From positions 13,653-77,652 of the forward strand of contig CAVQRU010000008.1 of the NCBI GenBank assembly GCA_963715285.1: a DNA stretch of 64,000 bases, given 5' to 3'. Position numbers and translations under genes: made by a program. Below are positions 1 to 64,000 of the stretch, one piece after another. Position 1 is the stretch's first letter; the number at the start of each line of letters is the position of its first letter. Source of the stretch: Ilumatobacteraceae bacterium (GTDB lineage Bacteria; Actinomycetota; Acidimicrobiia; Acidimicrobiales; Ilumatobacteraceae). Under the pieces are notes generated by a model that was not told where the DNA came from, ran no database searches, and worked only from the letters and a program-made list of their open reading frames with translations.

Positions 1-1
1 C

Positions 2-133
2 TGCATCACGAGCGCCATCGACAGTTTCCTCCTCGACGGCACCGTGCCCGACGACGGCACCGAGTGCCCGAACGAGACGACCAACCTCGATCTGGGCGGC
101 ACGGACGGGGCCGACACGACGGAAGAGGGCTGA
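2..133 (+). CDS. 3' end of a gene truncated by the window edge; C-terminus resembles a secreted alpha/beta-hydrolase (TAP-like C-terminal region)
   Basis: Frame open from base 2 to TGA 131-133: CITSAIDSFLLDGTVPDDGTECPNETTNLDLGGTDGADTTEEG*. The Cys...LxDGxxPxxGxxC ending is recalled from tripeptidyl-aminopeptidase-type hydrolases. Absent from the ORF track because there is no start codon in the window. Confidence 0.35.
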   Translation, partial: CITSAIDSFLLDGTVPDDGTECPNETTNLDLGGTDGADTTEEG

Positions 134-291
134 GAAGAGGGCTGATCGGAACGCCATCTCGAGCAGTGACCCGGTCGGGAACGCAGGGTCGGTGCTCGGA
201 TGCCCCCCGGCTGTTCCGAAACGGCCGTTCGCCACGGTCCAGTTCCTCTCGAGGTTCTGGATTGCGGTGGCGGTCCCTGGTTCGACCGCCG

Positions 292-2817
292 TCACGTCGC
301 GTTGATGGCGTCCAGCACCTCGAGCCGCGTCGAGCGCTGTGCGGGGATCAGCGAGGCCAGAAAGCCCAGGCCGACACCGAGCACGAGCACCAACGCGAGC
401 ATCCTGCCGGGGAAGGAGAACGCGATGCCGGCATCGGACAGGCGGTCGATGCCGAAGATGAGTGCCCACCCGGTGAAGACCCCGAGCACGACGCCCGTGA
501 TGGTCCCGAGCGCCGCAATCAACACCGACTCGACGCGCACCATGCGTCGCACCCGTTTGTCCTCCATGCCGACCACCCGGAGCAGGCCCAGCTCGCGACG
601 CCGCTCGAGGATCGACAACGACAGGGTGTTGACGATGCCGATGAGGGCCACGACCACACTCATCAGCAGCAGTCCGTCGACCGCGCCGATCAGGAAGTCG
701 AAGATCTGTCCGATGAGCTGACCGAGCACGTTCCCCTGGGTGACGGTGATGTCGGGCCGGAGCGCGGTGATCTCGTCGATGGCGTCCTCGGTGTCGCTCT
801 GGGCGCCGGTCTGCAGACCGATGAACGCCACGGTCGGTGCCGTTTCGCCGACGAAGGCGTCGAACGTGGCGGCGTCGATGAAGTTGCCGACCAGGCTCGA
901 GTCGAGCGAGAAGTTGACAACGCCGACCACCTCCAAGTCGATGGTGCCGCCCTGGCTGTTCGTCATCGTGACCGATTGTCCGATCGGGTCGTCGCCCGCG
1001 ACGATCGAGCTGAGCAGCACCTGGCCGGGTCCGAGATCGTCGATCGATCCCTGCTCGAGGTCGAGATCGGCGACGTCGGACAGCGCAGCGAAGTCGCCCG
1101 TCGAGAGCGCCGACGGCGCTCCGTCGGCGGTCGGGTCGACGGTGCCAGGGCCCTCGACCGACACGGCCTCGCGGCGGAACGGCGTGACGGCCTCGACCCC
1201 GTCGACTGCCTCCAGATCCGCGATCAGTGCGTCGTCGATGGTTCCGCCGGTGCTCTCGATGACGTAGTCGGCGCTCGACAGTTCGTTGATCTTGGCGACG
1301 GCGAAGTCCTTCACGCTCGTGCCGGCCACGGTCACGAGCGTCACGAGGAACACCCCGATCAGCAGCGCGTTCGACGTGGTCGCGGTGCGCTGAGGATTCC
1401 GAGCGATGTTGTCGCCGGCGAGGCGGCCTTCGAGACCGAGCCGGCTCAGCAGAGGTCGGAAGATCCTGCTCCCCACGACGGCGATGATCGGTCCGGCGAC
1501 GATCACGCCGACGAACAGTGCCAGCGCGCCGAACGCGATCGCCGCAGGCGGGCCGAAGAGCATGCCCAACGCACCCGAGCCGATCAGGACACCGGCGGTG
1601 ACGACACGTTGACGTGACAGCGGCGAGGTCTCGACAGCCGCCTGACGCAGCGCTTCGATCGGCTCGGTCTTGGCCGCGCGGCGCGCCGGGATCATCACCG
1701 AGAGGAACGTGATCACCGTGCCGACGAACAACCCTTGGTACACGACCGTGGGCGACACGGTGATGCCGCTGCCGGGCAGGCTGACACCGACCGCCTCGAG
1801 CACGACCATCAGCGCGAAGGCCAGGCCGAATCCGGCCACCACCCCGAGCGCCGAACCGATCAACCCGATCACCAGACCCTCGAACCGGAGCGAGCGTTTG
1901 ATCTGTTTGGGTGTTGCACCGATCGCGGCGAGCACAGCCAGCTCGCGCATGCGCTGCGCGACGATCACGCTGAACGTGTTGTAGATGACGAACCCGCCGA
2001 CGAACAACGCCAGCAACGCGAATCCCTGGAGACCCGCCTTCAGGATCTTGCCGAAGCCGCTGACCTCACCCTGCTTGTCCTCGAGGAACTCGTCGCCGAG
2101 CTGGACCCGGAAGCCGGGTGGGATGAGCGGTTCCACTGCACTGACGAGCGCAGCCTGGTCGACCGCCCCTCGGACGTACAGATCCTGATACTCCACCTGG
2201 CCGGCGTTGAGCCAGTCGAACGCGGTGGTCTCGGGGATCGACACGGTACCGCTGGGGTCCTGTGCGTCCGAGTTGCCAAACGAGGTGATGCCGACAACCG
2301 TCGTGTCGAACTGCCCGGCGAGCGTCAGGATGGTCACCTGGTCGCCGAGCTCCAGGTCGTTGTCGCCGGCGAGACCTTTGTCGACGGCGATCTCACCGGC
2401 AGCGACCGGGGCGACGCCGTCGTCGATGTCGATCGGATTGAGTCCATCGTCGACGATCCACAGTCGACCGGTCGCATCGTCGGCGAACGTCGAGCCGTCC
2501 GGAGCGAGGAACGCAACCGAGCCGGTGAGATCGCCCCCGACGGCGGCGACTTCCGGAAGTGCCGCGATTTGGTCTGCCGCATCCTGCCCGATTCGGAGAT
2601 CGTCGGCGAACTGACCGCCGTCGGCGCCGTCGTCGACCACCACGGCGGCATCGACGCCGCCGTACTGTCGAGCGGCGTCGCCTTCGAGCGCGTTGATCAC
2701 ACGATCGGAGAGGAACCCGGTCGCCGTGAAGAACGCGACCCCGGTCATGATCGCAATCAGGGTGGCGATGTAGCGGCCGGTGTTGTGGCGCACGCCGCGC
2801 CATGCGAGCTGGAACAC
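292..2817 (-). CDS. ABC transporter permease, FtsX/MacB type (841 aa, two FtsX modules)
   Basis: Full ORF with N-terminal TM RYIATLIAIMTGVAFF. Two large extracytoplasmic regions are each followed by a 3-TM FtsX module (ELAVLAAIGATPKQI...; ELGLLRVVGMEDKRV...). Starts 6 nt after the stop of the ATPase gene 2824-3567. Confidence 0.9.
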   Translation of the reverse strand: MFQLAWRGVRHNTGRYIATLIAIMTGVAFFTATGFLSDRVINALEGDAARQYGGVDAAVVVDDGADGGQFADDLRIGQDAADQIAALPEVAAVGGDLTGSVAFLAPDGSTFADDATGRLWIVDDGLNPIDIDDGVAPVAAGEIAVDKGLAGDNDLELGDQVTILTLAGQFDTTVVGITSFGNSDAQDPSGTVSIPETTAFDWLNAGQVEYQDLYVRGAVDQAALVSAVEPLIPPGFRVQLGDEFLEDKQGEVSGFGKILKAGLQGFALLALFVGGFVIYNTFSVIVAQRMRELAVLAAIGATPKQIKRSLRFEGLVIGLIGSALGVVAGFGLAFALMVVLEAVGVSLPGSGITVSPTVVYQGLFVGTVITFLSVMIPARRAAKTEPIEALRQAAVETSPLSRQRVVTAGVLIGSGALGMLFGPPAAIAFGALALFVGVIVAGPIIAVVGSRIFRPLLSRLGLEGRLAGDNIARNPQRTATTSNALLIGVFLVTLVTVAGTSVKDFAVAKINELSSADYVIESTGGTIDDALIADLEAVDGVEAVTPFRREAVSVEGPGTVDPTADGAPSALSTGDFAALSDVADLDLEQGSIDDLGPGQVLLSSIVAGDDPIGQSVTMTNSQGGTIDLEVVGVVNFSLDSSLVGNFIDAATFDAFVGETAPTVAFIGLQTGAQSDTEDAIDEITALRPDITVTQGNVLGQLIGQIFDFLIGAVDGLLLMSVVVALIGIVNTLSLSILERRRELGLLRVVGMEDKRVRRMVRVESVLIAALGTITGVVLGVFTGWALIFGIDRLSDAGIAFSFPGRMLALVLVLGVGLGFLASLIPAQRSTRLEVLDAINAT

Positions 2818-2823
2818 GTGGGG

Positions 2824-3567
2824 TCAGGCCTCGAAGCGCTTCATGCGGTCGAGCACCCGCTCCGCGGTCGGGTTCGGCATCTCGTCGATGATCTGTCCGT
2901 CGGCGAGGAAGAGCACGTTGTTCGCGTACGACGCCGCGTGGGGGTCGTGGGTGACCATCACGATCGTCTGCCCCGAGCTGTCGACCGCCTGTCGCATGAA
3001 CGACAGGATCTCCATTCCCGTGCGCGAGTCGAGCGCTCCGGTGGGCTCGTCGGCGAACACGATGTCGGGTCGTGGGACCAATGCTCGGGCGACGGCGACA
3101 CGCTGCTGTTGGCCACCGGAGAGCTGGCTCGGGAGGTTGTCGATCCGATTCGCCATTCCGACGGTCTGCACGATCGTGTCGAACCAGGCCTGGTCAGGCT
3201 TCTCGCCGGCCAGTGTCAGCGGGAGGAGGATGTTCTCCTTCGCCGAGAGCGTCGGGATCAGGTTGTACTGCTGGAAGATGAACCCCAGCCGATCGCGGCG
3301 AAGCAACGTCAGGTCGGTCTTGCTCAGGCCCGACAGAGCGGTCTCACCGATGAAGGTTTCCCCGGAGGTGAGCCGATCGAGACCGGCGACACACTGCATG
3401 AGTGTGCTCTTGCCCGAGCCCGAAGGGCCCATGATGGCCGTGAACTGCTGCGCTGGAAACGACACCGTGACACCGGCCAGCGCCTGCACCTCGGTCTCTC
3501 CCGATCCGTAGGTCTTGACGGCGTCGACAGCCCGCGCTGCGCCGGCCTCCACGATGGTGTCGGTCAT
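2824..3567 (-). CDS. ABC transporter ATP-binding protein (MacB/LolD-like)
   Basis: Walker A GPSGSGKST, Q-loop, signature LSGGQQQRVAVARAL, Walker B DIVFADEPTGALD, H-loop VMVTHD. Confidence 0.95.
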   Translation of the reverse strand: MTDTIVEAGAARAVDAVKTYGSGETEVQALAGVTVSFPAQQFTAIMGPSGSGKSTLMQCVAGLDRLTSGETFIGETALSGLSKTDLTLLRRDRLGFIFQQYNLIPTLSAKENILLPLTLAGEKPDQAWFDTIVQTVGMANRIDNLPSQLSGGQQQRVAVARALVPRPDIVFADEPTGALDSRTGMEILSFMRQAVDSSGQTIVMVTHDPHAASYANNVLFLADGQIIDEMPNPTAERVLDRMKRFEA

Positions 3568-3712
3568 CTCAACTCTCCCTGGTCAGGTCGTTCTTCCGAG
3601 TGGCCCGCACCGACGAGCTCGGCACGCAAACGAAGCGGCCGGACTCTATCTCGGCCCACCGACGACGAGGAGTTCGTGCAAGATTCTTCTCGCGACAGGT
3701 TCTTCGTCCATA

Positions 3713-3751
3713 CTGACCGCCACGACTGACCGCCACGACTGACCGCCACGC
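3713..3751. repeat. 3 x 13-bp direct tandem repeat CTGACCGCCACGA in the divergent intergenic region
   Basis: Read directly: ctgaccgccacga ctgaccgccacga ctgaccgccacgc. The period is not a multiple of 3 and the repeat is intergenic. Confidence 0.9.
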
Positions 3752-3906
3752 TCAACGCCGACGCGGTGAACGACCAGTCAGCAGGGTTCGCGCCCGAGCC
3801 CCAACCAACGGAACGGATTCCGACTCATGGACCTCAAGCAGAAGCTCATCGACCTCGCCGCATCCGATGAGGACGACGACGTGCACGAGACCGCCGTCAC
3901 GGCGGA

Positions 3907-4311
3907 GTGATCATGAGGCGTCCGTTCCTCGTCACCATCATCGGGATCGTCATGATCCTCGTCGGGCTGCTCCAAGTCGGGGCCGGCATCCTGTTGCTGA
4001 GCCAACGCAACGACACCACCGTGCTCGCCGATGCGAACGCGACCACGAACGAGCTGACCTCGATCGCCGTCACGCTGCTCGTGATCGGGGCGATCTCGGT
4101 GCTCCTCTCGTTTGCGCTGCTGAACGGCAGCCGCCTCGCCCGCGGACTGATCGGCGTGCTGGAGCTGGCCCAGATTGCCGGTGGCGTCTACGTGCTGGTG
4201 AAGTTGGACAGCAGCCATCAGGCCGCCGGGATCGGCCAGATCGCCGGCGCGCTGATCGTGCTGTACTTCCTCTTCGGCACCGAGAAGGCGAAGTCGTTCT
4301 TCGCCCGCTGA
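3907..4311 (+). CDS. small integral membrane protein (about 4 TM), function unknown
   Basis: 134-aa ORF with four hydrophobic spans (FLVTIIGIVMILVGLLQVGAGILLL; LTSIAVTLLVIGAISVLLSFALL; LIGVLELAQIAGGVYVLV; IGQIAGALIVLYFLF). Start is GTG 3907 or ATG 3913. Confidence 0.6.
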   Translation: MIMRRPFLVTIIGIVMILVGLLQVGAGILLLSQRNDTTVLADANATTNELTSIAVTLLVIGAISVLLSFALLNGSRLARGLIGVLELAQIAGGVYVLVKLDSSHQAAGIGQIAGALIVLYFLFGTEKAKSFFAR

Positions 4312-4421
4312 GACTCCAGCGGTCAGGTCATGTGTGGCGTCCGAATCTGCTCACCGCTGGCCTGAGGGGTCCGCGTACGCGGCGTCGATCGCAACGAACC
4401 CGTTGCGCGAGAGTGGTGGCG

Positions 4422-5033
4422 ATGACCGCCGAATTCGGTGTCGGACGAGGCAAGGTGTTCCCGGCGTCGAAGGCGCGGTCGCTGCTCAACCCGGCACGGC
4501 GCCTCGTGCAGTCGCCCGGTCGTGTGGTCGACGCACTCGGCGTCGACGCGGACGCCGCCGTGCTCGAAGTCGGCTGCGGCCCTGGCTACTTCAGCCCGAC
4601 ACTCGCATCGGCGATCCCGGACGGCAGGGCGGTGTTGGGTGATCTCCAACCGGAGATGCTGCGTCTCGCTCGCGACCGGCTCGCCACGCACAGCAATGCT
4701 GACGTCGTGCAACTCGACGCGACCCGACTGCCGTTCGGTTCGGCGACGTTCGACGCCGTGCTCGTCGTGTTGATGCTCGGTGAAGTGCCGGACCGCGAGC
4801 GCTGCCTCGCCGAATGCCGGCGAGTGCTCCGGCCGGATGGCGTGGCACTGTTCGCCGAGAGCCGTCGCGACGGCGACTTCATCCGGCGTTCGGAGCTGTG
4901 CTCGATCGTCGAACCGCGCGGTTTCGAGCTCGACGAGGTCCGAGGTTGGTCGTTCGAGTACACCGCGCGCTTCCGGTGCGTACCCCTTGACGAGGCCCTG
5001 CCACCAGGACCGTTTCCAAGACCTACAAAATAA
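4422..5033 (+). CDS. class I SAM-dependent methyltransferase
   Basis: Internal ATG 4422 of ORF 3867-5033; the upstream 185 codons are Arg-rich and overlap 3907-4311. SAM motif I is VLEVGCGPGYFS, followed by DATRLPFGSATFDAVLVVLML and RVLRPDGVALF. Confidence 0.85.
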   Translation: MTAEFGVGRGKVFPASKARSLLNPARRLVQSPGRVVDALGVDADAAVLEVGCGPGYFSPTLASAIPDGRAVLGDLQPEMLRLARDRLATHSNADVVQLDATRLPFGSATFDAVLVVLMLGEVPDRERCLAECRRVLRPDGVALFAESRRDGDFIRRSELCSIVEPRGFELDEVRGWSFEYTARFRCVPLDEALPPGPFPRPTK

Positions 5034-5074
5034 TCCACTTTTAGTTGTAGGAATTGCAGTTCCGGTATTAGAGT
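5022..5074 (+). promoter_or_regulatory. predicted dabB promoter (-35 TTGTAG 5045-5050, -10 TAGAGT 5069-5074) overlapped by inverted repeat CCTACAA-N16-TTGTAGG
   Basis: The only strongly AT-rich stretch for kilobases. Hexamers are spaced 18 bp apart and ATG 5082 lies 7 nt after the -10. Inverted-repeat arms are at 5022-5028 and 5045-5051. Confidence 0.45.
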
Positions 5075-5081
5075 GCCGTCG

Positions 5082-6737
5082 ATGTCCGGAGTCCTGATCG
5101 CCGCTGTCGCCCTGCCACTCTTGATCGCTGTCGTCATCGCGCTGCTCCGCCTCCCGGTACGGCGTGCCGCCCCGGCGGCCGTCATCGCCAGCGCGGCGTC
5201 GTTCCTGGCGGCGCTGGCCGTGCTCGTCGCGACGGCCATCGACGGTCCGACGAGTGCGATCGTCACGGACGCCGACGGTCGCGTCGTCTTCGGACTCGCC
5301 GCCGATCGAGTGGGCGCCGTGCTGATCACACTCACGACGCTCGTCGGTCTGATCGTGCAGTCGTTCGCCTCGAGGTCGCTGCTCGGTGATCCACGAGCGC
5401 GCCGGTTCCACGTGCTCGCACTCGTGCTCACCGCCGCCACGGCCTCGGTGGCGGTCGCGGCAACGGGATCGGGCCTGGTGATCGCCTGGATCGCCACCAG
5501 CGTGGCCCTCGTCGCACTGATCGGCCACCGGGCTCCCTGGCCGCCCGCCGTCGCCGCGCAGCGCCGGACCGGACTCAGCTTCCTGATCGGCGACCTCGCC
5601 CTGCTCGTCGCAGTGCTCGCCACGATCGTCACCGTCGGCGACATCGACCTGCGAGCGGTCGCCGCCGACGCGTCGGCACTCGAGGCCGAACAGATCGTCG
5701 GCATCAACGCCCTCACGATCGTCGCCCTGCTGATGGTGATCGCAGGGGTTGCCCGCTCGGCGCTCGTTCCGATCCACCGCTGGCTGCCATCGACACTCGC
5801 CGCCCCGACGCCCGTGTCGGCGCTGCTCCACGCCGGTGTGGTCAACGGTGCGGGCGTGCTCCTCATCCGCTTCTCCCCGCTCTTCGGTGCATCGACCACG
5901 GCGATGACGCTCGCCTTCGTGCTCGGCATGGCCACCGCACTGATCGCCACCGCCGTGATGCTCGTGCGCACCGACGTCAAGGGCGGCCTCGTGTGGTCGA
6001 CGTCCGGACAGATGGGGTTCATGGTTCTGCAGCTCGGCGTCGGCGCCTTCGCCGCTGCCCTGTTCCACATCGTGGGTCACGCGCTCTACAAGGCGACGAT
6101 GTTCCTCGGCGCCGGCGGAGCCATCAGCGCACACCTGCGTCAAGGAACCCGTCCCCACCTCGGCGAGGCCGACGCGGCCACGCTGCGCTCGCCGACGGTG
6201 CGGGTGCTCGTCGGACTGGTCGTGCCGCTCGCAGCCTTCGCGCTCGCGCTGGCCGTCATCGATCCGCACCTCACGGCGGCGGCGACCATCCTGGTCGTCG
6301 TGTTCGGAACGCTCTCGATCGGCCGTGCAGCCAACGGCTGGTTGGGATCGACGCCGTTCACCGTGCGCAGGTCGGTCGTCACGGCGGTCGTCGGCGTGGC
6401 CGTCGGTGTGTTCGGCTATGTCGGCGGCCTCACGCTCTTCGAGAACTTCGTCGCCGACGTCGTGCCGTACGACGTGCCCGCCGCGGTCGGACCGGTGTGG
6501 GTCGCTGCATCGCTCGCGGCGATCGCCCTCGCCATCGCAGTGATCGTGTTCGCCCCCGGCCGTGGAGGTGACAACCTGCGTCGCGCGACCTACGTGTGGC
6601 TGTTCGCCACGGGCACCGCCACACCGACCTCACCGGCGGCCGCCCGCCGAGTGCGCACACGCTCCGCGGCCCTGCCCGCACACGGCCTCAACAGGTCCGA
6701 ATCACCCGCTCCCGTCACGGTTGGAGAACCCGCATGA
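5082..6737 (+). CDS. dabB: DabB: NuoL/MrpA-like proton-conducting membrane subunit of a DAB inorganic-carbon pump
   Basis: Polytopic protein with Proton_antipo_M motifs WLPSTLAAPTPVSALLHAGVVNGAGV, VWSTSGQMGFMVLQLG and FHIVGHALYKATMFLGAG. There are no other nuo/mrp genes in the window. The stop overlaps the dabA start (ATGA). The ORF opens at GTG 5073; ATG 5082 is preferred from promoter geometry. Confidence 0.85.
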   Translation: MSGVLIAAVALPLLIAVVIALLRLPVRRAAPAAVIASAASFLAALAVLVATAIDGPTSAIVTDADGRVVFGLAADRVGAVLITLTTLVGLIVQSFASRSLLGDPRARRFHVLALVLTAATASVAVAATGSGLVIAWIATSVALVALIGHRAPWPPAVAAQRRTGLSFLIGDLALLVAVLATIVTVGDIDLRAVAADASALEAEQIVGINALTIVALLMVIAGVARSALVPIHRWLPSTLAAPTPVSALLHAGVVNGAGVLLIRFSPLFGASTTAMTLAFVLGMATALIATAVMLVRTDVKGGLVWSTSGQMGFMVLQLGVGAFAAALFHIVGHALYKATMFLGAGGAISAHLRQGTRPHLGEADAATLRSPTVRVLVGLVVPLAAFALALAVIDPHLTAAATILVVVFGTLSIGRAANGWLGSTPFTVRRSVVTAVVGVAVGVFGYVGGLTLFENFVADVVPYDVPAAVGPVWVAASLAAIALAIAVIVFAPGRGGDNLRRATYVWLFATGTATPTSPAAARRVRTRSAALPAHGLNRSESPAPVTVGEPA

Positions 6738-9339
6738 CCACCTCGACACGAACCGCCAGCATCGACCGCAGCGTCCTGGTCGCCGACGTCGCCCGCGCCG
6801 GAGCCTTCGTCGCGCCCTACTGGCCGCTGACCTCGTTCGTGGCGGTCAATCCGCTCGGTGGCCTGCAGGACAAGCCGTTCGACGAAGCGACCGCGCTCGC
6901 CGGTCGATGGTTCGGGGCCCGCACCCACCTCGCGCTCGACGCGTATCGAGCCGAGTACGCCAGCGGCGCGATCAGCGACGTCGACCTCGACCGGTCGATC
7001 CACCGTCGACTGTCGTGGGTCGCCGATGCGCCCCCGATCGAGCTCGGAAACGTTCGTTTCGACGTGATCGACGTCATCCGCTGGGACCTGGTCCACGGGC
7101 CGGTCGACGCATCGGTTGACGCATCGTTTGACGCATCGTTGACGCGACATCGCCCACACTCGCCGATGCGCTCGACGACGTCGTCACGGCATGGTGTTCG
7201 ACCTACGTCGACGACGCCCACGTCCCGTGGGCGATGCCCGACCGCTCGCTCGGCTTCTACCGGTCGTGGCGGGCGCTCGCTCCTGCCGACCGTCGCCTGA
7301 CCGGACTGATCGGACGCGACGGAAGAGAGCGGCTCGCGTCGCTGCCCGACGATCCGGTCGAGATGCTCGATCTCGCGCTCACCAGCCGCGGCGTGGGCGA
7401 CGAGGGACGAGTCGCCGCGATCCGGACGCTCCTGCTGCGGACCCCGGGCTGGGCCGGCTTCGCGCGCTGGTGCGACGACTGGGCCCCCGCCGATCGCGAG
7501 GGGGTCCGACTCCGCATGCTCGACCTCGCGGCCGTACGTGCCGCAGTCGATCACGTCGCCCCGGAGCATCTCGACCTGCGCCAGACCGACGCGCCGACCG
7601 CGACGGTCACCGCACGAGTCGAGGCGGCGACCTCCGCGTTCGCCCTCTCCGCGCCCTCCGTGGCCGACCGCGAGACGATCGCGGCGGTGCTCCGCAAGGT
7701 CTCGGAGGCCGATCGGGCGGCGATCTGGCTCGCCGCCCACGAGTGGAACTTCCGCAACCGCCTCCTCGCCCGGCTCGACGGACCGAGCAGCCCGGGCCGG
7801 CAGACCCAGGCGCAACGACCCGATGCACAGTTGGTCTTCTGCATCGATGTCCGGTCGGAGGGCTTCCGGCGGCACCTGGAATCGCTCGGCCACTACGAGA
7901 CCTACGGGTTCGCCGGGTTCTTCGGTGTCCCCGTTCGGTGGCGGCCGCTCGGATCACCCGTTGCCCAGGCGCGCTGTCCCGTGCTGGTGTCACCTCGACA
8001 CGAGGTCGTCGAAGTCGCCGTCGACGACGACCACGCCTACCTTGCCTCGTGCTCCGCGAGCGCCGGTCTCCACGACGCGTTCTACGCCGCCAAGGGCGGC
8101 ATCGCCTCACCGTTCGCGCTCGCCGAGTCGGCGGGTTGGTTCGCCGGTCCCGTGGCCGCGGTCCGCACGTTGCTGCCGGGGCGTGCCGTCACGGCACCGG
8201 CCGAGGCCAAGACGCCGTGGTGGAAGCGGTTCTCGTCGATGCCACGAACCGGACCGGCCGTCGACGCCGAGGTCGGCGAACCACTCCGTTCCGGCCTGAC
8301 GTTGGAGGAGCGCACGCTGTTCGCCGAGGCGATCGTCACCACGATCGGCATGGCGGAGTTCGCTCCGATCGTGGTGCTGTGCGGCCACGGGAGCGACACC
8401 GCCAACAACCCGCACGCGTCGTCGCTCGACTGTGGCGCATGCGGCGGAGCCCCCGGCGGCGCGAGCGCACGGATCGCCGTCGCGATCCTCAACGACGCCG
8501 ACGTGCGCGCCGGGCTGGCCGAGCGCGGGATCGAGATCCCCGACGACACCTGGTTCGTCGCCGCCGAACACGACACCACCGCCGACGTGGTCACCATCTT
8601 CGATCGCGACGCCATCCCGGCGCAGTCGCTCGCCGGGGTCGATGCGCTCCAGCGTGATCTCGACGTCGCCGGCGAGCGCAACTCGCACGATCGTGCCGCC
8701 CGGCTGCCGGGCAACCCCGATCGCGTGCGCGATCGAGGTCGCGACTGGGCGCAGGTGCGACCCGAATGGGGGCTTGCCGGCAACGCCGCCTTCGTCATCG
8801 GCCCACGTTCGATCACCGCGGAGCACGACCTCGCCGGCCGTTGTTTCCTGCACAGCTACGTCGCCGAGCGCGATCCCGACGGGGTGGCGCTCGAGACGAT
8901 CATGACCGCCCCGCTCGTCGTCGCGCAGTGGATCTCGGCGCAGTACTACTTCTCGACGGTCGATCCCGAGGTGTTCGGCGCCGGCGACAAGATGCTGCAC
9001 AACCCCGTGGGTGGTGTCGGCGTCGTCGTCGGCCAGTCCGGCGACCTCGCCGTCGGGCTCCCGATGCAGTCGGTGATGCTCGGCGACCAACGAGCCCACG
9101 ATCCGCTGCGCCTCCTCGCCGTGGTGCAGGCGCCACTCGACCGCGTCGAGGGCATCATCGTGCGCAACAGCGGGTTGCGCCAGCTCGTCGAAGGTGAATG
9201 GATCCACGTGGTCGCCCGCGAGAGCGAGCACGATGCATGGTCGTTCCGCACCCCGAGCGGCGGCTGGGAACCCTGGACCGCCACCGACGTCCACGCCGCT
9301 GCGGCGGCACCCCTGCTCACCACACTGGAGACCTCATGA
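6734..9339 (+). pseudogene. dabA: DabA (DUF2309, carbonic-anhydrase-like subunit of the DAB pump); frame interrupted at about 7139-7141
   Basis: The N-terminal part is in frame 2 (ATG 6734, WPLTSFVAVNPLGGLQ...). The homology continues without a gap in frame 1 from 7141 (DATSPTLADALDDVVTAWCSTYVDDAHVPWAMPDRSLGFYRSWR...) to TGA 9337-9339. Zn-ligand blocks FCIDVRSE and CGHGS..NNPHASSLDCGACGG are present. The track shows the two pieces as ORFs 6596-7300 and 7234-9339. This could instead be a sequencing error in the repeat. Confidence 0.8.
7103..7149 (+). repeat. 12-bp tandem repeat (GTCGACGCATCG / GTTGACGCATCG / TTTGACGCATCG / -TTGACGCgaca) at the dabA frame break
   Basis: Read directly. Three in-frame units encode VDAS VDAS FDAS, and the fourth unit lacks one base. 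Confidence 0.9.
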
Positions 9340-9662
9340 CCACCTGGACCAACCTCACCGCGATGGCGAAGATCGAAGTCGTCGTCGACGGCGACGACGT
9401 GCCCGCGGTCCGCGACCTGTTCCTCGACGCCGGCGCGACCGGCTACACCGCGGTGTCGGGGGTGTCCGGCTTCGGGCACCACGGCCACCACCAGGGCAAG
9501 CTGCTGTTCAACGATCGCGCCAGCCTGTCGATGCTGATCACGGTGGTCCCGTTGGAGCGTTCCGACGCACTGATCGCGGGCATTCGCCGGTTCCTCGACG
9601 ACCGCCACGGTGTGCTGTTCGTCTCCGAGACCCACGTCAGCAGGCCCGACTACTTCGCCTGA
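9336..9662 (+). CDS. PII-like signal-transduction protein (CPII-type, associated with the DAB transporter)
   Basis: ATG 9336 overlaps the dabA stop (ATGA). The 108-aa protein has KIEVVV..AVRDLFLDAGATGYT, a T-loop-like GFGHHGHHQGKLLFND, then MLITVVP..ALIAGIRRFL, matching PII size and secondary-structure pattern. Confidence 0.7.
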   Translation: MTTWTNLTAMAKIEVVVDGDDVPAVRDLFLDAGATGYTAVSGVSGFGHHGHHQGKLLFNDRASLSMLITVVPLERSDALIAGIRRFLDDRHGVLFVSETHVSRPDYFA

Positions 9663-9734
9663 TCGGCGGTCGATGCCGCCCCCGATGTGGTGGTTCGGCG
9701 TTCACCCGGCAAGATGAGGGGAAACCCGACACGG

Positions 9735-10190
9735 ATGGAGCCTGCAGTGCACACGATCATCGACACCGACGCCGTCAACCCGGTGCTCAACGAGATCCTC
9801 AAGGCGGAGCTGTCCGGGGTCGTCCGCTACACCCACTACTCGCTCGTCATCACCGGCCCGAACCGTCTGCCGCTGGTCGACTTCATGAAGGCGCAGGCCG
9901 CAGAATCGCTGTTGCATGCTCAACAGGCCGGCGAGATCCTCACCGGCCTCGGCGGTCACCCCGAGCAGGGAATCGCCCCGATCGAGGAGTCGCACGATCA
10001 CACCATCGAGGCCATCCTGAGAGAATCGGTCGGGCACGAGCGCCGCGCTCTCGACCTGTACCGCCAGCTGTTGCATCTCGCCGAGGGAGCGTCGATCTAC
10101 CTCGAGGAGTACGCCCGTGGCCAGATCGGCCAGGAGGAGCTGCACGTGATCGAGATGAACAAGCTGCTGCGCGACTACTCGATCGACTGA
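9735..10190 (+). CDS. ferritin-like / bacterioferritin-family protein
   Basis: Bacterioferritin-like N-terminus NPVLNEILKAELSGVVRYTHYS and paired carboxylate/His motifs (AAESLLHA; GQEELHV; GHERRALDLY). ATG 9735 was chosen inside ORF 9687-10190. Confidence 0.7.
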   Translation: MEPAVHTIIDTDAVNPVLNEILKAELSGVVRYTHYSLVITGPNRLPLVDFMKAQAAESLLHAQQAGEILTGLGGHPEQGIAPIEESHDHTIEAILRESVGHERRALDLYRQLLHLAEGASIYLEEYARGQIGQEELHVIEMNKLLRDYSID

Positions 10191-10212
10191 TCCCGGACGA
10201 CTGATCCCCGAC

Positions 10213-10545
10213 ATGGTGTCGACAAGTGGAGGCCCGGAGGTCGGGCTGTGCACCGGCAAGGACTGCCGCAGTGCCGGTGGGTTCCGGACCGTCGAGCGTG
10301 AGCTGCGCCGGGACTGCACGGTGCTCCCGCTGCCGTGCCTGGACGTGTGCGATGGGGTGGTCGTGGTGCTCGAGCCTCGGTCGCCGAAGGCGACGGTGCT
10401 CGAACGTATCGGGGGCAAGGGCTTGGCGTTGGAGATCGTCGACCACGTGGTGGCCGGCGAACCGTTGTCGGCTCGATTGCGCAAGCGGCGGCTCTCCGGC
10501 ACGAAGCAGGCCAAGGCCCGCAGGAGGGTCGAGCGCGCGCTCTGA
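10213..10545 (+). CDS. putative thioredoxin-like [2Fe-2S] ferredoxin-domain protein
   Basis: 110 aa with Cys-x4-Cys (CTGKDC) and Cys-x3-Cys (CLDVC) spacing and a basic C-terminal tail. No clear SD. Confidence 0.45.
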   Translation: MVSTSGGPEVGLCTGKDCRSAGGFRTVERELRRDCTVLPLPCLDVCDGVVVVLEPRSPKATVLERIGGKGLALEIVDHVVAGEPLSARLRKRRLSGTKQAKARRRVERAL

Positions 10546-10556
10546 ACGCGGCGCCG

Positions 10557-10964
10557 TCAGGCGACGCGAGCGATGTGGAACGCGGGGATGACCCGAGGCG
10601 CGGCCGAGGTGACGTACTCGCCGAACTGAGGCATCAATTCGGCCTGTGCCCGCAGCTTGGCCTGGCCCTCGGCTTCGGGCAGCTCGGTCACCTTGGCGGT
10701 GAACGTCCCGGTTCCGTACTCGACGGTGATCTCGGGGTGGGCCTTCAGGTTGTGGTACCAGTCGGGGTTCGTCGGAGCGCCGGCCTTCGACGCGAAGACG
10801 TAGAGATCGTCGCCCTCGACGAGTGCGACGAGCGGGATCTCGCGCAGCTCGCCGGACTTGGCGCCGATCGTGTGGAGGATCACGAGCGGGGCGTCACCGA
10901 ACTGGGCGGCCTTGCCACCGTTGGCGCGGAACTCGGCGATGATCTGGGCGTTCCAGTCGTTCAT
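10557..10964 (-). CDS. deazaflavin (F420H2)-dependent nitroreductase family protein (DUF385/Ddn-like)
   Basis: MNDWNAQIIAEFRANGGK..FGDAPLVILHTIGAKSGELREIPLV..ASKAGAPTNPDWYHNLKAHPEITVE. Internal ATG 10964 of ORF 10557-11054. Confidence 0.8.
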   Translation of the reverse strand: MNDWNAQIIAEFRANGGKAAQFGDAPLVILHTIGAKSGELREIPLVALVEGDDLYVFASKAGAPTNPDWYHNLKAHPEITVEYGTGTFTAKVTELPEAEGQAKLRAQAELMPQFGEYVTSAAPRVIPAFHIARVA

Positions 10965-11006
10965 GGCCGACGTTCTATCGGCAGATGCTTGCAATCGCAA
11001 GGAGTT

Positions 11007-11064
11007 GTAGCGTCGCAACGTCGTAACGTCGTAAGGTTGTAATGGTGTAATCACGATGTAGAGT
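11007..11064 (+). promoter_or_regulatory. divergent promoter region: degenerate 8-bp tandem repeat (CGTCGTAA-like, x5-6) overlapping -35 TTGTAA (11037-11042) and -10 TAGAGT (11059-11064)
   Basis: G(T/C)A(A/G) recurs every 8 bp at 11007, 11015, 11023, 11031, 11039 and 11047. The -10 lies 6 nt before ATG 11071. Confidence 0.45.
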
Positions 11065-11070
11065 CACGGC

Positions 11071-11613
11071 ATGACCACCGACGCCACTGTCACGTCCACC
11101 TCGACCTCCACGATCACCTCCTGGTTCCTCGGGCGCCTTCCCGACGCCTGGACCGCCACCGCACCCGCGCAGATCACGATCGACCGCGAAGAGATCACGG
11201 TCGTCCTCACGATCCCCGCACCCGAGCTTCCCGGCGACGCCGGCGACGTCGATCGGGCCGAGGCGGTGGCCGGCCGCATCTCGGGGTTCCGTGAGGACAC
11301 CCGCGAGCAGCGGATGACCGTGGCTCGCGAGGCCGAGCACCGGTTCGAACGCAAGGTCGCCTGGGGGGTCGCCGTCGGCGAGCGCACGGAACTCTTCACG
11401 CACCTCGCCGTCCCGGTGATGACGCGCCTGCGTCAGCCGGAGCGTCTCGTGCTCGACACGCTCGTCGCCGCGAACGTCGCCCGCTCGCGGGCGGATGCTC
11501 TCGCGTGGTGCGTTCGGCTCGTCGGCCAGCACACCGACGACTGGTTGAGCGGCCTGCGCAGCGCGATGGAGGAGGTCGACCGCCTCCGCGCCGCCGGCCC
11601 CACCCCCGCCTGA
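11071..11613 (+). CDS. hypothetical protein; C-terminus looks ribbon-helix-helix-like
   Basis: 180-aa ORF with good coding-like composition. The C-terminal segment is MTRLRQPERLVLDTLVAANVARSRADALAWCVRLV. No family recognised. Confidence 0.55.
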   Translation: MTTDATVTSTSTSTITSWFLGRLPDAWTATAPAQITIDREEITVVLTIPAPELPGDAGDVDRAEAVAGRISGFREDTREQRMTVAREAEHRFERKVAWGVAVGERTELFTHLAVPVMTRLRQPERLVLDTLVAANVARSRADALAWCVRLVGQHTDDWLSGLRSAMEEVDRLRAAGPTPA

Positions 11614-11616
11614 CCC

Positions 11617-11667
11617 CGTTCTCGTGAACGAGTCGCGGCGTCCCGGCGCGACTCGTTCACGAGAACG
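11617..11667. terminator. bidirectional hairpin terminator (perfect 21-bp stem, 9-nt loop) between convergent genes
   Basis: CGTTCTCGTGAACGAGTCGCG-gcgtcccgg-CGCGACTCGTTCACGAGAACG. The right arm covers the last codons of the CDS 11657-11932. No U-tract. Confidence 0.65.
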
Positions 11668-11932
11668 GCGTGGGGACCCGGCGTTCGAAGACGAACTCGT
11701 ACTCCAGGTAGTTGTTGAGGTGCTCCTCGCCGGGCAGGGGTGCGACGAGCTGCGACGACTGCAGCAGCATCCAGCCGTCGCGCAGCGCGGCGACACCGTT
11801 CGCATACGGCGGGCTGCCAGCCGGGATCGTCGGGCCGGCTCCGTCGGTTCCGTCGTGGAACGCCCACCCGACGGTGCCCGAGTCGAGCGCCGAGCCGTTG
11901 GCCCACAGGTAGAGCACCTGTTGGCGCTCCAT
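11657..11932 (-). CDS. hypothetical protein (91 aa)
   Basis: The start ATG overlaps the stop of the upstream PhyH gene (ATGA at 11931-11934), which suggests coupling. No family recognised. Confidence 0.5.
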   Translation of the reverse strand: MERQQVLYLWANGSALDSGTVGWAFHDGTDGAGPTIPAGSPPYANGVAALRDGWMLLQSSQLVAPLPGEEHLNNYLEYEFVFERRVPTPFS

Positions 11933-12816
11933 CAGCCGCCGACCAGTTCGGCGCGACCCTCCAGCCGGGTCAGGTAGTGATCGACGTCGTAGGTCTCGTC
12001 ACCGGTCAGGTACCGCCACAATCTGGCGCGCTGCACCTGTTCGTTGCGGTAGTCCGTGATGCTCATCCACGGGTGCATCGTGCGGAAGACCTGCGCCACG
12101 CTGTCGGGCAGGATGCGGGCGAAGATGTGATCCGACGGCGGGTTCTGCAGGTCGGGGAGGTCGGTGGTGTTCCAGAGGCGCACCTGCGGCACCGTCGGGT
12201 TGAGCCGCACCTTGTGCATCCATCGGTCGCCGTCGCCGGGGTTCGGTTGCCCGGCGTGCCAGAGGCCGTGGTGGAACACGACGACGGTGCCGGCGGGTCC
12301 GGAGAACTGCTGCTCGCCGGCGATGTGCTGGTAGCGGTCGAGACCCGACGAGCGAACCCGGCGCAGATGACTTCCCGGCACGAACCTCGTCCCGCCCTCA
12401 CCGGGCGCGACGTCGTGTGGGTACCAGAAGAGCTGCACGTCGAAGGTGGGGTCGGCCGAGTCGGTGATGGCGTCGACGTGCAGCGGTTGGACGTAGGTGG
12501 CGTGCGGCTGGATGTGGTGCGTCCAGTCGTGGTCGAAGGTCGGGTCGGGCCCGACGAACGACTCGATGATCCCGCGGATCCGGGGGAGTCGGAGGTAGTC
12601 GCCGATCGCCGATGGAGGTGGGTAGCACTCGTCGAGCGGCGTCCCGGTGTGCGGCGGCTTGAGTCCGTCCGGAGCGAACCGCTCGACCTCGAGTCGACGC
12701 ATCTCCTCGATACCCCGCTCGTTGATGTCGGCCGGCACGATGGCGTCGAAACGGATGAACCCGTTGGCGACGAACTCCGCCATCTGCCGCGTGGTCAACC
12801 GATGATCTGTCCCCAT
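11932..12816 (-). CDS. phytanoyl-CoA dioxygenase (PhyH) family Fe(II)/2-oxoglutarate oxygenase
   Basis: FVANGFIRFDAIVP, an HxD motif (LHVDAITD), VVVFHHGLWHAG and a GTRFVPGSH-type core. Confidence 0.8.
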   Translation of the reverse strand: MGTDHRLTTRQMAEFVANGFIRFDAIVPADINERGIEEMRRLEVERFAPDGLKPPHTGTPLDECYPPPSAIGDYLRLPRIRGIIESFVGPDPTFDHDWTHHIQPHATYVQPLHVDAITDSADPTFDVQLFWYPHDVAPGEGGTRFVPGSHLRRVRSSGLDRYQHIAGEQQFSGPAGTVVVFHHGLWHAGQPNPGDGDRWMHKVRLNPTVPQVRLWNTTDLPDLQNPPSDHIFARILPDSVAQVFRTMHPWMSITDYRNEQVQRARLWRYLTGDETYDVDHYLTRLEGRAELVGG

Positions 12817-12832
12817 CGCCGAAGTCTGCCAG

Positions 12833-12867
12833 GCGGGACAACACGGGTCAGACCCGTGTTGTCCCGC
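12833..12867. repeat. perfect 17-1-17 palindrome GCGGGACAACACGGGTC-A-GACCCGTGTTGTCCCGC (GGGTCAGACCC-centred family)
   Basis: Read directly. Lies between the ACAD stop and the PhyH start. Confidence 0.9.
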
Positions 12868-12873
12868 TCGACG

Positions 12874-14088
12874 TCAGGTGGACTGGGTGCCGACCTTGAG
12901 TTCGCGGAAGGGGACACCGCGGTCGACTGCCGGTTCACGCGGCAGGCCGAGGACACGGTCGCCGATGATGTTGCGCTGGATCTCGTCGGTGCCGCCGGCG
13001 ATGCCCGACTGGAAGCTGTTGAGCACGATGCGCTGCAACTCGGCGCCCGCCTCGTCGTCGGGGTCCCAGGCCACCGAGCCCGGCCCGGCGAACTCGAGGG
13101 CCATCTCGCGGACCCGCCAGGCGATCATCGAGCCGAACAACTTGCCCAACGAGCCGCCGGGGCCAGGGGTCTTGCCCGCCTTGAGTTCGTCGCGGGTCTT
13201 CATCGCCACCAGCGACTTGCAGGTCTCCATCGACCAGATCTGCATCAGCTGGTCACGCACGACCGGATCATCGAGCTTGCCGCTCGACTCCGCCGCCTTG
13301 CGCAGCATCTTGAACTGCGGCTGGTTGATCTTGCCGGCGCCGGCGCCACCGATCGCGACACGCTCGTACATCAGCATCGCCGTGGCGAGGTTCCAGCCGT
13401 TGTTGAGATCGCCGATCAGCCAGTCCTTCGGGATGCGCACGTCGGAGAAGAACACCTCGTTGAAGTGCGAGCCGCCGTCGATCTGGTGGATCGGGCGGAT
13501 CTCGACGCCCGGAGCACGCATGTCGAGGATGAACATCGAGATGCCGGCGTGCTTCACCTGGTCGGGGTCGGTGCGGGCGACCACGAGGCCGTAGTCGGAC
13601 TTGTGGGCGAGCGTGGTCCAGACCTTCTGGCCGTTGATCACCCATTCGTCGCCGTCGAGTTCCGCCTTGGTCTGCAGGCTGGCGACGTCGGAGCCGGCGC
13701 CCGGCTCGGAGAACATCTGGCACCACATCGTCTTGCCCGAGATGTTGTCGGCGAGGAAGCGCTCCTTCTGCTCGTGGGTGCCGTACTCGGCGAGCATCGG
13801 CATGCACATGCCGTGGCTGATGATGAACTCGCTGTCGGGCATCGGGTAGTTGCCCTTCACCTCGCGCCAGATCTTCTCGTGGGCGAGCGTGAGGCCGCCG
13901 CCGCCGTACTCCGTCGGCACCGGGAGGCCGGCGAGACCCGCCTCGGCGGCCGCAGCGAGGAACGCCTTCTGGTCGTCGAGCGTCGGGTTCTGGCCGGGAG
14001 CGAACTGCTCCATGAAGGCGACGCACTTCTGACGGAAGTCGGCGGCTTCGGCCTCCGTGAGCCCGGTGTCGGTGGCGGTGTCGGTCAT
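12874..14088 (-). CDS. acyl-CoA dehydrogenase
   Basis: Internal ATG 14088 of ORF 12874-15216. Motifs: MWCQMFSEPGAGSDV, VINGQKVWTT, and IAGGTDEIQRNIIG at the C-terminus. Confidence 0.95.
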   Translation of the reverse strand: MTDTATDTGLTEAEAADFRQKCVAFMEQFAPGQNPTLDDQKAFLAAAAEAGLAGLPVPTEYGGGGLTLAHEKIWREVKGNYPMPDSEFIISHGMCMPMLAEYGTHEQKERFLADNISGKTMWCQMFSEPGAGSDVASLQTKAELDGDEWVINGQKVWTTLAHKSDYGLVVARTDPDQVKHAGISMFILDMRAPGVEIRPIHQIDGGSHFNEVFFSDVRIPKDWLIGDLNNGWNLATAMLMYERVAIGGAGAGKINQPQFKMLRKAAESSGKLDDPVVRDQLMQIWSMETCKSLVAMKTRDELKAGKTPGPGGSLGKLFGSMIAWRVREMALEFAGPGSVAWDPDDEAGAELQRIVLNSFQSGIAGGTDEIQRNIIGDRVLGLPREPAVDRGVPFRELKVGTQST

Positions 14089-14135
14089 GTGGTGTCCTCC
14101 GTCTCGACGGCCGATCTCGCGGCCGTTGGGAAATC

Positions 14136-14169
14136 TACAGTTGCAATACTGTATGGCACCGTACAGTAT
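14136..14169. promoter_or_regulatory. candidate MarR operator: two overlapping palindromes TACAGT-N6-ACTGTA and ATACTGTA-N8-TACAGTAT
   Basis: Located in the divergent ACAD/MarR intergenic region. The third half-site TACAGT (14162-14167) also fits a TANNNT -10, 20 nt before ATG 14188. Confidence 0.5.
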
Positions 14170-14187
14170 GTGTCCACACCGAGCGCC

Positions 14188-14688
14188 ATGAACACTGCCA
14201 ATCTCACCACCCACGAACTCGATTCGCCCCCGTGGCTCCGCGTCGAGTCGACCCTGATGTCGACGGCACGTCTGCTGCGGGTGGCCTTCGACACGCGGCT
14301 TGCCGCGCTCGACCTCAACCTCACGCAGGCCTCGTTGCTCGGGTACGTGGCGGAGTTCGGGGCGACCACGCAGACCGATCTCGCCGACCATCTCGGCATC
14401 GGCCGCGCGCAGATCGGCTCGGTGATCGATCGCCTGCAGGCTCGCGGACTCGTCGAGCGTCAACCGAAAGCCGACGACCGGCGGGTGTGGCTGGTGGCCA
14501 TCACCCCCGACGGCCAAGCGCTGGCCGACCGCGTCAACGAGGTCGACACGGTGCTGCGAGCCGAGTTGCGCCGCGGCATCGGCCGCGAGGAGCGCCAGGC
14601 GCTCGCGTGGGTGATGACCCGCCTCCAACAGAACCTCGCCACCGCCATCGCCACCACCCCGCCGAGTCCGTCCCGAGCCGAGCGATGA
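14188..14688 (+). CDS. MarR family transcriptional regulator
   Basis: Winged-HTH pattern LTQASLLGYVAEFGATTQTDLADHLGIGRAQIGSVIDRLQARGLVERQPKADDRR. Confidence 0.9.
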   Translation: MNTANLTTHELDSPPWLRVESTLMSTARLLRVAFDTRLAALDLNLTQASLLGYVAEFGATTQTDLADHLGIGRAQIGSVIDRLQARGLVERQPKADDRRVWLVAITPDGQALADRVNEVDTVLRAELRRGIGREERQALAWVMTRLQQNLATAIATTPPSPSRAER

Positions 14689-14741
14689 GCGGACGACGCC
14701 CCGGTGGCGGCCTCGCTCGTCGCGGCAACGTTCCCATCCCC

Positions 14742-14785
14742 AGCGATGAGCGAGACCCCCGCATGTGGTGCTTTCACTCATCGCT
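14742..14785. repeat. REP-like hairpin element, GCGATGAGCGA...TCACTCATCGC family
   Basis: AGCGATGAGCGAGACCCCCGCATGTGGTGCTTTCACTCATCGCT. Close copies lie at 30067, 49235 and 49306. Confidence 0.85.
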
Positions 14786-14821
14786 CCACTCGATCTCAAC
14801 CACACCAACAGGAGAACAGCA

Positions 14822-15988
14822 ATGACCGAAGCAGTGATCGTCGACGCCGTCCGCACCCCGGGCGGCAAGCGCAACGGAAAGTTGAAGGACCAGCATCCCG
14901 CCGCGCTCGCGGCCAAGGTCCTCAAGGCGCTCGAGGAGCGCAACGGGCTCGACCCCGCCATGGTCGACGACGTGATCATGGGTTGCGTGATGCAGGTCGG
15001 TGAGCAGTCGCTCAACATCGGCCGCAACGCCGTGCTGGCTGCCGGCTGGCCCGAAGAGGTCCCCTCGACCACGATCGACCGCCAGTGCGGCTCGAGCCAG
15101 CAGTCGATGCACTTCGCTGCGCAGGGCGTGATGGCCGGCGCGTACGACGTCGTCGTCGCCGCCGGTGTCGAGGTGATGACCCGCACACCGATGGGTGCCT
15201 CGATCGTCCAGGGCATGGGCTTCCCGTTCCCACAGGAGCAGCTCGACCGCTACGCCGACACCGGTCTGCCCCCGCAGGGCATCGGCGCCGACATGATCGC
15301 CGTCGAGTACGGCCTCACCCGCGACGACCTCGACGAGTTCGGTGCCCTCAGCCAGCAGCGCGCCGCCCAGGCCCGCGACGAGGGTCGCTTCGAGAACGAG
15401 ATCATCCCGATCGAGGTCGACATCGACGGCCAGACCGAGGTCGTGAAGAGCGACGAGGGCATCCGTGAGGGCACCACCGCCGAGACGCTCGCCAAGCTGA
15501 AGCCCGCCTTCAAGGAGGACGGCCTGATCACCGCCGGCAACTCCTCGCAGATCTCCGACGGCGCCTCGGCCGTGCTGATCATGAGCAAGGAGAAGGCCGA
15601 GGAGCTCGGCATGAAGCCCCGCGCCCGCTTCCACGCCTTCGCGGTGACCGGCACCGACCCGGTGACGATGCTGAAGGGCCCGATCCCGGCGACCAAGAAG
15701 ATCCTCGAGAAGACCGGCCTCACCATCGACGACATCGACCTGTTCGAGGTCAACGAGGCGTTCGCCTCGGTCGTCCTGGCGTGGCAGAAGGAGACCGGCG
15801 CCGACATGAGCAAGGTCAACGTCAACGGTGGTGCGATCGCCCTCGGTCACCCGCTCGGCGCGTCGGGCACCAAGCTGATGGCGACGCTGCTCAACGAGCT
15901 CGAGCGCACCGGCGGCCGCTACGGCCTGCAGGTGATGTGCGAGGGCGGCGGCATGGCCAACGCCACCATCATCGAGCGCCTCGACTGA
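14822..15988 (+). CDS. acetyl-CoA C-acyltransferase (thiolase)
   Basis: Active-site DRQCGSSQQ, NVNGGAIALGHPLGASG and CEGGGMA. Internal ATG 14822. Confidence 0.95.
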   Translation: MTEAVIVDAVRTPGGKRNGKLKDQHPAALAAKVLKALEERNGLDPAMVDDVIMGCVMQVGEQSLNIGRNAVLAAGWPEEVPSTTIDRQCGSSQQSMHFAAQGVMAGAYDVVVAAGVEVMTRTPMGASIVQGMGFPFPQEQLDRYADTGLPPQGIGADMIAVEYGLTRDDLDEFGALSQQRAAQARDEGRFENEIIPIEVDIDGQTEVVKSDEGIREGTTAETLAKLKPAFKEDGLITAGNSSQISDGASAVLIMSKEKAEELGMKPRARFHAFAVTGTDPVTMLKGPIPATKKILEKTGLTIDDIDLFEVNEAFASVVLAWQKETGADMSKVNVNGGAIALGHPLGASGTKLMATLLNELERTGGRYGLQVMCEGGGMANATIIERLD

Positions 15989-16006
15989 CCCCAACCCTCA
16001 GAAATC

Positions 16007-16049
16007 GGCCTGGATCGTCGCGCTCGGCGCGACGATCCAGGCCTTTTTC
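16007..16049 (+). terminator. rho-independent terminator after the thiolase gene
   Basis: Perfect 17-bp stem GGCCTGGATCGTCGCGC-tcg-GCGCGACGATCCAGGCC followed by TTTTTC. Confidence 0.85.
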
Positions 16050-16136
16050 GGGTCGATGGGTTTCGGGTCGATGGGCGAGTCGCCGCGTGACCTCCGACCA
16101 GCTGACGGGAGGAGCGCGGAGGAGTACCGTCGGGGC

Positions 16137-16814
16137 ATGTCCCGGCCTGCTCCTGCGAACGTCGCCGTCGTGCGGATCAGCACCACCAGCGGCTCGGTGC
16201 GTGTCACCGCGGAGCCCGGACGGACGGACGTGTCGTCGAGCAGTACCCCCGTGTCGTCGGTCGACGAGTCGGTGACCATCGATGGCGGGAACTCCAAGGT
16301 CGACGTGCGTGTCCCGGAGGGAACCGACCTCGTGATCGGCACGATCTCCGGCAAGGTGACCGTCGACGGCAGGGTCGGCGCCGTCTCTGCGCTCACGACG
16401 TCGGGCCGGATCTCCATCGATCACGCCGCATCGGTCGATGCCCGCTCGACCAGCGGACAGGTGGAGGTCACCCACGCCGACGGCGAGTGCCGCGTGATGT
16501 CGACGAGCGGAAGGGTGCAGGTCGGTCGCTGCGGCGCAGCGGATGCTTCGAGCGGGAGCGGTCGGATCGTGCTGGCCGATGCACACGGACCCGTGCGAGC
16601 CAACTGCACGAGCGGCAGGATCACCGTCTCGATGGCCGGTGCCCACGACGTCGACGCCGAGACGGTGGCCGGTCGGATCGACGTCTCGCTCCCGTCCGGC
16701 GTGCGACCCCTCGTCGTGTCGTCGGCCGCGGCTGCCGCCGAGGCGGGGCAGGAGCACGACTGCAACGTCATCGCCCGGTCGGGGACCGGTCGGGTCGTCG
16801 TCTCGAATCGATGA
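16137..16814 (+). CDS. DUF4097-type (LiaG/YvlB-like, beta-helical 'putative adhesin') protein
   Basis: Repeated SG-x-[IV]-x-[IV] rungs (TSGSVRVTA, ISGKVTVDG, TSGRISIDH, TSGQVEVTH, TSGRVQVGR, GSGRIVLAD, TSGRITVSM, VAGRIDVSL). ATG 16137 has GGAGGAG 13 nt upstream. The ORF opens at 16056. Confidence 0.65.
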   Translation: MSRPAPANVAVVRISTTSGSVRVTAEPGRTDVSSSSTPVSSVDESVTIDGGNSKVDVRVPEGTDLVIGTISGKVTVDGRVGAVSALTTSGRISIDHAASVDARSTSGQVEVTHADGECRVMSTSGRVQVGRCGAADASSGSGRIVLADAHGPVRANCTSGRITVSMAGAHDVDAETVAGRIDVSLPSGVRPLVVSSAAAAAEAGQEHDCNVIARSGTGRVVVSNR

Positions 16815-17341
16815 CCGACCCCCTCGCTCCGGAGTCGATGGACACCATCTTGTTCACCGACCTCGTGGGGTTCACCGAGTACACCGACGCGTGCGGCGAC
16901 GCCGCCGCGGTCTCCGTCCTCGACCAGCAGTCGACGATCGCCCGTGATGCCCTCGCCGACGGTCGCGGGCGCCTCGTGAAGGAGATCGGCGACGGGCTCA
17001 TGTTCTGGTTCCGGCACCCGGACGACGCGCTTCGTGCTGCCGTCTCCGTACTCGGCGCCGTCGAGGCCGCACGCGAGCACCGAGGCTTCCCGTTGGGGAT
17101 CCGCATGGGCATGCACAGCGGCGAGGTGACCGCCCGCGGCGACGACTTCGTCGGCCAGACGGTGAACATCGCCTCGCGCGTGTCCGACCTCGCGGGTCCG
17201 GGAGAACTCGTGGTCTCGGAGGCCGTGGTCGGCTCGGTCGGGTCGGCGCACGGGCGGTTCGAGCCGGTCGGGCCCGCGAGGGTGAAGGGCGTCGCCGAGC
17301 CGATCTGGCTGCACCGACTCGTCCCGGACCGCGCCCGTTGA
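16811..17341 (+). CDS. minimal class III adenylate/guanylate cyclase (catalytic domain only, 176 aa)
   Basis: ILFTDLVGFT (metal Asp), VKEIGDGLMFWF (Lys plus second Asp), GMHSGEV and GQTVNIASRV. The ATG overlaps the upstream stop (ATGA). Confidence 0.85.
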   Translation: MTDPLAPESMDTILFTDLVGFTEYTDACGDAAAVSVLDQQSTIARDALADGRGRLVKEIGDGLMFWFRHPDDALRAAVSVLGAVEAAREHRGFPLGIRMGMHSGEVTARGDDFVGQTVNIASRVSDLAGPGELVVSEAVVGSVGSAHGRFEPVGPARVKGVAEPIWLHRLVPDRAR

Positions 17342-18285
17342 AGCAGACTGCGCCGATGAACCGCCGCCGCAGCATCGTCGTCGACACCGACACGGCGTCC
17401 GACGACGCGATTGCGCTCCTGTTGGCCGTGCGAGAGCCTTCGATCGACGTTCGGGCGGTCACGGTCGTGGCCGGCAACGTGCCGCTCGACCTCGCCGTGC
17501 GCAACGCGATCGTGACGCTCGACCTCTGCGGCGGCGCCGACATTCCGCTCCACGCCGGGCGGGCGGAGCCGTTGTCGCGGCCGCTGAACACCGCGCAGTT
17601 CGTGCACGGCGCCGACGGAATGGGGGGAGCGGCACTGCCCGAGCCCGCTCGCATCGCCACCTCGCACGACGCCGTGGCGGCCCTGCTGCAGATCGCCACG
17701 GACGAGCCGGGGCAGCACGATCTGGTCACCCTCGGCCCGCTGACCAACATCGCCGCGGCGTTGGAGGTCGATCCCGAGTTCCTGACGAGGTTCGGCCACA
17801 CCTATCTGATGGCGGGATCCCCCGACGGCGTCGGCAACGTCGATGCCCTCGGTGAGTACAACGTGTGGGCCGACCCCGAGGCCGCGACGGCGGTGTTCGC
17901 TGCGGCCGGCGAGAAGACGATGATCGGTTGGAACATCTCGCGCACGTTCGCCGTGCTCGACCACGACGAGCAGGCCCGGTTGGCCGCGGTCGGCCCGTTG
18001 GGCCGGTTCGCGATCGACATCAACGGCGACGTCGACCAGTACGCGATCGACACCGGTCTCGCAGGATTCGATCTCCCCGACCCGGTCGCGATGGCGGTGG
18101 CACTCGATCCGTCGATCGTGACCGAGGCGACCGACGAGTGGCTGGTGGTCGGGCTCGACGGCCCGACGCGCGGCTGCACGATCCCCGACCGTCGCTTCGG
18201 CCGTCCCGCCCCGACCATCCGGGTGGTCTGGGCCGTCGACGAGGCCGCCTTCAAGTCACGCCTCTTCGCCGCCTGCCGCTCCTGA
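17338..18285 (+). CDS. inosine/uridine-preferring nucleoside hydrolase family protein
   Basis: N-terminal DTDTASDDAIALLLA fingerprint. TTG 17338 overlaps the cyclase stop; an alternative ATG is at 17356. Confidence 0.9.
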   Translation: MKQTAPMNRRRSIVVDTDTASDDAIALLLAVREPSIDVRAVTVVAGNVPLDLAVRNAIVTLDLCGGADIPLHAGRAEPLSRPLNTAQFVHGADGMGGAALPEPARIATSHDAVAALLQIATDEPGQHDLVTLGPLTNIAAALEVDPEFLTRFGHTYLMAGSPDGVGNVDALGEYNVWADPEAATAVFAAAGEKTMIGWNISRTFAVLDHDEQARLAAVGPLGRFAIDINGDVDQYAIDTGLAGFDLPDPVAMAVALDPSIVTEATDEWLVVGLDGPTRGCTIPDRRFGRPAPTIRVVWAVDEAAFKSRLFAACRS

Positions 18286-18287
18286 CG

Positions 18288-18645
18288 CCCCACCCCGTTT
18301 GCGCGCCGTTTCCGGTGGCCCGTCCCACCGGGAGTGCAACGCAAACGGGGTGGGTCGGGTGTCACCCGGCTTGTGCGACGTTTTGGGTGGCCCGTCCCAC
18401 CGGGAGTGCGACGCAAACGGGGTGGGTCGGGTGTCACCCGGCTTGTGCGACGTTTTGGGTGGCCCGTCCCGCCGGAAGTGCGACGCAAACGGGGTGGGCT
18501 GGGGTGGTTGGTTTGTGCGATGTTTCCGGTGGTCCGTCCCGCCGGAAGTGCGACACAAACGGGGTGGGCTGGTGTCACCCGGTTTGTGCGACGTTTCGGG
18601 TGGTCCGTCCCACTCGAAGTGCGACGCAAACGGGGATGGGTGTGG
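18288..18645. repeat. tandem array of 5 degenerate 70-72-bp hairpin-forming units
   Basis: Unit pattern is ..GGYTTGTGCGAYGTTTYSGGTGGYCCGTCCCRCYSGRAGTGCGACRCAAACGGGGTGGG.., with starts about 18296, 18368, 18440, 18510 and 18581. Each unit has nested inverted repeats (CCCCGTTTGCG/CGCAAACGGGG; CCGGTGG/CCACCGG). Lies between convergent genes. Confidence 0.9.
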
Positions 18646-18676
18646 ATGGTGGGTGGTGGGTGGTGGGTGGCGCGGG
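18646..18676 (+). repeat. (GGTGGGT)x3 microsatellite forming a G3N4G3N4G3N6G3 quadruplex-type motif
   Basis: GGG runs at 18651-53, 18658-60, 18665-67 and 18674-76. Directly abuts the 72-bp array and the stop of the CDS 18677-19300. Confidence 0.8.
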
Positions 18677-19300
18677 TCAGCGGGGGAGGGGGCGATCGCC
18701 CGGCATCGGACCCTCGAATCGGGTGCGCTTCAGTTCGAAGAACGAGTCGATGTCCATCATGGTGACGAGGGCGTCCCACATCGCGATGCTCTTCTCCGTG
18801 GAGGGGATGCGCGAGATGACCGGGCCGAAGTAGCCGGTCGTCACCCCGTCGGAGTTCTCGAACGCGATGATCGGTGTCCCGACGTCGTCGCCCACGAGTT
18901 CGAGCCCCTCGTCCATGCCCGCGCGGATGACGTCGTCCCACGACTCGTCGTCGAAGGCGGCAGCGTGCGACGGGTCGAGGCCCACCGTGGCCAGGGCATC
19001 GGCGGGATCGAACGGCGACTCCTTGTCGTGGTGGATCCGGCTGCCGAACTCCCAGTAGAGCTTGAAGACGCCATCGTTGCCGTCGGTGGTCCGCACCGAC
19101 TCCATCACCCGCAACAGGCCGTGGGTGAATCGTGCACCGTCGTACCAGCCGGTTCCGGGTTCCGGCTCGTTCTTGAAGAAGAGGCTGATCGGCCGCCAGG
19201 TGATGTCGATGTCGCGGTGGGGTTGCACCTCGTCGACCACCCAGCGGGCGGTCGTCCAGCAGAAGGGGCAACCAGGGTCGACCCAGAAGTCGATCTTCAT
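18677..19300 (-). CDS. DsbA-family thioredoxin-fold protein
   Basis: N-terminal WVDPGCPFCW (CxxC) motif. 207 aa, a size typical of actinobacterial DsbA/FrnE-like proteins. Confidence 0.8.
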   Translation of the reverse strand: MKIDFWVDPGCPFCWTTARWVVDEVQPHRDIDITWRPISLFFKNEPEPGTGWYDGARFTHGLLRVMESVRTTDGNDGVFKLYWEFGSRIHHDKESPFDPADALATVGLDPSHAAAFDDESWDDVIRAGMDEGLELVGDDVGTPIIAFENSDGVTTGYFGPVISRIPSTEKSIAMWDALVTMMDIDSFFELKRTRFEGPMPGDRPLPR

Positions 19301-19857
19301 GTCGTCACGTCACGTTCGTGGGGGAGGTGGTGCGAGGTGGTGTGGGAGATTCCGATCCCGCCCGGCTCGTCGATACCGAACCGTTCGATCTCGGCGGGCA
19401 GGTCGAGTGGGCGAACCGCTGCCCGGGCCGCGAGGTCGTCAGCGGTCAGGAGCGCGGCGGGAATGATCCACACGACCTCGAACTCGAGGCCGTCGGGATC
19501 CTTGGCGTAGAGACTCTTCGTGGTGCCGTGATCGCTCGCGCCGACGAGCGCGCCACGGTCACGCAACACCACGGCGAGTCGCTGGAGCTCGCCGAGCGTG
19601 TCGACCTCCCACGCCAGGTGGTACAGCCCGACGGTCGAACGGCCGGCATCCGAGGCCGCCGCCGTCGCGCCGATCTGGAACACGCCGAGGTCGTGGTCGT
19701 TCGTCGAGTCGGGAGCCTGGAGGAACGCGGCCCCCGGAAACGACATGACGACCCGGAAGCCGAGCACGTCGCCGTAGAACTCCGTCGTCCGCTCGACGTC
19801 GCGGACGTAGAGCACTGCGTGGTTGAGTCGTTGAACACCCATCACCTTGGCCAACAT
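19297..19857 (-). CDS. VOC (glyoxalase/bleomycin-resistance/extradiol dioxygenase) family protein
   Basis: LNHAVLYVRDVERTTEFYGDVLGF...GLYHLAWEV...SLYAKDPDGLEFEV. The start is ATG 19857 or 19842, and the stop overlaps the DsbA-like start. Confidence 0.8.
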   Translation of the reverse strand: MLAKVMGVQRLNHAVLYVRDVERTTEFYGDVLGFRVVMSFPGAAFLQAPDSTNDHDLGVFQIGATAAASDAGRSTVGLYHLAWEVDTLGELQRLAVVLRDRGALVGASDHGTTKSLYAKDPDGLEFEVVWIIPAALLTADDLAARAAVRPLDLPAEIERFGIDEPGGIGISHTTSHHLPHERDVTT

Positions 19858-19948
19858 GTTGCGCACGCAAATATTCCGGTCGTGTCGCCCCGGGGTCCGG
19901 GCCGAAACCCCTGATGGTCGCCGTGGGCCGCGGGGCGAGAATGTCGCC

Positions 19949-21727
19949 ATGGTCACGCAGTCCGCCCCGGGCGGATCCCGTTGGCGTGCACTCGGCGCGC
20001 TGCTGCGGCCCGACGCCGGTCGTTGGGCCGGTCTCGGCGCGCTCGTCGCCATCGGGTCGGCGCTCACGATCGCCGGGCCGCTGGTCGTACGGCGAATCGT
20101 CGACACCACCGCCGACGGCACGACGGCGGGTGAGGTCACCCGGCTTGCGCTCCTGTTCCTCGCGATCGCGGTGCTGGCCCAGCTGTTGTCGGTGATCGTC
20201 GCCTGGCTCGCCACCGTCGCGGCGTGGCGCACCACCAACGACCTGCGGCTCACGATGACCCGCCACGTGCTCGGCCTCGACCACGAGTTCCACCGCACCC
20301 ACACCCCCGGCGAGCTCATCCAGCGCGTCGACGGCGACATCACCTCGGTGTCGGAGTTCCTCGGCCAGGTGGTCACCAAGGCCGCGGGTGCAGCCATGCT
20401 CGTCGCCGGCATGGTGATCGTGCTGTCGGTGATCGACTGGCGCCTCGGGCTCGGCATGGCCGTGTACGTCGCGATGGCTCTCGCGGTCATCGTCAGCACG
20501 CGCCATCGGGCGATCTCGGAGTCGTCCGACGAGATGGGTGCCCTCGGCCGGCTCTACGGCGGCATCGAGGAACGACTGACCGCGGCCGAGGATCTGCGGG
20601 CGAACGGAGCGGCCGATCATGTCGCCTGGCGTTTCGTCGAGGACAGCGAGGAGGCGCTCGTCAGCGCGGTCCGGCGCGAGCGGGCCTTCCTCGTGATGTG
20701 GTGGTTCGTGCAGGGCGCAGTCGCTGCCGGTTGGGTGTTCGCGCTCGTCGTCGGTGCGGTGCTGTACGACCGTGGCGTCATCAGCCTCGGTACCGCCTTC
20801 TTGCTCTTCCAGTTCGTACTCCTCGTCGCTCGTCCTCTCGAAGAGGTCGTCCACGAACTCGAAACGGTCCAGAAGGCCAACGGGGCGATGGTGCGCGTCG
20901 CCGACCTTCTCGCGATCCAACCCAACGTGCTCGACGACGGGACGCTCAGCCCCCCGCCTGGTCCACTCGCCGTCACTGCCACCGGCGTGCAGTTCGACTA
21001 CGGCGACGACCGTCCCGTGTTGCGCGACGTCGACGTCCACATCGCCGCAGGTCGCTCGGTCGGCATCGTCGGGCGCACCGGAAGCGGCAAGACCACGTTC
21101 TCGCGGCTCGTCCTCCGCCTGGTCGAGCCGACGAGTGGAATCGTCGCGCTGAACGGCGTGTCGATCGCCGACATCCCGTTCGCCGAACTGCGTCGCCGAG
21201 TCGCGCTGGTGCCCCAGGAGGTCGAGTTGTTCGCGGGGACGCTGCGCGACAACGTCACCCTCTTCGACGACGACCGTTCCGAGGCCGACGTGGTCGACGC
21301 GCTGGAGCGAGTCGGACTCGGTGCGTTGGCCGCGGCGGGCATCGACCGCGAACTCGGTGCCGGCGGTGCGGGGTTGTCGGCAGGCGAGGCGCAGCTGCTC
21401 GCGCTCGCCCGGGTGTGGTTGCGCGATCCCGACCTCGTGGTGCTCGACGAAGCGACCGCGCGGGTCGATCCCGAGACCGAGCGGCGCCTCGAGGCCGCGG
21501 TCGTCGAGCTGATGCGCGGGCGCACCACGCTGGTGATCGCACACCGTCTGTCGACGCTGAAGTCGGTCGACGAGATCATCGTGTTCGACCACGGCCGCAT
21601 CGTCGAACACGGCGACCGGGCCGACCTCGTCGGTGACGACGACAGCCGCTTCGCTCGGTTGCTCGCGGTGTCGCTCGACGACGAACAGCGTCCGGCCACC
21701 GAAATCGGCGTGGAGGTGACATCGTGA
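19949..21727 (+). CDS. ABC exporter, fused permease/ATPase subunit 1
   Basis: 6-TM N-domain. Walker A GRTGSGKTT, signature LSAGEAQLLALARV, Walker B LVVLDEATARVD. Internal ATG 19949. Confidence 0.9.
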   Translation: MVTQSAPGGSRWRALGALLRPDAGRWAGLGALVAIGSALTIAGPLVVRRIVDTTADGTTAGEVTRLALLFLAIAVLAQLLSVIVAWLATVAAWRTTNDLRLTMTRHVLGLDHEFHRTHTPGELIQRVDGDITSVSEFLGQVVTKAAGAAMLVAGMVIVLSVIDWRLGLGMAVYVAMALAVIVSTRHRAISESSDEMGALGRLYGGIEERLTAAEDLRANGAADHVAWRFVEDSEEALVSAVRRERAFLVMWWFVQGAVAAGWVFALVVGAVLYDRGVISLGTAFLLFQFVLLVARPLEEVVHELETVQKANGAMVRVADLLAIQPNVLDDGTLSPPPGPLAVTATGVQFDYGDDRPVLRDVDVHIAAGRSVGIVGRTGSGKTTFSRLVLRLVEPTSGIVALNGVSIADIPFAELRRRVALVPQEVELFAGTLRDNVTLFDDDRSEADVVDALERVGLGALAAAGIDRELGAGGAGLSAGEAQLLALARVWLRDPDLVVLDEATARVDPETERRLEAAVVELMRGRTTLVIAHRLSTLKSVDEIIVFDHGRIVEHGDRADLVGDDDSRFARLLAVSLDDEQRPATEIGVEVTS

Positions 21728-23505
21728 CCATCGGACTCGACCTCGTTCCCGATCACGACGACGACCCGACCGTGGTCGGCGCCGGCGAACTGGACGACTT
21801 CGACGTGTCCGCGGTCCCGAACGTGTGGGCATTGGCCTGGCGGGCGTCGCAGCACCGGCCCCGTGAGTTCTGGGTCGGATGGGCGCTCTTCGTGGTGTTC
21901 TTCACGATGCCCGCGATCAGCGGGTACTTCCTCGGCCAGGGGTACACCGCGCTCGAGGACGGCGACACCACGGCGACGATCGGATGGGCCGCGGCGATCG
22001 CGGTGAGCGAACTCGTTCGGATGGTGGCGATCCACCACGGCGCCCTCATCTGGACCAAGGCCTGGATCCACATGCAGACGTTGCTGCGCGCCAACATGCT
22101 CAGCGCGCAGATGGCGAGCGGTGGTGTCCACGCCGGTCAGCCGGTCGGTTCAGCCGGTTCGGCGGTGACGCACTTCCGTGACGACACCGAGGACGTCGCC
22201 AATCTCGTCGACGGCATGGTCGACATCTCCGGCGGCCTGGTGTTCACCGTGATCGCCGGCTTCGTGTTGGGCTCCGCCGATGCCCGCGCGGCGGCCGTGC
22301 TGATCATCCCGCTGCTCGGGGTCGGTATCGCGACCCGGGTGCTCGACACGCGGATCAAGGAGTACCGTTCGGCCGACCGCGAGGCGACGGAGCGTGTGAC
22401 CGGTCTGTTGGGTGACGTGATGGCGGCGGCCACGACCGTGAAGGTGAACGACGCATCCGAACCGATGCTGCGCCGCCTCGCCGTGCTCGTCGAACGGCGC
22501 CGCCACACGGCGGTTCGCGATCGTGTGCTCGAAGAGGGTGTGATGGCCTTCAGCCAGGGCGCCGCCGACATCGGTCTGGGACTGGTGCTGCTCGTCAGCG
22601 CGGGTGCGATCGCGTCGGGGGCGTTCGACCTCGGCACGCTGGCGCTGTTCACGGCCTACCTCGGCTGGTTGAGCTTCCTGCCGCGCATGGTGGGACGTGT
22701 GCTGGCTCGTCGCAAGCAGGCGGGGGTTGCGTTCGACCGGATGCGCAGGCTCGTCGCGGAGCAGGAGGCCGCCAACACCGTGCGGGCCCGCCGGCTCCCG
22801 ATCGATCCCGGCGACCAGCGGACTCGACCCGACGTCGTTCGCCCGGACCGTGTGCCCCTGCAGGAGTTCGAGATCTGCAGCCTGAGCGTCGCGTACGGCG
22901 ACCGGACGGTGCTGACCGGCATCGACATGACGGTGCGTCGCGGCGAGTTCGTGGTGATCACCGGGCCAGTCGGCGCCGGCAAGAGCACGCTGCTGCGCGC
23001 CCTGCTCGGGCTGGCATGGCAGGCCGACGTCACCGGTTCGGTCCGCTGGAACGGCGACGAGATCGGCGACCGCGCCGCATTCCTCGTCCCACCGAACGCC
23101 GCGTTCCTGCCGCAGGTGCCGCAGCTGATCTCCGACAGCGTGGCCGACAACGTCGGCCTCGGCCCCGTCGATCCCGAGCAGCTCGCCTCGGCACTGCGAC
23201 TGGCTGCGATCACCGAGGACATCGAGGCGATGCCCGACGGGTCGTCCACGCTGATCGGTCCGCGTGGGCTGCGCCTCTCGGGCGGCCAGCGTCAGCGGCT
23301 CGCAACCGCCCGGGCGCTGGTGCACTCACCGGAGCTGGTGGTGCTCGACGACCTGTCGAGCGCGCTCGACGTCGAGACCGAGGTGCAGCTCTGGACGAAC
23401 CTCGCCGATGCCGGGATGACGGTCATCGCCGTGTCGCATCGCGCGGTGGCGTTCGATCGTGCCGATCAGGTGCTGCGGCTCGAACACGGTCGCCTCGTCG
23501 ACTGA
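21724..23505 (+). CDS. ABC exporter, fused permease/ATPase subunit 2
   Basis: GTG 21724 overlaps the subunit-1 stop (GTGA). Walker A GPVGAGKST, signature LSGGQRQRLATARAL, Walker B LVVLDDLSSALD. Confidence 0.9.
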   Translation: MTIGLDLVPDHDDDPTVVGAGELDDFDVSAVPNVWALAWRASQHRPREFWVGWALFVVFFTMPAISGYFLGQGYTALEDGDTTATIGWAAAIAVSELVRMVAIHHGALIWTKAWIHMQTLLRANMLSAQMASGGVHAGQPVGSAGSAVTHFRDDTEDVANLVDGMVDISGGLVFTVIAGFVLGSADARAAAVLIIPLLGVGIATRVLDTRIKEYRSADREATERVTGLLGDVMAAATTVKVNDASEPMLRRLAVLVERRRHTAVRDRVLEEGVMAFSQGAADIGLGLVLLVSAGAIASGAFDLGTLALFTAYLGWLSFLPRMVGRVLARRKQAGVAFDRMRRLVAEQEAANTVRARRLPIDPGDQRTRPDVVRPDRVPLQEFEICSLSVAYGDRTVLTGIDMTVRRGEFVVITGPVGAGKSTLLRALLGLAWQADVTGSVRWNGDEIGDRAAFLVPPNAAFLPQVPQLISDSVADNVGLGPVDPEQLASALRLAAITEDIEAMPDGSSTLIGPRGLRLSGGQRQRLATARALVHSPELVVLDDLSSALDVETEVQLWTNLADAGMTVIAVSHRAVAFDRADQVLRLEHGRLVD

Positions 23506-23520
23506 CGGCCGACCCCGGGG

Positions 23521-24678
23521 TCAGCGGCGCTCGAACGCGAGGTCGAGCGCCTCCCGCGCCGACGGCGAGGTCGCGAACTGTCGCGCAATGGCTTCGCAGC
23601 GCTGCACGGCATCGGCATCGTCCAGCGCCGCGGCGATGGCGGCGGTGATTCGATTTCGATCCGCCGGGCCGAGCGGCCGTCGGTCGTCTCCTCGCGTCTC
23701 AGCGCGAACGACTCGGCCGAGTCGGTGGTGCTCGACGAGGTCTGCGTTGGCGAATTGATCGGCGAACGACGGCAGCACGACGACCGGGACGCCCGCGGCG
23801 ATCGATCCGAACAGCGTTCCGGAGCCGCCATGACACACGGTCAGCGCGGCTTGCGCGACGACCTGGCGCTGGTCGATCCAGCGCTCGACATGGACATGGT
23901 CGGGCAGATTCCCGAGCGACGCCGGTTCGAGGTGACGTCCGATCGTGAGCAGGACGCGAGCGTCGATGCCGTCGAGAGCATCGATCAGCAACCGGTAGTG
24001 GTCGAGTGCGTCGGTCATGTGCGGAAGCACCGTGCCGAGGGTCGCGTACACGAGCGGGCCGGACGCGCCGTGCCACCAGTCGGGCAGGGGTGCGGTCGGC
24101 GGGTCGTTCGCTCCGCCGCAGCGGATGGTCGTCGGAAACGGCGACGGATCGAGCATCTCGGGGAATCGGGTGAGGTACGGCGACGAACGAATCGCCGCGG
24201 TCAGGCCGGTGTGCCGATCCTCGAGGGCCGGGGCGGCGACGGCGAGCGATCCCCACTCGATCCGGGCGAGGGAGATGGCGACCTGAGCCATCGGGATGCC
24301 TGCGATCGTCGCGAATGCTGCTGAGGCGTACTCGCACGGGTCCCGCACGATGATGTCGGGCCGGAATCGACGCCCGTGCTCGACCAGCGCGTCGTACATG
24401 GCCGTCGCTGCGAGTTGCCCGAACAGCTCGCGGTTGCCGATCACTGAGGCGTCGCTGGGCGAGGCGATCGCCAGCCGATCTCGCAACGGTGCGATGGCGT
24501 GCTCCGGCGGTTCGGCGCCCTCGGCGAAGTCGAAGCCGTCGCGTCGGATCATCGCTTCGAGCGCTGGAGGTCCGACGACGAGGACGTCGTCGCCACGCCC
24601 GCGGGCGTCGTCCACGACCATCGAGAGCGGGATCCAGTGTCCGGCTCCGCCGAGCGAGCACGCGGCGAGCACCCGCAT
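23521..24678 (-). CDS. GT1-family (MGT/UDP-glycosyltransferase-like) glycosyltransferase
   Basis: N-terminal GGAGHWIP and C-terminal donor-binding motif CHGGSGTLFGSIAAGVPVVVLPSFADQFANA. Confidence 0.85.
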   Translation of the reverse strand: MRVLAACSLGGAGHWIPLSMVVDDARGRGDDVLVVGPPALEAMIRRDGFDFAEGAEPPEHAIAPLRDRLAIASPSDASVIGNRELFGQLAATAMYDALVEHGRRFRPDIIVRDPCEYASAAFATIAGIPMAQVAISLARIEWGSLAVAAPALEDRHTGLTAAIRSSPYLTRFPEMLDPSPFPTTIRCGGANDPPTAPLPDWWHGASGPLVYATLGTVLPHMTDALDHYRLLIDALDGIDARVLLTIGRHLEPASLGNLPDHVHVERWIDQRQVVAQAALTVCHGGSGTLFGSIAAGVPVVVLPSFADQFANADLVEHHRLGRVVRAETRGDDRRPLGPADRNRITAAIAAALDDADAVQRCEAIARQFATSPSAREALDLAFERR

Positions 24679-24681
24679 CGG

Positions 24682-25245
24682 TCAGCCCGAACGCTGGCGG
24701 GCGCGATGGTCGGCCGTGTGGGTGCGACTGGCACACCGGGGATCGGAACAGAACCGTCGCGAGCCGTTGCGGGTGGCGTCGTAGAACAGGTGGTCGCAGT
24801 CGGCGGCTGCGCACGTGCCGAATCGGTCGGTGCCGTGGTCGCAGATCTCCTGCGCCAGGGCCATCAGGATGTCGGCGACCACCTGGTCGTCGAAGCGCGC
24901 CGACGCGGGCGTCCAGTGGATGTGGAGACCGGCACCGTCGTGGTCGGTCACCGACGGCGTGATGTGCAGGTCGGCCAACTGCCCGTTGATCCACACCACC
25001 GTGGGTTCTCGAGCGGCGGTCGGCAACGAGTGGAGGGTGTCGACCATCGCTCCGACCCGTGAGTCGACGCGGTCGATCGACGCGGCCGAGGCCGAGCCGG
25101 CACGTGTGAACCCGTGGTCGCTCAGCAGCCCTCGAACGTCCGCGGTGCCGCCGACGTCGCGGGCGTCGGCGAGGGCGTTCACGAGATCGACCATCGCCTC
25201 GATGGTGAGACGGATCTCGGTGTCGTGTCCGGATGTGACGTACAC
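24682..25245 (-). CDS. CGNR zinc-finger (ABATE-domain) putative regulator
   Basis: C-terminal CAAADCDHLFYDATRNGSRRFCSDPRCASRTH. GTG start at 25245. Confidence 0.8.
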   Translation of the reverse strand: MYVTSGHDTEIRLTIEAMVDLVNALADARDVGGTADVRGLLSDHGFTRAGSASAASIDRVDSRVGAMVDTLHSLPTAAREPTVVWINGQLADLHITPSVTDHDGAGLHIHWTPASARFDDQVVADILMALAQEICDHGTDRFGTCAAADCDHLFYDATRNGSRRFCSDPRCASRTHTADHRARQRSG

Positions 25246-25310
25246 GACACCAGCGTAACCATCCGTGTTGGTGTAAGGTACTAACTCGTCGTAGCTACTT
25301 ACATCGAGAA

Positions 25311-25961
25311 ATGCAGAACCCCGTGGACATCATCATCAACCTCCTGGTCGTCGTCGCCACCGTGCTCGGCTCGTGGATGGCGTTCCCGCAGGCGCTCCGC
25401 CTGGCGCGTACGCGTCGGGTCGAGGGGGTCTCGGCGGTGTGGATCGGCGTCAGCCTCGCGATCAACGGGTGGTGGCTGACCTACGGCCTGGTGGCCGGTG
25501 TCTGGGCCGTCGTTCCCGTGTCGGTCGTCTCGCTGCTGCTCTACGGCACGATGGCGGTCGTGTACCTCGCGACCGTCGGCCGGTCGGCGATCGCACCGAT
25601 GGCGCTGGGCACCTTCGTGCTCGGGATGGTGCCCCTGCCGTTCCTGATCGCCGGCGGGTGGACACTGGCGGCGATCGCCGTCGGCCTCTCCTACGGACTC
25701 CAGTTGCTGCCGGCGGTCGTGGCGGCCTGCCGGAGCAGCGACCTGATCGGCGTCTCCGCGGCGACATGGCTGATCGCCTGGCTCGAGGCGGCACTGTGGT
25801 TGGTGTACGGAGTCGTCGTCGGCGACGTCGCACTCACGCTGGCCGGCATCGTGGGCGTGGCCATGGCCTCGATCATCCTCGCCCGCCTCGCGGTGACGGG
25901 CCACGAGCCGTTTCTCGCGGTCGATCCGCGGCGACGGCTCCTCGCCGGCCGGTCGCTCTGA
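25311..25961 (+). CDS. 7-TM membrane protein with two PQ-loop/SemiSWEET-like repeats
   Basis: Repeat 1 is WMAFPQALRLARTRRVEGVS and repeat 2 is GLQLLPAVVAACRSSDLIGVS. Each follows a TM and precedes two more, with an extra central TM (3+1+3). Confidence 0.6.
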   Translation: MQNPVDIIINLLVVVATVLGSWMAFPQALRLARTRRVEGVSAVWIGVSLAINGWWLTYGLVAGVWAVVPVSVVSLLLYGTMAVVYLATVGRSAIAPMALGTFVLGMVPLPFLIAGGWTLAAIAVGLSYGLQLLPAVVAACRSSDLIGVSAATWLIAWLEAALWLVYGVVVGDVALTLAGIVGVAMASIILARLAVTGHEPFLAVDPRRRLLAGRSL

Positions 25962-26054
25962 CCGCCGACCGCGGTGGACAATCGAACAATGGTCACTAGT
26001 CTGACCCTCGTAAACGTGAGTCAACGGTGGCTCCGATTTCAACAAGGAGCCGAA

Positions 26055-26255
26055 ATGGCCACAGGTACAGTGAAGTTCTTCAACGACGAGAAGGGCTTTG
26101 GTTTCATCTCTCGCGACGACGGCGACGACGTCTTCGTGCACTACTCGAACATCGTCGGCTCCGGCCGTCGTTCGCTGAACGACGGCGACACCGTCGAGTT
26201 CGAGATCGCTGCCGGCCGCAAGGGCCCGGAAGCGGTCGACGTCAAAGTCGTCTGA
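26055..26255 (+). CDS. cspA: cold-shock protein (CspA family)
   Basis: [15 protein letters not shown] (RNP1) and VFVHYS (RNP2). AAGGAG SD 6 nt upstream, with a long 5' UTR-like spacer upstream. Confidence 0.95.
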
Positions 26256-26268
26256 GGAGGCGTTCCGA

Positions 26269-26562
26269 TTGGCTCGAAGTCCCCAGTCCTACCAGAAGCG
26301 ACAACGAGAACTCCGTAAGAAGGAGCGCAAGGCCGAGAAGCTTGCCGTACGACACGGCAAGAGCTCGGACTCCGACGAGGAGCCCACTGAGGGCCCCGAC
26401 GAGGACGCGCTGCTCGAGGAGTTCCGTCAGTTGAACGAGAAGTTCGCTGCCGGCGACGTCGAGGAGGACGACTTCGAGTACCGCAAGGCGGAGATCTTCG
26501 CCGAACTCGGCCTCGGGGAACCCCCCGAACCGCGTGAGGACGCTCCCGAATCGTCCGACTGA
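26269..26562 (+). CDS. hypothetical small protein with a basic N-terminus and acidic C-terminus
   Basis: TTG start 8 nt after GAGGAGG, 13 nt downstream of the csp stop. No family recognised. Confidence 0.5.
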   Translation: MARSPQSYQKRQRELRKKERKAEKLAVRHGKSSDSDEEPTEGPDEDALLEEFRQLNEKFAAGDVEEDDFEYRKAEIFAELGLGEPPEPREDAPESSD

Positions 26563-26578
26563 CCCTCAACAATCTGCA

Positions 26579-26616
26579 GAACGACCCCCGGCTGGCCCGG
26601 GGGTCGTTCTCGTTTT
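26579..26616. terminator. rho-independent (bidirectional) terminator
   Basis: 13-bp stem GAACGACCCCCGG-ctggc-CCGGGGGTCGTTC followed by TCGTTTT. Lies between convergent genes. Confidence 0.8.
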
Positions 26617-26631
26617 CCGGTCCGGTGGTGG

Positions 26632-27264
26632 TCAGCTGCGCTCGGCCGCGAGCCAGAACCCGGTGCCGGCACGTGCGGTGCGGCCCTGCCAGGCGCCGGG
26701 GAGGGCGGCGAGGACGTCGGTGGCCGGGAGATGGATCGGTGTCTGGTCGCCGAGGGTGTTGACCCAGACCACCCTGCCCCCGGGTCGCAGGACGCGGTCG
26801 ACTTCGTGGGGGAACAGCAGCATGTTGATCATCAGCACCACGTCGAACGAGCGGTCCGGGAACGGCAGGCTCGATGCGTCGGCGTTCACCCGAGGAGCGA
26901 GGTCGCCGGGCGCGTGATGGAGCATCTGCGTCGAGAGATCGGTCGCCACGAGCGAGCCCACGATGCCGGCGAGCAGGAGCGTTCCCGCGCCGGTCCCGGA
27001 TCCCAGCTCGAGCCACCTGCCGTCGATGGGAACGGCACCTCGTTCGAGTGCGTCACGCACCGGTGCTGCCTTGGTGTCGTCGACGTGGCGGGTCGACCAC
27101 TCCTCGGCCAGCGAGTCGAAGACGCCTGCGACCCGATCGGCGTCGTCCTGGGTCCACGGCTCGCCGAGCGCGACCGACCGGGTGAGCTTGCGCATCGGAT
27201 GGTCCGGTCCGGCGAACGGCTCGGGCTCTCGCGCCGATGGATGGTCCGCCAACTCCTCGATCAT
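26632..27264 (-). CDS. class I SAM-dependent methyltransferase
   Basis: Motif I WLELGSGTGAGT, LPFPDRSFDVVLMINML and RVLRPGGRVVW. Confidence 0.85.
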   Translation of the reverse strand: MIEELADHPSAREPEPFAGPDHPMRKLTRSVALGEPWTQDDADRVAGVFDSLAEEWSTRHVDDTKAAPVRDALERGAVPIDGRWLELGSGTGAGTLLLAGIVGSLVATDLSTQMLHHAPGDLAPRVNADASSLPFPDRSFDVVLMINMLLFPHEVDRVLRPGGRVVWVNTLGDQTPIHLPATDVLAALPGAWQGRTARAGTGFWLAAERS

Positions 27265-27272
27265 CCCGCCAA

Positions 27273-27307
27273 GTGTGACATCTGGGGTCAGACCCCAGAT
27301 GTCACAC
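27273..27307. repeat. perfect 17-1-17 palindrome GTGTGACATCTGGGGTC-A-GACCCCAGATGTCACAC
   Basis: Read directly. Shares a 25-bp core with the copy at 37791-37827. Lies in the divergent promoter region. Confidence 0.9.
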
Positions 27308-27319
27308 GAGGCCGGGTTG

Positions 27320-27348
27320 TTGCATTCATCGTTGAATAGTTATAGAGT
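27320..27348 (+). promoter_or_regulatory. predicted arsR promoter (-35 TTGCAT, 17-bp spacer, -10 TAGAGT) with ATTCA-tcgt-TGAAT operator in the spacer
   Basis: Hexamers at 27320-25 and 27343-48, palindrome at 27324-27337. ATG 27356 lies 7 nt after the -10, so the mRNA is probably leaderless. Confidence 0.5.
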
Positions 27349-27355
27349 GCTCGTC

Positions 27356-27691
27356 ATGCCCAAGGCACTTCCACCCGAACTGCTCGAACACGTGGCCGAA
27401 CGATTCCGCGTGCTCGGTGACTCGACCCGACTGAGCATCATCCGCACGCTCCTCGACGAGGGCGAGATGAACGTCGGCGAGCTCGTCGACCAACTCGGCA
27501 CGAGCCAGGCCAACGTCTCGAAGCATCTGCGCATCCTGCACGACGCTCGCATCGTCACTCGGCGTGCGGAAGGCACCGCCGCCTACTACTCGGTCACCGA
27601 CCCGAGTCTGATGCCGGTCTGCGCGATCGTCTGCGATCGTCTGCGCGACCAGGCGGCTGCCGACGCCCGAACGTTCGCCGCCTCCACCTGA
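27356..27691 (+). CDS. ArsR/SmtB family transcriptional regulator
   Basis: FRVLGDSTRLSIIRTLLDEGEMNVGELVDQLGTSQANVSKHLRILHDARIV. Confidence 0.9.
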   Translation: MPKALPPELLEHVAERFRVLGDSTRLSIIRTLLDEGEMNVGELVDQLGTSQANVSKHLRILHDARIVTRRAEGTAAYYSVTDPSLMPVCAIVCDRLRDQAAADARTFAAST

Positions 27692-27701
27692 TCTCCATCC
27701 A

Positions 27702-27737
27702 CCCATCACCCCCAAGTCACCCATCACCCCCAAGTCA
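27702..27737. repeat. 2 x 18-bp perfect tandem repeat CCCATCACCCCCAAGTCA in the arsR-mmpL spacer
   Basis: Read directly. C-rich 71-nt intergenic region. Confidence 0.9.
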
Positions 27738-27762
27738 ACCCCCGACCCACCCTGAGGAACCC

Positions 27763-29955
27763 ATGACCATCGATACCGACGCTCCCGTCGACGGATCATC
27801 GCTTCATGAAGATGAAACGTTGATCGATCGACCCCACCACGACGACATGGACACCGACGTCGAGCACCCACCGCTCGCGCGGATGGGGCGATGGGCGCAC
27901 TCCCATCGCAAGTTCGTCATCATCGCCTGGGCCGTCCTGGCCATCGGGCTCGGCTTCTTCGCGCCCCGGCTCGAGCACGCCCTCTCGGGCGCGATGTGGG
28001 AGGTCAACGGCAGCGAGTCGCTCGCCGCTCGTGACGTGATCGACGAGCAGTTCGGCGGCCTGTCGTCTCAGTCTGCGGTCGTCGTGATCCAGAGCCAGTC
28101 GACGCCGATCGACGATCCCGCCTTCCAGCAGGTGATCACCGACGTCAACGCGCTCATCGCCGCCGAGCCCGGATTCGGCCAGCCGATGCCGGCCCAGCCT
28201 GGCATGGACGGGATGACCGTGATGATCCAGGCCGGCGCCGAGGTCGATCCGACCGAGGCCGTTCGGTCGGCCGGCGATCTCGGTGACGAGATCTCCGACC
28301 TGTCGGCCGAGGTCGCCGGTGACGAGATCACGGTCGCACTGACCGGCTCACCCGCGTTCTGGGACGACTTCAACGAGGTCAACCGCGAAGGGATGATGAA
28401 GGCCGAGATCCTCACGTGGCCCGTCACGGCGATCATCCTCGTGATCGCCTTCGGTACGCTCGCCGCCGCCGGGCTCCCGCTGGTGCTCACCGCCGCCGGC
28501 CTGCTCGCCTCGATGGGTGTGCTCTACGGGATCACCCAGATCACCGACCTGTCGATCTGGACGCTCAACTTCGCGATGATGTTCGCCCTCGCACTGGGTA
28601 TCGACTACGCGCTCTTCATCGTCACCCGGTATCGAGCGGCGCTCCACGCCCACCCCGAGGATCCGCAACACGCGGCGGGCATCGCCATGGACACCGCCGG
28701 CAAGGCCGTGCTCTTCTCCGGTATCACCGTGCTCATCAGCCTGTCCGCCGTGTTGCTCGTCCCGATCCCGGCATTCCGTTCGATGGCGGCCGGCATGATG
28801 CTGTCGGTCAGCTTCGTGCTCCTCGCGGCCCTCACCCTGCTGCCCGCACTGCTGGGCCCCGGCATCGACAAGTTCGCACTGCCGTGGCACAGCAAGGGCG
28901 ACCACCACAGCGAGTTCTTCGCTCGCCTCGCCGACCGGATCCAGGCCCACAAGGTGCTCGTCGCTGCGGCGGCCGTCACGATCCTGCTGGCCCTCGCGCT
29001 CCCGCTGCTCGGTCTCAAGACCGGGATGCCCGGCATCACGGTGCTCCCCGAGGACGAACAGGCCCGCATGGGGTACGACATGATCGCCGACGGCTTCGGC
29101 CCGGGTGGACCCGGCCCGATCCAGGTGATCGTCCCCGCCGACCAGGATCCCCAGGCGGTCGCCGACCAGATGATGGCCACCGAGGGCGTCGTGATGGCCT
29201 TCCCGCCCCAGCCGGGCATGGAGGGCGCACACATCATCCAGGCCGTCGGCGCCTACGACCCGTCGTCGGACGAGGCCCTCGCGCTGATCCCGACGCTGCG
29301 GACCGACCTCCCGGAGGGGGTCCTCGTCGGTGGCCCCGTCGCCGAGAACTACGACCTCGACCAGACGCTCAGCCAGAAGGCGCCGCTCGTGATGGGGGTC
29401 GTCCTGGTGCTGGGCTTCATCCTCCTGATGATCGCTCTACAGGCAGTGATCGTCGCCTTCGTCGGCGTGATCTTCAACCTGCTCTCGGTGGGGGCCGCCT
29501 TCGGTGTCGGTGCCCTCGTGTTCCAGCACGGGATCGGTGCGGGCCTCCTGAGCTTCGACAGCCAGGGGTATCTCACCTCCTGGGCGCCGCTGTTCTTCTT
29601 CGCCCTGGTGTTCGCCATCTCGATGGACTACACGGTGTTCCTGCTCGCTTCGACACGTGAGCACTTCGAACGCTCGGGCGATGCGGCCGAGGCCGTGCGC
29701 GGATCGCTCGGCCACGTCGGACGCCCGATCGTCGCCGCTGCCGGCGTCATGATCGCCGTGTTCTACACCTTCGCCATCGCCGGCACGTTGCCGATGAAGG
29801 AGATGGGCCTGATCCTCGGCACCGCGGTGCTGCTCGACGCCTTCCTGATCCGGTTGGTGCTCGTCCCGGCAACGCTCTACATCATCGGCAACCGGGCGTG
29901 GTGGCTGCCGCGCTGGATCGACCGGATCCTGCCGAACGTCAAGTTCGCTCACTGA
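27763..29955 (+). CDS. MMPL-family (RND superfamily) membrane transporter
   Basis: 730 aa with two 6-TM bundles and periplasmic loops. Duplicated hallmark GIDYALFIVTRYR / SMDYTVFLLASTREHF. Confidence 0.9.
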   Translation: MTIDTDAPVDGSSLHEDETLIDRPHHDDMDTDVEHPPLARMGRWAHSHRKFVIIAWAVLAIGLGFFAPRLEHALSGAMWEVNGSESLAARDVIDEQFGGLSSQSAVVVIQSQSTPIDDPAFQQVITDVNALIAAEPGFGQPMPAQPGMDGMTVMIQAGAEVDPTEAVRSAGDLGDEISDLSAEVAGDEITVALTGSPAFWDDFNEVNREGMMKAEILTWPVTAIILVIAFGTLAAAGLPLVLTAAGLLASMGVLYGITQITDLSIWTLNFAMMFALALGIDYALFIVTRYRAALHAHPEDPQHAAGIAMDTAGKAVLFSGITVLISLSAVLLVPIPAFRSMAAGMMLSVSFVLLAALTLLPALLGPGIDKFALPWHSKGDHHSEFFARLADRIQAHKVLVAAAAVTILLALALPLLGLKTGMPGITVLPEDEQARMGYDMIADGFGPGGPGPIQVIVPADQDPQAVADQMMATEGVVMAFPPQPGMEGAHIIQAVGAYDPSSDEALALIPTLRTDLPEGVLVGGPVAENYDLDQTLSQKAPLVMGVVLVLGFILLMIALQAVIVAFVGVIFNLLSVGAAFGVGALVFQHGIGAGLLSFDSQGYLTSWAPLFFFALVFAISMDYTVFLLASTREHFERSGDAAEAVRGSLGHVGRPIVAAAGVMIAVFYTFAIAGTLPMKEMGLILGTAVLLDAFLIRLVLVPATLYIIGNRAWWLPRWIDRILPNVKFAH

Positions 29956-30008
29956 CCGGGGCGAACTCTCAACACGTCGAGGTTCCCTCCAATCGCCTCG
30001 GCTGAACC

Positions 30009-30041
30009 GGTGCGGACGCCCCTCCCCAGGGCGTCCGCACC
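30009..30041. terminator. hairpin (perfect 13-bp stem, no U-tract) between convergent mmpL and the cyclase-STAND gene
   Basis: GGTGCGGACGCCC-ctcccca-GGGCGTCCGCACC. Confidence 0.5.
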
Positions 30042-30066
30042 GACGCGTCCGGGCGATCCCCGGCAC

Positions 30067-30109
30067 AGCGATGAGTGAATCCACCGCATACGGGGGACTC
30101 GCTCATCGC
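30067..30109. repeat. REP-like hairpin element, GCGATGAGCGA family (inverted orientation)
   Basis: AGCGATGAGTGAATCCACCGCATACGGGGGACTCGCTCATCGC. Its reverse complement is near-identical to 14742-14785. Confidence 0.85.
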
Positions 30110-30156
30110 CAAGCTGGTTGTCCGGCGGGGCTGCTCGGGCCGACGTCTGCGATTCG

Positions 30157-32964
30157 TCAGGTGGCTTCGAGAGGAAGATCGAAGTGTCGGAGTTCTGCCT
30201 CGTGCGCGACCGCTTGGAGTTCTCGGGGAGTCATGGCCGCCGCGCGGGCCCGTAGTTCGTGGAGGTGTTCCGGCCCGAGCTGGGCATCGAGCCAGGGATC
30301 GAGTTCGACGAGGGGCCGCGCCAGGAACCATCCGAAGTACTCCTGCGGATACCTCGCCCGGATCGTGGCCGCGGCGTCCGCCTCGCCGAGGGTCCGAAGG
30401 ATGATCGCGTGGAGCTGTAGTCCGCCGTGCACGGAGTTTCGATCGGAGTATCGGTGGGACAGGTCGATGAGTTCGTCGGTCAGCCGGATCGCTGCCTCGA
30501 GATGGCCCCGCCGATGTTCGGCCGTGGCGACGAGTTGGAGGGCAGCGAGCCAGTCCGAGGATCCCACGACCCGCATGTCGAGCAATGAGCGAGCCTCTGT
30601 CAGCATGAGTTCGTAGTCGGCCTCGATGTACGCGACGAGCGCCGCACCCCAGTGGGCCTCGGCGCGAAGGACCTCCGACGGGTGTCGACGAGCTTCCTCG
30701 ATGCGCGTCGTCCAATCGTCGATGATCTCCTCGTGGCGGCCGGCGAACGCATGGCGCGTGTACATGATGAGCGTGAGGAAGAGGGCACGGGTCGGGTCGA
30801 ATCCATCTCGTGTCGCAAGGCGAGACATCGTCCACTCGACGGCGAGATCCTCGTACCCGATCGTGTTCAGGAGAAAGATGACGGGGCGGCAGAGCGAACT
30901 CGGAAGGAGGTCGTAGCCACCGGCCGCGTCGACCGCGCGCCGGGCGATACGTTGGATCTCCTCGTACTCGCCGTTCCGGATGTGATCGATGCCGTGGAGT
31001 GTGAGCAGGTGGGGCAGGTACGCCGACGAGTCGGCGTCGGGCAGCGTCAAGGCCTCGGCCGCCCACCCGTTGATCGGCCAGTCGATCACGTGAAAGACCT
31101 CTGAAACGGGAGCAATCAGTTGAGCGGCGGCATCGACATCACCGACGCTGAGCGCATGCTCGAACGTGCGCCGCACGTTCGGGATCTCGAGGTTGAGGCG
31201 GTCGGCGGCGGACTTGATCGAGTGTGTTCTCATGTCGTCGACCAGCGTCTGCATCATCCGGACATGGTGAGCATGCAATGAGCGCATCGTCGTGATGGTG
31301 TCGCCCGATTCGTCGAAGCGATCCTCGGCGTAGCTGCGGATCGTCTCCAGGTAGCGATAGCGGCGGACACCGTCGACGTTGTCGACCGTGAGCAACGACT
31401 TGTCGGCGAGCGCGGCGAGCACATCGAGCACCTCGACGTCGGAGCGGCCGTCGAGCACCGCCATGGCGCTGCTCAAATCGAAGCTGGCGGCGAACACCGA
31501 GAGCCGCGCGAAGGCGTCGCGGTCGTCGGCGTCGAGGAGTTCGTAGCTCCAGTCGACGGTCGTGCGCAACGTCCTCTGTCGGTCGCTCGAGCGGCGCCGG
31601 CGGCCGCCTGTGAGCACGTCGAACCGAGCGGTGAGCCGCTCGAGCAGCTCAGTCGGGGTGAGCATCGATATTCGTGCGGCCGCCAACTCGATCGCCAGCG
31701 GCAACCCGTCGACCCGTCGGCAGATCTCGAGCACGACGCCGAGGTCGTCGGATCCGAACTCGACCGAGTCGTCGCGCGCCCTGACCCGTTCGCAGAACAG
31801 TTCGACGGCCGGAGCGGTGACGTCGTTCGTGCCGAGTCCGGGCACGACGACGATGTGTTCGCCGGCGACGCCGAGCCCTTCGCGACTGGTCGCGAGGATC
31901 CGGCAGTTGGGGGAGACCTGCAGAAGTTGTTCGGCGACTTCTGCGGTGGCTTCGACGACGTGCTCGCAGTTGTCGACGACGATGAGCACGCGCCGGTGCG
32001 ACACGGCCATCGCCACGGCATCCATCGTCGGTGACGACAACCGCAGCGCCTGTGAGAACGCGGGGAGAACGTTGTCCTCGCCGGTCACCTTGTCGAGCCC
32101 GACGAAGACGGTGAGATCGAAGCGGTCCGAGATCCGCTCGGCGACCGTGAGCGCCGCGCTGGTCTTGCCGATGCCGCCCGGGCCGAGGAGTGTGACGAGT
32201 CGCTCGTCGTGCATCGCTGCCTCGACGGCGGCGAGAACGTCGTCGCGCCCGACCAGCGCGGTCAGCATCGTCGGCAGTGCCGATGGCTGATGATCGACCC
32301 GCAACGGAGGGTACTGGTCGCGCCCGAACTGAAAGATGCGCTCCGGGCTGGCGAGGCCCTTCAACGCGTGCTCACCGAGATCGGCCACGTCGGCGGTGAC
32401 ACCATCGTCGCCGATCAACCCGAGCGTCACCGCCGACATGAGGATCTGTCCGCCGTGCCCCGCGTCGGCGATGCGGGCGCAACGGTTGACCGTCGGCCCG
32501 TACAAGTCGCCGTCGCGCTCGATCACCTCGCCGGTGTGGAGCCCGATGCGCACCGGGAGCTCGAGCGCATCTTGCGCCTCGCGGGCAGCATCGAGCGCCT
32601 GTGCCGCAGACCAGAACACGACACCCATACCGTCGCCGGTGTGCTTGAACACACGCCCACCGTGCGCCTCGATGACGCGTTGGATGGTCCGGTCGTGGTC
32701 GGCCAACGCGGCCTCCATCGAAACCGCATCCTCACGCCACCGCCCCATGGACCCCTCGATGTCGGTGAACAGAATCGTCACGGTCGCCCCCGCCGGCAGA
32801 CCGGGAACCGGGACGACAGCGCCTGACTGCCCGCCGAGGTCACCCGGAAGCCACGCCGCCTCATCCTGGCCGCGCCCGAAGGTCGACAGGTCCGGATCGC
32901 TGTCCGAGGCCGCGAGCAGCTCGGCCTCGAGTGCTCGCAGCAGCGAACTCGCGTCGGGCCCCAT
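30157..32964 (-). CDS. class III nucleotide cyclase fused to a STAND/AAA ATPase and a helical-repeat (TPR-like) region (935 aa)
   Basis: Cyclase motifs ILFTDIEGSM, FKHTGDGMGVVF, GLHTGEV and GPTVNRCARI. Walker A GPGGIGKTS, Walker B-like VLIVVDNCEHV, then a long alpha-helical C-terminal region. Confidence 0.85.
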   Translation of the reverse strand: MGPDASSLLRALEAELLAASDSDPDLSTFGRGQDEAAWLPGDLGGQSGAVVPVPGLPAGATVTILFTDIEGSMGRWREDAVSMEAALADHDRTIQRVIEAHGGRVFKHTGDGMGVVFWSAAQALDAAREAQDALELPVRIGLHTGEVIERDGDLYGPTVNRCARIADAGHGGQILMSAVTLGLIGDDGVTADVADLGEHALKGLASPERIFQFGRDQYPPLRVDHQPSALPTMLTALVGRDDVLAAVEAAMHDERLVTLLGPGGIGKTSAALTVAERISDRFDLTVFVGLDKVTGEDNVLPAFSQALRLSSPTMDAVAMAVSHRRVLIVVDNCEHVVEATAEVAEQLLQVSPNCRILATSREGLGVAGEHIVVVPGLGTNDVTAPAVELFCERVRARDDSVEFGSDDLGVVLEICRRVDGLPLAIELAAARISMLTPTELLERLTARFDVLTGGRRRRSSDRQRTLRTTVDWSYELLDADDRDAFARLSVFAASFDLSSAMAVLDGRSDVEVLDVLAALADKSLLTVDNVDGVRRYRYLETIRSYAEDRFDESGDTITTMRSLHAHHVRMMQTLVDDMRTHSIKSAADRLNLEIPNVRRTFEHALSVGDVDAAAQLIAPVSEVFHVIDWPINGWAAEALTLPDADSSAYLPHLLTLHGIDHIRNGEYEEIQRIARRAVDAAGGYDLLPSSLCRPVIFLLNTIGYEDLAVEWTMSRLATRDGFDPTRALFLTLIMYTRHAFAGRHEEIIDDWTTRIEEARRHPSEVLRAEAHWGAALVAYIEADYELMLTEARSLLDMRVVGSSDWLAALQLVATAEHRRGHLEAAIRLTDELIDLSHRYSDRNSVHGGLQLHAIILRTLGEADAAATIRARYPQEYFGWFLARPLVELDPWLDAQLGPEHLHELRARAAAMTPRELQAVAHEAELRHFDLPLEAT

Positions 32965-33084
32965 GTCGTCACCCTAGGTGACGCAGAACAGACGCCTCGG
33001 CGGGGATCCTCGGTCAACCCTCGAACCGAGCCGCATCGGGTTCGTCAGCGGCGAGTACCCATGGATCTCACCGTCGAGCTGAAC

Positions 33085-33888
33085 TCACCGCCGGGTGACG
33101 GCGGCGAACGTGACCGCAGCGGCCTGCGCGACGTTGAGCGAGTCGACGTCGGGCTCGATCGGGATGCGAACGCGGCGATCAGCGGCGGCGATCACCGCGC
33201 GGCTCAGGCCCGGGCCCTCCGCGCCGAGGCACACTGCCACGCGATCGGGAACGGTGACGCTCCACAGGTCGACCGACCCTGGCGAAGGCGTCATCGCCCA
33301 GGTCTCGAAGCCGGCCTCACCGAGCTGATCGAGCACCGTCGACCACGCCTCGACGCGAGCGATCGGCAACGTCAGGACTTCGCCCATGCTGACGCGCACG
33401 GTTCGGCGACTGTACGGATCCGTGCAGGTGGGATCGATCACGAGTCCATCGATCCCGAAGGCGCGAGCGGCCCGAGCGATCGCACCGAGATTCTCGGCGT
33501 CGTTGAGGCCTTCGAGCACGGCGAGCCGTCTCGTAGTGGCGGTCACGTCGGAGAGCGACGCCGGCGGCCGTCGTGTCGCACTGGCGATCACACCACGGTG
33601 CAGGTCGAAGCCGACCACCTCGGCGATCACGTCGCGGTCGGCGACGTACACCGGCACACCGAGCGCAGCGAGCGCTGCGGTGTTGGCAGCGAAGCGTTCG
33701 ACGCGCGACGGAGCAAGCAGCACCGATCGCACGGCATGGCCCGACTCGATCAGTCGGTCGATCGCCACGTACCCCTCGACGATGAACGACTCATCGCCCT
33801 CGTAGCGTCGCCGGTACCCCTGGTCGTTCAGCGAGCGGTAGTCGGCGAGCCGCGGATCGTCGGCTCGCTCGACCGGTGTGGTGGTCAA
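33085..33888 (-). CDS. TrmH/SpoU-family RNA 2'-O-methyltransferase
   Basis: [30 protein letters not shown] and [21 protein letters not shown] start overlaps the upstream stop. Confidence 0.85.
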
Positions 33889-34325
33889 CGGGCGAACACC
33901 TGCGTGTCGTCGGCGAAGGCCTTGAACTCGAGCGCGTTGCCCGAGGGATCGAGCAGGAACATCGTCGACTGTTCACCGACCTGCCCGGCGAAGCGGGTGT
34001 GCGGCTCGATCACGAACGGCGTCGCCGCCTCGACCAACCGGGCGGCGAGCGCCGTCCAGTCGTCGGGTGTGAGCAGCACGCCGAAGTGCGGGACCGGGAC
34101 GTCGTCGCCGTCGACCGGATTCGACAGGGTCGAGGGTCGGTGGGTCGGGTCGAGGTGGGCGACGAACTGGTGGCCGTACAGGTCGAAGTCGACCCAGGTG
34201 TCGCTCGAACGACCCTCGGGACAACCGAGCAGCTCGCCGTAGAACGAGCGGGCGGCGGCGAGGTCGTGTACCGGCATCGCCAGGTGGAAGCGGGGTCGAT
34301 CGTGCCCTGTCATGTTCGGTGTCAT
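33885..34325 (-). CDS. VOC/glyoxalase-family protein
   Basis: [22 protein letters not shown]...HFGVLL...[14 protein letters not shown]. The start is ATG 34325 or 34313. Confidence 0.75.
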
Positions 34326-34327
34326 GG

Positions 34328-34765
34328 TCAGTGCGGCAGCACGTAGGTGCCCTGCGCCGTCGCCGTCGGTTTGTCCTCGCGGTCGTCGCACCACACCTGC
34401 ACCGTGCCCACCACGTTGCGTCGGCCCGCGACGTCGAGCGTCGCCCGCGCCCAGAGCACCGACCCCTGCGCCGGGCGCAGGAACCGGATCGACAGCTCCG
34501 AGGTGAGCGCCATCGGCTCGATCCGGCCGGTGGCTCCGAACACGAGATACCACAGCGCGGCATCGGCGAGGCCGAACTGCGACGGGCCGGAGATGAACGC
34601 GCCCGGCCGGAGCTCCTCGTCGCAGATGTCACGGCGGGCGACCGCCGCGGAGGAAGTCAGCTCGGTGCACGTGTTGTTCGATCCGGGGAACAGTTCGCCG
34701 ATCATCTCGTTCACGGCCGCCACATCGGGAACCGAGCCGTACGTCTGTGTGTCGGCGGAGGGCAT
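34328..34765 (-). CDS. PaaI-family (hotdog-fold) thioesterase
   Basis: 145 aa. [18 protein letters not shown]...[12 protein letters not shown] pattern of PaaI/YbgC-like hotdog proteins. Confidence 0.75.
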
Positions 34766-34811
34766 GAGCCGACGCTAGCGAGCTTCGTCCGGCCACCGAA
34801 ACCGTGGCATC

Positions 34812-36086
34812 GTGTCGCCCATGACCGATGCTGGTGCCGGCCGACCCTCTCTCGATCGCGTCGTCGTGGTGGGCGCATCACTCGCAGGACTGCGCGCCGC
34901 CGAGACGCTTCGGCAACACGATGCGGTCGGCTCGGTGATCGTCGTCGGCGACGAACCGCATCGTCCGTACGATCGCCCGCCGCTGTCGAAGAAGTTGCTC
35001 TCCGGTGAGTGGGAGCCCGATCGGATCCATCTCCGTCAGCCCGATGTCTTCGACGACCTCGATGTCGAGTGGCGTCTCGGCGCCGGTGCGATCGCGCTCG
35101 ACCTCGGCACGGCAACCGGCCGGCGGACGGTCCAACTCGCGGATGGCTCGACGGTCGGCTTCGACAGCCTGATCATCGCGACGGGCGCCCGCCCCCGGCG
35201 ACTTCCAGGTCACGACGACTTCGACCACGTGCACGAGTTGCGTTCACTCGACGACGCGCTCGCCCTTCGCGCCGAGATCGCGCCCGGCGGCCGACGCGTG
35301 GTCGTGATCGGTGCGGGATTCATCGGGCTCGAGGTGGCTGCCACGGCCAAGACACTCGGCAACGACGTGGTGGTGCTCGAGGGCGCGTCGGCGCCGTTGA
35401 TCCGTGGGCTCGGCGTCGCGATGGGCGAAGCGATCGCCGGACTGCATCGGGCCCACGGTGTCGACGTCCGCTGCGACGTGCGCATCGATGCCTTGACCCA
35501 CGACGGTGTCCGCCTCGCCGACGGTGAGCTGGTGCCGGCCGAGGTGGTGGTGGTCGGCATCGGGGTCGCACCGGTGACCGACTGGCTCGACGGGAGCGGG
35601 CTCGAGATCCGCGATGGCGTGGTGTGCAACGCGGCGCTCAACGCCCTCGGGGTCGGTGGCGACCTGGTTCCGGGCGTGTTCGCGGCCGGCGACGTCGCCC
35701 GGTGGCCGAACGGGTTGTTCGGCGAGGAGATGCGCGTCGAGCACTGGACCAACGCCGCCGAGCAGGGGGCACATGCTGCGACCAACCTCGTCCGTCTCGC
35801 TGCGGGAGAGGACGCCGAACCGTATGCGCCGCTCCCGTTCTTCTGGAGCGACCAGTTCGAGCATCGCATCCAGTTCCTCGGACGGGCCTCGGCCGATGAC
35901 GACGTCCAGGTCGTCGCCGGATCGGTCGACGACGGGAAGTTCCTCACACTCTTCGGCCGCGACGGCCGACTGCACGGCGCGCTCGGCGTGAACGCTCCAC
36001 GGTGGGTGATGCCCACACGAAAGCTGTTCATGGAACACGCGACCTGGGAGGAGGCCCTCACGGCCGGGCGCGCGCTCGGTGCGTAG
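34812..36086 (+). CDS. FAD/NAD(P)-dependent ferredoxin-reductase-type oxidoreductase
   Basis: VVVVGASLAGLRAA, YDRPPLSK, a second Rossmann VVVIGAGFIGLEVAA, and GDVARW. Confidence 0.9.
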   Translation: MSPMTDAGAGRPSLDRVVVVGASLAGLRAAETLRQHDAVGSVIVVGDEPHRPYDRPPLSKKLLSGEWEPDRIHLRQPDVFDDLDVEWRLGAGAIALDLGTATGRRTVQLADGSTVGFDSLIIATGARPRRLPGHDDFDHVHELRSLDDALALRAEIAPGGRRVVVIGAGFIGLEVAATAKTLGNDVVVLEGASAPLIRGLGVAMGEAIAGLHRAHGVDVRCDVRIDALTHDGVRLADGELVPAEVVVVGIGVAPVTDWLDGSGLEIRDGVVCNAALNALGVGGDLVPGVFAAGDVARWPNGLFGEEMRVEHWTNAAEQGAHAATNLVRLAAGEDAEPYAPLPFFWSDQFEHRIQFLGRASADDDVQVVAGSVDDGKFLTLFGRDGRLHGALGVNAPRWVMPTRKLFMEHATWEEALTAGRALGA

Positions 36087-36095
36087 GCTCGGCAC

Positions 36096-37334
36096 ATGAC
36101 CGGGGCCTCACACATCTCCAACGTCTGGGCGAAGACCACCGATCTCCAGGTGGTGAGCGGTCATGGCTGTCGGGTCGTCGACGTGAACGGCATCGAGTAC
36201 CTCGACTTCACCGCCGGCATCGCCGCTGCGTCGACCGGTCACTCGCACCCGAGCGTCGTGAGGGCGATCAGCGAGCAGGCCGGCCGGTTCATCCACGCCC
36301 AGCAGAACGTCTACACGCACGATCTGCTCGAGCCGCTCGGAGCCCGACTCGCCGAGATCACCCCGGCCTCGATCGAGACGTTCTTCTTCGGCAACTCGAG
36401 TGACGAGATCGTCGAGATCGCCGTCAAGGTGGCCAAGCATGCAACCGGCCGTCACTCGGTCGTCGTGCTCGACGGCGCCTTCCACGGTCGCACCAATCTC
36501 ACGATGGCGATGTCGACCTCGCGGTCGATCGACCGGGCCGGCTACGGACCGTTTCCGCCCGGGGTGTTCGTCGCACCGTTCCCCGACCCGCACGCGTCCG
36601 ATCAAGAGGCGGAGATCACCGGGGCGCTCCGAGGACTCGACCGGATCTTCCAGACGCAGGTCGTCCCGTCGGAGGTGGCCGCGATCGTGGTCGAGCCCGT
36701 GATCAGCGAGCGGGGGTACATTCCGACGCCCGCAGGATTCATCAGTGGTCTGGCGGAGCGGTGCCGTGAGCACGGGATCCTGTTCGTGGCCGACGAGGTC
36801 CAGAGCGGCTTCGGGCGGACCGGCAAGATGTTCGCGATCGAAGCCCACCACGTCGAACCCGACATGTTGATCATGGCCAAGGGCATCGCCTCCGGGTTCC
36901 CGTTCGCGGCGCTCGGCATGCGCCGGTCGATCGACGACTCCTGGCGCGTCGGGAGTCAGGGCGGCTCGTCCAACGGCAACCCGATCGGCTGTGCGGCGGC
37001 CCTCGCCACGATCGACGTCCTCACCGAACCAGGGTTCCTGGACAACGTGCACGCACGGGGAAACCAGCTGATCGATGCGCTCCGCGAGATGCAGCAACTC
37101 GACGAGTCGCTGCGGTACGTCCGCGGTCGCGGTCTCATGGTCGCCACCGAGTTCGATTCGGAGCAGCGGGCCCGCGACATCGTCGAGTACTGCCTGAGCG
37201 AGCGTCGCGTGATCCTGATGACGGCGGGGACCCGCAACCGCACGATCAGGTGGATGCCGCCGCTCGTGGTCACCTCGAAGGAGATCGACGAGGCGGTGCA
37301 GGCGTTCGGAGCCGCGATCCGCGCGACGGGCTGA
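36096..37334 (+). CDS. class III (omega/GABA-type) PLP aminotransferase
   Basis: DGAFHGRT, FVADEVQSGFGRTGKMFA and the PLP-Lys context LIMAKGIASGFP. Confidence 0.9.
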   Translation: MTGASHISNVWAKTTDLQVVSGHGCRVVDVNGIEYLDFTAGIAAASTGHSHPSVVRAISEQAGRFIHAQQNVYTHDLLEPLGARLAEITPASIETFFFGNSSDEIVEIAVKVAKHATGRHSVVVLDGAFHGRTNLTMAMSTSRSIDRAGYGPFPPGVFVAPFPDPHASDQEAEITGALRGLDRIFQTQVVPSEVAAIVVEPVISERGYIPTPAGFISGLAERCREHGILFVADEVQSGFGRTGKMFAIEAHHVEPDMLIMAKGIASGFPFAALGMRRSIDDSWRVGSQGGSSNGNPIGCAAALATIDVLTEPGFLDNVHARGNQLIDALREMQQLDESLRYVRGRGLMVATEFDSEQRARDIVEYCLSERRVILMTAGTRNRTIRWMPPLVVTSKEIDEAVQAFGAAIRATG

Positions 37335-37337
37335 GCC

Positions 37338-37823
37338 GTGGCTCGTCTCGATGCGTCGCGCATCGCTGCCTGGCGGGGGCTCCAAGCGGTCGTCGGCCAG
37401 ATCGAACGAGGGCTCGACGAGGAGCTGCGGGCGGACTGGGACATCCAGCTCGGATGGTTCGACGTGCTCGCGTCGCTCCAGCGCCTGGGCGGCCGGGCAC
37501 GGCCGCTCGATGTCGCCGCGGATCTCCGCCTGCCACCGTCGAGCCTCAGCCGCCGTCTCGATCGGCTGCAGGAGGAGGGCTGGATCGCCCGGCACCGCCA
37601 CGTGCCCGGCGCGGATCACCGCGCCGTCGAGATCGAACTCACGCGGACCGGTCGGCGCCTGTGGCGGGAGATGAACGTCAGCTACCGCCGAGCGATCCAG
37701 GCGCAGTTCGCGATCCATCTCGACGACGACGACATCGACGACATCCGACGGATCCTCGACCTGCTGATCGGCCTCGACCCCGAACCGCCGGACGTCACAT
37801 CTGGGGTCAGACCCCAGATGTGA
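37338..37823 (+). CDS. MarR family transcriptional regulator
   Basis: GTG start 3 nt after the aminotransferase stop. Pattern WFDVLASLQRLGGRARPLDVAADLRLPPSSLSRRLDRLQEEGWIAR. The last 11 codons lie inside the palindrome 37791-37827. Confidence 0.8.
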   Translation: MARLDASRIAAWRGLQAVVGQIERGLDEELRADWDIQLGWFDVLASLQRLGGRARPLDVAADLRLPPSSLSRRLDRLQEEGWIARHRHVPGADHRAVEIELTRTGRRLWREMNVSYRRAIQAQFAIHLDDDDIDDIRRILDLLIGLDPEPPDVTSGVRPQM

Positions 37824-37827
37824 CGTC
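37791..37827. repeat. perfect 18-1-18 palindrome GACGTCACATCTGGGGTC-A-GACCCCAGATGTGACGTC
   Basis: Read directly. Same family as 27273-27307. Spans the MarR stop codon, between convergent genes. Confidence 0.9.
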
Positions 37828-37837
37828 ACGCGTGGCG

Positions 37838-39667
37838 TCAGTCGAGGCCGGCGTACATCGCCTCGATCTCCTCGGCGTAGCGGGCGTTGACACCGCGGCG
37901 CTTGAGCTTCGAGGTCGGGGTGAGCATGTCGCTGTCGGGCATCCACTCCTCGCCGACGAGGGTGAACTTCTTGATCTGCTCGACCTGGGCGAACTGCTGG
38001 TTGACCTCGTCGATTCCGGCCTGCACCTCGGCGAGCACGTCGGGGTCGACAGCCAGCTCCGCCAACGACAGGCTCTCCTTGCCGTTGGCCTTGGACCACA
38101 CCGTGGTGGCCTCGGGATCGAGCACGAGGATCGCGGACACGAACTTGCGTCCGTCACCGATCGCGGCCGCCTGGCCGATCAGCGGGATCGTCTTCAGCGC
38201 GGCCTCGAGGTTGGCGGGGCTGATGTTCTTGCCTCCCGAGGTGATGATCAACTCCTTCTTGCGGTCGACGATGCGGATGTAGCCCTCGTCGTCGATCTCC
38301 CCGATGTCGCCGGAGTGCAACCAGCCGTCGACGATCGTCTCGGCGGTCTTGTCGGGCTGCTTGAAGTATCCCTGGAACACGTTGCCGCCGCGACAGATCA
38401 CCTCACCGTCGTCGGCGATCCTCACCTCCATCCCGTGGCAGCCTCGGCCGACGGTGCCGATCTTCGGGCGCTCGGGTGAGAACGTCATCGGACCGGTCGT
38501 CTCCGACATCCCGTAGATCTCGACGAGCGGCACGCCGATCGCGTTGAACCACTCGAGGACCGGTACGGGGATCGGCGCGGCGCCGGTGATCGCCAGTTCG
38601 ATCGCGTCGAGGCCCACGAGCGCCCTCACGTTGGCGAAGGCCACGCTGTCGAGGAAGTCGAGGGTGGCCTGTTGTTCGTCGGTGAACTCGCCGTCGAGGT
38701 TCGAACGTCGGATCTCGATCGCTGCGTTGACGCCGTCGTCGAACTGGCCCTTGCGCTCGGGGTCGGCGGCGAGGGCGGCGTTGACGCCGTTGTAGATCTT
38801 CTCCCACACACGCGGTACACCGAACGCCAGCTGGGGGTGCACCTCCTTCAGGTACATCGTGAGCTGGTTGGGGTCCGGGCAGCAGTAGACGCTGTAGCCG
38901 AGGATCATGCTCTGGTAGTGGCTGACGGCCCGCTCGGCGATGTGGGCCATCGGCAGGTACGACACCACGCGCATCCCGAGGAAGTCGTCGAACTCGATCG
39001 AACGCTTGAGGATCTCGATCGTGTACACGACGTTGTACTGGCTGATCATCACGCCCTTCGGCGGGCCGGTCGTGCCCGAGGTGTAGATCAGCGTCGCGAT
39101 GTCGTCGGGGTCGGTCGCCGCCGCCAACTCGGCGAGGTCGGCTGAACCGTGCTCCAGCAGATCGCTCGCGGGGAACACGCCCTCGGGCAGCGGACCCTCC
39201 GGCGGTTCGACGACGTAGATGCGCTCGAGCAGCGGCAGCTCGGCCCGCACCTTCAGGATGCGGTCGAGGAACCCACCGTCCTCGACGATGGCGACGCGGG
39301 CTTCGGCGTGGCCGGCGAGGTACTGGACCTCCTCGGGCGACGACGAGTTGTAGATGCTGACCGGCGTGGCCCGCAGGAACTGGCACGCCGCGTCGAACCA
39401 GTGGAAGTCGGGACGATTGCGCATCATCAGCAGCAGGCGTTCGCCCGCTCCGACTCCGACCGTCGCCAACCCTGCCGCCGCCCGGGCGACCTGGTCGGCG
39501 TACTCCTGCACCGTCCAGACGTTCCAACCGCTGTCACCCGACATCGAGTGCAGCGCCGGCGACGTGGGCGCCCGTCTGATGAGGTCGAGGAACAACTGCG
39601 GAGCGGTCGAGCGACCGGTGGCGGCTTCGACCTCGGCGATCGTGGACAAGGGCATCAACGTGGACAT
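37838..39667 (-). CDS. long-chain fatty-acid--CoA ligase (AMP-dependent synthetase)
   Basis: AMP-binding motif YTSGTTGPPKGV, GYGMSET-like IYGMSETTG, GWLHSGDIG and KLKRR near the C-terminus. Confidence 0.9.
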   Translation of the reverse strand: MSTLMPLSTIAEVEAATGRSTAPQLFLDLIRRAPTSPALHSMSGDSGWNVWTVQEYADQVARAAAGLATVGVGAGERLLLMMRNRPDFHWFDAACQFLRATPVSIYNSSSPEEVQYLAGHAEARVAIVEDGGFLDRILKVRAELPLLERIYVVEPPEGPLPEGVFPASDLLEHGSADLAELAAATDPDDIATLIYTSGTTGPPKGVMISQYNVVYTIEILKRSIEFDDFLGMRVVSYLPMAHIAERAVSHYQSMILGYSVYCCPDPNQLTMYLKEVHPQLAFGVPRVWEKIYNGVNAALAADPERKGQFDDGVNAAIEIRRSNLDGEFTDEQQATLDFLDSVAFANVRALVGLDAIELAITGAAPIPVPVLEWFNAIGVPLVEIYGMSETTGPMTFSPERPKIGTVGRGCHGMEVRIADDGEVICRGGNVFQGYFKQPDKTAETIVDGWLHSGDIGEIDDEGYIRIVDRKKELIITSGGKNISPANLEAALKTIPLIGQAAAIGDGRKFVSAILVLDPEATTVWSKANGKESLSLAELAVDPDVLAEVQAGIDEVNQQFAQVEQIKKFTLVGEEWMPDSDMLTPTSKLKRRGVNARYAEEIEAMYAGLD

Positions 39668-39771
39668 GTGGTCATTGTCACACGACTCGGCGCCGAGGTG
39701 AACCTCGGGGCCCGAGGATCGCGCTCGGACGACGGGCGTGACGGTGATCGCGATGTCGGTAGCGTGACCGG

Positions 39772-40038
39772 ATGCCGGCCGTGTCGACCATCATCTGGGT
39801 GGGCGCAGGGGTCCTGATGGGCTACCTCCTGTGGAAAACCGGGATCATGATGTTGCGCAGCATGACGTCGATGCCGCCCGAGCCGCCCCCGACCGGCGAA
39901 CTCCGCAAGGTGAACCGCAGGTATCGCTGCGATGTCTGCGGGGTGGAGCTGAAGTTGACGATGGCTCCGGACGAGGACCCTCCGCCCCCTCGACACTGCC
40001 TCGAGGACATGACGGAGATCGCTCCGCTCTACGACTGA
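39772..40038 (+). CDS. hypothetical small membrane protein with a Cys-x2-Cys...His-Cys knuckle
   Basis: 88 aa. N-terminal TM IIWVGAGVLMGYLLW, then YRCDVCGVELKL...PRHCLEDM. Confidence 0.4.
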   Translation: MPAVSTIIWVGAGVLMGYLLWKTGIMMLRSMTSMPPEPPPTGELRKVNRRYRCDVCGVELKLTMAPDEDPPPPRHCLEDMTEIAPLYD

Positions 40039-40185
40039 GGGCCTCGCCGGTCGTCGTGCCGACCCCGAATCCGCAGTTGTCCACAGCATTGGGGACAACC
40101 TGGGTGGAACCACATCGATGTCATTCGACGTTTCCCACAGACCGAGAACGTCAGGGTCGGCGCGGCCGGCGGTGCGTTCGCGACG

Positions 40186-40500
40186 TCAACGCCACTTGGT
40201 GGCGGTCCAGAGCCCACCGAGGATGCACACGAGCCCGATCAGCGTCGGAATGTTGCTGTCGGTGAAGACCAGGTAGCGCGCCATGATCATCAGGCCGCCG
40301 ATGATCAACAGCGCCAGCATGATGATCGGAATCCAGTGCGGCGGGATCAACTCGCGTTTGGTCGCCTTGGGCGTGTAGCGCGACGACGCCGCCACGGCGT
40401 GGTGCGGTTCGTCGGACGAGGCCTGGGTGTGCCGGTCCTCGGGCCGGGTCCCCTTGGGGGTCACCCGGCCACCGCCGGTCTTTCGCTTCGGGGGAGCCAT
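40186..40500 (-). CDS. crgA: cell-division protein CrgA
   Basis: MAPPKRKTGGGRVTPKG..SSRYTPK, two TMs (WIPIIMLALLIIGGLMIMARY; LIGLVCILGGLWTATKW), and conserved position next to pabA/pknB. Confidence 0.85.
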   Translation of the reverse strand: MAPPKRKTGGGRVTPKGTRPEDRHTQASSDEPHHAVAASSRYTPKATKRELIPPHWIPIIMLALLIIGGLMIMARYLVFTDSNIPTLIGLVCILGGLWTATKWR

Positions 40501-40581
40501 GCAGGGTGGAGCATACGTGATCGGACGGGGAGAGCGTTCACGGGCGTCGCTGGTCGCTCGTGGCGAATCGACGTCACCGCG

Positions 40582-41199
40582 ATGCGGTGGGCGGCCCATA
40601 CTGGTGCGGTGCCGCGTGTCCTCGTGATCGACAGCTATGACAGCTTCGTGTACAACCTCGTCCAGTATCTCGGCGAACTCGGTGCGGAGCCGGTCGTCGT
40701 CCGCAACGACCAGGTGACGGTGGCTGATGCCGTGGCGATGGAGCCCGACGCCGTGCTGTTGTCGCCGGGCCCCGGACGACCCGAGACGAGCGGCATCATC
40801 TGCGATGCGATCGGATCGTTCGCCTCGATCGGCACACCGGTGTTCGGCGTCTGCCTGGGTCACCAGGCGATCGGTCACGTGTACGGCGCCGCCGTGGTCG
40901 GTGCGCCCGAGTTGATGCACGGCAAGACATCGGAGATCCTGCACGACGGCACGGGCGTGTTCGCCGGTCTCCCGTCGCCGTTGACCGCCACCCGATACCA
41001 CTCGTTGACCCTCGAGCCGTCGAGCATTCCCGACGAGTTGGCCGTCACGGCGCGTAGCGCCGACGGCGTCGTGATGGGTGTGCGTCATCGCACCCTCGAC
41101 GTGGAGGGTGTCCAGTTCCACCCCGAGAGCATCCTGACGGGCCACGGTCACGACCTGCTCGCCAACTTCCTCGCTCGCGCCGCCCCGGTTGCATCCTGA
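40582..41199 (+). CDS. pabA: aminodeoxychorismate/anthranilate synthase component II (glutamine amidotransferase)
   Basis: LVIDSYDSFVYNLVQYL, catalytic GVCLGHQ and VQFHPES. The start is ATG 40582 or GTG 40609. The pabA versus trpG assignment is ambiguous. Confidence 0.9.
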   Translation: MRWAAHTGAVPRVLVIDSYDSFVYNLVQYLGELGAEPVVVRNDQVTVADAVAMEPDAVLLSPGPGRPETSGIICDAIGSFASIGTPVFGVCLGHQAIGHVYGAAVVGAPELMHGKTSEILHDGTGVFAGLPSPLTATRYHSLTLEPSSIPDELAVTARSADGVVMGVRHRTLDVEGVQFHPESILTGHGHDLLANFLARAAPVAS

Positions 41200-41202
41200 C
41201 GG

Positions 41203-41220
41203 CCCCGCCGATCGGCGGGG
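41203..41220. terminator. short GC hairpin between convergent pabA and pknB
   Basis: CCCCGCC-gatc-GGCGGGG. Confidence 0.4.
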
Positions 41221-43338
41221 TCAGGGGATCGTCGTCGTGGTCGGGATGATCGTCGTCGTGGTCGGGACGGTCGTGGTCGTGGTCGTCGTGGGAGGGATCG
41301 TCGTGGTCACGGGCGCGACCGCCTTGCCGACGGTGATGGTGATGGCGGTGCCGGGATCGGCCTGCGAGCCCGCGGGCAGGCTCTGTGCGATCACGCGACC
41401 GTCGTCGGGGCTGCCGGCGGCGACGTCGACGAACGCGACGTTGGGCACCAGCCCCTGCTCGGTCAGCGTGTTGGTCGCCTGAGCCTGCGTCCGCCCGACC
41501 ACGGCGGGCACCGTGATCGGCTCGGGCCCGTTCGAGACGATGATCAGGACGTCGCTGCCCTTCAGCACGAACTCGCCGGGCCCCGGGCGGACCTCCATCA
41601 CGGTGCCTGCCGACACGGTGGAGCTCGACCGGACATCGGTGGTCACCACGAACTCGTACGGCGGCCCGCTCAGGACATCACGCGCCTCGACCTCGTCCAT
41701 CCCGATCACTTCGCCGGGAACCTGGACACTGGCAGGAGGTGCAGCGACGACCAGGTTGACCGTGGTGCCCTGGAGCGCAGGCGTCCCGGCTGCCGGGTCG
41801 CTCGAGATCACGGTGTTCTCCGCGAGGTCGTCGCGCTCCTGTTGGATGATCTCGCCGACGACGAAGCCGTCGGCGGCCAAGCGCTCGCTGGCTTCGGCAA
41901 AGGGGAGCGCGACCACGTTGGGGACCGGGACCAGCTGCGGATCGGGGTTGAAGAAGATCTCGACCACCTGGTCCTTGAGGATCAGTGTGCCGGCGACCGG
42001 ATCGGTCCTCACCACGAAGTTGACCGCGACAAGGGAACTCTCCTCCGGCGTCGTGACGAATCGGATGTCCTTGGCGGTCAGATCGGCCGTCACCTCTTCG
42101 AGCGGGCGGTTGGTGTAGTCGTCGAGCACGAACTGTGTCGGCTCGGCCTCGCCCTCGTCGCCGCTCAGCGCCTGGAAGAGCAGGACGCCGCCGACCACGA
42201 GCAGGATCAGCGCGAGGAACGCGCCCAGTGCGTACCAACCCGTTCGCGACGGGTTGGTGTCGTAGTACATCGCGTCGGCGGATGCACCGGTGGGGTAGCC
42301 GGCTTCGACCATGCCGGTCGACGGGACCGAGGCCGCCCGAGGCGCACCCGCGGGGAGACTGCCGGTCGGTGCAATGGTGGGGTTGACCGTGGTGGCGCCT
42401 GCCACTGCGGCACCCGCGACTGCAGCACCTGCCACGGTGGCTGCACCAGCCGCGGCTCGCCCCTGCGCGTTGGCTGCGGCGGCGAGCGCCTGGACCGGTT
42501 CGTCGTTGCGGAAGCGGCGCAGGTCGTCGCGCAGGGCCGCGGCGCTCGGATAGCGCAGCTTGGGGTCCTTGGCGAGCAGCTTGGCGACGATTGCCTCGAA
42601 CGACCGTGGGACGTCGGCGACGATCTGCACGAGCGGTTGCGGTGCGTCATGGACCTGCTTGTACGCGATGCTCACCGGGTTCTCACCGGTGAACGGCGGC
42701 CGACCGGCGACCATCTCGTACATCACGATGCCGAGGGAGTAGAGGTCGCTGCGAGGGTCGGGCTGGGCCCCTTGGGCCTGTTCGGGCGAGAAGTACGTCG
42801 CGGTGCCCATCACCGAGCCGACCTGGGTGAGGTTCGACTCGGTCGGTGCGTTGAGTGCCCGAGCGATGCCGAAGTCGGCCACCTTCACCTGGCCGTTCGT
42901 ACCGATCAGGATGTTGGCGGGTTTGATGTCGCGGTGCGCGACGTGGTTGTCGTGCGCGAACCCGAGCGCAGCGGCGACCTCGCTCGCGATCTCCGCTGCC
43001 TGCTTCGACGTGAGCTGCTTGTTGGTGGTGAGGATCTCCGCCAACGTGCGGCCCTGCACCTCCTCCATCACGATGAAGTAGGTCCCCTCGTACTTGCCCC
43101 AGTCGTACACGTTGACGATGTTCGGGTGCGACAGGCTGGCCGCGGACTGTGCTTCTCGGCGGAACCGCTCGACGAAGTTGGCATCGGTGGCGAACTCGGG
43201 GAAGAGGACCTTGACGGCGACCTGGCGGTCGAGCAGGAGGTCGCGCGCGGAGAACACGTCGGCCATGCCGCCGCGCCCGATCCGTTTGTGGATCTCGTAA
43301 CGGTCGTTGATGACCGTCGCCTCGCCGTTGTTCGTCAC
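41221..43338 (-). CDS. pknB: Ser/Thr protein kinase PknB with four PASTA domains
   Basis: GRGGMADVF, VAVKVL, HRDIKPANIL, DFGIAR, one TM, four PASTA-like repeats and a poly-Thr tail. GTG 43338 has GAAGG 7 nt upstream. Confidence 0.95.
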   Translation of the reverse strand: MTNNGEATVINDRYEIHKRIGRGGMADVFSARDLLLDRQVAVKVLFPEFATDANFVERFRREAQSAASLSHPNIVNVYDWGKYEGTYFIVMEEVQGRTLAEILTTNKQLTSKQAAEIASEVAAALGFAHDNHVAHRDIKPANILIGTNGQVKVADFGIARALNAPTESNLTQVGSVMGTATYFSPEQAQGAQPDPRSDLYSLGIVMYEMVAGRPPFTGENPVSIAYKQVHDAPQPLVQIVADVPRSFEAIVAKLLAKDPKLRYPSAAALRDDLRRFRNDEPVQALAAAANAQGRAAAGAATVAGAAVAGAAVAGATTVNPTIAPTGSLPAGAPRAASVPSTGMVEAGYPTGASADAMYYDTNPSRTGWYALGAFLALILLVVGGVLLFQALSGDEGEAEPTQFVLDDYTNRPLEEVTADLTAKDIRFVTTPEESSLVAVNFVVRTDPVAGTLILKDQVVEIFFNPDPQLVPVPNVVALPFAEASERLAADGFVVGEIIQQERDDLAENTVISSDPAAGTPALQGTTVNLVVAAPPASVQVPGEVIGMDEVEARDVLSGPPYEFVVTTDVRSSSTVSAGTVMEVRPGPGEFVLKGSDVLIIVSNGPEPITVPAVVGRTQAQATNTLTEQGLVPNVAFVDVAAGSPDDGRVIAQSLPAGSQADPGTAITITVGKAVAPVTTTIPPTTTTTTTVPTTTTIIPTTTTIP

Positions 43339-43432
43339 GATGTGCCTTCTGCGCCGGAACTCCGGTTGACGGCGCTGGGCAAGGTTACCGAGCAGGTGTG
43401 GTGCATTCTCGGCAGTGTCGCCGGGTCCGGGT

Positions 43433-45007
43433 TCACGTGCCGTCTCCCGCGACGGTGCCGCCGGGGATGGTCGACCCGGCCGGTGGGGCCTGCGGCTGGG
43501 GTTGCGGTGTGATCGGCTGGGAGCCGGCACCGGTGAGCAGGTAGTCGAGCATGCCCTTGGCCAACGGCCCGGCGAGACGTCCACCGGTTGCCGCGACGTC
43601 GGCCGTCGACTGCACGTCGGTCAGCACGACCGACACGGCGTACTGCGGGTTGTCGGCTGGGGCGAAGGCGATGATCCATGCGTGGGACAGGTCCGGATTG
43701 CTCGGGTCACCCAACTGTGCCGTACCGGTCTTGGCCGCGACGGGGATGCCTCCCTCCAAGGCGATGCAGCAACTGGCGGTGCCACGCTCGGCGACGCCGA
43801 TCATCAGCTGCGTCATGATCCCGGCGTTGGCGGGCGACAACGGTGTCTTCCACACCTCGGGATCGGTCCGGTCGAGTACGCGGCCGGCCTGGTCGTAGGT
43901 GGTCTGCACGGCGTAGGGCTTCATCATCCGGCCGCCGTTGGCGACCGCACCGGCCACCATCGCCATGTGGAGCGGCACCATCTGCACCTCGCTCTGGCCG
44001 AACCCGCGGATGGCGAGGAGGGGGAGTTCCTGCGCGAGGTTGGAGGTGTTGCCGAACGTGCTCGCTGCCGGCCGGGGCAGGTCGATCGGGAGCTCCTCGC
44101 CGATGCCCCAGGCGGCCGTGCCGTCGACCATCGCCTCGGGGCCGAGCAGCGTGGCGAGTTGGGCGAAGGGGATGTTGCAGCTGCGGGCGAACACGGTGGC
44201 GAGGTCGCCGCCGCACAGGCTGCCGTTGTAGTTCTGGATCGGGTCGTTCGTCTGCGGCGGCACCCACTCGCGTTCGTTCGGGAAGCTGTTGTCCAGCGTG
44301 AGGATCCCGCTCTCGAGGGCGATGCCCGTGGTGACCACCTTGAACGTCGACCCCGGCATGTACCGCTCCTGGTAGGCCTGCGCGAGCAACGGATTGCCCT
44401 CGGCGTTCTGGAGATCGGTGATCGCCTGCTGGGCGATGTCGAAGTCTGCGTTGACGAACGTGTTCGGGTCGTAGGTCGGGTTGCTGTACATCGCCCGGAT
44501 CGCGCCGGTCGCCGGCTCGATCACCGTGATCGACCCGGTGCGGCCACCGAGCAGGAACTTGGCGACCTCCTGGGCGTCCTCGCGCACGGCGAGTTCGACG
44601 GTGCCGGTGGTGCCCACGTCACCGCCGAGGAGATCGCCGAGACCGCGCACCTGCTGTTCGGTGGTGGACCCGGTCAGCACGTCGCCGTACAGCCGCTCGA
44701 CCTGGGTGGAGCCGAATGCGAACGTGTAGTAGCCGGTGATGTCGGCGAGCAGGTCGCCGGTCGGGTACTCGCGACGGAAGTTGTACGGCTCGCCGGGCCT
44801 GGTCGGGAACGACACCGCCGCCACCTGGCCGTCGGCGGTGATGATCGGCCCGCGGGGCTTGTTGAACTCGCGCAGGACCTGCCGGGTGTTGTCGAACCGG
44901 GCGTCGAGCTCCTGCTTGCGGCCCACCTGCCAGTAGTTGAGCGCGACGAAGAGCACGACGTAGCACGCCATGAGGCCCACGGCGAGCTGGCGGATCTGGC
45001 GGTTCAC
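43433..45007 (-). CDS. pbpA: penicillin-binding protein (PbpA/FtsI-type transpeptidase)
   Basis: STFK (PGSTFKVVT), SCN and KTGTA motifs, with an N-terminal TM. GTG 45007. Confidence 0.9.
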   Translation of the reverse strand: MNRQIRQLAVGLMACYVVLFVALNYWQVGRKQELDARFDNTRQVLREFNKPRGPIITADGQVAAVSFPTRPGEPYNFRREYPTGDLLADITGYYTFAFGSTQVERLYGDVLTGSTTEQQVRGLGDLLGGDVGTTGTVELAVREDAQEVAKFLLGGRTGSITVIEPATGAIRAMYSNPTYDPNTFVNADFDIAQQAITDLQNAEGNPLLAQAYQERYMPGSTFKVVTTGIALESGILTLDNSFPNEREWVPPQTNDPIQNYNGSLCGGDLATVFARSCNIPFAQLATLLGPEAMVDGTAAWGIGEELPIDLPRPAASTFGNTSNLAQELPLLAIRGFGQSEVQMVPLHMAMVAGAVANGGRMMKPYAVQTTYDQAGRVLDRTDPEVWKTPLSPANAGIMTQLMIGVAERGTASCCIALEGGIPVAAKTGTAQLGDPSNPDLSHAWIIAFAPADNPQYAVSVVLTDVQSTADVAATGGRLAGPLAKGMLDYLLTGAGSQPITPQPQPQAPPAGSTIPGGTVAGDGT

Positions 45008-45008
45008 G

Positions 45009-46448
45009 TCAGGCCAGTCCCTCGACGCTCGACCCGTGACGCTCGGCACGACGGATGCGTCTCGACAGGCGCCACGCCTTCCACCGTTCGGTCGGCGTCG
45101 GCTCGTCGGGGAGTTCGCCGAGGCGACGGGCGGAGGAGTCCGACAGCCGGATCAGCAGTGCGAGCAGGACGTAGTTGGCCACGAGCGAGGAGCCGCCGTA
45201 GCTCACGAACGGCAACGTGATGCCGGTCAGGGGCACCACCTTGATGACCCCGGCGATGATGATGAATCCCTGGACGCCCACGATGGTGGTGAGGCCCACG
45301 GCGAGCAGCTTCTCGAAGGTCCGGTCGGTCCGCAGCGCCGTCCGCAGACCGGCGCCGACGAGGAGGATGAACGCCATCAGCACGGCGGAGGCGCCGATCA
45401 GCCCCCACTCCTCGGCGATCGCGGCGAAGATGAAGTCGTTCTGGGCCTCGGGCACCTGGCCGGGGTTCCCCCGTCCGAGGCCGGTGCCCGTCAGCCCGCC
45501 GTCGGCGAGGCCGTAGAGCGCCTGGATGATCTGGTAGCCCCGATCGAGGGGGTCCTCCCACGGATCGAGCCACACGTCGACCCTGGTCTGGACGTGACCG
45601 AACTGCGTCCACGAGAAGTACGCCGCTGCGCCGAACAGGGCGGTGCCGATCAGGAGATAGCTGACCCGTTCGGTGGCGACCCACATCATCACGACGAACA
45701 ACGTGAAGAACAGCAGCGACGAGCCGAGGTCGCGTTGGAACACCATGACGACGACGGCGAATCCCCAGGCCATCACGATCGGAGCGATGTAGCGCGGTTC
45801 GGGAAGATGGAACGGGCCGATTCTCCAGGTCGATGCCGCGATCAACTCGCGTCGATCGGCGAGATACGACGCGAAGAAGATGGCGAGAGCGATCTTGGCG
45901 AACTCACCGGGCTGGAAGTTGATCGGTCCGAGACTCACCCAGATGCGAGCGCCGTTGATGTTGACGCCGAGGCCGGGCGCCAGCGGCAGCAGGAGCAGGA
46001 ACGCTCCGCCGAAGAAGAACAGCCAGCTGTAGCGGGCCAGGTCGGTCGCTCGCTGCACGACGAGGAGCGTCATGACGAAGGCGCCGATCGCGACCAGGCT
46101 CCACGTGGCCTGGAGGCCTGCGAGTTCGTCGTCGAGACGGGTGATCATGACGAACCCGACGCCGTGCAGCAATGCGGCGAGCGGCAGCAGCGTGCCGTCG
46201 GCGCCGCGGGCGACGAGGCGCACCATCACGTGGGCGCACAGCAGCAACCCGAGCAGGATGGCGACGAAGACGACGATGCCAGGCGGGATCTCGGCGTTCG
46301 TGCCGAGGGCGGTGATCGTGTAGGCCGCGCCGGTGATCAGCGCCGCCATGAACACCAACGTGAGTTCGGTGGCCCGGCGGCTGCGTGCGAGTGGCGAATC
46401 GCCGATGGCCGGCGACTCCTCGACCGCGAACGTGGTCACGTCGCTCAT
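45009..46448 (-). CDS. rodA: FtsW/RodA/SpoVE-family peptidoglycan polymerase
   Basis: Polytopic protein with GEFAKIALAIFFASYL, DLGSSLLFFT, PEAQNDFIFAAI and PLTGITLPFVSYGGSS. Confidence 0.9.
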   Translation of the reverse strand: MSDVTTFAVEESPAIGDSPLARSRRATELTLVFMAALITGAAYTITALGTNAEIPPGIVVFVAILLGLLLCAHVMVRLVARGADGTLLPLAALLHGVGFVMITRLDDELAGLQATWSLVAIGAFVMTLLVVQRATDLARYSWLFFFGGAFLLLLPLAPGLGVNINGARIWVSLGPINFQPGEFAKIALAIFFASYLADRRELIAASTWRIGPFHLPEPRYIAPIVMAWGFAVVVMVFQRDLGSSLLFFTLFVVMMWVATERVSYLLIGTALFGAAAYFSWTQFGHVQTRVDVWLDPWEDPLDRGYQIIQALYGLADGGLTGTGLGRGNPGQVPEAQNDFIFAAIAEEWGLIGASAVLMAFILLVGAGLRTALRTDRTFEKLLAVGLTTIVGVQGFIIIAGVIKVVPLTGITLPFVSYGGSSLVANYVLLALLIRLSDSSARRLGELPDEPTPTERWKAWRLSRRIRRAERHGSSVEGLA

Positions 46449-46455
46449 GGCGGCG

Positions 46456-47928
46456 TCACGGCCCCGCGATCGTGGTCACCCCGGTGGGCGCTCCGGCGTC
46501 GATCGCGGTGGCGACCGTGGTCGGTGGCACCGTGGTCGGTGGCACGGTCGTCGTGGTCGTCGTCGTCGTGGTGGTGGTCGTCGTCGTGACACCGTCGCGG
46601 ATGAACTCTGCTGCCGCATCGGCGGAGTCGAACGTCGGCTCGGAGTCGATCTCTGCCGCCACGTCGGGTTCGAGGTCGTCGCGGGTCGGGCCAGCGGAGC
46701 TCTCGGCGGTCGGCTCGATCCAGAGCACGCCGCCGGGACGTCCCTGGTAGATGATCGCCTGATCGTCGTCGTCGAACGCCACGAAGTACCCGCTGCGGGC
46801 CCAGACCGACATGACGACGACGACCACGACGATCGCCGCCGCGACGGCGAAGCCGATCGCCACTCGCTTGAGGTTGGTGTGTCGCCGGGCTGCGGCCTGC
46901 TCGCCGGGGGTGTTCGGAGTGTCGAGTCCGGGTCGGCCGTCCGCGTCGACCGGTGGCGCGGCCGGGTCGGCATCGAGTTCGAGTGTGCCCGCTGGGGTCG
47001 GGTCGGCGGCACCGTCGGCCCACAGGGGGACGACGTCGAGTTCCATGGTGGGATCGGGCGGATCGTCACCGTCGAGGACGTCGAGGACGATGACGGTGAT
47101 GTTGTCGCGTCCGCCGGCGGCGTTCGCCAACTGCACGAGGAGGTCGGCCGCGTCCTGAGGGTCGGACTCGTTCACGAGTGTCGAAGCGATGTCGTCGTCG
47201 TCGACCTCGTCGACCAGGCCGTCGCTGCACAGCACGAAACGGTCGCCCTTGATGAGCGGCAGCGTCCACCAGTCGACGCGGACATCGGGCTCGATGCCGA
47301 GCGCGCGGGTGATGATGTTGCGCCGCGGATGGTTGCGGGCCTCGGCCTCGGTGATGTGCCCGGTCGAGACCAACTCCTGTACGTAGCTGTGGTCGACGGT
47401 CACTCGGCGCAGACGTCCGTGGCGGAACAGGTAGGTGCGCGAGTCGCCGACGTTGGCGAGGACGAGGGCTTCGCTCGGCTCGGCCGGCACGATCGGCGTC
47501 ACGTCGCCGGGCAGATCGCCGGGCCGATCGCCGGGCTGATCGCCGGCGCTGGCGCTGTCGGGCGCGGGTGGCCCGTCGTTGATGTCGATGTTGGGTTCCG
47601 CGCGTCCGGCGTGGTGGTCGGCGATCACGGCGATCGCGGTCACCGTCGTGCCCATGCCTGCCTGGCCGGGGTTGGCGATCGCGGCCCGGAAGATGTCGCC
47701 GTTCGCCGTACGGATCGCGGACACGACCCCGTCCGCCGACGGCAGGTCGTCGCCCTCGAGGAGTTCGGCGATCCGTTCCACGGCGAGCTGGCTCGCCACT
47801 TCGCCGGCCTCGTGGCCGCCCATCCCGTCAGCGACCACGAACACGCGGTGGGTGACGAGCAGGCTGTCCTCGTTGGCCGGGCGGAGTTGGCCGGTGTGCG
47901 TGGTGGCGCCGACGCGGAGATCGGCCAT
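46456..47928 (-). CDS. pstP: PP2C-family Ser/Thr phosphatase PstP (membrane-anchored)
   Basis: RPANEDS, ADGMGGH, VGDSR, CSDGL, GGRDNITV, one TM and an extracytoplasmic tail with T13. The ATG overlaps the fhaB stop. Confidence 0.9.
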   Translation of the reverse strand: MADLRVGATTHTGQLRPANEDSLLVTHRVFVVADGMGGHEAGEVASQLAVERIAELLEGDDLPSADGVVSAIRTANGDIFRAAIANPGQAGMGTTVTAIAVIADHHAGRAEPNIDINDGPPAPDSASAGDQPGDRPGDLPGDVTPIVPAEPSEALVLANVGDSRTYLFRHGRLRRVTVDHSYVQELVSTGHITEAEARNHPRRNIITRALGIEPDVRVDWWTLPLIKGDRFVLCSDGLVDEVDDDDIASTLVNESDPQDAADLLVQLANAAGGRDNITVIVLDVLDGDDPPDPTMELDVVPLWADGAADPTPAGTLELDADPAAPPVDADGRPGLDTPNTPGEQAAARRHTNLKRVAIGFAVAAAIVVVVVVMSVWARSGYFVAFDDDDQAIIYQGRPGGVLWIEPTAESSAGPTRDDLEPDVAAEIDSEPTFDSADAAAEFIRDGVTTTTTTTTTTTTTTVPPTTVPPTTVATAIDAGAPTGVTTIAGP

Positions 47929-48458
47929 CACTGGGCCTCGATCACGGTGGTGCCGACCTGGATTCGATCGCCGGGGTGGAGCAGTCTGGAGCCGACGAGT
48001 TTCGAGCCGTTGTGGAACGTGCCGTTGGTCGACCCGAGATCCTCCACCATCGGCTGGCCCTCGTAGTCGTAGATGCGCAGATGGAGTTGTGAGACGTACG
48101 CGTCGTCGTCGATCGTGATCGTGCACCCCGGCTCACGGCCGAGCGTGATGTCGCCGTCGAGTGCCACGGTCATGCCGCGTCGTACTTTCGGCTCCAGGAT
48201 CACGAGCCGACTGGCGCGGCGCTTGGCCTGCTGCTTGGCGTGTTTGGACTGTTTGCGACCGACCGGCGCCGGCGCGACGGGCCGGGGCGTGGGCGTGGTG
48301 GTGTGCGGCCGTCGCGGCGCTCCGCCCGGAGCACCGGCCATCGGCCGCCTCACCGGGGTGCGGACCTCGCTCCACACCGCCCAGAGCACGCGCGCGAAGA
48401 AGAGATAGAGCAGTCCCAGGAGGACGAACTTGAGAATGTTGAGGACTTGATCGGTCAT
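47928..48458 (-). CDS. fhaB: FHA-domain protein FhaB/FipA
   Basis: N-terminal TM and C-terminal FHA (ITLGREPGCTI...SQLHLRI...DLGSTNGTFHNG). Confidence 0.85.
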   Translation of the reverse strand: MTDQVLNILKFVLLGLLYLFFARVLWAVWSEVRTPVRRPMAGAPGGAPRRPHTTTPTPRPVAPAPVGRKQSKHAKQQAKRRASRLVILEPKVRRGMTVALDGDITLGREPGCTITIDDDAYVSQLHLRIYDYEGQPMVEDLGSTNGTFHNGSKLVGSRLLHPGDRIQVGTTVIEAQ

Positions 48459-48485
48459 GGGACGAGGAGCTCGTGCTCCGTGCGG

Positions 48486-49148
48486 TCAGGAGGCCTCGAA
48501 CCGGATGTGCGTGGCGCCGACGCTGATGATGTCACCGTCGGAGAGGCGGTGCTCGCCGGTGATCTTGACACCGTTGACCATCGTGCCGTTGGTGGAGCCG
48601 AGATCGCTGACCACGAAGGCGGTGGCGCTCGGCCGGACCTGGGCGTGGCGGCGGCTGATGTTGCTGTCGTTGACCGACACGTCGCATTCGGGCAGACGGC
48701 CGATCGTGATCGCTTCGTCGTTGATGTAGACGCGTTGTCCCGATGGCAGGACCAGCGATCCCATGCCCGGCCCGGTGGTCGCCTGCTTGAGTTGGCTGAC
48801 GATGCCGAATCGGCCGCTGCGCAGGTCGTTGTCGACGGTGAGCTCGACCGTGACGGGGCCCATGAAGTGGTACCCCTCCTCCCGGGCGTACTCGCGAGCG
48901 GCCTCGGCGAGTTCGGCGACGAGGGCGTCCTCGATGTCACCGAATCCGGCGTGATCGGCAGCGTTGAGCATCACGGTGAAGTCGTTCGGGACGATGCGCC
49001 GGCCCTTGACGTCGACGGAGCGGTTGTCGTCCATCTCGCGCACGAGACGACGGCCGAGTTCGATGGGACGGATTGACCCGCGGGAGCGACGAGAGAACAC
49101 GCCATCGACCATACGCTCCAGACGGTGCTCCAGTGACTGCAATCCCAT
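48486..49148 (-). CDS. fhaA: FHA-domain protein FhaA (DUF3662 + FHA)
   Basis: MGLQSLEHRLERMVDGVFSR.. (DUF3662) and C-terminal FHA (ITIGRLPECDV..SRRHAQV..DLGSTNGTMVNG). Confidence 0.9.
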   Translation of the reverse strand: MGLQSLEHRLERMVDGVFSRRSRGSIRPIELGRRLVREMDDNRSVDVKGRRIVPNDFTVMLNAADHAGFGDIEDALVAELAEAAREYAREEGYHFMGPVTVELTVDNDLRSGRFGIVSQLKQATTGPGMGSLVLPSGQRVYINDEAITIGRLPECDVSVNDSNISRRHAQVRPSATAFVVSDLGSTNGTMVNGVKITGEHRLSDGDIISVGATHIRFEAS

Positions 49149-49234
49149 AGGTGGAGTGCGAGGCTACTGCCCACCGTCGGGCCACCGTCGTCGCATCCCT
49201 CCGTGCGATCACGACGCGCCCCCTCCCCCCACAA

Positions 49235-49277
49235 CCGATGAGCGAGTCCCCCACAGTCTGGGCCTTGCCTCATCGCT
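49235..49277. repeat. REP-like hairpin element, GCGATGAGCGA family
   Basis: CCGATGAGCGAGTCCCCCACAGTCTGGGCCTTGCCTCATCGCT. Confidence 0.8.
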
Positions 49278-49305
49278 CGGTGGTTTCTTCCCGCGTCCAC
49301 CCAGT

Positions 49306-49347
49306 GCGATGAGCGACACCCCCGGATTCGGGGCGTTCGCTCATCGC
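49306..49347. repeat. REP-like hairpin element, GCGATGAGCGA family (perfect 11-bp outer stem plus inner CCCCG/CGGGG stem)
   Basis: GCGATGAGCGACACCCCCGGATTCGGGGCGTTCGCTCATCGC. Confidence 0.85.
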
Positions 49348-49406
49348 GTGGGGATTTCGGCGTGTGGGAACGATGCGAGGGTGCGCTAGCGTTCTGGGCT
49401 CCACTT

Positions 49407-49489
49407 GCGCGAGTGGCGGAATGGCAGACGCGCCAGCTTCAGGTGCTGGTGTCCGAAAGGGCGTGGGGGTTCAAGTCCCCCCTCGCGCA
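49407..49489 (+). tRNA. tRNA-Leu (anticodon CAG), class II with long variable arm
   Basis: Acceptor GCGCGAG/CTCGCGC plus discriminator A. Anticodon stem CCAGC/GCTGG with loop TTCAGGT. Variable arm TGTCCGAAAGGGCGT and T-arm GGGGG-TTCAAGT-CCCCC. No encoded CCA. Confidence 0.9.
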
Positions 49490-49612
49490 CGATGAGCCCC
49501 TTGCTGAGCAGGGGGTTCGTTCGCGTTCGGGCCGGTGCCGATCGGTCGACCAGCGTGCCGCTGGTGCGGAATCGCTGGGGCCGAGTAGTCGATTGTTGAC
49601 TAGTCTGCCCGG

Positions 49613-50437
49613 ATGCGTTCGCGGGTGATCGGGGCAGTGGCGGCGGTTGCCGGCTGTGCCGTGGCCGGCGTCTCGTGCGCAGGGGCGACGAGCTCGTCGG
49701 ACGCAACGGTCACGGTGTTCGCAGCCGCGTCGCTCACCGAGGCCTTCGGTGAACTCGGCGACGCCTTCGACGCCGCGAACCCCGACACCGAACTCGTCGT
49801 CAGCTTCGCGTCGTCGTCCGACCTCGCCCGCCAGATCATCGAAGGTGCACCCGCCGACGTCTTCGTGTCGGCTGACCTCGACAACATGGCCAAGGTCACC
49901 GATGCGGACGCGGCGATCGGCCGACCGGTCGTCTTCGCCACCAACCGTGCCGAGATCATCGTGGAGCCCGGCAATCCGCTCGAGATCGTCGAGGTCGCGG
50001 ATCTTGCCGACCCGGATCTCGTCCTCGTCGTCTGTGCACCCGAGGTGCCGTGCGGGTCGTACGCCGAACAGGTCGTCTCGAACGCCGGCGTCACCGTGAT
50101 CCCGGACTCGCTGGAGGAGAACGTCAAGGCCGTCGTCGCCAAGGTCACCCTGGGGGAGGCGGACGCCGGGATCGTCTACGCGACCGACGTGCTCGCTGCG
50201 GGCGACGAGGCCACCGGTGTCGAGATCCCCGACGACGTCAACGTCGTCGCCGACTATCCGATCGTCGCGGTCTCCGACGACGCCGAGTCGGCGGCGTTCG
50301 TCGATTTCGTGCTCGGTCCCGCCGGCCAGACGATCCTCGCTCGTCACGGATTCGGCGCACCACACGGATTCGGCGCACCACACGGATTCGGCGCACCACA
50401 CGGATTCGGCGCACCACACGGATTCGGCGCGTCATGA
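49613..50437 (+). CDS. modA: molybdate ABC transporter substrate-binding lipoprotein ModA with C-terminal (HGFGAP)n tail
   Basis: Lipobox-like AVAGC. VFAAASLTEAF, SFASSSDLARQI, ADVFVSAD and GIVYATDV. Confidence 0.9.
   Translation: MRSRVIGAVAAVAGCAVAGVSCAGATSSSDATVTVFAAASLTEAFGELGDAFDAANPDTELVVSFASSSDLARQIIEGAPADVFVSADLDNMAKVTDADAAIGRPVVFATNRAEIIVEPGNPLEIVEVADLADPDLVLVVCAPEVPCGSYAEQVVSNAGVTVIPDSLEENVKAVVAKVTLGEADAGIVYATDVLAAGDEATGVEIPDDVNVVADYPIVAVSDDAESAAFVDFVLGPAGQTILARHGFGAPHGFGAPHGFGAPHGFGAPHGFGAS
50345..50430 (+). repeat. perfect 18-bp tandem repeat CACGGATTCGGCGCACCA x4.8 (in frame, 3' end of modA)
   Basis: Read directly. Four identical units at 50345-50416 plus a 14-nt partial unit. 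Confidence 0.95.
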
Positions 50438-51252
50438 CGTCGCACCCGCGTGGCCAGCGAACACCGCTCCCCCCGATCGTGTTCGTCCTCGCGATCGTCA
50501 CCATCGCGTTCTTCGCTCTGCCGTTCATCGGTTTGTTGTGGCGAGCTCCGTGGGGCTCGATGCTCGACGTCATCGGTCAGCAGTCGGTGCGCACTGCGCT
50601 GTGGCTGTCACTGCGGACGTCGCTCGCCGCCACCTTCCTCGCGTTCGTGTTCGGCGTGCCGTTGGCCTGGCTGCTCGCGCGTGTCCCGTTCCGCGGCAGC
50701 TCCGCAGTTCGAGCGCTGTGCACACTGTCGATGGTGTTGCCGCCGGTGGTGGCCGGCGTCGCGCTCTTCTTCTCGTTCGGTCGACGGGGTCTCTTCGGGC
50801 AGTACCTCGACCGGTGGTTCGGCATCCAGCTCCCGTTCACGACCTGGGGCGTCGTGGTGGCGCAGACGTTCGTGGCGATGCCGTTCCTCGTGATCACGGT
50901 GGAAGCGGCGCTCCGCCAGATGGATCGCCGCACCGAGGATGCCGCCCGCACGCTCGGCGGCTCGCGGTGGTACGTGTTCCGCCGGGTGACGGTGCCCACC
51001 ATCCAGCCGGCCCTGATCGCCGGTGGCGTGCTCGCGTGGGCGCGTGCGCTGGGCGAGTTCGGCGCCACGATCACCTTCGCGGGCAACTTCCCCGGCACCA
51101 CCCAGACGATGCCGCTCGCCACCTATCTCGCCCTCGAGACCGATCCGCAGGAGGCACTGGTGATCAGCATCGTGCTCATCGCCGTGTCGTTCGCGGTGCT
51201 CGTCGGCCTCCGCGACCGTTGGCTCCACGGCGCCCGAGCCGGGTTCGCATGA
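50434..51252 (+). CDS. modB: molybdate ABC transporter permease ModB
   Basis: The ATG overlaps the modA stop. EAA-loop region EDAARTLGGSRW and ARALGEFGATITFAGN. Confidence 0.9.
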   Translation: MTSHPRGQRTPLPPIVFVLAIVTIAFFALPFIGLLWRAPWGSMLDVIGQQSVRTALWLSLRTSLAATFLAFVFGVPLAWLLARVPFRGSSAVRALCTLSMVLPPVVAGVALFFSFGRRGLFGQYLDRWFGIQLPFTTWGVVVAQTFVAMPFLVITVEAALRQMDRRTEDAARTLGGSRWYVFRRVTVPTIQPALIAGGVLAWARALGEFGATITFAGNFPGTTQTMPLATYLALETDPQEALVISIVLIAVSFAVLVGLRDRWLHGARAGFA

Positions 51253-52310
51253 GCCTCGACGCCCGCATCGCTGTGCGCCGCGGCGACTTCGACCTCGACG
51301 TCGACCTCTCCACCGATGCCGGAGAGGTGCTCGCCGTGCTCGGACCGAACGGCTCGGGCAAGTCGACGCTGCTGAGTGCGCTGTCCGGGCTGCTCGCGAT
51401 CGACTCCGGACGCATCTGTGTCGACGGCGCCGTCCTCGACGATCCCGCCGCCGACGTGTTCGTCCCGCCCGAGCGCCGCCCGATCGGTGTCGTCTTCCAG
51501 GACCACGTGCTCTTCGCCCACTTGAGCGCCCGCGAGAACGTCGCGTTCGGTCTGCGTGCCCGCGGTGTCGGCAAGGCGCAGGCCCGGTCGGTCGCGACGT
51601 CGTGGCTCGAGCGCGTGGGCCTCGAACGGTTCGCCGACGTTCGGCCCGACCGACTGTCCGGCGGGCAGGCCCAACGTGTGGCACTCGCTCGTGCGCTCGC
51701 AACCGATCCGGCGCTGCTGCTGCTCGACGAACCGCTCGCCGCGCTCGACGTCAGCACCCGCCAGGAGGTGCGCCGCAGTCTCCGCGAGCACCTCGCCACC
51801 TTTCCGGGGATGCGCCTCCTCGTGACCCACGACCCGGTCGACGCGTACGCGCTCGCCGATCGCGTCGCGATCCTCGAGCACGGACGCATCGCCCAGATCG
51901 GGACGATCGCCGAGGTGACGGCGCACCCCCGCTCGCGGTACGTCGCCGAGCTCGTGGGCACCAACCTGGTGCGCGGCGTCGTGGCCGATGGAGTGTTGGT
52001 GACCGACACCGGTGCCCGGATCGCCGTTGCCGCGGACCCCGGCCCCGTGTTCGCCGTGATCCGCCCGCAGGCGATCACATTGTCGCTGTCGGCCGATCCG
52101 TCGAGCAGCGCCCGCAACACATGGCTCGGCGTGGTCGGCGACGTGGAGCGCCTCGGCGATCGCGCCCGCGTCGGCGTCGTCGACCATCGCGGCGGCATCG
52201 ACGTCGTCGCCGAGATCACCACGGCCTCGCTCGACGACCTGGCGCTCCGGCCCGGCGACCCCGTCCACGCGTCGCTCAAGGCGACCGACATCACCACCTA
52301 TCCGGTGTGA
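51249..52310 (+). CDS. modC: molybdate ABC transporter ATP-binding protein ModC (with C-terminal TOBE/Mop-like domain)
   Basis: The ATG overlaps the modB stop. GPNGSGKST, LSGGQAQRVALARAL, LLLLDEPLAALD and an OB-like C-terminus. Confidence 0.9.
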   Translation: MSLDARIAVRRGDFDLDVDLSTDAGEVLAVLGPNGSGKSTLLSALSGLLAIDSGRICVDGAVLDDPAADVFVPPERRPIGVVFQDHVLFAHLSARENVAFGLRARGVGKAQARSVATSWLERVGLERFADVRPDRLSGGQAQRVALARALATDPALLLLDEPLAALDVSTRQEVRRSLREHLATFPGMRLLVTHDPVDAYALADRVAILEHGRIAQIGTIAEVTAHPRSRYVAELVGTNLVRGVVADGVLVTDTGARIAVAADPGPVFAVIRPQAITLSLSADPSSSARNTWLGVVGDVERLGDRARVGVVDHRGGIDVVAEITTASLDDLALRPGDPVHASLKATDITTYPV

Positions 52311-52321
52311 AGGTACCCGGT

Positions 52322-52879
52322 GTGAACGTCGTGCGACGCGGTGGTGCATCACGGGCGACGCGATCCGACGGCGACCTGCTCCTCGGCGAGTGGGCATGCC
52401 TCGGCCTGCTGTGCGCCGAACCGCGCCATGGGTTCGCTGTCGCTGCGCTGCTGCGGCCCGACGCGGAGATCGGTCGGATCTGGTCACTGTCGCGGCCGCT
52501 CACCTACCGAGCGCTCGACCAGCTGGTCGAGCGCGGCTTCGTCGCGGCGGTCGGGTCCGAGCCGGGAGCCGCCGGCCCGAATCGCACGATCCTGGCCGCC
52601 ACCGGATCGGGCCGTACCCAGCTTCGGCGATGGCTGCAGACCCCGGTCGAGCACCTGCGCGACCTGCGGAGCGAACTCCTGCTCAAGATCGCCCTCGCCG
52701 GCCTGTGTGGCGTCGCGATCGACGACATGTTGATCACCCAGCAGCAGCGTCTCGACGAGCAGTCGCAGGCGCTCGCCGCGTCGGCGTTCGACCCGACCGG
52801 CGCCGTGGTCGACGCCGTTTCACTGTGGCGCTACGAGGCGACCCAGGCCGGCCTGCGGTTCCTCGCCCGGCTCGGGTGA
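52322..52879 (+). CDS. PadR family transcriptional regulator
   Basis: LLGEWACLGLLCAEPRHGFAVAALL...WSLSRPLTYRALDQLVERGFV. GTG 52322 lies 11 nt after the modC stop, and the exact start is uncertain. Confidence 0.75.
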   Translation: MNVVRRGGASRATRSDGDLLLGEWACLGLLCAEPRHGFAVAALLRPDAEIGRIWSLSRPLTYRALDQLVERGFVAAVGSEPGAAGPNRTILAATGSGRTQLRRWLQTPVEHLRDLRSELLLKIALAGLCGVAIDDMLITQQQRLDEQSQALAASAFDPTGAVVDAVSLWRYEATQAGLRFLARLG

Positions 52880-52920
52880 CGGCTCGGGGGTGACGGCTCG
52901 ACGTCGGAGAGGTCTCGCGG

Positions 52921-54288
52921 TCACGCGCGACGGTTCAGCCGGTACGTCGCGAGCGCCGCCGCGATCGCCAGCAGTGCCAGCGTCGAGACCATGCCGACGG
53001 TGGTGACCGCGTGCGGCACCGTGCTGGTGGCACCGGGGTTGCGGTCGGCGATCCCGATCGGACGGTCGCCCAGTTCGGTGAGCGACGTGACCCACATGGT
53101 CGCCGCGACAGTGACACCTCCGGCCGCGAGGCCGAGCCCCCAGCTGCGCACGATCAGCATGCCGACCATTGCGACGATCGCGATCAGCGCCACCTGGCCC
53201 AGGCGCCCGGCGAAGAACGCCGTCGGCAGATCCTGGCTCGGGTCCGTGGAGCGGAAGTTGTCGGCGAAGTCGGCCTGACCGACCGGCACCAACGGCCCGA
53301 AGGCGAGGACCACCCCGGCCACCGCCGTCACCGCTGCCACGAGCGGGTTGAGGGCCGGGCGACCTCCGGTGCCGACGGATCGCAGCGATGCGATGAAGAC
53401 GAGCAGCCCGACCACACCCACACCGACGATCAACCACCAGCCGAGATCTCGCGTGATGCGCAGGACGAAGACCTCCGAGGAGGTGCGCGTGATCGACTCC
53501 GCCACGGCGATGGGGACTTCGGCGAGGCCGATCGACAATCCGGCCCAGCCAGCGAGCGCGAGACCAGCTCCACCTGCGACGCCGGCACCCCAGCGGAGCC
53601 CGAAACAGGCGAGCAGGCTGCCGAGCACCATGACCGCCGCGCCGACGAACACCGCGAGGTCGAGGTTGGTACCCAGGTCCGCCAGTGTCCGTGAGCCGGT
53701 GACGATCCCCGGGGCGGGCCGGGTGGTGCGAATGTCGACGACGTCGGCCACCATCGTCATCAGGGCCGCCGTGATGCCGAAGATCGAGAGGATGAGGATC
53801 GCCCGCAACCTGAACGGCTCCCGTGGTGTCGGATACTCCGCCAGGTCGGCCTCGTCGAAGACGGCGGGTGTCTCGGCCGTGTCGTCGATCGTGGTGATCG
53901 CGACCGGGATCGTGTCGGGCTCCGTCGACGGTGAGACCGGTGGGACCTGCTCGACGACCTCGTCGACCGGTTCGGTGGGCAACGCGTCGATCGGTTGGGT
54001 GGGCAGGTCGGGGTCGATCGTCGTGGGTGGGGTGTCGATGGGTCGGGTGGGCGACGCGTCGATCGGTTGGGTGGGGAGGTCGGGGTCGATGGTCGTCGTT
54101 GGGATGTCGGCGGGTGGGGTGTCGGTGAGTGGGGTGTCGGTGAGTGGGGTGTCGGTGAGTGGGGTGGGCAGGTCGGCGTCGGTGGGCGTGGGCGGCGGGA
54201 GTGGTCCCGGGGGCGCGAGGGGTCGCCCGCACTCGTGACAGAACTTCTGGTGCTCGGTGACGTCGACCCCGCAGTCAGGACATCCCAT
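52921..54288 (-). CDS. zinc-ribbon / Pro-Thr-rich repeat / polytopic membrane protein, function unknown
   Basis: N-terminal CPDCG..x11..CHECG, then (TPLTD)x3 and a duplicated 24-aa TTIDPDLPTQPIDA.. unit, then about 8 hydrophobic spans. Confidence 0.65.
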   Translation of the reverse strand: MGCPDCGVDVTEHQKFCHECGRPLAPPGPLPPPTPTDADLPTPLTDTPLTDTPLTDTPPADIPTTTIDPDLPTQPIDASPTRPIDTPPTTIDPDLPTQPIDALPTEPVDEVVEQVPPVSPSTEPDTIPVAITTIDDTAETPAVFDEADLAEYPTPREPFRLRAILILSIFGITAALMTMVADVVDIRTTRPAPGIVTGSRTLADLGTNLDLAVFVGAAVMVLGSLLACFGLRWGAGVAGGAGLALAGWAGLSIGLAEVPIAVAESITRTSSEVFVLRITRDLGWWLIVGVGVVGLLVFIASLRSVGTGGRPALNPLVAAVTAVAGVVLAFGPLVPVGQADFADNFRSTDPSQDLPTAFFAGRLGQVALIAIVAMVGMLIVRSWGLGLAAGGVTVAATMWVTSLTELGDRPIGIADRNPGATSTVPHAVTTVGMVSTLALLAIAAALATYRLNRRA

Positions 54289-54371
54289 TCCGACGACTGT
54301 ACGGGGTCACGACGCCATTGGTCCGAGCGCGGCGCTGCCGCAGCGGTCGGACCGGGCGCGAGACTGTGCTG

Positions 54372-55286
54372 ATGGCGGGACGATTTGCCCCATCGCCCAC
54401 CGGCGATCTCCACCTCGGCAACCTGCGAACCGCGGCGTTGGCGTGGCTGTCGGCTCGATCGCAGGGCCTGGAATTCATCGTGCGGATGGAGGACCTCGAC
54501 CGTCACCAGTCCAGCCGCGACCACGAGTCCGGACAGCTCCGAGATCTTGCCGCGATCGGGCTCGACTGGGACGGCCCGGTGGTACGTCAGAGTGAGCGAT
54601 TCGACCTCTACGAGCAGGCGATCACCGAACTCTCCGGCCTCGGCCTCGTGTACGAGTGCTACTGCAGCCGGCGTGAGATCCGCGAGGAGATCGCCGCTTC
54701 GAGCCAGGCGCCCCACGGCCCGCCCGGGTCCTACCCGGGGACGTGTCGCGACCTGTCCGCTCAGCAGCGGGCGCGCCGTCGGGCCGAGGGCCGACCGCCG
54801 GCGTTGCGGCTTCGATCTGACGGGCGGACGATCGAGTTCGTCGACCGCGTCGTCGGCCCCGTTCGGGGTCTGGTCGACGACGTCGTCCTGCGACGCAACG
54901 ACGGCGTGCCGGCCTACAACCTGGCGGTCGTGGTCGACGACGCCGACCAAGCGGTGACCGAGGTGGTGCGAGGTGACGACCTCGTCTGGTCGACCCCCCG
55001 TCAGATCTGGCTCCAGGAACTGCTGGGCCTGCCCCGGCCCCGGTACGCCCACGTGCCGCTCGTCGTCGATCGGGACGGCGAGCGGTTGGCCAAACGTGCC
55101 GGGATGGCGGTGACGTTGCAGGATCTCGACGCGAGCGGTGTGAACGTCACCGAGACGATCCGCTGGATCAGCGGGAGCCTCGGCGACGAAACGACCACGC
55201 TGCGTGACCTCGCGTCACGCTTCGACATCGCCACCATCGCTCCCGACCCGAGTCCGGCACCGCCATGGGCCGCTCGCGTGCTCTGA
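54372..55286 (+). CDS. gluQ: glutamyl-Q tRNA(Asp) synthetase (GluQ-RS, truncated GluRS paralogue)
   Basis: RFAPSPTGDLHLGNLRTA, FIVRMEDLD, the Cys cluster YECYCSRREI..YPGTCR, and VVRGDDL. 304 aa with no anticodon-binding domain. Confidence 0.9.
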   Translation: MAGRFAPSPTGDLHLGNLRTAALAWLSARSQGLEFIVRMEDLDRHQSSRDHESGQLRDLAAIGLDWDGPVVRQSERFDLYEQAITELSGLGLVYECYCSRREIREEIAASSQAPHGPPGSYPGTCRDLSAQQRARRRAEGRPPALRLRSDGRTIEFVDRVVGPVRGLVDDVVLRRNDGVPAYNLAVVVDDADQAVTEVVRGDDLVWSTPRQIWLQELLGLPRPRYAHVPLVVDRDGERLAKRAGMAVTLQDLDASGVNVTETIRWISGSLGDETTTLRDLASRFDIATIAPDPSPAPPWAARVL

Positions 55287-55339
55287 ACATCGAGCTGGTG
55301 CCGACACGGTCGCGGACGGGGCCGTTAGGCTCACCGACC

Positions 55340-56299
55340 GTGGTGGAGAAGGAACGTCGTCGCGGGGTGATCGGCACCGTCGTGGTGTTCGGCGCGGTCG
55401 TGCTCGTGGGATGCGCCACGGCGGTCACCAGCGGATCGGGCGGCGAGGGAGCGAGCGCGTCGCCGCAGGGTGCGATCTCGGCACTCGACGAGGTCACCAC
55501 CACGTCGGATCCCGCATCCACGGCCACACCGCCCACCACCCAGGCCCCGCCCACCACCGAAGCCCCCACCACGACCGAGGCCCCCACCACCACGGCTCCG
55601 CCCACGACCCAGGCCCCGACCACGACGGTCGCCCCGGTGATCGAGATGGTCGATGCGATCGACCCGCCGCTCCAGGCGGTCGGTACCAGCAACGGCAACG
55701 AAACGGCCCGCATCCAGTTGCGTCTGTTCCAACTCGGGTTCTGGTTGTCGGCGGCCGACGGCCAGTACGGGCTCACGACGAGACAGGCCGTCATGGCCTT
55801 CGAGAAGTACATGGGCCTCGAGGCCGACGGCAAGGTCGACCAGGCGACCGCCGAGGCACTCACCGCGATCACGCAGCGCCCGACTGCACGGGCGAACTCC
55901 GGCACGCTCGTCGAGGTCGACAAGGGCAAGCAGGTGCTGTTCTTCGTGATCGACGGACGCACCGAGTGGATCCTCAACACCTCCACCGGCAACGGCGAGG
56001 CGTACACCGAGCAGGACAAGAACACTCCCGGCGAGATGATCAGCGGTGTGTCGCTCACCCCGAGCGGACTGCACAGGGTCAACCGTGAGCGTCCCGACGG
56101 CTGGTGGGAAGGGGATCTCGGCGAGATCTACCGGCCGAAGTACTTCGTCGGCGGTGTGGCCGTCCACGGATCGAACAGCATCCCCGCCTACCCGGCCTCG
56201 CACGGCTGCGTCCGGGTGAGCGTGCCGGCGATGGACTGGATCTGGAACAGCGGCATCATGCCGATGACGACCCCGGTCTGGGTCCACGACGGGGTCTGA
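55340..56299 (+). CDS. L,D-transpeptidase (YkuD) with peptidoglycan-binding domain and Thr/Pro linker
   Basis: The signal/TM ends in a lipobox-like VLVGC. PG_binding_1 (IQLRLFQLGFW..DGQYGLTTRQAVMAFEKYMGL). Catalytic HGSNSIPAYPASHGCVRV. The start is uncertain (GTG 55340 to 55367; the ORF opens at 55265). Confidence 0.85.
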   Translation: MVEKERRRGVIGTVVVFGAVVLVGCATAVTSGSGGEGASASPQGAISALDEVTTTSDPASTATPPTTQAPPTTEAPTTTEAPTTTAPPTTQAPTTTVAPVIEMVDAIDPPLQAVGTSNGNETARIQLRLFQLGFWLSAADGQYGLTTRQAVMAFEKYMGLEADGKVDQATAEALTAITQRPTARANSGTLVEVDKGKQVLFFVIDGRTEWILNTSTGNGEAYTEQDKNTPGEMISGVSLTPSGLHRVNRERPDGWWEGDLGEIYRPKYFVGGVAVHGSNSIPAYPASHGCVRVSVPAMDWIWNSGIMPMTTPVWVHDGV

Positions 56300-56391
56300 C
56301 CGGCGGCGTCCGGCATCGAACACCGCCCCGGCTGATCGGCCGACCTCCCGCTGATTGACGCCGACGATTCGCCGTCTGGGAGACTCCCGCC

Positions 56392-59310
56392 ATGCTGCCG
56401 TCGATCGGAGACACCCGGCCATGGGCCGATCCCCACGTCGTCTCGTTGGGCCGCCTCGACATGCGTCCGCCGACGACGACGGCGGCGTCGGTCGACGACC
56501 TCCGTGCCGGTGCTCCGTCGCGCTGGCGGCGGTCGCTGAACGGGCGATGGGACTTCCGCAGGTTCGACTCACCCGACGACGTTCCGGCCGCCGCCGTCGT
56601 GCGTCCGGTGTCCGGGCGATGGACCAAGATCACCGTCCCCGGCAACTGGACCCTGCAGGACACCGGCGATCTCCCGCAGTACACCAACGTCCGGATGCCG
56701 TTCCCGGGTCCGCCGCCTCGCCTGCCCGACCGCAATCCGACCGGTGTCCACCGTCGCCTGGTGACGATCCCGGCGGGGTGGACCGGACGCCAGATCGTCC
56801 TCCACCTCGGGGGAGCGGAGAGCGTCCACGCGGTGTACGTCAACGGCACCTTCGTCGGCTACGGCACCGACAGCCGCCTGGCGAGCGAGTACGACATCAC
56901 CGATGTCGTCCGGCCCGGCCCCAACGATCTCGCGATCGTCGTGGTGCGCTGGAGCGCCCACAGCTACGTCGAGGACCAGGACCAGTGGTGGATGGCCGGA
57001 CTCCACCGCGAGGTGTACGTCGAAGCCCGTGCCGAGGTGCACGTCGGTGCCCTCGTGTGCGACGCCGGCCTCGATGGCACCGTCGGCACCCTCGAGGCGC
57101 GCGCCACGCTCGCCGGTCTACGTCCACCCGAGTCCGGCTGGCAGGTCCGCTTCGCACTCCAGACGATCGGAGGGCGTCGGATCGGCCGTGCGGTCACCGC
57201 TCCTCTCCGATCCCGATTCGACCAGCCCTACGTGTTCACCGGGCACACCGCCACCGCGCACTTCCGAGTCGACGACGTCGAACCGTGGTCGGCCGAATCG
57301 CCGACGCGGTACCGCGTCGTGGCCGAACTGCTCGATCCCGACGGCGACGTCACCGAGGTCCACGAGCAGCTGATCGGGTTCCGGTCGGTCGAGGTACGCG
57401 ACCGGCAGCTCCTCGTGAACGGCGAGCCGGTGTGGATCTTCGGCGTCAATCGCCACGACCACCATCCCACGCGGGGCAAGGCGGTCACGGTCGACGACAT
57501 GCGCGACGACCTGCTCGCCATGCGCCGGCACAACATCACCGCGGTCCGCTGCTCGCACTATCCGAACGATCCCCGGTTCCTCGACCTCTGCGACGAGATC
57601 GGGATGTACGTCGTCGACGAGGCCAACATCGAGAGCCACGCCTACAACACGAGTCTCTGCAACGACCCCCGGTACCGCTCCACGTGGCTGTCGAGAGGTG
57701 CACGGATGATCGAGCGTGATCGCAATCACCCCAGCGTGATCATGTGGTCGCTCGGCAACGAGTCCGGCTACGGGGCGAACCACGACGCGCTCGCCGGATG
57801 GATCCGTCGAAGCGATCCCTCGCGACCGCTGCACTACGAGGGCGCGGTGTTCCACGACGGATGGATCGACGGCGGGCTCACGGCGTCCGACGTCGTCTGC
57901 CCGATGTACCCGACGATCGAGGCGATCGAGATCTACGGTCGTCAGGGTCTCGGCGACCGTCCGCTGATCATGTGCGAGTACAGCCATGCGATGGGCAACT
58001 CGAACGGCTCGCTGGCCGACTACTGGGACGTGATCACGTCGACACCCGGACTCCAGGGTGGCTTCATCTGGGAGTGGAAGGACCACGGTCTGCTCACACG
58101 CCTGCCGAACGGGGCGCGTGGCTTCGCCTACGGGGGTCAGTTCGGCGACGAACCCAACGACGGCAACTTCGTGGCCGACGGGTTGATGTCGGCCGACCTG
58201 CGCCCGCACCCGGCGATGCAGGAAGTGACGTGGGTGCACCGTCCGGTGGTCACGTCGCTCGACGGCGACGCGCTCGTGATCACGAACCGGCGCAGCTTCA
58301 CCGACCTCGCCGATCTGACTGCGACATGGGAGCTGCTCGTCGCCGGTGAGGTCGTCGCGTCCGGCGATCTCGACGCCGTCGCCGCAGACGGTGGTCCGAT
58401 CGGTCCGGCCTCGACGGTCGCGCTCGCGCTCCCGTGTGCCGTGCCCGACTCGCCCGACGCCCACCTCACGGTCCGCTGGTTCCAGCGCCGTGCCACCGCC
58501 TGGGCGCCCGCGTCCCACCTCGTCGCCTGGGACCAACTGCAGCTCACTCCCGCCGCTCTTCCCGGGACGCTCGCACCCGTCGAGGCGCACACCGCGTCGA
58601 CCGTCGCGCTCACCAGCGCCGTCGAGTTGTGCGTGTTCCGGGCGCCGGTGGACAACGACGGGCTGAAGCTGAGGCCGAACCTGGGCGAGGACTTCCAGGC
58701 GGGGACCAAGGCGCTCGGCCGATGGCGGCGAAGCGGGGTGGACCGGGTGGCAGCCGATGAACTCGTCGAACACCACCACGGCATCGACACGCTGGCCGAC
58801 GGTTCGCAGGTCCACACCCACGAGGTGATCGTGCCCACCGAACTCGACGACCTGGCCCGCGTCGGCGTCACCTTCGAGCTCCGACGAGGCTTCGACGCCG
58901 TGCGCTGGTACGGCCGCGGACCGTTGGAGAACTACCCCGACCGGTGCCGTGGTGCGGTGCTCGGGGTCTGGGAGTCGGGCATCGATGCACCGCCGTATCT
59001 CGTCCCGCAGGAGTTCGGGCTGCGCACCGACTGCCGGTGGTTCGAGTTCATCGACTCCTCGACCGACGAGGTCGTCCGGCTCGACGTGCTCGACCCCATC
59101 TCGATGCACGTCTCCGCGACACGGTTCACCGTCCACGACCTGTACGACGCGAGCCACGAGACCGATCTGCGTCCACGCCGTTCACTCGTGGTGCACGCCG
59201 ATGTCGCACACCGCGGTCTCGGCACGGCGAGCTGCGGTCCCGACGTGCTCGACCGGTACCGCATCACACCGGGCACGTATCGCTTCAGCTACCGCCTGTC
59301 GACACGCTGA
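56392..59310 (+). CDS. beta-galactosidase, glycoside hydrolase family 2 (LacZ-like, 972 aa)
   Basis: Acid/base MWSLGNESGYG and nucleophile MCEYSHAMGNSNG, with N-terminal sugar-binding and C-terminal small-chain regions. Confidence 0.95.
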   Translation: MLPSIGDTRPWADPHVVSLGRLDMRPPTTTAASVDDLRAGAPSRWRRSLNGRWDFRRFDSPDDVPAAAVVRPVSGRWTKITVPGNWTLQDTGDLPQYTNVRMPFPGPPPRLPDRNPTGVHRRLVTIPAGWTGRQIVLHLGGAESVHAVYVNGTFVGYGTDSRLASEYDITDVVRPGPNDLAIVVVRWSAHSYVEDQDQWWMAGLHREVYVEARAEVHVGALVCDAGLDGTVGTLEARATLAGLRPPESGWQVRFALQTIGGRRIGRAVTAPLRSRFDQPYVFTGHTATAHFRVDDVEPWSAESPTRYRVVAELLDPDGDVTEVHEQLIGFRSVEVRDRQLLVNGEPVWIFGVNRHDHHPTRGKAVTVDDMRDDLLAMRRHNITAVRCSHYPNDPRFLDLCDEIGMYVVDEANIESHAYNTSLCNDPRYRSTWLSRGARMIERDRNHPSVIMWSLGNESGYGANHDALAGWIRRSDPSRPLHYEGAVFHDGWIDGGLTASDVVCPMYPTIEAIEIYGRQGLGDRPLIMCEYSHAMGNSNGSLADYWDVITSTPGLQGGFIWEWKDHGLLTRLPNGARGFAYGGQFGDEPNDGNFVADGLMSADLRPHPAMQEVTWVHRPVVTSLDGDALVITNRRSFTDLADLTATWELLVAGEVVASGDLDAVAADGGPIGPASTVALALPCAVPDSPDAHLTVRWFQRRATAWAPASHLVAWDQLQLTPAALPGTLAPVEAHTASTVALTSAVELCVFRAPVDNDGLKLRPNLGEDFQAGTKALGRWRRSGVDRVAADELVEHHHGIDTLADGSQVHTHEVIVPTELDDLARVGVTFELRRGFDAVRWYGRGPLENYPDRCRGAVLGVWESGIDAPPYLVPQEFGLRTDCRWFEFIDSSTDEVVRLDVLDPISMHVSATRFTVHDLYDASHETDLRPRRSLVVHADVAHRGLGTASCGPDVLDRYRITPGTYRFSYRLSTR

Positions 59311-59848
59311 GCGACACGGGTGGCAAGAGCCCTCCCGGGGCGCTGTCCTGGTCGGTGAAGTTGTCGATGCGATCACCGATCCACTCGAACAGGCTCGCCT
59401 GGGCGACCACCTGGAACACGAAGTAGGCCACGAGGAGTGCGATCGCCACGAACGCAGCGAACTTGATCCAACGGACGATGCGGCTCGAGTACTGCGAGAT
59501 CAGTGGTTCGATCTCGGCGCGCATCGAGCGGGCCTGGCGAGCGAACACGTCGGCAGCTCGGTCGATCTCCTCACGGGTGGCGCGCCGGACCTGGTCGATG
59601 ACCTGCTGCGACTCGGGGCGCCCCGCCCGGCTCGCAGCAGCCGTCGCGGCAGTGAAGGCGTCCTCGGCGGGTGGGACGTACCGGTGCGAGGCCTCGAAGG
59701 CGGCCTGACTCTCGTACGAGAGCAACTCGGCCTGGCTGGGTGGGGCACGCCGGGCGTCGGTCCAGTCGAGGCCGTCCCACCACCGCAACTCCGTTCGGCT
59801 CTCCGGATCCGGGTACCAACCCGCTCGGGGGGCATCGATGCGACGCAC
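59285..59848 (-). CDS. DUF2510-domain membrane-anchored protein
   Basis: GWYPDPESRTELRWWDGLDWT, a helical middle region and a C-terminal TM FAAFVAIALLVAYFVF. GTG start 2 nt after the SPFH stop. Confidence 0.65.
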   Translation of the reverse strand: MRRIDAPRAGWYPDPESRTELRWWDGLDWTDARRAPPSQAELLSYESQAAFEASHRYVPPAEDAFTAATAAASRAGRPESQQVIDQVRRATREEIDRAADVFARQARSMRAEIEPLISQYSSRIVRWIKFAAFVAIALLVAYFVFQVVAQASLFEWIGDRIDNFTDQDSAPGGLLPPVSLSVSTGGS

Positions 59849-59850
59849 GA

Positions 59851-60891
59851 TCAGCGTGTCCGGAACTCGGATCGATCCGGCTCGGGCAGATCGACGCGGT
59901 CGTCATCGTCGGGGATCGGCAGCCCGGCCTTGGGGCGCACCTCGTCGTCGGTGTCGTCGTCGCCGGTCGCCGACGCGAGCGCGGCCACGGTGCCGAGCAG
60001 CCCGGAGAACTCCGCCGGGATGACGAGCTTGGTCGCCCGCCCGTCGCCGATCCGTTCGAGCGCCTGCAGGTACTCGACGGTCAGCACGGCCTTGTCCGCT
60101 TGGGCGTCCTTGATGCCCGTGAGGCGTGCCTTGGCGGCGTTGCCCTCGCCGGCGCCGACCAGCTCGAGGCGGAGCTTCTCCGCGTTGGCGCGCAGTTCGA
60201 TGGCCTGGGCCTGGCCCTCGGCGTCGAGCACCGCTGCCTGCTTGCGCCCCTGGGCAGAGAGCACGGCCGCCTGCTGTTCGCCGTCGGCGCGGGCGATCGC
60301 CGCCTCCTGGTAGCCCTTCGCCTCGGTGACCGTGGCGCGCCGGTCGCGTTCCGCGCGCATCTGCGCGTGCATCGCCGACACGATGTCCGGCGGCGGGTCG
60401 ATGCGCTGGATCTCGACGCGCACCACCCGTACACCCCACTTGTCGGTGGCGTCGTCGAGCACGTCACGCAGTTGCGTGTTGATCGTGTCGCGCGAGGTGA
60501 GCGCCCGGTCGAGTTCGAGATCGCCGATCAGGTTGCGGAGGTTCGTCTGGGCGAGCTTGGTGATCGCGGTGAAGAAGTCGGCGACGTTGTACACGAGGCG
60601 CTGGGGATCGGTGGCCTCGTAGTACACGACGGCATCCACCGAGACCACGACGTTGTCGGCCGTGATCACTTCCTGGGGCGGCACGTCGACGACCTGCTCA
60701 CGCATGTCGATCAGCTGCATCGTCTCGATGAACGGCAGGATCAGGTTGAGTCCCGGATCGCGTGTGGTCTTGTACTTGCCCAGGCGTTCGACGAGGCCCC
60801 GCTGGTACGGCCGCACGATCTTGACCGAGGCCGCCAACACCAGGATGCCGATGAGAGCGATGACGATCAGGACGATGGCGATGGGGTTCAT
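59851..60891 (-). CDS. SPFH/Band-7 (stomatin-like) protein
   Basis: N-terminal TM. VRPYQRGLVERLGKY, VVSVDAVVYY, LRNLIGDLELD, KWGVRVVRVEIQ and an Ala/Gln/Glu-rich coiled coil. Confidence 0.9.
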   Translation of the reverse strand: MNPIAIVLIVIALIGILVLAASVKIVRPYQRGLVERLGKYKTTRDPGLNLILPFIETMQLIDMREQVVDVPPQEVITADNVVVSVDAVVYYEATDPQRLVYNVADFFTAITKLAQTNLRNLIGDLELDRALTSRDTINTQLRDVLDDATDKWGVRVVRVEIQRIDPPPDIVSAMHAQMRAERDRRATVTEAKGYQEAAIARADGEQQAAVLSAQGRKQAAVLDAEGQAQAIELRANAEKLRLELVGAGEGNAAKARLTGIKDAQADKAVLTVEYLQALERIGDGRATKLVIPAEFSGLLGTVAALASATGDDDTDDEVRPKAGLPIPDDDDRVDLPEPDRSEFRTR

Positions 60892-60918
60892 GGGACCTCC
60901 GGGTCGGGTGGTGGCGTG

Positions 60919-61473
60919 CTAGGTGGTGGGTGGCGATGAAGATGGCGGCGGTGGCGGTGACGTCGGTGGCGGTGGGGTGGTCGGTGCATCGGTGGCGGCG
61001 GACTCGATCGACTCGACGACGACCTTGGTGCCGTTCACGGCCATCACCCGCACATGGGTGCCGACGGGGAGGACGCGTCCGCTCGCGGAGATCGCTCCCC
61101 AGATCTCGCCGTGGGCCGTCACGCGGCCGCGTCGGTCGGTGTCGTCGGGATCGATCGCCGTGGTGACGATGCCCTCGAGCCCGATCAGGCGATCGGCGCC
61201 GACGCCGGGTTCGAGCTCGTTCTCTCCGGCGAACCGTTTCGCGTACCGGTACAGCAGGATCCAGAGCACGCCGCCGCCGACCGCGAACACGAACCACTGG
61301 ATTTCGATCGGTACGTCGTAGAAGCCGAGCAGGGAGGCGGCGAACGCCGACACGGCGAACGGCAGCAGCACGAACGAGCCCGCGAGCACCGTGAGTTCGA
61401 TGATCGCGAACACCACCGCGATGCCCAGCCACACCCAGGGCCAGACGTTCAGGTCGATCCCGAGATCCAGCAC
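60919..61473 (-). CDS. NfeD-family membrane protein
   Basis: Three N-terminal TMs and a C-terminal OB-fold (GRVTAHGEIWGAISASGRVLPVGTHVRVMAVNGTKVVVE). Immediately upstream of the SPFH gene. GTG start. Confidence 0.85.
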   Translation of the reverse strand: MLDLGIDLNVWPWVWLGIAVVFAIIELTVLAGSFVLLPFAVSAFAASLLGFYDVPIEIQWFVFAVGGGVLWILLYRYAKRFAGENELEPGVGADRLIGLEGIVTTAIDPDDTDRRGRVTAHGEIWGAISASGRVLPVGTHVRVMAVNGTKVVVESIESAATDAPTTPPPPTSPPPPPSSSPPTT

Positions 61474-61489
61474 ACGACCAACCTATCCG

Positions 61490-61632
61490 ACCCCCGTTTG
61501 TGTTGCGTTTGCGGTGAGCCGTCTCTTCCGAATCCTCACACGAACGTGGTGCTGCTCGGCCCGGGGTGTTCGTGTCGCGTTCGTGGTGGCCCGTTGCACC
61601 CGAATCCTCACGCAAACGGGGATTGGGGTGGG
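61490..61632. repeat. two diverged copies of the about 72-bp hairpin unit seen at 18288-18645
   Basis: Shares CCCCGTTTG (61491) ... CGCAAACGGGG (61611). Internal direct repeat CCGAATCCTCAC at 61528 and 61600. Confidence 0.75.
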
Positions 61633-61698
61633 AGTCGGCCGGGGCAGTCGGGGGGCAGTCGGGGGGCAGTCGGGGGGTCAGTCGGTGGGGGCGGCGGG
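61633..61698 (+). repeat. about 11-bp tandem repeat (AGTCGGGGGGC)x4-5 giving 6 G-runs of 4-6 (quadruplex-type motif)
   Basis: G-runs at 61641-44, 61650-55, 61661-66, 61672-77, 61687-91 and 61696-99. Straddles the stop codon (61678-80) of the MBL-Rieske CDS. Confidence 0.85.
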
Positions 61699-63240
61699 GC
61701 GGATGCGGATCGGTCGGTCCGACGCCGTCTTGTTTCGACCGGTCTCGAGATCGAAGCGCCAGCCGTGCAGCGTGCACACGAAGTCGCAGCCGTCGATCTC
61801 CCCGAACGCGGCGAGGTCGGCGTTGCGGTGCGGGCAGCGACGCTGCACCACGTAGTCGCCGATGCGGATGTCCGGTTCGTCGCGCGCCGTCAGCTCGTCG
61901 ACCGGCGTCAGCTTGCGCACCACCTCGGCCTCGGCGCGCCGCATCCGTTCTCGCGAGAGCGACTTGAGGAAGTTGTAGACGTATTCGTTGAACTCGCCCT
62001 CGCGCCACGCGGTGAATCGGCACGACAGCAACAGCGAGTTGCTCCAGTCGACGGCCCGTTGGGCGACGACCGTCTCGACGAGCTCACGGGGGATGTCGAA
62101 ACGGAACGCGTACTCCTCGCCGTCGTGGAGCCGGACCTCGCCGTTCGGGAAGTCGACGAGGATCGGCAGATCACCGGCGCGCAGCAAGACGTTGGCACCC
62201 ACCTGAGCCCGGAGGGTCGGAGCCATCTCGAGCAGGGGCTCCCACCACTCCTGCAGCGTGGCGAGCAGGTCGGTGCTCGGCGGGTTCCACGACGCCTTCA
62301 GCTGGTCGAGCCACGGCATCCAGTCGGCCTGGTAGGCCCGCAGATACGACCGCTTGTCGGCGAAGACGGCGTCGACGTCGTCGATCGGGTGGGTGACGTC
62401 GACTCCGTTCGGGCCGATGTCGATCGTGGTGCCGGGAACGTTCAGGATCCCTCGCCGGCCGACCGATGCGAGACGCTCCAGGAAGTGGGTCTGGTCGGGG
62501 AAGATGCTGAGTTCGTCGCCGTCGATCATGTTGAGACCGAACAGGTCCGGATCGAGGAACGCCGGCGGGCCGGCGCTCGGCACCACGTAGCGGGCGTCGA
62601 TGTTCTCGACATAGCGCATCGCCCGGGCGAACTGCGCATCGACCTTTGCCTCGCACAGCGCCCGCTTCTCGTCATCGGGCATCTCGTAGACCATCGGGTA
62701 CCAGATCGCGCCCGAGAACTGCAGCCAGTGGAGATCGACCGGGCCGTGGGCGCGGAGCTGTGCGAGATCGTTCGTGCGGCAGTCGTTCTGGTTGACCAGG
62801 ATCGACTCGCCGTCGGACACGACGAGCGCGGAGTCACCGCCCGGTCCGTCGGTGATCGACGTCTCGACGTGGATCGCCACCGTGAGGCCGGGAACGACCT
62901 CCAACTCCTCGGTGTCGACCGTGCGGATGAACTCGGTGAAACCGAGCGCCTGGAGTGTGCGCTGTTGCTCCCGGGTCGGGAATCCCGGCAGCAGGATCGG
63001 GATGTCGCGTCGGAGGTGCTCACGGAGCCACGGTTCGTCGTGATGGTCGCCGTGGAGGTGCGAGATGTAGAGGAAGTCGGCTCGTTCGATCCGTTCGCGC
63101 AGGTCGTCGCTCAGTTGGTCGTTGCGCGGGAACACGAACCACGACCCGAAGAAGGCGGGCACGAACCACGGGTCGCACAACACCGAGCCGGCCTCGGTCT
63201 CGATGAGCATGCCGGCATGGCCGATGGAGGTGGCGCGCAT
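61678..63240 (-). CDS. MBL-fold metallo-hydrolase fused to a C-terminal Rieske [2Fe-2S] domain
   Basis: N-terminal HLHGDHHD (HxHxDH) and C-terminal CPHRNADL...x..CTLHGWRF (CxH...CxxH). Confidence 0.8.
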   Translation of the reverse strand: MRATSIGHAGMLIETEAGSVLCDPWFVPAFFGSWFVFPRNDQLSDDLRERIERADFLYISHLHGDHHDEPWLREHLRRDIPILLPGFPTREQQRTLQALGFTEFIRTVDTEELEVVPGLTVAIHVETSITDGPGGDSALVVSDGESILVNQNDCRTNDLAQLRAHGPVDLHWLQFSGAIWYPMVYEMPDDEKRALCEAKVDAQFARAMRYVENIDARYVVPSAGPPAFLDPDLFGLNMIDGDELSIFPDQTHFLERLASVGRRGILNVPGTTIDIGPNGVDVTHPIDDVDAVFADKRSYLRAYQADWMPWLDQLKASWNPPSTDLLATLQEWWEPLLEMAPTLRAQVGANVLLRAGDLPILVDFPNGEVRLHDGEEYAFRFDIPRELVETVVAQRAVDWSNSLLLSCRFTAWREGEFNEYVYNFLKSLSRERMRRAEAEVVRKLTPVDELTARDEPDIRIGDYVVQRRCPHRNADLAAFGEIDGCDFVCTLHGWRFDLETGRNKTASDRPIRIRPAAPTD

Positions 63241-63290
63241 GACGTCAGGGTACGACCGCTCCAGGACGGCGAGCGGTCAACGCGAACGGA

Positions 63291-63947
63291 TCAGGCGACT
63301 GGCGGATCGGTGAACTGCTGGCCGGCGCGCGACACGTGCTCGGTCCATGCCGTGCCATCCCAGTAGCGGAGCTCGAACCGGCCCGACGGGTCGGCGTACC
63401 AACCGGCGGGAACGGCCGGCTCTGCTGCCGGAGCGGGTTCGGCAGCTGGTGCGGGCTCCGCAGCGGCGAGCGCGGGCTCGGCCGCGGCTGGCTCGGCGGC
63501 GGCTGGCTCGCTGGCGGCGGCGTCGGCCGCGCCGACCTGTGCGGCCAGGCTCGCGATCGAGTCGTCGGCAGGTGCGGGAGTGTCGGCCGCCGGTTCGGCG
63601 GCCCAGCCCGCCGGTTCGGCGGTCGCCTCGGCAGCGACTTCGGCTGCGGCTTCTTCGACGATGGCCTCTTCGACGGCGACCTCGGCTGCGGCTTCCTCGA
63701 CGATGGCCTCCTCGACGGCGACCTCGGCTGCGGCTTCCTCGACGATGGCCTCCTCGACGGCGAGCTCGACAGCGGCCTCCTCGAGCATGTCCAACTCGTC
63801 GGTCTCGCGGCTGAGGTAGGCCACGATGTTGGTCCCGGCGGACACGATCGAGACGACGTCCCAGCCCTCGGCCGCCTTCTCGTTCAGCAAGGGGGTGAGT
63901 GAAGCGGCGTCGTAGGACGAGGCGGTGACCGAAGAGAACTCCTGCAT
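63291..63947 (-). CDS. DUF4177-like N-domain / acidic Ala-Glu repeat / C-terminal DUF2510 protein
   Basis: LLNEKAAEGWDVVSIV (DUF4177-like). 3 x 14-aa AVEEAIVEEAAAEV (42-bp DNA repeat at 63637-63762). C-terminal GWYADPSGRFELRYWDGTAWTEHV. Confidence 0.65.
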   Translation of the reverse strand: MQEFSSVTASSYDAASLTPLLNEKAAEGWDVVSIVSAGTNIVAYLSRETDELDMLEEAAVELAVEEAIVEEAAAEVAVEEAIVEEAAAEVAVEEAIVEEAAAEVAAEATAEPAGWAAEPAADTPAPADDSIASLAAQVGAADAAASEPAAAEPAAAEPALAAAEPAPAAEPAPAAEPAVPAGWYADPSGRFELRYWDGTAWTEHVSRAGQQFTDPPVA

Positions 63948-64000
63948 GGCGGTGATGCTAGACCAAGCCGCCGGTCGTGAGCGTTCTCATCCGGCGAACA

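Follow-up and report, generated by a model that had tools for sequence, protein, structure and literature searches.

The locus described here is most probably a two-component DAB (DAC/MpsAB-type) operon for uptake of inorganic carbon (Ci), in which dabB and dabA are followed by a gene for a CPII-type PII protein. Judged by homology and by analogy with characterized systems, the pump would work as DAB2 and DAB1 do, the PII protein would throttle it, and the three genes would form one expression unit; dabA is broken in the copy carried by the window, that is, the whole 64-kb stretch of DNA that was analysed.

Features of the dabB-dabA-PII locus (positions within the window)
Feature	Position	Strand	Description
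Promoter-like AT-rich element TTGTAG-N18-TAGAGT	5045..5074	+	Read directly from the sequence; putative function
dabB	5082-6737	+	NuoL/MrpA-like membrane subunit, 551 aa; PF00361 profile match, E 1.4e-35
GGAG before dabA	6723-6726		
ATGA, dabB stop/dabA start	6734-6737		
dabA 5' part	6734..7141	+	About 136 codons in true frame; PF10070 profile positions 1-71, E 9.7e-16, 57.8 bits
12-nt tandem repeat, (V/F)DAS units	7101..7145	+	Frameshift site; TRF: period 12, 3.8 copies
dabA 3' part	7132..9339	+	735 open codons; PF10070 positions 129-747, E 1.3e-210, 702 bits
DabA zinc-ligand codons, Cys and Asp	7840-7842, 7846-7848		
DabA finger/elbow-motif Glu codon	8125-8127		
DabA zinc-ligand codons, His and Cys	8386-8388, 8431-8433		
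GGAG before PII gene	9327-9330		
ATGA, dabA stop/PII start	9336-9339		
CPII-type PII-like signalling protein	9336..9662	+	108 aa; PF00543, E 8.6e-19

The first gene, dabB, encodes a protein in which the first-pass annotation had recognized the hallmarks of Proton_antipo_M; the motifs that it quoted are present in the translation, and the PF00361 profile match bears the assignment out. The start codon is ATG 5082, which is kept in relatives, with GTG 5073 as an alternative. The closest solved structure is that of DabB2 of Halothiobacillus neapolitanus (9RD0_B; E 1.6e-38, residues 5-439), a protein of equal length. Of the 11 residues that form the proton path or ion pairs of DabB2, nine are conserved, and so are most of the proton-path positions sensitive to mutation: S246, H250, K300, S306, H329, H333, K337, D171, and I137 of the window protein correspond to S256, H260, K310, S316, H339, H343, K347, D185, and I151 of DabB2. 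An identical protein is encoded by two JGI contigs (L089 and L090). No second PF00361-like ORF is present in the 64-kb window, in agreement with the earlier claim that it holds no other nuo or mrp gene. As a separate observation, DabB departs from DabB2 at two sites (K235->R225 and R182->L168), and both substitutions count against a DAB2-like explanation.

The second gene had been described as a single DUF2309-type frame of about 868 codons. Its family identity stands, as PF10070 matches both parts of the gene and the quoted N-terminal motif and metal-ligand blocks are all found in the translations, with YWPLTSFVAVNPL present in the 5' part. The single frame, however, is absent. One piece, 6734-7300 in frame 2, is out of frame past about 7141 and ends at a stop at 7298-7300; the other, 7132-9339 in frame 1, shows homology from about 7141 and encodes the beta-CA-like active site. 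An 868-aa DabA is obtained only with one base inserted near 7139; the first-pass annotation referred to a frame-repaired DabA solely among its suggested checks. The 3' part aligns with DabA2 (9RD0_A) over about 700 residues (E 2.5e-115, 39% identity), and this alignment confirms the Cys/Asp/His/Cys ligands: they correspond to DabA2 C351, D353, H524, and C539, identical in the HMMER alignment and invariant in the multiple alignment. The Glu of the finger/elbow motif (DabA2 E444) is likewise identical, aligning as ESAG in both proteins.

Three-frame translation locates the shift in the third unit of the 12-nt repeat, which is only 11 nt long. The region is covered in part by each of three metagenomic contigs with 99.3-99.9% identity to the window. 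Two of them, L089 and L008 (99.3% identical), span the repeat; they have two units and an in-frame dabA, and against them the window repeat is a net +11 nt. Because both are in frame, the break is private to the window sequence. dabA is also intact in the orthologues L002, L003, L006, and L007, and the truncated 701-aa product has no record in any assembly. No full-length DabA is possible from the window copy as written, and thus this copy cannot be called the functional, translationally coupled pump that had been proposed. A strain mutation or an assembly error would account for the break. Sister strains of the same population have an intact dabA, and on the first reading the window allele would be broken in a hypervariable repeat; as a side possibility, the repeat might be a hypermutable spot that silences the pump in part of the population.

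Alternatively, the true sequence may contain three full 12-nt units (an in-frame +12 nt) from which one base was dropped in a short T/G run during sequencing or assembly, in which case the operon would be intact and functional and the statement that it is broken in this strain would fall. The repeat does adjoin a TT/TTT run, and the remainder of dabA is undamaged, its 735 open codons keeping all key residues. DabA is intact at 857 aa in relatives, and clear indel damage occurs in several related MAG contigs, including L009, L012, L013, and the 'fusion' in L001. An artefact nevertheless seems to us to fall somewhat short of an even chance, since a non-redundant comparison of about 11.7 kb with the three Illumina-type contigs revealed no further single-base indel. 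The other indels there are all whole repeat units in intergenic DNA, unlike those of a noisy assembly, and the junction k-mer CATCGTTGACGCG is in neither sister allele.

The small third ORF had been taken for a PII protein, which the PF00543 match and the predicted fold support, and sequence and modeling together place it in the CPII type. Its closest solved relative by sequence is the carboxysome-associated CPII of Thiomonas intermedia K12 (PDB 5D4L, 5D4N, 5D4O, 5D4P, 5DRK, and 5DS7; Wheatley et al. 2016), with E 5.5e-17 and about 37% identity over 101 residues of 5D4N. CPII is also the best match in fold: the AlphaFold2 model (pLDDT 82.6) has a beta-alpha-beta-beta-alpha-beta core with a disordered T-loop, and its best 14 Foldseek matches in the PDB are all CPII chains (TM 0.78-0.84), with SbtB and GlnK ranking below at 13-18% identity. 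The window protein and CPII are of equal length, share a T-loop of the type G-x-G-x-H-G-x-x-x-G...FN(D/E), lack the GlnB-type GDGKIF B-loop, and both have DAB-type (NdhF-like plus DUF2309) genes as neighbors. They differ in that no alpha-carboxysome locus accompanies the window gene within the 64 kb and that His is more frequent in the window T-loop (GHHGHHQG vs GSHGMYEG). The His-rich segment GFGHHGHHQGK singled out earlier is indeed in the translation but is no peculiarity of this protein, as the motif SGxGHHG(H/F/Y)H(Q/E)G..FND is common to the PII family at DAB loci. A canonical GlnB/GlnK PII was considered and rejected: the B-loop T-G-x-x-G-D-G-K-I-F is missing, the region reading DDRHGVLFVSE, and the T-loop, GFGHHGHHQGK, has no Tyr51/Ser49 modification site. 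Neither amtB nor glnA is found among the ORFs of the window. Homologues of the PII protein carry Ilumatobacter or Acidimicrobiia-type names.

Both ATGA overlaps reported earlier were recovered, each with a GGAG just upstream, and the same overlaps are seen in relatives; the fixed stoichiometry that had been deduced from them is kept here only as conjecture. With 7 nt between its end and the dabB ATG, the AT-rich element suggests an mRNA with a very short leader or none, and GTTGTAGGAATTnnAGTTCCGGTATTAGAGT, upstream of dabB, is almost invariant in L001-L003, L009, and L010, with divergent DNA 5' of it. The consensus promoter scan did not call this element, and no promoter or terminator emerged from the consensus scans at the operon, so that the transcription unit is something we infer. 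In the arrangement proposed, the three genes would be expressed as one unit from the AT-rich promoter, with the two downstream starts coupled by the ATGA overlaps and their GGAG sequences. The operon neighbors are genes for a methyltransferase and a ferritin-like protein. Neither among nor next to the three genes is there an extra small ORF that might encode DabC, the small membrane subunit, which rules out the DAB1 (DabABC) subtype.

Homology to the solved DAB2 and DAB1 complexes suggests that CO2 would be hydrated in DabA, at a buried zinc site, and that DabB would let protons flow down the membrane potential, making the reaction one-way and leading bicarbonate to accumulate in the cytoplasm (mechanism described in PMC13144422; 10.64898/2026.05.01.722082). 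DAB2 of H. neapolitanus (DabA2-DabB2; PDB 9RD0, 9RD8, and 9RD9; Desmarais et al. 2019; Lo et al. 2026) is also two-component and without DabC. DAB1 of H. neapolitanus and Thermocrinis albus has the same DabA/DabB chemistry but requires DabC, and its region in H. neapolitanus is mentioned in 10.1101/476713 as also having a P-II gene. Unlike DAB2, the window locus has dabB first and then dabA, with 4-nt overlaps, an attached PII gene, and an actinobacterial host with no visible CO2-fixation genes, in addition to the two DabB substitutions and the frameshift. MpsAB of Staphylococcus aureus (Fan et al. 2019, 2021) shares the gene order, with mpsA (dabB) first, and is similarly a stand-alone operon in a non-autotroph, where its presumed role is bicarbonate supply at atmospheric CO2; it differs in phylum, in having no PII gene described beside it, and in its proposed Na+ coupling (as mentioned in PMC13144422 and PMC8552792). 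The window complex might accordingly be a Na+/bicarbonate cotransporter rather than a proton-driven vectorial CO2 hydratase, with the MpsAB-like gene order, the lack of dabC, and the origin of relatives in saline-type metagenomes, some with a V/A-type ATPase operon beside dabB, pointing in that direction. We consider sodium coupling quite unlikely, given that the beta-CA-like zinc ligands and the DabB2 proton-path His, Lys, and Ser residues are conserved, that sodium is dispensable for DAB2 (PMC13144422), and that the V/A-type ATPase neighbor is missing from the window and hence shows no conserved link.

Within the proposed DAB mechanism, adenylate state and bicarbonate are most likely the signals that the PII trimer responds to, by analogy with CPII, for which an increase of ADP/AMP binding by bicarbonate is cited in 10.1101/762807 and PMC9974498, and with SbtB-SbtA; the trimer would then dock via its conserved T-loop and throttle the pump. 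Cyanobacterial SbtB, a PII-like protein that is encoded beside a Ci uptake system and gates it in response to adenine nucleotides, serves as the working analogy for this step. The window protein is remote from SbtB (13-17% Foldseek identity) and has no C-terminal redox R-loop, and SbtA, a Na+/HCO3- symporter, forms a trimer, in contrast to the DabAB heterodimer. In line with the first-pass annotation, the literature consulted offers no account of how a PII protein would control a DAB pump. The solved DabAB is a 1:1 heterodimer, leaving a PII trimer without an obvious symmetric partner.

A CPII-like gene lies directly 3' of dabA in 18 of 77 evaluable DabA loci, drawn from diverse genomes of at least four phyla; all 10 of the actinobacterial loci have it, as do loci in Legionella, Novosphingobium piscinae, and Salinivenus. 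This position, often with an overlap, recurs across distant phyla although the flanking genes are not conserved, which argues against a PII protein that leaves the pump alone and relays a local bicarbonate/adenylate signal to some other target, such as biotin carboxylase/BCCP. The SbtB-SbtA and GlnK-AmtB precedents, in which a PII protein is encoded beside the transporter that it gates, argue likewise. We judge such a target improbable, even though no DAB-PII complex is on record, DabAB does not form a trimer, and binding of BCCP by canonical PII proteins is cited in PMC5579400.

The family scan of about 60 ORFs in the 64-kb window found no CO2-fixation, carbonic-anhydrase, BMC, or CsoS family, and the RuBisCO active-site signature is absent from it, which upholds the earlier statement that it holds no RuBisCO, carboxysome, or carbonic-anhydrase gene. 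The nearest DabA loci are in Ilumatobacteraceae MAGs (75-78% amino-acid identity); together with the names of the PII homologues, this places the locus in the chromosome of an uncultured, marine-type actinobacterium, an Ilumatobacteraceae-like member of the Acidimicrobiia. Cultured Ilumatobacter species are heterotrophs, and the window ORFs are typical of heterotroph housekeeping and fatty-acid metabolism; both points speak against a host that fixes CO2 with CBB or roTCA genes elsewhere in its genome and uses the DAB as a CO2-concentrating or Ci supply for autotrophy rather than for heterotroph anaplerosis. So do the lack of a RuBisCO signature within 6-10 kb of any of 88 related DAB loci and the sparseness of CBB genes in 168 Acidimicrobiia genomes (PMC11697166). 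An autotrophic host is therefore unlikely in our view, although the window shows just 64 kb of the genome, form I RuBisCO is encoded in some Acidimicrobiia MAGs, and an isolate of the class uses roTCA for carbon fixation (PMC11697166). The locus had been called heterotroph-looking; 64 kb is too little to conclude that the host is a heterotroph, and roTCA autotrophy does occur in this class.

The operon had also been put forward as a clean model for PII gating. Since the dabB-dabA-PII order recurs in 18 of the 77 loci, including one in a cultured isolate, and DABs in heterotrophs were reported earlier (10.1101/476713), the locus is one more example of a known DAB plus CPII arrangement, and a damaged one, with no privilege as a model. 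Tentatively, and with considerable doubt, the CPII-type PII may serve the two-component DAB pumps of non-autotrophs, across phyla, as a dedicated feedback governor that docks via the conserved SGxGHHGxH(Q/E)G..FND T-loop. A PII trimer acting in this way on DabAB, a 1:1 heterodimer rather than a trimer, would need a new mode of binding, either bridging up to three pump units or engaging one asymmetrically. DAB pumps are structurally understood and are considered for engineering carbon uptake; switching them off would spare the membrane potential from waste. With a CPII-like gene after dabA in roughly one in four of the sampled loci, in several mostly non-autotroph phyla and with a conserved T-loop, PII control of DABs becomes a question of general rather than carboxysome-specific scope. 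The survey also points to cultured hosts suited to studying such control; the cultured isolate with the dabB-dabA-PII order is N. piscinae KCTC 42194.

Matches to Pfam profiles and solved relatives, together with a PII fold model, upheld the identities proposed in the first-pass annotation for DabB, DabA and the PII-like protein, and every peptide motif quoted there was found in the translations. DabB matched PF00361 (E 1.4e-35), the 5' and 3' pieces of dabA matched PF10070 positions 1-71 (E 9.7e-16) and 129-747 (E 1.3e-210), and the 108-aa ORF matched PF00543 (E 8.6e-19); no NCBIfam family scored above cutoff for DabA or PII. Both ATGA stop/start overlaps, at 6734-6737 and 9336-9339, were also confirmed, each with GGAG 5-8 nt 5' of it, and gene calls in orthologous contigs show identical overlaps of 4 nt. 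The 3' part of DabA aligned with DabA2 of Halothiobacillus neapolitanus (9RD0_A, E 2.5e-115), and all four proposed Cys/Asp/His/Cys metal ligands were recovered, with C351, D353, H524 and C539 of DabA2 corresponding to identical residues that are invariant in a three-way alignment. Glu444 of the DabA2 finger motif, an essential residue (PMC13144422), is likewise conserved. The closest solved relative of DabB was DabB2 (9RD0_B, E 1.6e-38, residues 5-439); 9 of the 11 sites at which mutation impairs DabB2 activity are identical, with K235 replaced by Arg and R182 by Leu. No dabC-like ORF was found at the operon, which is therefore of the two-component (DAB2/MpsAB) type. Homology shows DabA to carry a predicted zinc beta-CA-like site and DabB a predicted NuoL-like proton path.

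The best PDB match of the PII protein was CPII of Thiomonas intermedia (E 5.5e-17, 101 of 108 residues), reportedly described in 2016. Its AlphaFold2 model (pLDDT 82.6; the T-loop was, as expected, of low confidence) matched CPII chains first (TM 0.78-0.84), followed by TTHA0516 and then SbtB and GlnK; unlike GlnB, the protein has no GlnB-type B-loop.

Positions of the dab module and of other features of the window
Feature	Position	Strand	Basis or remark
dabB, 551-aa polytopic protein	ATG 5082 (alternative GTG 5073) to TGA 6737	+	ORF listing, translation
dabA-like gene	start ATG 6734	+	ORF listing, translation
PII-like ORF, 108 aa	9336-9662	+	ORF listing, translation
Ferritin-like gene	9735-10190		
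110-aa ORF, pattern C-x4-C ... C-x3-C	10213-10545		no Pfam or NCBIfam match
935-aa protein, adenylate/guanylate cyclase domain + NB-ARC/STAND NTPase	30157-32964	-	
Actinobacterial division/signalling cluster: crgA, pknB (4 PASTA domains), pbpA, rodA/ftsW, PP2C phosphatase, fhaB, fhaA	40186-49490		
tRNA-Leu(CAG)	49407-49490		follows the division cluster

The description of dabA as a single reading frame had to be revised, as the gene occupies two frames: frame 2 spans 6734-7300, ending in a stop at 7298-7300, and frame 1 is open over 7132-9339. The switch lies inside a 12-nt tandem repeat at 7101-7145 (units GACGCATCGGTT / GACGCATCGTTT / GACGCATCGTT / GACGCGACATCG), the third unit of which is 11 nt; restoring one base yields an 868-aa DabA reading ...VDASVDASFDASxDATSPTLADAL..., and the gene is otherwise undamaged. 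The window shares 99.3-99.9% identity with three metagenomic contigs, the DabB protein being identical in L089 and L090 and the PII protein in L008. Of the three, L089 and L008 span the repeat; both have two units and remain in frame, giving the window a net +11 nt. More distant orthologues (86-90% nucleotide identity) encode an intact DabA of 857 aa, no assembly holds a record of a truncated 701-aa DabA product, and no record of a 548-aa DabB variant was found. Given the in-frame sister contigs, the intact orthologues and the unrecorded truncated product, the frameshift is therefore private to the window sequence. Programmed frameshifting at the dabA break was rejected, since the orthologues and the 99%-identical sister contigs are in frame and no conserved slippery site is present. 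About 11.7 kb of comparison with the sister contigs contained no stray single-base indel; the remaining differences in length are only whole intergenic repeat units, 26 nt more in L089 at 3712 and 8 nt more in L008 at 11025, so that most indels in this population seem to arise by repeat slippage. We lean somewhat towards a genuine slipped-strand mutation of the strain as the origin of the dabA break; an assembly error at the repeat is a serious but slightly less probable explanation.

The 1412-aa DabB-DabA fusion called in L001, a relative at 86-90% nucleotide identity, was traced to a single-base insertion 47 nt before a retained ATGA (L001:7365-7480) and is possibly an assembly error. ORFs that run from stop to stop across both genes also occur in three other Acidimicrobiales loci (L011, L014 and L046, one of them a short-read assembly), consistent with the genuine DabA:DabB fusions on record for Acidimicrobium (10.1101/476713).

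Upstream of dabB, the last 60 nt are strikingly AT-rich (island 5020-5081) for a genome of about 68% G+C and a window of 65-71% G+C. The island contains a 7-nt inverted repeat, CCTACAA-N16-TTGTAGG, and a 14-nt imperfect palindrome, GGAATTGCAGTTCC; TTGTAG-N18-TAGAGT ends 7 nt 5' of the dabB ATG, and no Shine-Dalgarno sequence precedes the gene. The AT-rich core is near-invariant even in relatives with protein identity as low as 75%, and DNA further upstream diverges. Together, these features suggest a promoter, possibly regulated, with a leaderless or near-leaderless dabB. A generic consensus scan detected neither a promoter nor a terminator, and an inverted-repeat search 3' of the PII gene found no hairpin.

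Of the 600 pattern matches listed in a DabA-alignment scan of species-representative genomes, at least 597 were confirmed as relatives, and the best 80 of the 597, from many phyla, were kept; their six-frame ORFs were queried with the window PII, CPII and DabB. In nearly all of these 80 loci, dabB lies directly 5' of dabA, and a CPII-like ORF follows dabA directly on the same strand in 18 of the 77 evaluable loci (these 18 plus 59 without such an ORF and with 600 nt or more of sequence 3' of dabA). All 10 actinobacterial loci among the best 80 are included; the other carriers are a Legionella MAG, Rhodothermales, Vulcanimicrobiota, two Proteobacteria MAGs, Novosphingobium piscinae KCTC 42194, a Sphingomonadales MAG and Salinivenus. 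The His-rich T-loop, initially singled out in the window PII, recurs across the aligned PII proteins as SGxGHHG(H/F/Y)H(Q/E)G...FND and is therefore a family trait rather than particular to this locus. No RuBisCO signature was present in the fetched flanks of any DAB locus compared. In four Nitrospira, Nitrospina and Nitrospirales loci (L021, L025, L043 and L077), the operon layout differs, with the DabB-like gene about 4 kb 3' of dabA rather than immediately 5' of it.

What is conserved as a module is dabB-dabA-PII. The ferritin-like gene, and the 110-aa Cys-rich ORF that always follows this gene in Ilumatobacteraceae relatives, were rejected as members, being conserved only within that family and not in more distant actinobacterial dabB-dabA-PII loci, as was an upstream SAM methyltransferase gene absent from two relatives (L002 and L003). 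The 86-90% identical relatives have, 5' of dabB and divergent from it, a V/A-type ATPase operon comprising A subunit, F, c-ring and I subunit (L001:1-4034, L002:95-2896, L003:1-5109); this operon was discarded as an energy-coupling partner, being absent from the window, L089 and L090, where ABC/FtsX transporter genes occupy this position, with a DUF7144 gene in the window and L089.

Structures and mutagenesis of DAB1 and DAB2 indicate that proton flow via DabB and the DabA finger gates the buried active site, with CO2 hydration then irreversible and bicarbonate accumulating (PMC13144422; 10.64898/2026.05.01.722082). In the window pump, proton flow along this route would similarly control access to the buried site, making CO2 hydration one-way and building up bicarbonate, which in a non-autotroph may supply biotin carboxylases, a role already put forward for MpsAB and for the DABs of heterotrophs (10.1101/476713; PMC13144422; PMC8552792). 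By analogy with SbtB-SbtA and with the reported ligand behaviour of CPII (10.1101/762807; PMC9974498), the PII trimer would read adenylate state and bicarbonate, its T-loop blocking or releasing the pump. Such a trimer would, however, find no three-fold partner in the solved DabAB complex, a 1:1 heterodimer.

DABs in heterotrophs and Actinobacteria were reported in 2018-2019 (10.1101/476713), and the same work places a P-II gene in the H. neapolitanus DAB1 region. The view that PII gating of a DAB has not been worked out was borne out: our literature search found no paper addressing PII control of a DAB, and a 2021 review states that control of Ci uptake by a regulator protein is documented for SbtA only. 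The proposal of this locus as a clean model did not hold, because the organism is uncultured, its dabA is broken and the module also exists in cultured bacteria; nothing about the locus is unusual, and PII control of a DAB would be better studied elsewhere.

In about 60 ORFs spread over the window, Pfam scans identified ABC/FtsX transporter genes, a methyltransferase, a ferritin-like protein, F420H2-dependent quinone reductase, PhyH, acyl-CoA dehydrogenase, thiolase, ABC exporters, MMPL, a cyclase-STAND protein, aminotransferase, acyl-CoA synthetase, LacZ and SPFH/NfeD. In agreement with the original account, they revealed no gene for RuBisCO, PRK, a carboxysome shell or carbonic anhydrase and no additional nuo/mrp gene. 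A PROSITE-type RuBisCO active-site pattern was absent from the window, and its six-frame ORFs included no second PF00361-like or PII-like ORF. The crgA-pknB-fhaA division cluster is usually located close to oriC. The closest DabA loci among the species-representative matches listed are Ilumatobacteraceae MAGs (75-78% amino-acid identity), and the names given to PII homologues are Ilumatobacter or of Acidimicrobiia type. The suggested heterotrophy is plausible, but 64 kb is insufficient to establish it; in Acidimicrobiia, CBB genes are sparse, yet roTCA autotrophy occurs (PMC11697166).

The only Rfam match in the window was a tRNA; no riboswitch was detected. ARAGORN also called a 94-nt tRNA-Pro(CGG) at 17184-17277, of doubtful status, which Rfam did not report at its gathering threshold and which sits within a 495-codon open frame. 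This frame (16768-18255, minus strand) and two others (32827-34242, plus; 51123-52499, minus) have 458-495 codons, coding-like GC3 and no Pfam match. In five related loci (L001-L005), a 1.4-kb segment (L001:13494-14929) with a WhiB-like gene and an HTH_17/B12-binding (LitR/CarH-like) regulator separates the PhyH gene from the acyl-CoA dehydrogenase gene; this segment is missing from the window at 12855-12868.
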